UHGV virus genome: UHGV-0179105
Origin: a virus
Length of the DNA: 12,347 nucleotides
Reading direction: 5' to 3' (one strand)
In this document: one piece after another, positions 1 to 12,347 of the stretch
Numbering within the stretch: position 1 is the first letter of the stretch
Layout: each line of letters starts with the position of its first letter
Position numbers and translations under genes: made by a program
Notes under the pieces: model-generated
The model's input: the letters and a program-made list of their open reading frames with translations, nothing else
What the model was told of the DNA's origin: nothing
The model's database searches: none

Positions 1-7246: not shown

Positions 7247-7917
7247 GCGATTCGTCCCTCCCAGCTGTTCGGCTGACCTTCGAGGATTTCGATGTCATAG
7301 GCGATCTGTTCGATGACGCTGTCGAGGATGATGCTCTGGCCGGTGCCTTGGCGACCCCAATAGCGCTTGCCGTAGGTATCGATCACGACCTCGCCGTATT
7401 GGCTGAGTTTTTTGCCGAGCCAGTCGGAGACGGCATACCACTCATAGATTGTCGGGACATCGCTCTCCAAATAATCGAAATCATACTCGCCGAAGACTTT
7501 GCCGCAGTTTTTACAGCGCCGGGCGTCATCATACTGGCAGCATTCGCGGGCTTCCTGCAGCGTTTCGTGTTCCTCGCCGCAGATGGGACAAGTATATACC
7601 GGCTCGTCAGAATTCCAATCCTCACCGTGGAAATCGGTTTCATCCGCTTCCATCGGGTCATAATACTCGAAATTGCCAGCCTCACCGCAACTATCGCAAT
7701 CTTTCTCGGTGCCATTGTTAATGGCGTCGTCGTAATCCTCGACAGTAAAAGGGGCGTCTTCATCGTAGCCGATAACCAGAATCGTTTTGATGATGAATTC
7801 GATTTCCTGTGTCATATCACAGTAAACCTCGTTATCAACAAGCTTACTCAGGATACGGTTGTTGGCAGGGGACATCAGGCTGTATTCTTTGCCGTTCACT
7901 TTATAATCGCAGCTCAT
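7243..7917 (-). CDS. acidic multi-CxxC (zinc-ribbon-like) protein, 224 aa
   Basis: Track ORF 7243..7917; ATGA overlap with the upstream gene; motifs CDSCGE, CPICGEEH...ECC and CKNCGK separated by D/E-rich linkers; C-terminal block TYGKRYWGRQGTGQSIILDSVIEQIA. Confidence 0.65.
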   Translation of the reverse strand: MSCDYKVNGKEYSLMSPANNRILSKLVDNEVYCDMTQEIEFIIKTILVIGYDEDAPFTVEDYDDAINNGTEKDCDSCGEAGNFEYYDPMEADETDFHGEDWNSDEPVYTCPICGEEHETLQEARECCQYDDARRCKNCGKVFGEYDFDYLESDVPTIYEWYAVSDWLGKKLSQYGEVVIDTYGKRYWGRQGTGQSIILDSVIEQIAYDIEILEGQPNSWEGRIA

Positions 7918-8561
7918 AAGTATTGTTCGGCCTCACTTTCGTCGATGATGCGATAGTTATTGCCGAAATAGAACGAGAGCATTTCATCTTCCTCATCGGA
8001 GTAGAAGCCGCCGCAGGTATCCTCCAGTGTCCACTCTTTGGTGACTTTATCGTATGGGTAGATGGAGTAGATATAAGCCTCGCCTGTGAGGAACTTGTCA
8101 TAGGTTTCAATTTCGCTTTCGATGATATCCTCGGCGTGCTGCTGCCAGTCGGTATCATTGCCAAAAGCCTCAATGACCTGTTCTTTGGTGCAGATGGCGA
8201 CACCGAAACAGCCGCTATCCCAAGGGTCGTTGAAAGAGCCGGTGCTGATCGTAATGCCGCTGTGAACGTAAGCGTAGAGCGGCACGGAAACAAATTCAGC
8301 TCTGCGGTCTTTAAGTCCGGCAAGGTAATCATCGAGATTGTCACTGTTGGTGAAATCCATATCGTTGTCATACTTGGAGCTGCCGAGGTAGCGATTGCGG
8401 ACATAGCAGATGGTGCAGTAGTTGCAATCATTCTCGCGGGGATTGAGAGGGTCATTATCTCGCTCGGCGGTCACGAAATAAAGCTCTTTGCCGTCTGTGA
8501 CATAAATGCCATCGAGGTCAGTTTCAACGATACGGGTTTCTTTCAATGTCAATGTAGACAT
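7914..8561 (-). CDS. hypothetical acidic protein, 215 aa
   Basis: Track ORF 7914..8561; AAGGAGGTG 6 nt upstream of ATG 8561; motif blocks LYAYVHSGITISTGSFNDPWDSGCFGVAICT; strongly D/E-rich. Confidence 0.7.
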   Translation of the reverse strand: MSTLTLKETRIVETDLDGIYVTDGKELYFVTAERDNDPLNPRENDCNYCTICYVRNRYLGSSKYDNDMDFTNSDNLDDYLAGLKDRRAEFVSVPLYAYVHSGITISTGSFNDPWDSGCFGVAICTKEQVIEAFGNDTDWQQHAEDIIESEIETYDKFLTGEAYIYSIYPYDKVTKEWTLEDTCGGFYSDEEDEMLSFYFGNNYRIIDESEAEQYL

Positions 8562-8564
8562 AGG

Positions 8565-8984
8565 TCACACCTCCTTGTCAGCGTAGTGGTTTTCGATAGC
8601 GGTATCGATCTGGTCATACTCGGGAATATCAGCGTTATAGTGATCGAGGAAATCGTTTGTGATGGCGTCGATGGTTCCATCCTGAGCAGCCGTTTTCAGC
8701 TTTTTCTCAACCTCTTCATCTTTCAGACAGAGTTCATAGGAATAGAAGCTAACGAGATGTTCCTTGACATCCTCGGCCCGGAGTTGTTCCTGAATGGCGT
8801 TATAGACCATAAGACCGATACTGGAATCATCCAGGATGGCATCGATCGCAGCCTTAGCACCGTAGAGCCAGCCGCAGCAGAAGGTCGTGTAGTCGGTGGC
8901 CTGAATCGCTGGTGTGTCTGCTTCCTGCTTGATTTCGTTATACTGCGGCAGATATTTTAAAATCGTTTCCGTTTTGGTTTTCAT
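8565..8984 (-). CDS. hypothetical acidic protein, 139 aa
   Basis: Track ORF 8565..8984; ATGA overlap with the stop of the 434-aa gene; GGAGA 7 nt upstream. Confidence 0.65.
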   Translation of the reverse strand: MKTKTETILKYLPQYNEIKQEADTPAIQATDYTTFCCGWLYGAKAAIDAILDDSSIGLMVYNAIQEQLRAEDVKEHLVSFYSYELCLKDEEVEKKLKTAAQDGTIDAITNDFLDHYNADIPEYDQIDTAIENHYADKEV

Positions 8985-10285
8985 TTCTCATTCTCCATTC
9001 TTTTGATGAGAGTGTCTGCGGCTTCTACAAACTGGTGGCAAATCACATCGGAGCGGCGAACCATCTCGGTTTTGTTGAGCGGGTAGATACCGAACTTTTC
9101 ACGATATTTTTCCTTGCTCTTCTTCCAGTCAAAGGTCATGCGGGAGAAAATCATGCGGTAGACGACGGCGTGTTTGGGAGATTTATCGCCCTTGGCCTCG
9201 GCCAGGCGATTGACGGCATCCAGGATGGCAGCGCTGTTATCGATAATAGAATCCTGTTGAGGATGCGGGGCTTTGAACTCGACAAGGCCGTTCTTGACGA
9301 CAACGCCAGGTTCGTTTGCGGTATCGTTCTTGCGGACACAGTTTACGATGGAGCTGTTGTAGATATTATTGAGGATGCTGTCGAAGATTTCACTCCAGGT
9401 GGTGTTATCCTCAATGATGGTGATGACAGCCGGACTGGTCTGGCGAGGATGGCGGCGGATGTATTCGCGCTTTTCCTGGTCGATGACAAAGCCGTAGTCT
9501 GTGCGCATCTTTTCATAGATAGCGTTGAGGACGGTGGTGTTCTTCTGGTATTTGTCGGGCTGATTCGTTCTGATCTTATCGACCGTGTCATAAACATTGC
9601 GCCGCCATGTACTGGTGACGCCGTGATGCTTAACGGGTTTGGGCTGGGGAGTAGAAGCGGGCTTGCGGGTGGTCTCGGGAATCATATCGGCCTGTGCAGT
9701 GGGATTCGTTTTGAGTTCCACCGGGGCGGAGACGGCGACGGGCTGGGTCTGCATGGTGAGAACGTGGTTGGCGAGAGCAGCAATCGTCTCGGTCAGCCTG
9801 GTCATGTTGGAGGATGTGCTGTTGATGTACTGGGCCATGGTGGTCTGCGATTTCAAAAAGGAATCCATGAGCATCTGCATGGTCTGCGGGGCAAGGGCGG
9901 TCTGCTGGTCAGGCGTGGCAAGGACATTGCGACCGGCGTGCAGAGACTCCATGACATCCCAGACGAAGTCCATGAACTTGTCGGCCTTGGGCTGGCGGGA
10001 GAAACGGCAGATTTCCATAGCACCGCGGAGGGTGTAGACAATCATTTCACGTTCTACCGTTCGTTCTCCTTCAACTTTAACCAATTTGGTTATAGTTGAA
10101 AGAGGATTCAATCTGTCTGCATTGCGGTCGTGAATTTTCTGAATCGCGATGCCTGGATTGCTGTATTCAAGTGCGGTTCCAATCTGTTCGCGAGTCATGT
10201 AAAACTCGTTATTGTCATCGTTATAAACATCGCAGGTCAGGCTGCCGAAGGGCTTCTGGGTGGCGAGTGTAAGAGTAGTGGTCAT
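8981..10285 (-). CDS. Bro-N/antirepressor-like domain protein, 434 aa
   Basis: Track ORF 8981..10285; AAAGGAAA 9 nt upstream of ATG 10285. The N-terminal ~110 aa (FGSLTCDVYNDDNNEFYMTREQIGTALEYSNPGIAIQKIHDRNADRL...EREMIVYTLRGAMEICRFSRQPKADKFMDFVWDVMESL) fit the Bro-N/ORF6N/KilA-N-type pattern of phage antirepressors, from recollection of the family and not an HMM search. The middle is a low-complexity T/P/Q-rich linker; the C-terminal domain is unassigned. Confidence 0.8.
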   Translation of the reverse strand: MTTTLTLATQKPFGSLTCDVYNDDNNEFYMTREQIGTALEYSNPGIAIQKIHDRNADRLNPLSTITKLVKVEGERTVEREMIVYTLRGAMEICRFSRQPKADKFMDFVWDVMESLHAGRNVLATPDQQTALAPQTMQMLMDSFLKSQTTMAQYINSTSSNMTRLTETIAALANHVLTMQTQPVAVSAPVELKTNPTAQADMIPETTRKPASTPQPKPVKHHGVTSTWRRNVYDTVDKIRTNQPDKYQKNTTVLNAIYEKMRTDYGFVIDQEKREYIRRHPRQTSPAVITIIEDNTTWSEIFDSILNNIYNSSIVNCVRKNDTANEPGVVVKNGLVEFKAPHPQQDSIIDNSAAILDAVNRLAEAKGDKSPKHAVVYRMIFSRMTFDWKKSKEKYREKFGIYPLNKTEMVRRSDVICHQFVEAADTLIKRMENEK

Positions 10286-10314
10286 TTGAAATCATTTCCT
10301 TTCTTGATTGAATG

Positions 10315-10605
10315 TCAGTATTCGTCGGGGAAGAGAACAGTCGTGACGGAGCGATCCCATTCTGTGATGATCCAGATGCGCCAGCCGGGGTGGTCGGCTG
10401 GTTCGTAAGCGGAAAAGATACGGTCATCGCCGGTGCGGACAGCTTCATCATTCCGATTCTTATCACTGTCGCAAAGGTCGCCCCAGTCACAGGCTTCGTG
10501 GCGGGCCACGCAGGTGAGGACGAACACTGCAAACTGGCTGTCTCGTGTCATTTTGTCATGCACACCCCGTGTGATTACGAGCGTGCCGAGTTCAAACTGT
10601 TTCAT
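10315..10605 (-). CDS. hypothetical protein, 96 aa
   Basis: Track ORF 10315..10605; AAAGGAG 7 nt upstream of ATG 10605; ATGA overlap with the upstream gene; C-terminal block WRIWIITEWDRSVTTVLFPDEY looks conserved. Confidence 0.65.
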   Translation of the reverse strand: MKQFELGTLVITRGVHDKMTRDSQFAVFVLTCVARHEACDWGDLCDSDKNRNDEAVRTGDDRIFSAYEPADHPGWRIWIITEWDRSVTTVLFPDEY

Positions 10606-10763
10606 GCGGAGACTCCTTTCGTGTTGTTCTGAAAGAATTCATCTTCAGAGCAGAAGGGGCAGAACCAGCCGCCGTTGAAAAGAAAAGAGCCTTTGGTATC
10701 GGGCAGGCACTCATAGCAGACAGTGCCGTCGATGAAGGCGAGTGTGTAGGTAAACATTTTCAT
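10602..10763 (-). CDS. small Cys4 (zinc-ribbon-like) protein, 53 aa
   Basis: The C-terminal part of track ORF 10602..11027 is in this frame; start ATG 10763 (MKMFTYTLAFIDGTVCYECLPDTKGSFLFNGGWFCPFCSEDEFFQNNTKGVSA) has GGGAGGG 8 nt upstream; C-x2-C...C-x2-C. Confidence 0.5.
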   Translation of the reverse strand: MKMFTYTLAFIDGTVCYECLPDTKGSFLFNGGWFCPFCSEDEFFQNNTKGVSA

Positions 10764-10764
10764 A

Positions 10765-11181
10765 TCAGGTTCCCTCCCCAGGTGTGAACGGCGTGTCCCA
10801 TTCGTTCCAGATCTCCATGATCTTGTCATGGCCGAGCTGCATATGGTGCGGCATATGGTCATCAATATCAAAGAGAAATTCAAGCTCGTCGTAAGGGTCG
10901 CTGCAGGGATCGCTGTACTTGTGCCCCACAATGTCCCAGCCGTCAATGATGTAGGTGCCGTTGTCCCAGTTGTCGCAGTCAAGGTTGTTGCAGGTGTTGA
11001 TGCGGCAGGCCCAGCCGTAACAATCATCGGTGGGGGAGCGGTATCCTTTCATTTTGCAGTAATCCAGGAAGCTCTGAACGCTGGTTGGACCGCCGTTCCA
11101 GTGGAGATAAACACCGATGGAAGAACTGTCATGCTGCGGGTCAGCGCTGCGGGAAGTGGTAATAACTGCACGGTTACCCAT
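10765..11181 (-). CDS. hypothetical Cys-rich protein, 138 aa
   Basis: Track ORF 10765..11307; preferred start ATG 11181 (MGNRAVITTSRS...) with AAAGGAGA 7 nt upstream; the longer start would overlap the upstream gene by about 130 nt. Confidence 0.6.
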   Translation of the reverse strand: MGNRAVITTSRSADPQHDSSSIGVYLHWNGGPTSVQSFLDYCKMKGYRSPTDDCYGWACRINTCNNLDCDNWDNGTYIIDGWDIVGHKYSDPCSDPYDELEFLFDIDDHMPHHMQLGHDKIMEIWNEWDTPFTPGEGT

Positions 11182-11365
11182 GGTAAAGTCTCCTTTCAAT
11201 ATCTTCCTTGATACTGAGGCGGTCAAGGACATCATAAAGGGATTCGGTCGAGCCGTTGTAAAAGCCAACACCGTAGGGATCTGTGCGGGAACCGTACTGT
11301 GTTTCATTTTCGGAGAGCAAATCGGTGATGGCTGCTTTGATATCGGATTCGGAATAAGTTTTCAT
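11174..11365 (-). CDS. hypothetical protein, 63 aa
   Basis: Track ORF 11174..11539 starts at a TTG with no RBS in GC-rich repeat DNA; internal ATG 11365 (MKTYSESDIKAAITDLL...) has GAGGT 8 nt upstream. Confidence 0.55.
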   Translation of the reverse strand: MKTYSESDIKAAITDLLSENETQYGSRTDPYGVGFYNGSTESLYDVLDRLSIKEDIERRLYHG

Positions 11366-11387
11366 AATATGTAACCTCATTTCAAAT

Positions 11388-11426
11388 GGGTTCCGGGACA
11401 TTGCCGGACGCTCCGAGCGTGAACCC
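11388..11426. other. nested inverted repeats (compound stem-loop)
   Basis: GGGTT (11388-11392) pairs with AACCC (11422-11426), enclosing CCGG-GACATTG-CCGG (11393-11407) and ACGC-TCCGA-GCGT (11408-11420); read by eye, no folding energy computed. Confidence 0.4.
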
Positions 11427-11432
11427 GAAGCG

Positions 11433-11460
11433 CCGGTCAAAAGAAAGGAAGATGACCAGA
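11433..11460. repeat. imperfect direct repeat, copy 1 (CCGGTCAAAAGAAAGGAAGATGACCAGA)
   Basis: Pairs with 11504-11528; shared core CCGGTCAA..GAAAGGAAGA..CCAGA with small indels; inside the GC-rich noncoding island. Confidence 0.7.
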
Positions 11461-11503
11461 TGGACATGGAATCACCACAAACCATGCCCGGTGGTCGGAC
11501 GAA

Positions 11504-11528
11504 CCGGTCAAGAAAGGAAGAAACCAGA
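11504..11528. repeat. imperfect direct repeat, copy 2 (CCGGTCAAGAAAGGAAGAAACCAGA)
   Basis: Pairs with 11433-11460; about 71 bp apart start to start. Confidence 0.7.
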
Positions 11529-11562
11529 ACGCCCGGCAATACCCCGGAACGGTTATTGTAAG

Positions 11563-11697
11563 CTAAACGTACTCCTCACGGATGGAGAGCAATTCATTCC
11601 AGGCTTCGCGAATGGTGTCAGCAGAGCAGAGGAAGGTGTTGCCGTAGAAGATTTCGTAATGGCCGCTTTCGCCGCCGATGTGTTTAAGGTGGAACAT
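11563..11697 (-). CDS. hypothetical small protein, 44 aa (alternative start 11745 gives 60 aa)
   Basis: Track ORF 11563..11745; ATG 11745 has no SD and a hairpin immediately upstream; in-frame ATG 11697 (MFHLKHIGGESG...) follows AAGGAGG with a 4-5 nt spacer. An antisense plus-strand ORF (11386..11724) overlaps, so the coding call is uncertain. Confidence 0.4.
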   Translation of the reverse strand: MFHLKHIGGESGHYEIFYGNTFLCSADTIREAWNELLSIREEYV

Positions 11698-11716
11698 GAA
11701 GCCTCCTTGTTTATTA

Positions 11717-11741
11717 ACTGTTGAATTGTGTACTCTATAAT
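11717..11741. repeat. 25-bp direct repeat, copy A (ACTGTTGAATTGTGTACTCTATAAT)
   Basis: Matches copy B at 23 of 25 positions by direct reading; lies between the hairpin and the RBS of the 11697 start. Confidence 0.8.
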
Positions 11742-11748
11742 TCATGAA

Positions 11749-11776
11749 GTAAAACCGGATGGGCGTCCGGCTTTAC
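11749..11776 (-). terminator. hairpin (terminator- or attenuator-like) between the direct repeats
   Basis: Minus-strand RNA GUAAAGCCGGA-CGCCCA-UCCGGUUUUAC forms an 11-bp stem including one G-U wobble; the same position is an A-C mismatch on the plus-strand transcript, which argues for function on the minus strand. The U-run is only 4 nt and partly inside the stem, so terminator strength is doubtful. Confidence 0.3.
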
Positions 11777-11778
11777 TT

Positions 11779-11803
11779 ACTGTTGAATTGTGTATTCTAC
11801 AAT
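11779..11803. repeat. 25-bp direct repeat, copy B (ACTGTTGAATTGTGTATTCTACAAT)
   Basis: Matches copy A at 23 of 25 positions; overlaps the -10 element of the candidate minus-strand promoter. Confidence 0.8.
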
Positions 11804-11821
11804 ATCACAATCGCTTTGCAA
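11794..11821 (-). promoter_or_regulatory. candidate sigma70-type promoter
   Basis: Minus strand reads TTGCAA (11821-11816), 16-nt spacer, TAGAAT (11799-11794); each hexamer matches consensus at 5 of 6 positions; located in the 204-bp gap upstream of the 11697/11745 start. Confidence 0.35.
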
Positions 11822-11901
11822 TTACAATGGGCTTGAAAGAATTGCGCAAAATAGGTGCGCTCTAGCTAGTATCATTAAAATTCATATTGACTCCTTATCT
11901 G

Positions 11902-12114
11902 TCACAGGTCAAACTTGATATCGCAACCCTGGCGTTGAAGCTCGGCGAGTTTGGTGATGATGGCATAGTGGATGTATTGCGGGGTGGTGGAGATATCGGC
12001 TTCACAGCGTTTGAAAGGGTAGGCGACGATGAAATTGCGGTCACGGTTCTGGATTTCATACCAGTCTTTATCTCGATTGTATGTAACAAATACGATGGGT
12101 TTACGGCGTGCCAT
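11902..12114 (-). CDS. hypothetical protein, 70 aa
   Basis: Track ORF 11902..12138 begins at a TTG; in-frame ATG 12114 (MARRKPIVFVTYNRDKDWYE...) has AAAGGAG 7 nt upstream. Confidence 0.6.
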   Translation of the reverse strand: MARRKPIVFVTYNRDKDWYEIQNRDRNFIVAYPFKRCEADISTTPQYIHYAIITKLAELQRQGCDIKFDL

Positions 12115-12134
12115 GTAGGTGCTCCTTTCCAGAA

Positions 12135-12290
12135 TCAATCCTCGTAGAATGTGATGGCAGCATTGTGCTCAAAGCTGTAGATGATAGACTTGATATAATC
12201 ATCATCTGCGGTGCGAAAGGCGCGCTCGGCTTCCTTTTTGGTGGTTCCGAACATCCAGGAATAAGCGAACAGGAATCGCTTCTTTAACAT
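12135..12290 (-). CDS. hypothetical small protein, 51 aa
   Basis: Not in track. Hand translation MLKKRFLFAYSWMFGTTKKEAERAFRTADDDYIKSIIYSFEHNAAITFYED; AAAGGAG 9 nt upstream of ATG 12290. Confidence 0.5.
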   Translation of the reverse strand: MLKKRFLFAYSWMFGTTKKEAERAFRTADDDYIKSIIYSFEHNAAITFYED

Positions 12291-12308
12291 GGGTGGAAAC
12301 TCCTTTCA

Positions 12309-12347
12309 TCACGCAATCGCACTTTTCTTGCTGTCACGGATGGGCAG
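12309..12347 (-). CDS. 3' end of a gene entering from beyond the window end (partial)
   Basis: Open minus-strand frame ...LPIRDSKKSAIA then TGA at 12311-12309, overlapping the RBS of the next gene; only 12 codons are visible, so this is weak. Confidence 0.3.
   Translation of the reverse strand: MPIRDSKKSAIA

What the first reader, a model, noticed from the sequence alone, without database searches (positions are those of the whole stretch)
8981..10285. Large Bro-N/antirepressor-like protein embedded in the small-gene array
The N-terminal ~110 residues fit the Bro-N/ORF6N-type pattern (aromatic-rich start, then EYSNPGIAIQKIHDRNADRL and a downstream QPKADKFMDFVWDVMESL-like block). It is followed by a T/P/Q-rich low-complexity linker and an unassigned C-terminal domain of about 200 aa. 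Bro-N proteins in phages act as antirepressors or DNA-binding regulators. This is the only protein here I can place in a known family, and that placement is from memory, not a search.
Basis: partly seen in the sequence, partly recalled or inferred. Interest (0 to 1): 0.45.

Follow-up and report, generated by a model that had tools for sequence, protein, structure and literature searches.

The report
Bro-N phage regulator with swappable cassette

Summary
Window 8981-10285 (minus strand) is a 434-aa ORF under purifying selection. Residues 18-108 match Pfam Bro-N above the curated cut-off (31.5 vs 25.6 bits).

A low-confidence helical stretch and a P/T/Q-rich linker follow. The remaining ~210 aa match no Pfam or PHROG family.

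- **C-terminal half.** It is a confidently predicted (pLDDT 90) tandem duplication of a five-helix unit (hhalign 97%). In other proteins this module follows Bro-N, P22_AR_N, ORF6N or Rha N-domains. It therefore behaves as an interchangeable, uncatalogued C-module of the antirepressor-like class.
- **Swapped cassette.** Residues 40-85 of the Bro-N domain move between lineages. They are 98% nt-identical to a lineage that is only 44-79% identical elsewhere, yet undetectably similar in close relatives.
- **Embedded hairpin.** The cassette contains a 13-17 bp palindrome (10066-10104) kept by compensatory changes across about ten alleles. It is also present in Bro-N genes of Clostridioides phage pCD1602_4 and a Paenibacillus plasmid.

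The strict "antirepressor" function is not shown: no repressor or integrase gene is seen in the window. The best reading is a modular DNA-targeting early regulator of a ~140-150 kb phage, probably of Lachnospiraceae.

The parts
8981..10285 (-). Whole gene, 434 aa plus stop. The order is Bro-N domain, conserved motif with predicted helices, P/T/Q linker, five-helix repeat A, variable loop, five-helix repeat B.
   Evidence: ORF list. 1294 homologues, full length down to 41% identity. dN/dS 0.19. Identical gene in a second assembly.
9932..10285 (-). Bro-N domain, aa 1-118. The Pfam match covers aa 18-108, which is 9962-10234.
   Evidence: PF02498, 31.5 bits against a cut-off of 25.6, E 2.9e-7. 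AF2 alpha/beta model with pLDDT about 80-90: strands 6-13, 16-22, 28-31, 63-72, 75-85; helices 32-38, 44-54, 56-62, 86-95, 101-116.
10031..10168 (-). Exchangeable cassette, aa 40-85 (two helices plus a beta-hairpin of the Bro-N domain). It is flanked by segments conserved across the whole family.
   Evidence: 98% nt and 98% third-position identity to L059, whose flanks are 77-79% and whose C-terminal half is 44-58% identical. No detectable nt similarity in close relatives whose flanks are 91-97% identical. Segment identity table. Second case, L006/L018.
10066..10104 (-). Imperfect palindrome / hairpin (17 bp stem, 3-nt loop) inside the cassette. It lies over the codons for aa 61-74 and is centred on K67/L68.
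   Evidence: dG -21.3 kcal/mol, z -4.66, 0 of 200 shuffles as stable. Second strongest 45-nt hairpin in the window. Covariation: 82.9% of cells paired against 63% in shuffles, 53 double-sided changes against 18.9, both 0/500; slid controls 30-53%. RNAalifold finds the same stem. Present in other alleles and in outside Bro-N genes.
9758..9931 (-). aa 119-176. An almost invariant motif, VLATPDQQTA (aa 121-130), is followed by two predicted helices (133-153 and 159-180, the second running 4 aa into the linker). This may be an oligomerisation or partner-binding region.
   Evidence: Invariant columns V121, A123, P125, D126, Q127, A130, T135, D141, K145, Q147. pLDDT below 50 but helical. phrog_5060 match extends to aa 175.
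9620..9757 (-). P/T/A/Q-rich flexible linker, aa 177-222.
   Evidence: Composition. pLDDT 26-40. Variable in length and sequence across the family. This stretch explains the local GC peak of 0.57.
9320..9619 (-). C-module repeat A, aa 223-322: a five-helix unit with motif W..xY...VL..IY..M...YG.V..QE.K.Y...I..I....IF..IL.D.
   Evidence: AF2 model of aa 215-434 with pLDDT about 97. Conserved columns. dN/dS 0.055.
9236..9319 (-). Variable inter-repeat loop, aa 323-350, with a predicted small beta-hairpin.
   Evidence: pLDDT below 50. Large indels among homologues.
8984..9235 (-). C-module repeat B, aa 351-434: a five-helix unit homologous to repeat A, with net charge about +6.
   Evidence: hhalign of the repeat A profile against the repeat B profile: probability 97.4%, E 1.3e-11, 83 columns. 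pLDDT about 97. Composition.
8565..8984 (-). Downstream 139-aa gene. Its ATG overlaps the Bro-N stop codon (ATGA), so translational coupling is likely. No family is assigned.
   Evidence: Sequence at the junction. Found in 18 of 47 related loci. No Pfam or PHROG hit.
7914..8561 (-). Conserved downstream neighbour, 215 aa (phrog_6186, function unknown).
   Evidence: Present in 43 of 47 related loci. PHROG hit. Relatives occur in 130-176 kb phages.
10602..10763 (-). Conserved upstream neighbour, 53 aa, with a CxxC...CxxC pattern that looks like a zinc ribbon.
   Evidence: Present in 47 of 47 related loci. Sequence from the ORF list. Gene call in the source contig.

Best explanation
This is a modular regulatory protein of a large (~140-150 kb) tailed phage, probably one infecting Lachnospiraceae. 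It is expressed from a long co-directional operon of small early-type genes.

Proposed mechanism:
- **Shown.** The protein has an N-terminal Bro-N domain, and a P/T/Q-rich linker ties it to a C-terminal module made of two homologous five-helix units.
- **Inferred from the family.** The Bro-N domain targets the protein to nucleic acid or to a specific partner. Its central two helices plus beta-hairpin (aa 40-85) act as the specificity element.
- **Inferred.** The invariant motif LATPDQQTA and the two helices after the domain mediate self-association or binding of a conserved partner.
- **Inferred.** The C-terminal module has no conserved catalytic residues, so it most likely acts as a binding or effector domain towards a protein. 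This parallels KilAC in AriS-type regulators.

The specificity element is exchanged between phage lineages as a 126-150-nt cassette, using the highly conserved flanks as homology arms. A selected hairpin/palindrome sits in the middle of that cassette. Whether the hairpin acts as DNA or as RNA is not known.
For: **Family and structure**
- Bro-N passes Pfam's threshold, and does so in 44 of 44 relatives.
- The Bro-N part of the full-length model is confident.
- The C-module model has pLDDT 90.2 and shows two five-helix units. The two units are homologous (hhalign 97.4%).

**The C-module is interchangeable**
- Its relatives carry Bro-N (22), P22_AR_N (21), ORF6N (7) or Rha (1) at the N-terminus.
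- The best viral fold hits are C-terminal parts of proteins named 'Antirepressor', 'Regulatory protein' and 'KilA-N domain'.
- The AriS paper documents the same N/C modular logic, with the C-domain as effector (PMC9043618).
- Only hydrophobic or aromatic columns are near-invariant in the C-module.

**Bro-N as a DNA-binding domain.** Papers treat Bro-N as a DNA-binding superfamily and report BRO proteins as DNA-binding (PMC3230853).

**The gene is functional.** dN/dS is 0.19 overall.

**Cassette exchange**.

**Hairpin covariation**.

**Operon context**
- ATGA overlap with the next gene, and a conserved gene order.
- Relatives sit on 90-150 kb viral contigs.
- One relative sits on a 141.6 kb contig binned with a Lachnospiraceae MAG.
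Against: - No binding activity, target or partner is shown.
- No solved Bro-N relative was found by sequence, so naming aa 40-85 the recognition surface is inference from the model and from the variability pattern.
- The helical middle region has pLDDT below 50.
- The early-operon reading is inferred from gene size and orientation. Promoter and terminator scans were uninformative.
- The phage lifestyle is unknown.
Confidence: 0.5

Rival explanations
1. Classical antirepressor. The protein binds the phage's own, or a co-resident prophage's, lysogeny repressor and inactivates it, triggering or locking in lytic growth. The variable cassette or the C-module would provide repressor specificity.
For: - Six PHROG families annotated 'anti-repressor' match the N-terminal part.
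- Sources name relatives 'prophage antirepressor-like protein'.
- The C-module is also found behind P22_AR_N, the N-domain of the P22 antirepressor family.
- Bro-N/ORF6C and P22AR_C proteins on plasmids sit directly beside HTH or Arc repressor genes and AimR.
- Allelic exchange of a specificity element fits immunity-type arms races.
Against: - No HTH, Arc, cI-like or integrase family was detected among about 20 neighbouring proteins in the window.
- The host elements are ~140-150 kb phage contigs with tRNA arrays and long arrays of small genes.
- The conserved 215-aa neighbour is shared with large 130-176 kb phages.
- Only one hit was found in representative bacterial genomes, on a phage-sized contig and not flanked by chromosome.
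- The annotations are names only, not tested functions.
Confidence: 0.22
2. Site-specific DNA-binding protein whose recognition site lies inside its own gene, as with lambda O protein and ori-lambda (from my own knowledge). It could be an autoregulatory operator or a replication/recombination site. The palindrome at 10066-10104 would be bound by a dimer of the Bro-N domain. Because the site lies within the segment encoding the recognition element, protein specificity and site move together as one cassette.
For: - The palindrome is conserved by compensatory change, including at synonymous third positions.
- It always lies inside the exchanged cassette.
- Its stem sequence differs between alleles while its position and its CA-NNN-TG centre stay fixed.
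- Bro-N is regarded as a DNA-binding domain.
- The element extends to Bro-N genes of other phyla and of sequenced isolates.
Against: - There is only one copy per gene.
- No additional half-sites beyond chance occur in the 12 kb window.
- G-U pairs on the sense strand outnumber A-C mismatches (about 15 against 7 cells), which leans slightly towards an RNA hairpin.
- Two distant lineages (L053, L055) and L050 lack the hairpin.
- There is no binding data.
Confidence: 0.13
3. Anti-defence or exclusion factor. The protein could be an early protein that neutralises a host defence component. Alternatively, like the KilA-N protein BstA, it could sense and abort competing phages. The cassette would diversify under an arms race.
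For: - The gene sits in a long array of small early-type genes of unknown function.
- The neighbourhoods of distant relatives hold a ThiF-reverse transcriptase block, a STAND-like ATPase, HNH and a Lar-like protein.
- The KilA-N protein BstA is a defence protein (PMC8585504, listed).
- The cassette turns over quickly.
Against: - No hit was obtained in any library beyond the Bro-N and antirepressor families. The PADLOC library was not searched.
- The gene is a conserved core gene of the phage group (47 of 47 loci, with conserved neighbours), not a variable island gene.
- No toxin or enzyme domain is present.
Confidence: 0.1

Closest known systems
Bro-N family proteins (Pfam PF02498): baculovirus BRO proteins and phage/prophage 'BRO family' or 'antirepressor' proteins
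   Same: The N-terminal ~110 aa match the family model above threshold. The overall layout of an N-terminal Bro-N domain plus a variable C-terminal region is the pattern described for this class by Iyer, Koonin and Aravind (2002), as summarised in PMC9043618.
   Different: - The C-terminal half is none of the catalogued partners (KilAC/ANT, ORF6C, P22_AR_C, T5orf172). No such model hits any of 129 scanned relatives.
- A recombining internal cassette with an embedded covarying hairpin was not found described in the papers searched.
AriS-type two-domain regulators (AntA/AntB, Bro-N or pRha N-domain plus ANT/KilAC C-domain; Listeria phi10403S, phi11 Gp07)
   Same: The logic is the same: one C-terminal module is combined with alternating N-terminal domains from the same small set. 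Here the set is Bro-N, P22_AR_N, ORF6N and Rha; there it is AntA/B, Bro-N and pRha.
   Different: - The C-module here is not KilAC (no PF03374 hit).
- It is a tandem duplication of a five-helix unit.
- AriS's SOS-inhibiting activity cannot be transferred to it.
- The protein here is about 170 aa longer and has a long disordered linker.
P22 Ant and plasmid/phage P22AR- or ORF6C-type antirepressors located in immunity regions
   Same: They share N-terminal domain classes with relatives of the C-module (P22_AR_N, ORF6N) and carry the same source annotations.
   Different: - Those genes lie next to Arc/Mnt or HTH repressors; no such neighbour is seen here.
- Profile comparison of the C-module with an ORF6C protein gave probability 1.2%, and with a P22AR_C protein 0.3%.
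Lambda O protein / ori-lambda arrangement (cis site inside the gene for its own binding protein; type-specific N-terminal part). Cited from my own knowledge.
   Same: A dyad-symmetric DNA element lies inside the part of the gene that encodes the variable, presumably DNA-recognising, segment. Protein segment and site are inherited together.
   Different: - There is no sequence or fold relation.
- There is a single palindrome rather than four iterons plus an AT-rich region.
- No evidence links this protein to replication.

Membership tests
Bro-N (PF02498) | Match to the family HMM at or above Pfam's gathering score | tested here: met
   31.5 bits against 25.6, E 2.9e-7, aa 18-108 covering profile positions 2-90 of 96. 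All 44 aligned homologues also match.
Bro-N (PF02498) | Compact alpha/beta N-terminal domain | tested here: inconclusive
   AF2 predicts a confident alpha/beta domain (pLDDT 80-90). No solved Bro-N relative was found by sequence for comparison. Foldseek of the full-length model against the PDB gave nothing.
Bro-N (PF02498) | Nucleic-acid binding by the N-terminal domain | not testable with these tools
   This is reported for the family only in the literature.
ORF6N (PF10543) / KilA-N (PF04383) | Match to the family HMM | tested here: not met
   Only Bro-N is reported at E up to 1 for this protein, and for its 44 relatives at E up to 0.1.
Phage antirepressor (functional class) | Binds and inactivates a phage repressor | not testable with these tools
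   Only name-level annotations exist.
Phage antirepressor (functional class) | Located in an immunity or regulatory region next to repressor genes (Arc/Mnt, cI/Cro-type HTH) | tested here: not met
   No HTH or Arc family was found among 20 neighbouring proteins scanned against Pfam, or among 9 scanned against PHROGs. Contrast, where classical examples do have such neighbours. The window covers only 2 kb upstream.
Phage antirepressor (functional class) | Carried by a temperate element (integrase, repressor, prophage state) | tested here: inconclusive
   Relatives sit on phage-sized contigs of 90-150 kb. One hit in a MAG is a 141.6 kb stand-alone contig. Contigs of 233 and 366 kb exist but could not be read beyond 10 kb either side of the gene.
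Known C-terminal partner domains: ANT/KilAC PF03374, ORF6C PF10552, P22_AR_C PF10548, ORF11CD3 PF10549 | Match of the C-terminal half to the family HMM or profile | tested here: not met
   No such family was hit in the protein, in 87 distant relatives or in 42 trimmed C-modules at E up to 1. hhalign against one ORF6C protein gave probability 1.2% and against one P22AR_C protein 0.3%. A full profile-profile search against Pfam was not possible.
Diversity-generating retroelement target (considered for the variable cassette) | A template repeat near a reverse transcriptase, matching the variable region and differing from it at adenines only | tested here: not met
   No repeat matching the cassette was found in three loci that carry an RT. 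Alleles differ by indels and at all base types. Close relatives without an RT within 10 kb still have the cassette and hairpin.
Rfam RNA families (considered for the hairpin) | Covariance-model match | tested here: not met
   No match at E up to 1 anywhere in the window.

The most novel reading that the evidence does not exclude
The Bro-N gene carries a portable 'protein plus site' specificity module. The 126-150-nt cassette would encode the recognition helices and beta-hairpin of the Bro-N domain, and would at the same time contain the palindromic site (or RNA hairpin) that this same domain recognises. Swapping the cassette between phages would then switch regulator specificity and its cis target in one step. 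The element is conserved in Bro-N genes of Clostridia, Peptococcaceae, Bacteroidota, a C. difficile phage-like element and a Paenibacillus plasmid. If the reading is right, it would be a general and so far undescribed property of this widespread viral domain.
Probability: 0.13. Interest if true: 0.8.

Novelty: new variant of a known kind. Interest (0 to 1): 0.5.

Why it matters
Bro-N is one of the commonest domains in DNA viruses, yet it has almost no mechanistic characterisation. Three results bear on that.

- **A new domain family.** The C-module is a well-folded, duplicated domain that combines with four different antirepressor-type N-domains. Pfam and PHROGs lack it. Defining it would improve annotation of many gut-phage proteins and points to a shared effector function.
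- **Where specificity may lie.** The cassette exchange marks which part of Bro-N is under diversifying or exchange pressure. That is a direct pointer to the specificity surface.
- **A testable element.** The hairpin covaries even at synonymous sites inside that cassette, which is unexpected. It also occurs in a Paenibacillus plasmid from a cultured strain and in a sequenced C. difficile phage-like element, so it can be tested at the bench.

If none of this holds up, the gene is still simply a correctly identified Bro-N family regulator, which is ordinary.

Tried and rejected
**Searches that found nothing useful**
- Nucleotide search of the whole window against GenBank phages: no match.
- tblastn against phages and plasmids: only the Bro-N part matches, 21-36% coverage.
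- PDB sequence searches with the protein and with the full-length profile: nothing.
- Foldseek of the full-length model against the PDB: E at least 0.45, meaningless.
- The AFDB50 library was unavailable.
- NCBIfam: only noise.
- Profile search of the 5.8-billion-protein set with the C-module alignment: only near relatives, no names.
- Cluster look-up of 10 distant relatives: no source names.
- Promoter and terminator scan: near shuffle expectation.
- No tRNA genes and no Rfam hits in the window.

**Leads rejected**
- Pairwise BLAST of repeat A against repeat B found nothing. Only the profile comparison shows the duplication.
- A DGR origin for the cassette was rejected.
- L045 and L046 looked like a 'different C-terminus' architecture. 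They are contig-end truncations with translated sequencing-adapter sequence. L047 is a deletion variant.

**Hairpin follow-ups that led nowhere**
- Extra copies of the palindrome half-site in the window: not above chance.
- Exact palindrome searches in IMG/VR: 0 hits.
- A 14-mer scan was too unspecific to be useful.

**Literature**
- The Iyer et al. 2002 paper is not held in the library.
Full report
**1. The observation**

The window is an entire 12,347-bp metagenomic contig, ENA ERZ1034818 NODE_385, reversed. All plausible genes, about 30 of them and mostly under 150 aa, lie on the minus strand.

The feature is an ORF from 10285 down to 8981, 434 aa, the largest gene in the window. It starts at an ATG preceded by AGGAA at a 10-nt spacing. 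It ends in an ATGA overlap with the next gene.

The gene is real and functional:
- 1294 homologues were found.
- An identical copy occurs in an independent assembly.
- Mean dN/dS is 0.19 against 14 close relatives.

**2. The family placement**

Pfam Bro-N (PF02498) matches aa 18-108 at 31.5 bits, above the gathering score of 25.6, with E 2.9e-7. All 44 aligned relatives also match. Six PHROG families named 'anti-repressor' match the N-terminal 110-175 aa only. ORF6N and KilA-N do not match.

Two other window proteins do fall into Pfam families: GP88 at 1513-2172 and the DUF5052 lipoprotein at 2523-3152. The claim that this is 'the only protein I can place' is slightly too strong.

**3. Anatomy**

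AlphaFold2 on a 44-sequence alignment gives:
- a confident alpha/beta Bro-N domain, aa 1-118, pLDDT 80-90;
- a low-confidence stretch, aa 119-211, with two predicted helices (133-153 and 159-180);
- a P/T/A/Q-rich linker, aa 177-222 (composition);
- a helical C-terminal half.

Residues 86-147 are nearly invariant across a family that is otherwise only about 41% identical. This stretch includes the motif VLATPDQQTA just after the domain.

**4. The C-terminal half**

It has no match in Pfam, PHROGs, NCBIfam or PDB sequences.

*Relatives.* A full phmmer scan of 1.84 billion representative proteins, using aa 215-434 alone as query, found 93 relatives. In them the module is always C-terminal. Scanning 86 of these proteins against Pfam showed four different N-terminal domains in front of it: Bro-N (22), P22_AR_N (21), ORF6N (7) and Phage_pRha (1). 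No Pfam family covered the module itself. No Pfam or PHROG family recurs in 42 trimmed modules, even at E up to 1.

*Structure.* A trimmed alignment (A3) gave a very confident model, mean pLDDT 90.2 and about 97 within the domains. It has two five-helix units of the same helix-length pattern joined by a variable loop.

*Duplication.* Profile-profile comparison of unit A with unit B gives probability 97.4%, E 1.3e-11 over 83 columns. Plain BLAST does not see this. The module is therefore an internal tandem duplication.

*Known partner domains.* Comparison with an ORF6C protein and a P22AR_C protein shows no relation.

*Residues.* Only hydrophobic or aromatic positions are near-invariant. This argues for a binding domain rather than an enzyme.

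This is the same combinatorial logic shown experimentally for AriS-like regulators. There a KilAC effector domain is combined with AntA/B, Bro-N or pRha N-domains (PMC9043618). The C-module here is a different and uncatalogued one.

**5. Genomic setting**

- Relatives lie on IMG/VR viral contigs. Many are 139-152 kb within an overall range of about 90-150 kb, with a few shorter fragments and one of 233 kb.
- The one full-length hit among representative bacterial genomes is a 141.6-kb stand-alone contig binned with a Lachnospiraceae MAG.
- The gene is a core gene of this group. Its neighbours of 53 aa (47 of 47 loci), 215 aa (43), 60 aa (40) and 224 aa (34) are conserved.
- The 215-aa neighbour has relatives in large 130-176 kb phages.
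- No repressor-type, Arc-type or integrase family was found among the window's proteins. Classical Bro-N/ORF6C and P22AR_C proteins on plasmids, in contrast, sit beside HTH or Arc repressors.

The strict antirepressor function is therefore unsupported, though not excluded.

**6. An exchanged cassette inside the Bro-N domain**

Segment-wise identities show strong mosaicism. Residues 40-85 are 96% identical to P0061 and P0065, which are only 25-51% identical in the C-module. Relatives that are 97-98% identical in repeat A are only 43-50% identical in this segment.

At nucleotide level:
- The 138-nt cassette is 98% identical, and 98% at third codon positions, to L059. L059's flanking segments are 77-79% identical and its C-terminal half 44-58%.
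- In close relatives whose flanks are 91-97% identical, the cassette has no detectable nucleotide similarity.
- A second, independent pair (L006 and L018) shows the same pattern: 96% in the cassette against 79-80% in the flanks and 40-59% in the C-terminal half.

In the model the cassette is two helices plus the beta-hairpin. I infer that it is the specificity-determining part, exchanged by homologous recombination through the conserved flanks.

**7. A conserved hairpin in the cassette**

*In the window.* Positions 10066-10104 form an imperfect palindrome: a 17-bp stem with dG -21.3 kcal/mol and z -4.66. It is the second most stable 45-nt hairpin in the window.

*In other alleles.* Other cassette alleles, with unrelated stem sequences, have a hairpin in exactly the same register after the conserved NPLS codons.

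*Covariation.* The test used an ungapped 18-allele alignment.

| Measure | Observed | Shuffled | Shuffles reaching observed |
|---|---|---|---|
| Cells that form a pair | 82.9% | 63.0% | 0/500 |
| Cells with change on both sides | 53 | 18.9 | 0/500 |

Ten of 13 pairs show compensatory changes. Sliding the partner columns drops pairing to 30-53%. RNAalifold predicts the same stem independently.

*Not explained at the protein level.* Pairs that join two third-codon positions (columns 15/33 and 18/30) covary. The symmetry centre lies in the middle of a predicted beta-strand (K67/L68), not at the turn.

*Beyond this family.*
- The hairpin is present in Bro-N genes of a Clostridia MAG, a Peptococcaceae MAG and one of two Bacteroidota MAGs.
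- It is also present in Clostridioides phage pCD1602_4 and in a Paenibacillus cellulosilyticus plasmid BRO gene.
- It is absent from the other Bacteroidota MAG (L050) and from the two most distant lineages (L053, L055).

*Other checks.* There is no Rfam match. No extra half-sites beyond chance occur in the window. G-U pairs on the sense strand outnumber A-C mismatches about 2 to 1. This gives a slight lean towards an RNA hairpin, but is not decisive.

A DGR origin is rejected. No template repeat was found and the alleles differ by indels.

The role of the hairpin is unexplained. The candidates are:
- a cis site for the protein itself, co-transferred with its recognition element;
- an mRNA element;
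- a recombination-promoting structure.

**8. Verdict**

The finding is correct, and at face value ordinary: a Bro-N family phage regulator. Beyond that, the gene is a new variant of the kind in two respects: an uncatalogued duplicated C-module, and a recombining specificity cassette with an embedded, covarying hairpin.

The best-supported mechanism is a modular DNA- or partner-targeting regulator whose C-module is a binding effector (confidence about 0.5). Rivals:
- a classical antirepressor, about 0.22;
- a self-site-binding protein, about 0.13;
- an anti-defence or exclusion factor, about 0.1.

Noticed in passing
L048:2016-6406; L053:2900-7244; L055:3002-7381; L059:651-4916: In four more distant lineages of this phage group, a conserved four-gene block lies 0.6-3.4 kb upstream of the Bro-N/C-module gene. 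The block is a ~450-aa protein, a ~205-254-aa protein, a ThiF-family E1-like protein (227 aa) and an RVT_1 reverse transcriptase (394-478 aa). It is absent within 10 kb upstream in the close relative L001. The window ends 2 kb upstream of the gene, so its presence here is unknown. No DGR-like template repeat was found.
   Followed up: partly
L048:4874-4921, 6476-6523, 9533-9580; L053:7288-7328, 7712-7752: A repeated ~45-nt intergenic element, a short hairpin followed by GAATTTG(T/C)TAC, flanks the reverse-transcriptase gene and precedes the Bro-N gene in distant relatives. It may be a phage-specific promoter or regulatory cassette. It is not present above chance in the window.
   Followed up: partly
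window 11701-11803: Two copies of a 41-nt repeat (80% identical, 62 nt apart) lie in the 156-nt gap upstream of the conserved 60-aa gene (11563-11745). They overlap consensus-like promoter hexamers. A strong hairpin lies at 11742-11786. This may be an operator or promoter region of the array.
   Followed up: no
window 11400-11444 and 11454-11498: The most stable local hairpin of the window (GC-rich, -25.2 kcal/mol) and a second one (-19.0) lie in a stretch with no convincing gene between 11366 and 11562.
   Followed up: no
window 10602-10763 (-): A 53-aa protein with a CxxC...CxxC pattern that looks like a zinc ribbon is conserved in all 47 related loci, two genes upstream of the Bro-N gene. 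It is more conserved in presence than any other neighbour.
   Followed up: no
window 1513-2172 (-) and 2523-3152 (-): A cysteine-rich GP88-family protein (PF17338, E 6e-16) and a DUF5052 lipoprotein with a signal peptide and lipobox (PF16475, E 3.5e-65) lie in the same array. A phage-encoded lipoprotein may act in superinfection exclusion.
   Followed up: no
L053:9617-14524: Relatives carry a tRNA gene array (at least five tRNA-like 62-nt repeats) directly downstream of the Bro-N/C-module gene. This fits a large phage genome. The window itself has no tRNA genes.
   Followed up: no
L048:8155-9303 and 13235-14670: A family of small paralogous genes (repeated GD.V.IR.WDDM... coding motif with conserved upstream sequence ...GATGAT.T..TGAAAGGAG) is scattered on both sides of the Bro-N gene in this relative. 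This resembles modular shuffling of small early genes.
   Followed up: no
L047:10001-10660; L045:9842-10633: L047 carries a 219-aa deletion variant: Bro-N fused directly to repeat A and then to the tail of the 139-aa downstream gene. L045 and L046 are truncated at contig ends, with translated sequencing-adapter sequence (VSYTHLTLPTT / MCIRDR). They are not alternative architectures.
   Followed up: yes
window 8984-9235 (-): Among otherwise close relatives, repeat B exists in two nucleotide versions, 96-97% and 81-85% identical to the window. The C-terminal end of the gene is therefore also mosaic.
   Followed up: no

Follow-up and report, generated by a model that had tools for sequence, protein, structure and literature searches.

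In Firmicutes, small RNAs with C/U-rich loops act on the principle of competing with ribosome docking. The canonical ncRNAs of retrons, which belong to a different class of structured RNA, sit upstream of the reverse transcriptase (RT). A third body of work is the catalogue of structured RNA candidates drawn from IMG/VR (PMC10690425), which holds 8,495 candidates with motifs of 29–151 nt, given without RT or Shine-Dalgarno (SD) context.

The present analysis concerns a 197-nt intercistronic interval in the virus genome UHGV-0179105; the window referred to throughout is the whole stretch of DNA that was analysed, 12,347 nt in length. The comparative and folding data make us highly confident that this gap encodes a structured non-coding RNA of 165–175 nt on the minus strand, which is the strand of all the genes. 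This RNA is most likely a stable module that is cut from, or embedded in, an operon transcript, and it has a function that we infer, tentatively, from two exposed pyrimidine tracts.

Fold, strand and coding status of the gap

The interval 11366–11562 extends from the end of a 44-aa ORF (11563) to the start of a 63-aa ORF (11365), and independent gene calls on the same contig leave an identical 197-nt gap. All credible genes of the window lie on the minus strand. As an initial annotation of this DNA had stated, it is one of only two gaps longer than 150 nt, the sole other being 11698–11901; an apparent third, 325–550, is coding, because its ORF runs past the left end of the window. The raised G+C content remarked upon at that stage is likewise borne out (0.54–0.56 locally, as against ~0.46 overall and 0.37–0.45 upstream). 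The features of the region are collected in Table 1.

Table 1. Positions of the structured RNA, its parts and the neighbouring features within the window
Feature	Position	Strand	Basis or remark
Promoter-like site TTGCAA-16-TAGAAT, preceded by TG	11794..11821	-	consensus scan only
Upstream 44-aa gene, phrog_19836	11563..11697	-	gene calls; third-position substitution pattern
Whole structured RNA	11383..11556	-	covariance-model match; structured core 11390-11550
P1 5' arm, GUUCCGGGGUAUUGCC	11535..11550	-	inverted repeat I1; covariation; de novo recovery
P2 hairpin	11497..11534	-	base 11530-11534/11497-11501; upper stem 11522-11527/11504-11509; presents pyrimidine tract 1
Pyrimidine motif 1, UCUUCCUUUCU	11511..11521	-	P2 loop; direct repeat initially drawn at 11504-11528
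P3 hairpin	11462..11489	-	12-nt apical loop UUUGUGGUGAUU at 11470-11481
Pyrimidine motif 2, UCUUCCUUUCU	11442..11452	-	direct repeat initially drawn at 11433-11460; unpaired probability 0.93
P4 hairpin	11407..11434	-	12 bp, variable loop
P1 3' arm, GGCAAUGUCCCGGAAC	11390..11405	-	inverted repeat I1; covariation; de novo recovery
Downstream 63-aa gene	11174..11365	-	gene calls; ATG 25 nt after P1

When the gap was folded on both strands, a check that the initial annotation had proposed, the minus-strand RNA reached -84.3 kcal/mol (z = -5.6, with 0/200 shuffles as good). The plus-strand RNA folded more weakly (z = -2.9), and folds with DNA parameters were unremarkable, neither strand standing out (z = -3.1 and -2.5). 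The covariance model R1 finds one copy in the window, at 184.3 bits and E = 2.7e-48. The architecture is a four-helix junction, in which a closing stem of 16–20 bp, P1, joins both ends of the RNA and encloses P2, P3, a single-stranded pyrimidine tract, and P4. A 24-nt long-range inverted repeat (I1, 11390–11413/11527–11550), which had been missed by the initial annotation, brackets the two direct repeats described below. A stem-loop set had been placed at 11388–11426, and local hairpins can indeed be drawn there, but the comparative data pair those bases otherwise, 11390–11405 with 11535–11550 (P1) and 11407–11418 with 11423–11434 (P4).

Both sides have changed in 9/16 pairs of P1 across lineages, in 6/7 pairs of P3, and in 5/11 pairs of P4, where a UA-to-CG swap distinguishes the window type from subfamily 1. 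P2 is present in the minimum-energy fold of every lineage but L184, and its upper stems (CUGGU/ACCGG, CAGCCG/CGGUUG, and GCUG/CAGC, depending on the lineage) are unrelated and carry the same loop. Subfamilies 1 and 2 have the same P3 loop, of which most lineages retain a UGGU(G/A)A core, with UGGUUC in L182; a local search for partners of this loop found none. In most lineages the second pyrimidine motif is an unpaired linker joining P3 to P4; in the window it forms the loop of a local 5-bp hairpin (11453–11457/11435–11439).

Codon-type conservation across the gap, or a lack of conserved repeats and stems in relatives, had been named at the outset as what would speak against a non-coding structure. 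The substitutions follow base pairs, not codons. Among the close copies (29 distinct sequences), 98.7% of cells are paired and 11 pairs have changed on both sides, against 0–4 pairs in slid controls. Across the seven lineages (17 sequences), 97.5% of cells are paired and compensatory double changes are found in 24/46 pairs, with contributions from all major helices; shuffled controls gave 9.7 +/- 1.7 such pairs, 0/500 of them reaching 24, and slid controls gave 2–6. Because the covariation alignments were fitted to the model, the analysis was repeated de novo with MAFFT and RNAalifold, and this unfitted run recovered P1, P3, and P4, with 20/39 pairs compensatory. The alternatives posed by the initial annotation are resolved in favour of RNA, and we conclude that the gap holds a structured RNA of the gene strand.

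No functional strand had been named initially. The RNA is assigned to the minus (gene) strand because of conserved G.U pairs, some of which never vary: owing to 196 G.U cells, overall pairing stands at 98.7% on the minus strand as against 84.0% on the plus. A CsrB/RsmZ-type CsrA sponge, which would display GGA loops on the plus strand, was considered and rejected on this difference in pairing (84% as against 98.7%) and on the plus-strand fold (z = -2.9); a consensus scan found no plus-strand promoter for such an RNA.

The gap had been treated as non-coding from the start, and this is upheld, as every frame is interrupted among close relatives by indels of 1, 2, and 3 nt, and the lineages have no ORF in common. 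The one long ORF that had been pointed out, which opens at a TTG (11174–11539) without an SD, is present and indeed lacks one. It runs in frame with the 63-aa gene, and an open frame of this kind is what translation of that ORF, or of a small ORF within the gap, would call for; given the broken frames, the want of an ORF common to the lineages, and the missing SD, we consider a protein-coding role hardly credible.

The two imperfect direct repeats of the initial annotation are real, with CCGGTCAA seeds at 11433 and 11504. Within the window, the 11-mer TCTTCCTTTCT occurs solely at 11442–11452 and 11511–11521, both on the minus strand, where chance would give 0.26 occurrences and two copies were reached in 2/200 shuffles. 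Both direct repeats are two displays of a single pyrimidine motif, UCUUCCUUUCU. Four roles had been offered for the region without ranking. Among these, the structured small RNA stands, backed by covariation, strand-specific G.U pairs, and the minus-strand RNA fold (z = -5.6), and the iteron origin or protein-binding array, the recombination site, and the single-strand promoter or priming element do not.

Two of these DNA-level roles deserve to be weighed explicitly. Two direct repeats combined with inverted repeats, together with an integrase ~10 kb away in a relative, would suit a double-stranded DNA site, be it an iteron-type origin, a protein-binding array, or a recombination (att) site. 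However, there are only two 11-nt cores, which are non-tandem, lie 69–78 nt apart, and are located inside covarying helices. Moreover, the compensatory substitutions are strand-asymmetric and of RNA type, nothing DNA-symmetric is conserved, and there is neither an adjacent AT-rich region nor a Rep gene. A double-stranded site is thus very improbable. The iteron origin in its usual form (at least three tandem repeats of 17–22 bp, an AT-rich region, and a Rep gene) was rejected as a candidate; the segment is G+C-rich. Equally remote is a single-stranded DNA element of the transferred strand, either an Frpo-type promoter or an ssi/sso priming site. It would accord with the plasmid-leading-region-like genes of the neighbourhood, among them the gene of a 96-aa protein with homologues on 172 plasmids (78 conjugative), and with a fold that is strong and orientation-specific. 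Against it, the DNA-parameter folds are unremarkable, no -35/-10 pair lies inside 11366–11562, and pairing is kept on the coding strand, from which the adjacent genes cannot be transcribed; in addition, the invariant G.U-type pairs favour RNA, and P1 is too short for a promoter. Jointly, the DNA-level and coding readings account at most for a slight part of the probability.

Distribution, transcription and association with a reverse transcriptase

Homologues of the element were found at >90 human-gut viral or metagenome loci, which fall into seven lineages. The carriers are human-gut mobile elements of 75–230 kb that IMG/VR classes as viral contigs; neighbouring Pfam and PHROG matches are compatible with either a phage or a plasmid replicon. 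Searches with the flanking proteins led to 13 IMG/VR contigs (55–233 kb) with copies of the element; these are ~90% identical, also in contigs whose neighbouring 63-aa gene shows just 46–49% identity. The sequence pattern of the two CU motifs uncovered a second subfamily, in which the stem sequences differ and the loops are identical; the window and subfamily 2 copies are ~63% identical, with neighbouring genes at 58–67%, and both the fold and the motif blocks are kept. A metagenome scan contributed 31 further loci, including the window's own contig, which are of human-gut origin wherever the assemblies are labelled, and five more divergent lineages were reached by following the neighbouring RT. 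The covariance model finds exactly one copy per locus.

Searches elsewhere were negative. The BLASTN comparison suggested by the initial annotation, run as a megablast search of GenBank phages, returned no match. Two exact-pattern scans of the 185,579 GTDB representative genomes gave no match, so no prophage or host copy was found. A scan with a 16-mer of the apical loop added merely chance matches, and a scan with a P2-strand pattern returned the same 19 viral contigs again. Rfam 15 yielded no match at gathering thresholds over the whole window, with just noise at E up to 10, and no match on a subfamily-2 locus, and ARAGORN found no tRNA or tmRNA in the window. A literature search brought up no account of this RNA; the IMG/VR structured-RNA catalogue (PMC10690425) was compared by description only.

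A universal neighbour was sought among the proteins of the window, and none accompanies the element in every lineage. The gene that follows it varies by lineage, being a member of the 63-aa family, an unrelated 88-aa protein, or another ncRNA, and the 63-aa gene is not conserved beside the element in other lineages. Since its downstream neighbour varies and it has no constant protein partner, the element forms a module complete in itself within operon transcripts. The surrounding cargo, which includes a Bro-N/anti-repressor-like protein, the 96-aa protein mentioned above, and many small acidic proteins, is typical of the early/anti-defence regions of mobile elements. One relative has an integrase ~10 kb from the element.

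Across copies, 10–30 variable nt separate the upstream stop codon from P1, which leaves no room for a dedicated promoter. In the window 12 nt lie between the stop codon of the 44-aa gene and P1, and a common transcript of this gene and the RNA is therefore probable. The promoter-like site of Table 1 and a duplicated box are found ~240–270 nt upstream of P1, and the site, judged by its sequence, probably marks where the transcription unit with the RNA begins. In the expression pathway we propose, the RNA would be transcribed with the upstream gene from this promoter-like region ~240 nt upstream and, closed by P1, would either persist as a nuclease-resistant module in the operon transcript or be excised from it. 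No conserved terminator follows the element; a U-run does so in subfamily 2 and is not conserved.

The same layout is what one would expect of a cis-acting transcript element, in which P1 would be an RNase III-type processing site, protect a 3' end, or insulate cistrons, and in which the loops would be incidental or serve folding. In particular, the element lacks a dedicated promoter, always points the same way as the genes, and begins 10–30 nt after the upstream stop codon; it ends ~25–30 nt before the next start codon in three lineages and precedes the U-run in subfamily 2. Moreover, either a gene or an ncRNA may follow it, as expected of a context-independent module. However, a simple processing or stability hairpin needs neither a four-helix junction nor invariant loop and junction motifs amid covarying stems. 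The U-run is not conserved, and neither is sequestration of the SD of the downstream gene by the P1 flanks. We regard a cis-acting role as unlikely.

In most lineages the element stands beside an RT. In subfamily 2 it lies 20–30 nt after a 396-aa retron-type RT at all 12/12 loci, and the RT is assigned by Pfam (RVT_1) and by PADLOC (RT_II-A, E = 1.7e-44), with top matches that all belong to retron clades. This RT family comprises 3,659 proteins at E < 1e-20 and is present at >541 IMG/VR loci, in a conserved synteny in which the RT comes after two unknown proteins and a ThiF-family protein. The element is located 3' of the RT in 5/6 sampled RT lineages (61–85% identity) and at 28 loci of the 61–62% RT clade, with a spacing of 5–30 nt (L122, L181–L184) or ~360 nt (L185/L195 type). 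It is absent near the RT clades of 44–51% identity, even when the model is rebuilt from all lineages, and was not found at the distant RT locus L024. Two retron-style ncRNAs also flank the RT, ncRNA-A upstream and ncRNA-B downstream; an inverted repeat of its own closes each of them, and they have a 49-nt msr-like hairpin module in common. Neither the element nor the window has this module, and the order of the element and the downstream ncRNA-B is swapped between lineages.

In the window lineage no RT is found from 10 kb upstream of a neighbouring 51-aa gene, which itself lies ~0.75 kb upstream of the element, through 11 kb downstream of the element, and in subfamily 1 there is none within 2.8 kb upstream of it. 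One subfamily-1 contig has a 46%-identical RT ~7.5 kb from the element, and an RT elsewhere in window-type/subfamily-1 genomes is therefore possible. This RT-less (window-type/subfamily-1) clade, with ~45 loci and 22 distinct sequences, shows 98.7% pairing and purifying selection and has compensatory changes of its own. Because the window's lineage keeps the RNA under selection without an RT beside it, the RNA would function without need of an adjacent one.

The main rival to a stand-alone regulatory role is a role linked to the neighbouring retron-type RT. The element would then be an accessory RNA of this enzyme, serving either as an extra template, which would give a purine-rich cDNA, or as a regulator or 3'-UTR element of the RT transcript, and the window's copy would be a leftover or would work with an RT encoded elsewhere. 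The regular location 3' of the RT (the 12/12 loci, 5/6 lineages, and 28 loci given above), the resemblance of P1 to the a1/a2 closure of retron ncRNAs, and the 46%-identical RT ~7.5 kb away on one subfamily-1 contig all argue for such a link. However, the RT already has its upstream and downstream retron-style ncRNAs with the common msr-like module that the element lacks, canonical retron ncRNAs lie upstream of the RT, and the order relative to ncRNA-B is not fixed. The element is also missing near the 44–51% RT clades; conversely, pairing and clade-specific compensatory changes are kept in the RT-less clade, and no RT lies in the window or 10 kb upstream. On balance, we find an RT-linked role doubtful. 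We also hold rather unlikely a composite scenario in which the element arose as the third RNA of a new retron-like system on gut elements and later became a stand-alone effector in the RT-less window lineage. Such a system might comprise the two unknown proteins, the ThiF/E1-like protein, the RT, and two msr/msd-style ncRNAs, and the tracts might in this case be copied into a purine-rich, SD-like cDNA or might counter a ribosome-directed host defence by serving as a decoy of the 16S tail.

Pyrimidine tracts and candidate modes of action

The two homopyrimidine tracts have unpaired probabilities of 0.86–1.00 in every lineage, and motif 1 (1.00) is invariant in the 29 distinct close copies. Each complete copy of subfamilies 1 and 2 contains the 11-mer exactly twice; the rest of the window has none, and no analogous motif pair was found on the gene strand of 73 related loci. 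The 3'-terminal octamer of Firmicute 16S rRNA, the anti-SD, is identical to the UCCUUUCU core of UCUUCCUUUCU. Ribosome-binding sites in the vicinity read GAAAGGAG, AAGGAGG, and AAGAAAGGAA; the tracts are complementary to GAAAGGAG and AAGAAAGGAA, and the best predicted loop duplexes fall mainly on ribosome-binding sites.

These observations suggest, as a possible rather than a probable mode of action, that the RNA works by anti-SD pairing through its exposed tracts. According to this model, the scaffold would hold two accessible UCUUCCUUUCU tracts, these would base-pair with purine-rich, SD-type sequences in mRNAs of the element or of the host, and the pairing would compete with ribosome docking. 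The Bro-N ribosome-binding site AAGAAAGGAA, which offers 12-nt complementarity with one correlated change and ranks first when the full loops are used, was considered as a specific target and rejected, since it is not robustly top-ranked with the invariant core at five loci.

Several points weigh on the anti-SD model. A generic anti-SD RNA would also strike the element's own genes, which counts against it, and neither the strong ancestral linkage to the RT nor the conservation of the P3 loop is accounted for. In addition, across lineages the tracts keep their pyrimidine composition and a UUUC-like periodicity rather than an exact sequence, and in L184 there is just one tract, which lacks CC; a protein ligand or a role as template is accordingly plausible too and suits this pattern no less well than SD pairing does.

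The protein alternative can be framed as a decoy or sponge. Either the tracts, perhaps together with the P3 loop, would bind a pyrimidine-specific RNA-binding protein, or they would mimic the 16S rRNA tail and so draw off a tail-recognising host factor or defence toxin. This would sit well with the conservation of composition over exact sequence, with the bivalent display, with the anti-restriction-like, plasmid leading-region-type cargo nearby, and with UCCUUUCU being the Firmicute 16S 3' end. However, a candidate protein that accompanies the element in every lineage was not found, and the argument is purely inferential; moreover, we know of no bacterial protein family with the pyrimidine-tract specificity that a decoy would require. 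A decoy role is accordingly improbable in our judgement, and anti-SD pairing is retained as the working model.

Comparison with known systems

Collectively, these data define a new RNA family whose kind is known, that is, a structured regulatory RNA of mobile elements; it is set apart from the catalogue of PMC10690425 by description only. As a well-supported family (>90 copies, 24 covarying pairs), it joins a very small set known from human-gut mobile elements, and the covariance model and coordinates make it searchable in metatranscriptomes. That it displays a 16S-tail-like motif twice suggests that it interferes, at the RNA level, either with ribosome docking or with a factor that binds pyrimidines. 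Furthermore, its habitual place beside a common, uncharacterised retron-type RT provides an opening onto the role of such RTs and their RNAs; the RTs concerned sit in elements that are themselves phage- or plasmid-like.

With the IMG/VR candidate structured RNAs of PMC10690425 the family shares its data source and the kind of evidence, namely covariation in phage intergenic regions, and a fragment of the element may be among those 8,495 anonymous candidates, a comparison made by description only. Like 3'-UTR-derived or operon-embedded processed sRNAs and the T7-type RNase III intercistronic sites, it has no promoter and lies between cistrons of an early-type operon, and, as in the T7-type sites, its long duplex is a putative processing site. 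Unlike known processing hairpins, however, it is far more elaborate and has conserved loops.

The retron msr-msd ncRNAs provide a second point of comparison. The element resembles them in its long terminal inverted repeat, P1 being a1/a2-like, in its several internal hairpins, and in the RT that is adjacent in most lineages. In contrast to them, it lies downstream of the RT, has no msr-like module, and is kept in a lineage that has no RT.

In its proposed mode of action, the RNA is closest to RsaE/RoxS and to the 3' domain hairpins of S. aureus RNAIII, which likewise present multivalent, unpaired, pyrimidine-rich loop or linker motifs complementary to the SD, and it shares with the Firmicute C/U-rich-loop sRNAs a setting of strong SD usage. 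It differs from RsaE/RoxS and RNAIII in having no sequence or Rfam similarity to them and in that its targets are predicted. In addition, its motif is the U-rich UCUUCCUUUCU, not CCCC or UCCC, and is embedded in a closed four-way junction. Finally, in contrast to these RNAs, the element is without a promoter or terminator of its own and is carried on a mobile element, usually beside an RT.

Genes and regulatory sequence flanking the RNA

The 44-aa gene lying 5′ of the structured RNA begins with ATG in the window. Its start position is occupied by ATC in subfamily 1 (represented by locus L083), where a GTG is found three codons upstream, and the gene has a coding-like substitution pattern despite the ATC. 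On the other side, the 63-aa gene is a mosaic: its first ~14 codons do not vary among relatives, while the remainder has been replaced in six contigs, with 46–49% identity, the adjoining RNA still being ~90% identical. The second long gap, upstream of the RNA, contains a duplicated box in which TAGAAT/TAGAGT is followed by ACACAATTCAACAGT, along with a promoter-like site and a terminator-like hairpin, a layout that might represent an attenuator or an operator.

Positions of the features discussed
Feature	Sequence	Position	Strand	Remark
ORF preceded by SD	window	1-535	minus	start near 535
Listed ORF	window	73-324	minus	probably spurious
Bro-N/anti-repressor-like gene's ribosome-binding site	window	10286-10310		UCAAGAAAGGAA
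96-aa protein	window	10315-10605		
63-aa gene	window	11174-11365		
63-aa gene	L088-L093 (related loci)	3001-3210		
44-aa gene	window	11563-11697		
44-aa gene	L083	2662-2805		
Second long gap	window	11698-11901	minus	regulatory region
Terminator-like hairpin	window	about 11752-11775	minus	strong
Promoter-like site	window	11794-11821	minus	TTGCAA-16-(TG)TAGAAT
RT with both ncRNAs	L122	5783-7926		
ncRNA-A	L122	5783-6136		upstream of RT
ncRNA-B	L122	about 7556-7926		downstream of RT
Second RT gene	L184	6000-7188		

Other genes of the window

The P2 loop of the window's RNA (pyrimidine tract 1) shares 12 nt of perfect complementarity with the Bro-N ribosome-binding site. Subfamilies 1 and 2 both keep the AAGAAAGGAA core of that site, with a single correlated change at the edge. 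As a P2-loop partner, this site did not rank robustly above other sites.

Homologs of the 96-aa protein occur on 172 plasmids, many of them in Vibrio and Pseudomonas and 78 of them predicted to be conjugative. Some homologs carry the annotation “type I restriction endonuclease subunit M”; the protein itself resembles small proteins of the anti-restriction or leading-region type. At the left end, the SD-preceded ORF extends beyond the window, and because it spans to that end, the smaller listed ORF is probably spurious.

Reverse transcriptase loci

In L184, one of the divergent RT lineages carrying the element, a second RT gene (≥448 aa, cut by the locus end) lies ~1.8 kb downstream of the first; this was seen in a single lineage. 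Separately, an RT of 46% identity is present at about 84.4–85.6 kb of L226 (IMGVR_UViG_3300045988_153181), an “RT-less” subfamily-1 contig, ~7.5 kb downstream of that contig's RNA copy; no element adjoins this RT.

At the L122 locus, and also in L181-L185 and L195-L223, the retron-type RT lies between two retron-style ncRNAs, A and B. A separate inverted repeat closes each ncRNA, and both share an msr-like module, CUCUCAGGUCAUAUCCGAGAG plus UACGAAUUUGU, outside of which their bodies differ. Gene order at the RT is conserved, with two unknown proteins and a ThiF-family protein preceding it, and IMG/VR holds more than 541 loci of this RT family. The RT and its two retron-style ncRNAs may constitute an undescribed retron type of gut mobile elements.

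Follow-up and report, generated by a model that had tools for sequence, protein, structure and literature searches.

Putative Dispersed Operator Boxes That Change in Concert among Related Uncultivated Human-Gut Phages

RESULTS

Two repeated boxes flank a hairpin in the gap between g2 and g3

The window, by which we mean the whole 12,347-nt stretch of DNA that was analyzed, is a complete metagenome contig (ENA ERZ1034818 NODE_385) on which the genes are small, tightly packed, and without exception encoded on the minus strand. It is a contig of a family of uncultivated human-gut phages of about 145 kb that carry a tyrosine integrase. Well over 100 related loci were retrieved from human-gut metagenomes and IMG/VR by exact-protein look-ups and protein-guided scans, and many of the related contigs are 139 to 151 kb in length. 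The recognizable families among the scanned proteins were Bro-N, GP88, DUF5052, PAPS reductase, Thg1, a PemK-like toxin, and a CI-like HTH protein; nearly all other proteins fell into no recognizable family. In a megablast comparison, the whole window matched no GenBank phage, a profile of the integrase found no relative among the GTDB species genomes, and a search for tRNAs returned none.

The features under study lie between two short genes, here called g2 and g3. Read on the minus strand, this gap runs from the g2 stop codon through a mini-ORF, a small GC hairpin, an internal promoter, a first box, a 13-bp hairpin, a second box, and a Shine-Dalgarno (SD) sequence to g3. The upstream gene, g2 (11902..12114, minus strand), encodes 70 amino acids, has a GGAG-type SD, and is the last gene of the upstream unit, with its TGA stop at 11904-11902. 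The exact g2 protein is present in 225 collection blocks and matched nothing in Pfam or PHROG. The mini-ORF (11862..11885, minus strand), between the g2 stop and the promoter, consists of seven codons (MNFNDTS, then a stop) behind an AAGGAG SD. It is kept in all variants of the locus with changes that are partly synonymous, reading MNYNDSS in box type V2 and MKFNDSG in V3 (the types are described below; the window is V1). The small hairpin (11844..11860, minus strand), a 5-bp GC stem of the form GCGCA...TGCGC followed by a T-rich tract, was a terminator-like match in our scan and might weakly terminate the upstream unit; it is absent as a conserved feature in V2.

Downstream of the boxes, the first gene is g3 (11563..11697, minus strand), a 44-amino-acid ORF with a perfect SD, AAGGAGG, at 11702..11708 and its ATG at 11697. 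The exact g3 protein occurs on 11 contigs and matches phrog_19836, a family of unknown function (E = 5e-5); one g3 homologue carries the label of a Neglectibacter timonensis MAG. Sequence searches with g2 and g3 against the PDB found nothing. Directly after g3 lies a near-invariant, structured RNA-like element of about 160 nt (11390..11550, minus strand), for which RNAalifold gave -66.8 kcal/mol, in a fold that includes one compensatory pair and whose G-U pairs would form on the gene strand alone. This element is probably part of the g3 transcription unit, and its membership in the box system is uncertain. Rfam covariance models gave no significant match in window positions 11000-12347 (best E = 0.58) or in the related locus L001. 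Pairing of the boxes with the structured RNA was also considered and dropped, because the RNA is invariant across box types.

A first-pass annotation of the gap had reported two 25-nt direct repeats, and these are exactly as it described them: the copies at 11717-11741 and 11779-11803 are identical at 23 of 25 positions and lie 62 nt apart, start to start. The similarity of the two copies reaches 41 nt at 80% identity. When a degenerate 25-mer was searched with up to 3 mismatches, these two copies were the only matches in the window, and two matches arose in 0 of 200 dinucleotide shuffles. Box 1 (copy B of the annotation; 11779..11803, minus-strand ATTGTAGAATACACAATTCAACAGT) is homologous to site c of the relatives and overlaps both the -10 hexamer and the predicted start of the internal promoter. 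That promoter, likewise proposed from the first reading, was returned by our promoter scan as TTGCAA-16-TAGAAT (11821..11794, minus strand), with the -35 hexamer at 11816..11821, the -10 hexamer at 11794..11799 within box 1, and 9 of 12 sigma-70 positions matched. Box 2 (copy A; 11717..11741, minus-strand ATTATAGAGTACACAATTCAACAGT) is homologous to site d and ends 8 nt before the g3 SD, in keeping with the annotated placement of copy A just ahead of AAGGAGG (11708..11702) and the ATG.

Between the boxes lies a terminator-like hairpin (11747..11778, minus strand) with a GCCGGA/UCCGG core and the 3' arm UUUUACUU. The annotation had described it as an 11-bp stem that is perfect only in the minus-strand transcript; the strand preference held, and the stem is 13 bp, not 11 (arms 11747-11759 and 11766-11778). 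The predicted folding energy of the minus-strand RNA is -18.9 kcal/mol (z = -6.9, with none of 200 shuffles as good); the plus-strand RNA is weaker, at -15.2 kcal/mol with an internal mismatch. Classical attenuation, which had also been raised, found no counterpart in the predicted structures, since both the MFE and the centroid structure of the V1 leader contain the terminator hairpin alone and no antiterminator. A simple repressed promoter would not ordinarily be followed by a terminator at 30 nt.

The box recurs at syntenic intergenic sites in related phages

Every contig that covers the region carries the core motif at four syntenic places, designated a to d. Sites c and d are the two boxes of the g2-g3 gap. 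Site b lies about 70 nt upstream of the tyrosine-integrase start and points away from the integrase, and site a lies between the integrase stop codon and the SD of the next gene (141 aa). The box recurs further along the genome as well. Site e sits in the promoter of a cassette encoding the PemK-like toxin and a 323-aa protein and points against both flanking genes; site f follows this cassette, 11 nt before the SD of a 219-aa gene; and site g fills the 43-nt space between co-directional genes of 89 and 360 aa.

A PWM for the V2 type, built from 39 distinct instances and holding 20 informative positions (TTCACAACACAYAWTTCAAG), returned only the known sites at a lenient threshold and gave no hit in shuffled sequence. 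On one 142.9-kb contig, of which 62.7 kb of contiguous sequence was scanned, there were exactly seven strong boxes, no weak extras, and all were intergenic. The search for further copies that the first-pass annotation had put forward thus came out positive in complete relatives, with seven intergenic boxes in 63 kb. Pattern searches of IMG/VR were less productive: exact V1 box patterns found no family member and one unrelated chance match, and among the matches listed for a 15-mer V2 pattern chance matches dominated, although site g was revealed by this search nonetheless.

The positions of the boxes relative to genes and promoters fall into a regular scheme. Boxes a, d, f, and g end 4 to 11 nt before an SD. 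The five boxes that are not embedded in promoters are all co-directional with transcription, whereas the promoter-embedded boxes b and e are reversed. At site b, the reverse complement of the box forms the -35 hexamer and spacer of the integrase promoter and is followed by TATAAT at exactly 17 nt in all five box types, with the -35 hexamer reading TTGAAT, TTGAAA, TTGATT, TTGATA, and TTGCAA in V1 to V5, respectively. Site e is a second promoter of the integrase kind, TTGAAA-17-TATAGT, before the PemK-like toxin cassette. Since a box within such a promoter is never transcribed by it, sites b and e point to recognition of the box as DNA, and the near-consensus quality of the box-embedded promoters suggests that the direction of control is repression. 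Two simpler assignments of the motif fell away. The box core CAYAWT as a -10 hexamer, or TTCACA as a -35 hexamer, was dropped because no partner hexamer occurs at a fixed distance, and LexA, Spo0A, or IHF sites were dropped because by-eye matches were only poor.

Five box types replace one another in concert

The boxes of the family fall into five types. The window and contigs L011, L012, L014, and L206 carry V1 (TTnTAGAATACACAATTCAAC); most contigs carry V2, the type of the PWM above; L228, L190, and L199 carry V3 (CCACAAWTCRAGATARR); L224 and L225 carry V4 (TTCTTGATGGGAnATATCAAGTC); and L226 and L227 carry V5 (CTACTTATGGTATTGCAAGTA). Wherever a genome includes sites a through d, all four carry the type of that genome. 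For V3, two short contigs led to a prediction of the concerted set, which L228 then bore out. In a sliding-window comparison, V1 genomes were 90 to 100% identical to some V2 genome over most of the region, and identity dropped sharply at the box-bearing segments. Indeed, window positions 11701-11850 have 0% identity to any V2 locus versus 93 to 96% to the other V1 contigs. V1 and V2 also differ in a few unrelated mosaic genes or insertions. The co-variation across five types, together with the further intergenic copies, supports the earlier proposal of repeated recognition sites, here those of a putative regulon.

These comparisons also bear on another account of the original pair, in which it is a local duplication without function or has arisen by chance. 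Phage intergenic regions often contain short tandem-like duplications, but the pair was reproduced in none of the shuffles, five versions unrelated in sequence all retain the two boxes, and the box recurs at syntenic sites kilobases away. The comparative data effectively refute this account.

The order of features in the g2-g3 gap, namely sigma-70-like promoter, box 1, hairpin, box 2, SD, and g3, is kept in all five types, whereas the details are not. The spacing between box 1 and box 2 is 62, 44, 59, 43, and 41 nt across the types, so the earlier suggestion that the 62-nt interval represents six helical turns was abandoned, there being no conserved phase between spacings of 41 and 62 nt. The promoter beside box 1 is TTGACA-17-TACAAT in V2, TTGACA-17-TATTCT in V3, and TTGATT-17-TACAAT with an extended -10 TG in V4 and V5. 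With a sigma-70-like promoter just upstream of or overlapping box 1 in every type, an internal transcription start, as first proposed, is plausible. Box c overlaps the -10 hexamer and the predicted start site in V1 and lies at about +8 to +27 in V2 to V5. The hairpin varies as well. In V1 and V3, it is a separate GC stem with a T-run between the boxes, unrelated in sequence between the two types (in V3, a 7-bp GC stem and then UCUUUUAAAA). In V2, V4, and V5, the hairpin encloses box 1 and only pyrimidine-rich sequence follows it.

A TAGAAT-like hexamer at the same position in all four V1 boxes raises the question of whether the box might itself be a phage-specific promoter or activator box, at which a phage RNA polymerase, sigma factor, or activator of the middle or late class restarts transcription after terminators ahead of g3 and the other genes, the type-specific box then playing the part of T7 versus T3 promoter specificity. 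The box would suit this role as a highly conserved, largely asymmetric motif of about 20 nt that stands immediately upstream of SDs, often just after a terminator-like hairpin, and that points toward the downstream gene in five of seven cases, with the -10-like hexamer in V1. The other types, however, have no consistent -10-like hexamer and no -35 hexamer at a fixed distance, and in V2 to V5 a consensus sigma-70 promoter distinct from the box is retained immediately ahead of box 1. Moreover, box 1 would fire straight into the terminator-like hairpin, box e points against both of its neighboring genes, and the scanned proteins, which covered a minor part of the genome, included no RNA polymerase or sigma gene. 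We therefore regard a promoter or activator function of the box as quite unlikely.

Dispersed sites of about 20 bp that change together on a near-identical background point to one reader whose specificity has shifted or, alternatively, to homogenization of the sites by recombination. The second of these could come about if the boxes were recombination sites of the adjacent tyrosine recombinase, or the ends of mobile cassettes, in which case recombination would homogenize the sites and could invert or excise the segments between them. In favor of this, the integrase gene lies between boxes in inverted orientation (a and b), as does the PemK-like toxin and 323-aa cassette (e and f), and the boxes of V4 (CTTGAT-N7-ATCAAG) and V5 (TACTT-N11-AAGTA) are partly palindromic, with inverted arms of 5 to 7 bp around a 7- to 8-bp spacer, reminiscent of core sites, a feature that is weak in V1. 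It would also fit that, among the proteins compared, the N terminus of the integrase alone tracks the box type. V1 to V3 boxes are asymmetric, though, and those of V2 and V3 show no dyad symmetry. All retrieved contigs that cover the region show one order and one orientation, with no inversion or deletion junction. Integrases that are just 67% identical go with the same V2 box. Recombination would also leave the fixed relation of the boxes to promoters and SDs unexplained, and we consider it very improbable as the origin of the box set.

Candidate readers of the boxes

No protein that co-varies with box type was found among the candidates compared. The integrase was ruled out as the reader by L001 and L003, whose integrases share 67% identity and whose boxes are both V2; its first 12 or so residues, which alone track box type, are physically linked to box b and fall within the replaced DNA patch. 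In the available V1 sequence (about 27 kb), these first 12 or so integrase codons were the only V1-specific protein sequence found. The 141/145-aa and 71-aa proteins and g3 were excluded because they show no co-variation with box type, and g2 because it is identical in V1 and V2 genomes. What looked like a 156-aa minus-strand ORF is the opposite strand of a hypervariable 80-aa gene whose alleles cut across box types. The CI-like HTH protein next to box e has an invariant DNA-binding domain, and an RHH protein is present in only some V1 contigs; both were set aside on these grounds. No two-domain monomeric repressor of the gp71 type was present among the approximately 60 scanned proteins. In the single V5 genome where it was seen, a 108-aa tandem double-HTH protein is encoded 1.3 kb upstream of the boxes; it is an attractive type of candidate reader but has no homologue in V1 to V4 loci.

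The absence of a co-varying protein from the candidates compared fits a reader made of RNA, and control at the RNA level has to be weighed here. An RNA-binding protein or a trans-acting antisense RNA would bind the boxes in transcripts, next to the ribosome-binding sites of g3 and the other genes with a box ahead of them, and govern translation or termination. Such an antisense RNA could arise by read-through across the reversed boxes b or e, and the change of box type would reflect base-pairing or one RNA-binding specificity. Several features are compatible with this. Four boxes end 4 to 11 nt upstream of an SD, and boxes d, a, f, and g, as well as c in V2 to V5, are transcribed. Box 1 in V2 to V5 lies in the loop or an arm of the hairpin. 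Reversed boxes exist, and box e lies in the path of the transcript of a rightward 102-aa gene, which would give an anti-box. At sites b and e, on the other hand, the boxes lie upstream of the start sites of their own promoters, and the exact -35 plus 17-nt geometry in five types indicates a constraint at the DNA level. Box 1 of V1 overlaps the -10 hexamer and start and would be only partly transcribed, V2 boxes contain a variable W (A or T) position to which no single complementary RNA fits, and the antisense transcript is not documented. On balance, we judge RNA-level control to be unlikely; recognition of DNA by one factor is the only reading that covers all of the contexts in which boxes occur.

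DISCUSSION

We propose that the boxes form a putative dispersed operator regulon read by one sequence-specific factor, a proposal to which we assign an even chance of being correct. From the placement and sequence of the sites, we infer a DNA-binding protein as the reader, repression as its mode of action, and termination of transcription at the hairpin. The two repeats of the window would then be two copies of a recognition box of about 20 bp, minus-strand TTnTAGAATACACAATTCAAC, and one phage-encoded, sequence-specific DNA-binding factor would read this box wherever it occurs. Bound to box 1, the factor would occlude the internal sigma-70 promoter, whose -10 hexamer and start the box overlaps; bound to box 2, it would serve as a second lock, a roadblock to transcription running into g3 and the genes that follow. 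Whatever transcription still got past box 1 would be halted by the leader terminator together with box 2. At the integrase and toxin-cassette promoters, the same factor would compete with RNA polymerase for the boxes that form the -35 and spacer, and where boxes precede ribosome-binding sites, as they do in at least three other genes, it may block polymerase entering the next gene.

The interpretation given in the first-pass annotation is partly supported by this analysis. Its idea of an operator-plus-leader arrangement was largely right in spirit, but the arrangement is not local, as it includes the integrase promoter and other genes, and neither helical phasing nor attenuation gained support.

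What emerges is a putative operator set that is dispersed and co-evolving, and that is unusual in having a box built into the integrase promoter and in showing five specificity types directly in metagenomes. If the proposal is right, a compact and recognizable control code links the integrase, the toxin cassette, and early gene blocks of these abundant phages to one reader. The five box types would then be immunity-like specificities that could be typed from metagenomes and used to predict cross-regulation or exclusion among co-resident phages. As bait, the box DNA also offers a handle for finding the regulator in a genome with almost no recognizable protein functions.

Parts of the arrangement have counterparts in well-studied phages. 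Phage leader terminators, attenuators, and Q or N antitermination sites place a promoter and then a terminator-like hairpin, within about 30 to 60 nt, ahead of a block of genes. The g2-g3 gap resembles them in its promoter and terminator-like hairpin before genes. It differs from leader attenuators in that no antiterminator fold is predicted, the hairpin is not homologous between variants, and boxes also occur without a hairpin, as at site g.

At the lambda CII promoters (P_RE, P_I, and P_aQ) and the T4 MotA-box middle promoters, the site for a factor straddles or replaces the -35 hexamer of several dispersed promoters, and as in the phages studied here such promoters include that of an integrase. 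In contrast to the CII and MotA promoters, the integrase promoter here has -35 and -10 hexamers that are close to consensus and 17 nt apart, which is more suggestive of repression than of activation, and most of the boxes have no -10 hexamer on that strand.

Repeated operators at early promoters are also shared with the lambdoid cI/Cro OR/OL system and the three-operator CI system of TP901-1, as is the exchange of operator specificity between otherwise similar phages (heteroimmunity). The operators of the lambdoid phages and TP901-1 are dyad symmetric, clustered in one immunity region, and adjoin the repressor gene, whereas the boxes described here are dispersed over more than 40 kb, are mostly asymmetric, and have changed in separate patches.

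The closest parallel in layout and in proposed mode of action is with the operator/stoperator systems of cluster A mycobacteriophages, exemplified by L5 gp71 and the TipsytheTRex repressor (PMC9283540, PMC6550527). The L5-type repressor recognizes one asymmetric site, which serves as an operator in promoters and as a "stoperator" in short intergenic spaces, where its orientation is tied to transcription (PMC9283540). Likewise, a short site is used here both in promoters (b, c, and e) and in intergenic spaces before genes (a, d, f, and g), the copies between genes run in the direction of transcription, and the sequence of the site differs in concert between related phages, pointing to distinct specificities. 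The two systems differ in several respects. The box here is about 20 bp versus a 13-bp site in cluster A; the sites are far fewer than in L5, with 7 per 62.7 kb here versus more than 20 per 52 kb there; the promoter-embedded copies here are reversed and supply the -35 hexamer; and the host is a gut Firmicute, going by the one homologue labeled as a Neglectibacter MAG, rather than an actinobacterium. No gp71-like repressor was found here among the proteins scanned. We have not filed the boxes as a member of the cluster A system because site number and site length differ and the scanned proteins included no cognate repressor. We put forward only tentatively, as a rather doubtful possibility, that these phages represent stoperator-like silencing of a regulon outside the actinobacteriophages by a new reader, be it a protein with no relation to gp71 or an antisense RNA that acts in trans, with at least five mutually exclusive specificities that arise through concerted box replacement and with one box lying in the -35 and spacer of the integrase promoter. 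If true, this would extend the stoperator concept beyond the mycobacteriophages.

Gene modules flanked by boxes

In the related contig L035, the inverted boxes e and f, two copies of the approximately 20-bp repeated motif, enclose a gene for a PemK/MazF-like toxin together with a 323-amino-acid (aa) gene. Within the same block (L035 13744-16158), these two come after a CI-like helix-turn-helix (HTH) gene, which is encoded on the other strand, and then a 102-aa gene. The layout matches that of the tyrosine integrase gene, which lies between boxes b and a. For phages carrying the V1 box type, which is that of the window, the sequence past the window comes from one contig, L216, the end of which (position 15876) is about 30 nt short of the expected box e; the V1 covariation result therefore stops short of boxes e and f and of the further intergenic box g.

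Adjoining the integrase gene is an AT-rich, gene-free region of about 1.4 to 1.8 kb (L001 1528-3343; L011 2857-4247), within which there are many promoter-like hexamers and one G-rich tract (GGGGTGAGGGAGACGGAGGGAGATGGACG). This region could be the home of attP, an origin, or noncoding RNAs.

Candidate reader of the boxes

In a phage of the V5 box type, a gene 1.3 kb upstream of the boxes (L226 8412-8738) encodes a 108-aa protein in which two HTH motifs lie in tandem; it matches HTH_23 twice as well as GerE and Sigma70_r4. The protein is a plausible candidate for a monomeric reader, that is, the proposed factor recognizing the asymmetric site. No homolog was found in the V1 to V4 loci. A reverse transcriptase gene (RVT_1) is present in the V3 and V4 genomes a few kilobases downstream of g3, the 44-aa gene that is the first downstream of the boxes (L224 13838-15028; L228 17804-19006). 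It adjoins ThiF-like and large genes without known function, and the window has neither the reverse transcriptase nor these neighbors.

A distant relative, L052, with a 139-aa protein showing 39% identity, has a distinct 11-mer (GTGGGATTTAA) in three copies, at 5765, 5989, and 6228, at intervals of about 230 nt. This may be a separate repeat system unrelated to the boxes.

Expression signals around g3

The highest-scoring promoter-like match of the gap between g2, a 70-aa gene, and g3 is not on the minus strand but on the plus strand (TTAACT-16-TATAAT, window 11714-11741; 10 of 12 positions), where it overlaps copy A of the box. This predicted promoter would yield an antisense transcript heading into the hairpin; it is not kept in V2 to V5.

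Immediately past the g2 stop on the minus strand is a seven-codon mini-ORF, MNFNDTS* (window 11862-11885), with its own AAGGAG. Its presence in every box type, with partly synonymous changes (MNYNDSS, MKFNDSG), suggests that it is translated. The g3 start codon is ATG in V1 (window 11697), V3, V4, and V5, whereas at the homologous position in all V2 genomes (L001 10413, L021 to L033, and the other V2 loci) it is ATC or ATT, 8 nt past the Shine-Dalgarno sequence, and V2 g3 was therefore overlooked by gene callers. A clear terminator is absent from the V2 leader. There may thus be two distinct means of holding g3 expression low.

Directly past the g3 stop, also on the minus strand, lies a structured RNA-like element of about 160 nt (window 11390-11550), nearly unchanged in sequence among relatives. 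RNAalifold gave three hairpins and a long closing stem (-66.8 kcal/mol), with one compensatory change, C-G to U-A, and numerous G-U pairs that hold for the gene strand only. An Rfam search returned no match to the element. Two CU-rich stretches within it (UUUCUUCCUUUCUU) look like the anti-Shine-Dalgarno tail of 16S rRNA.
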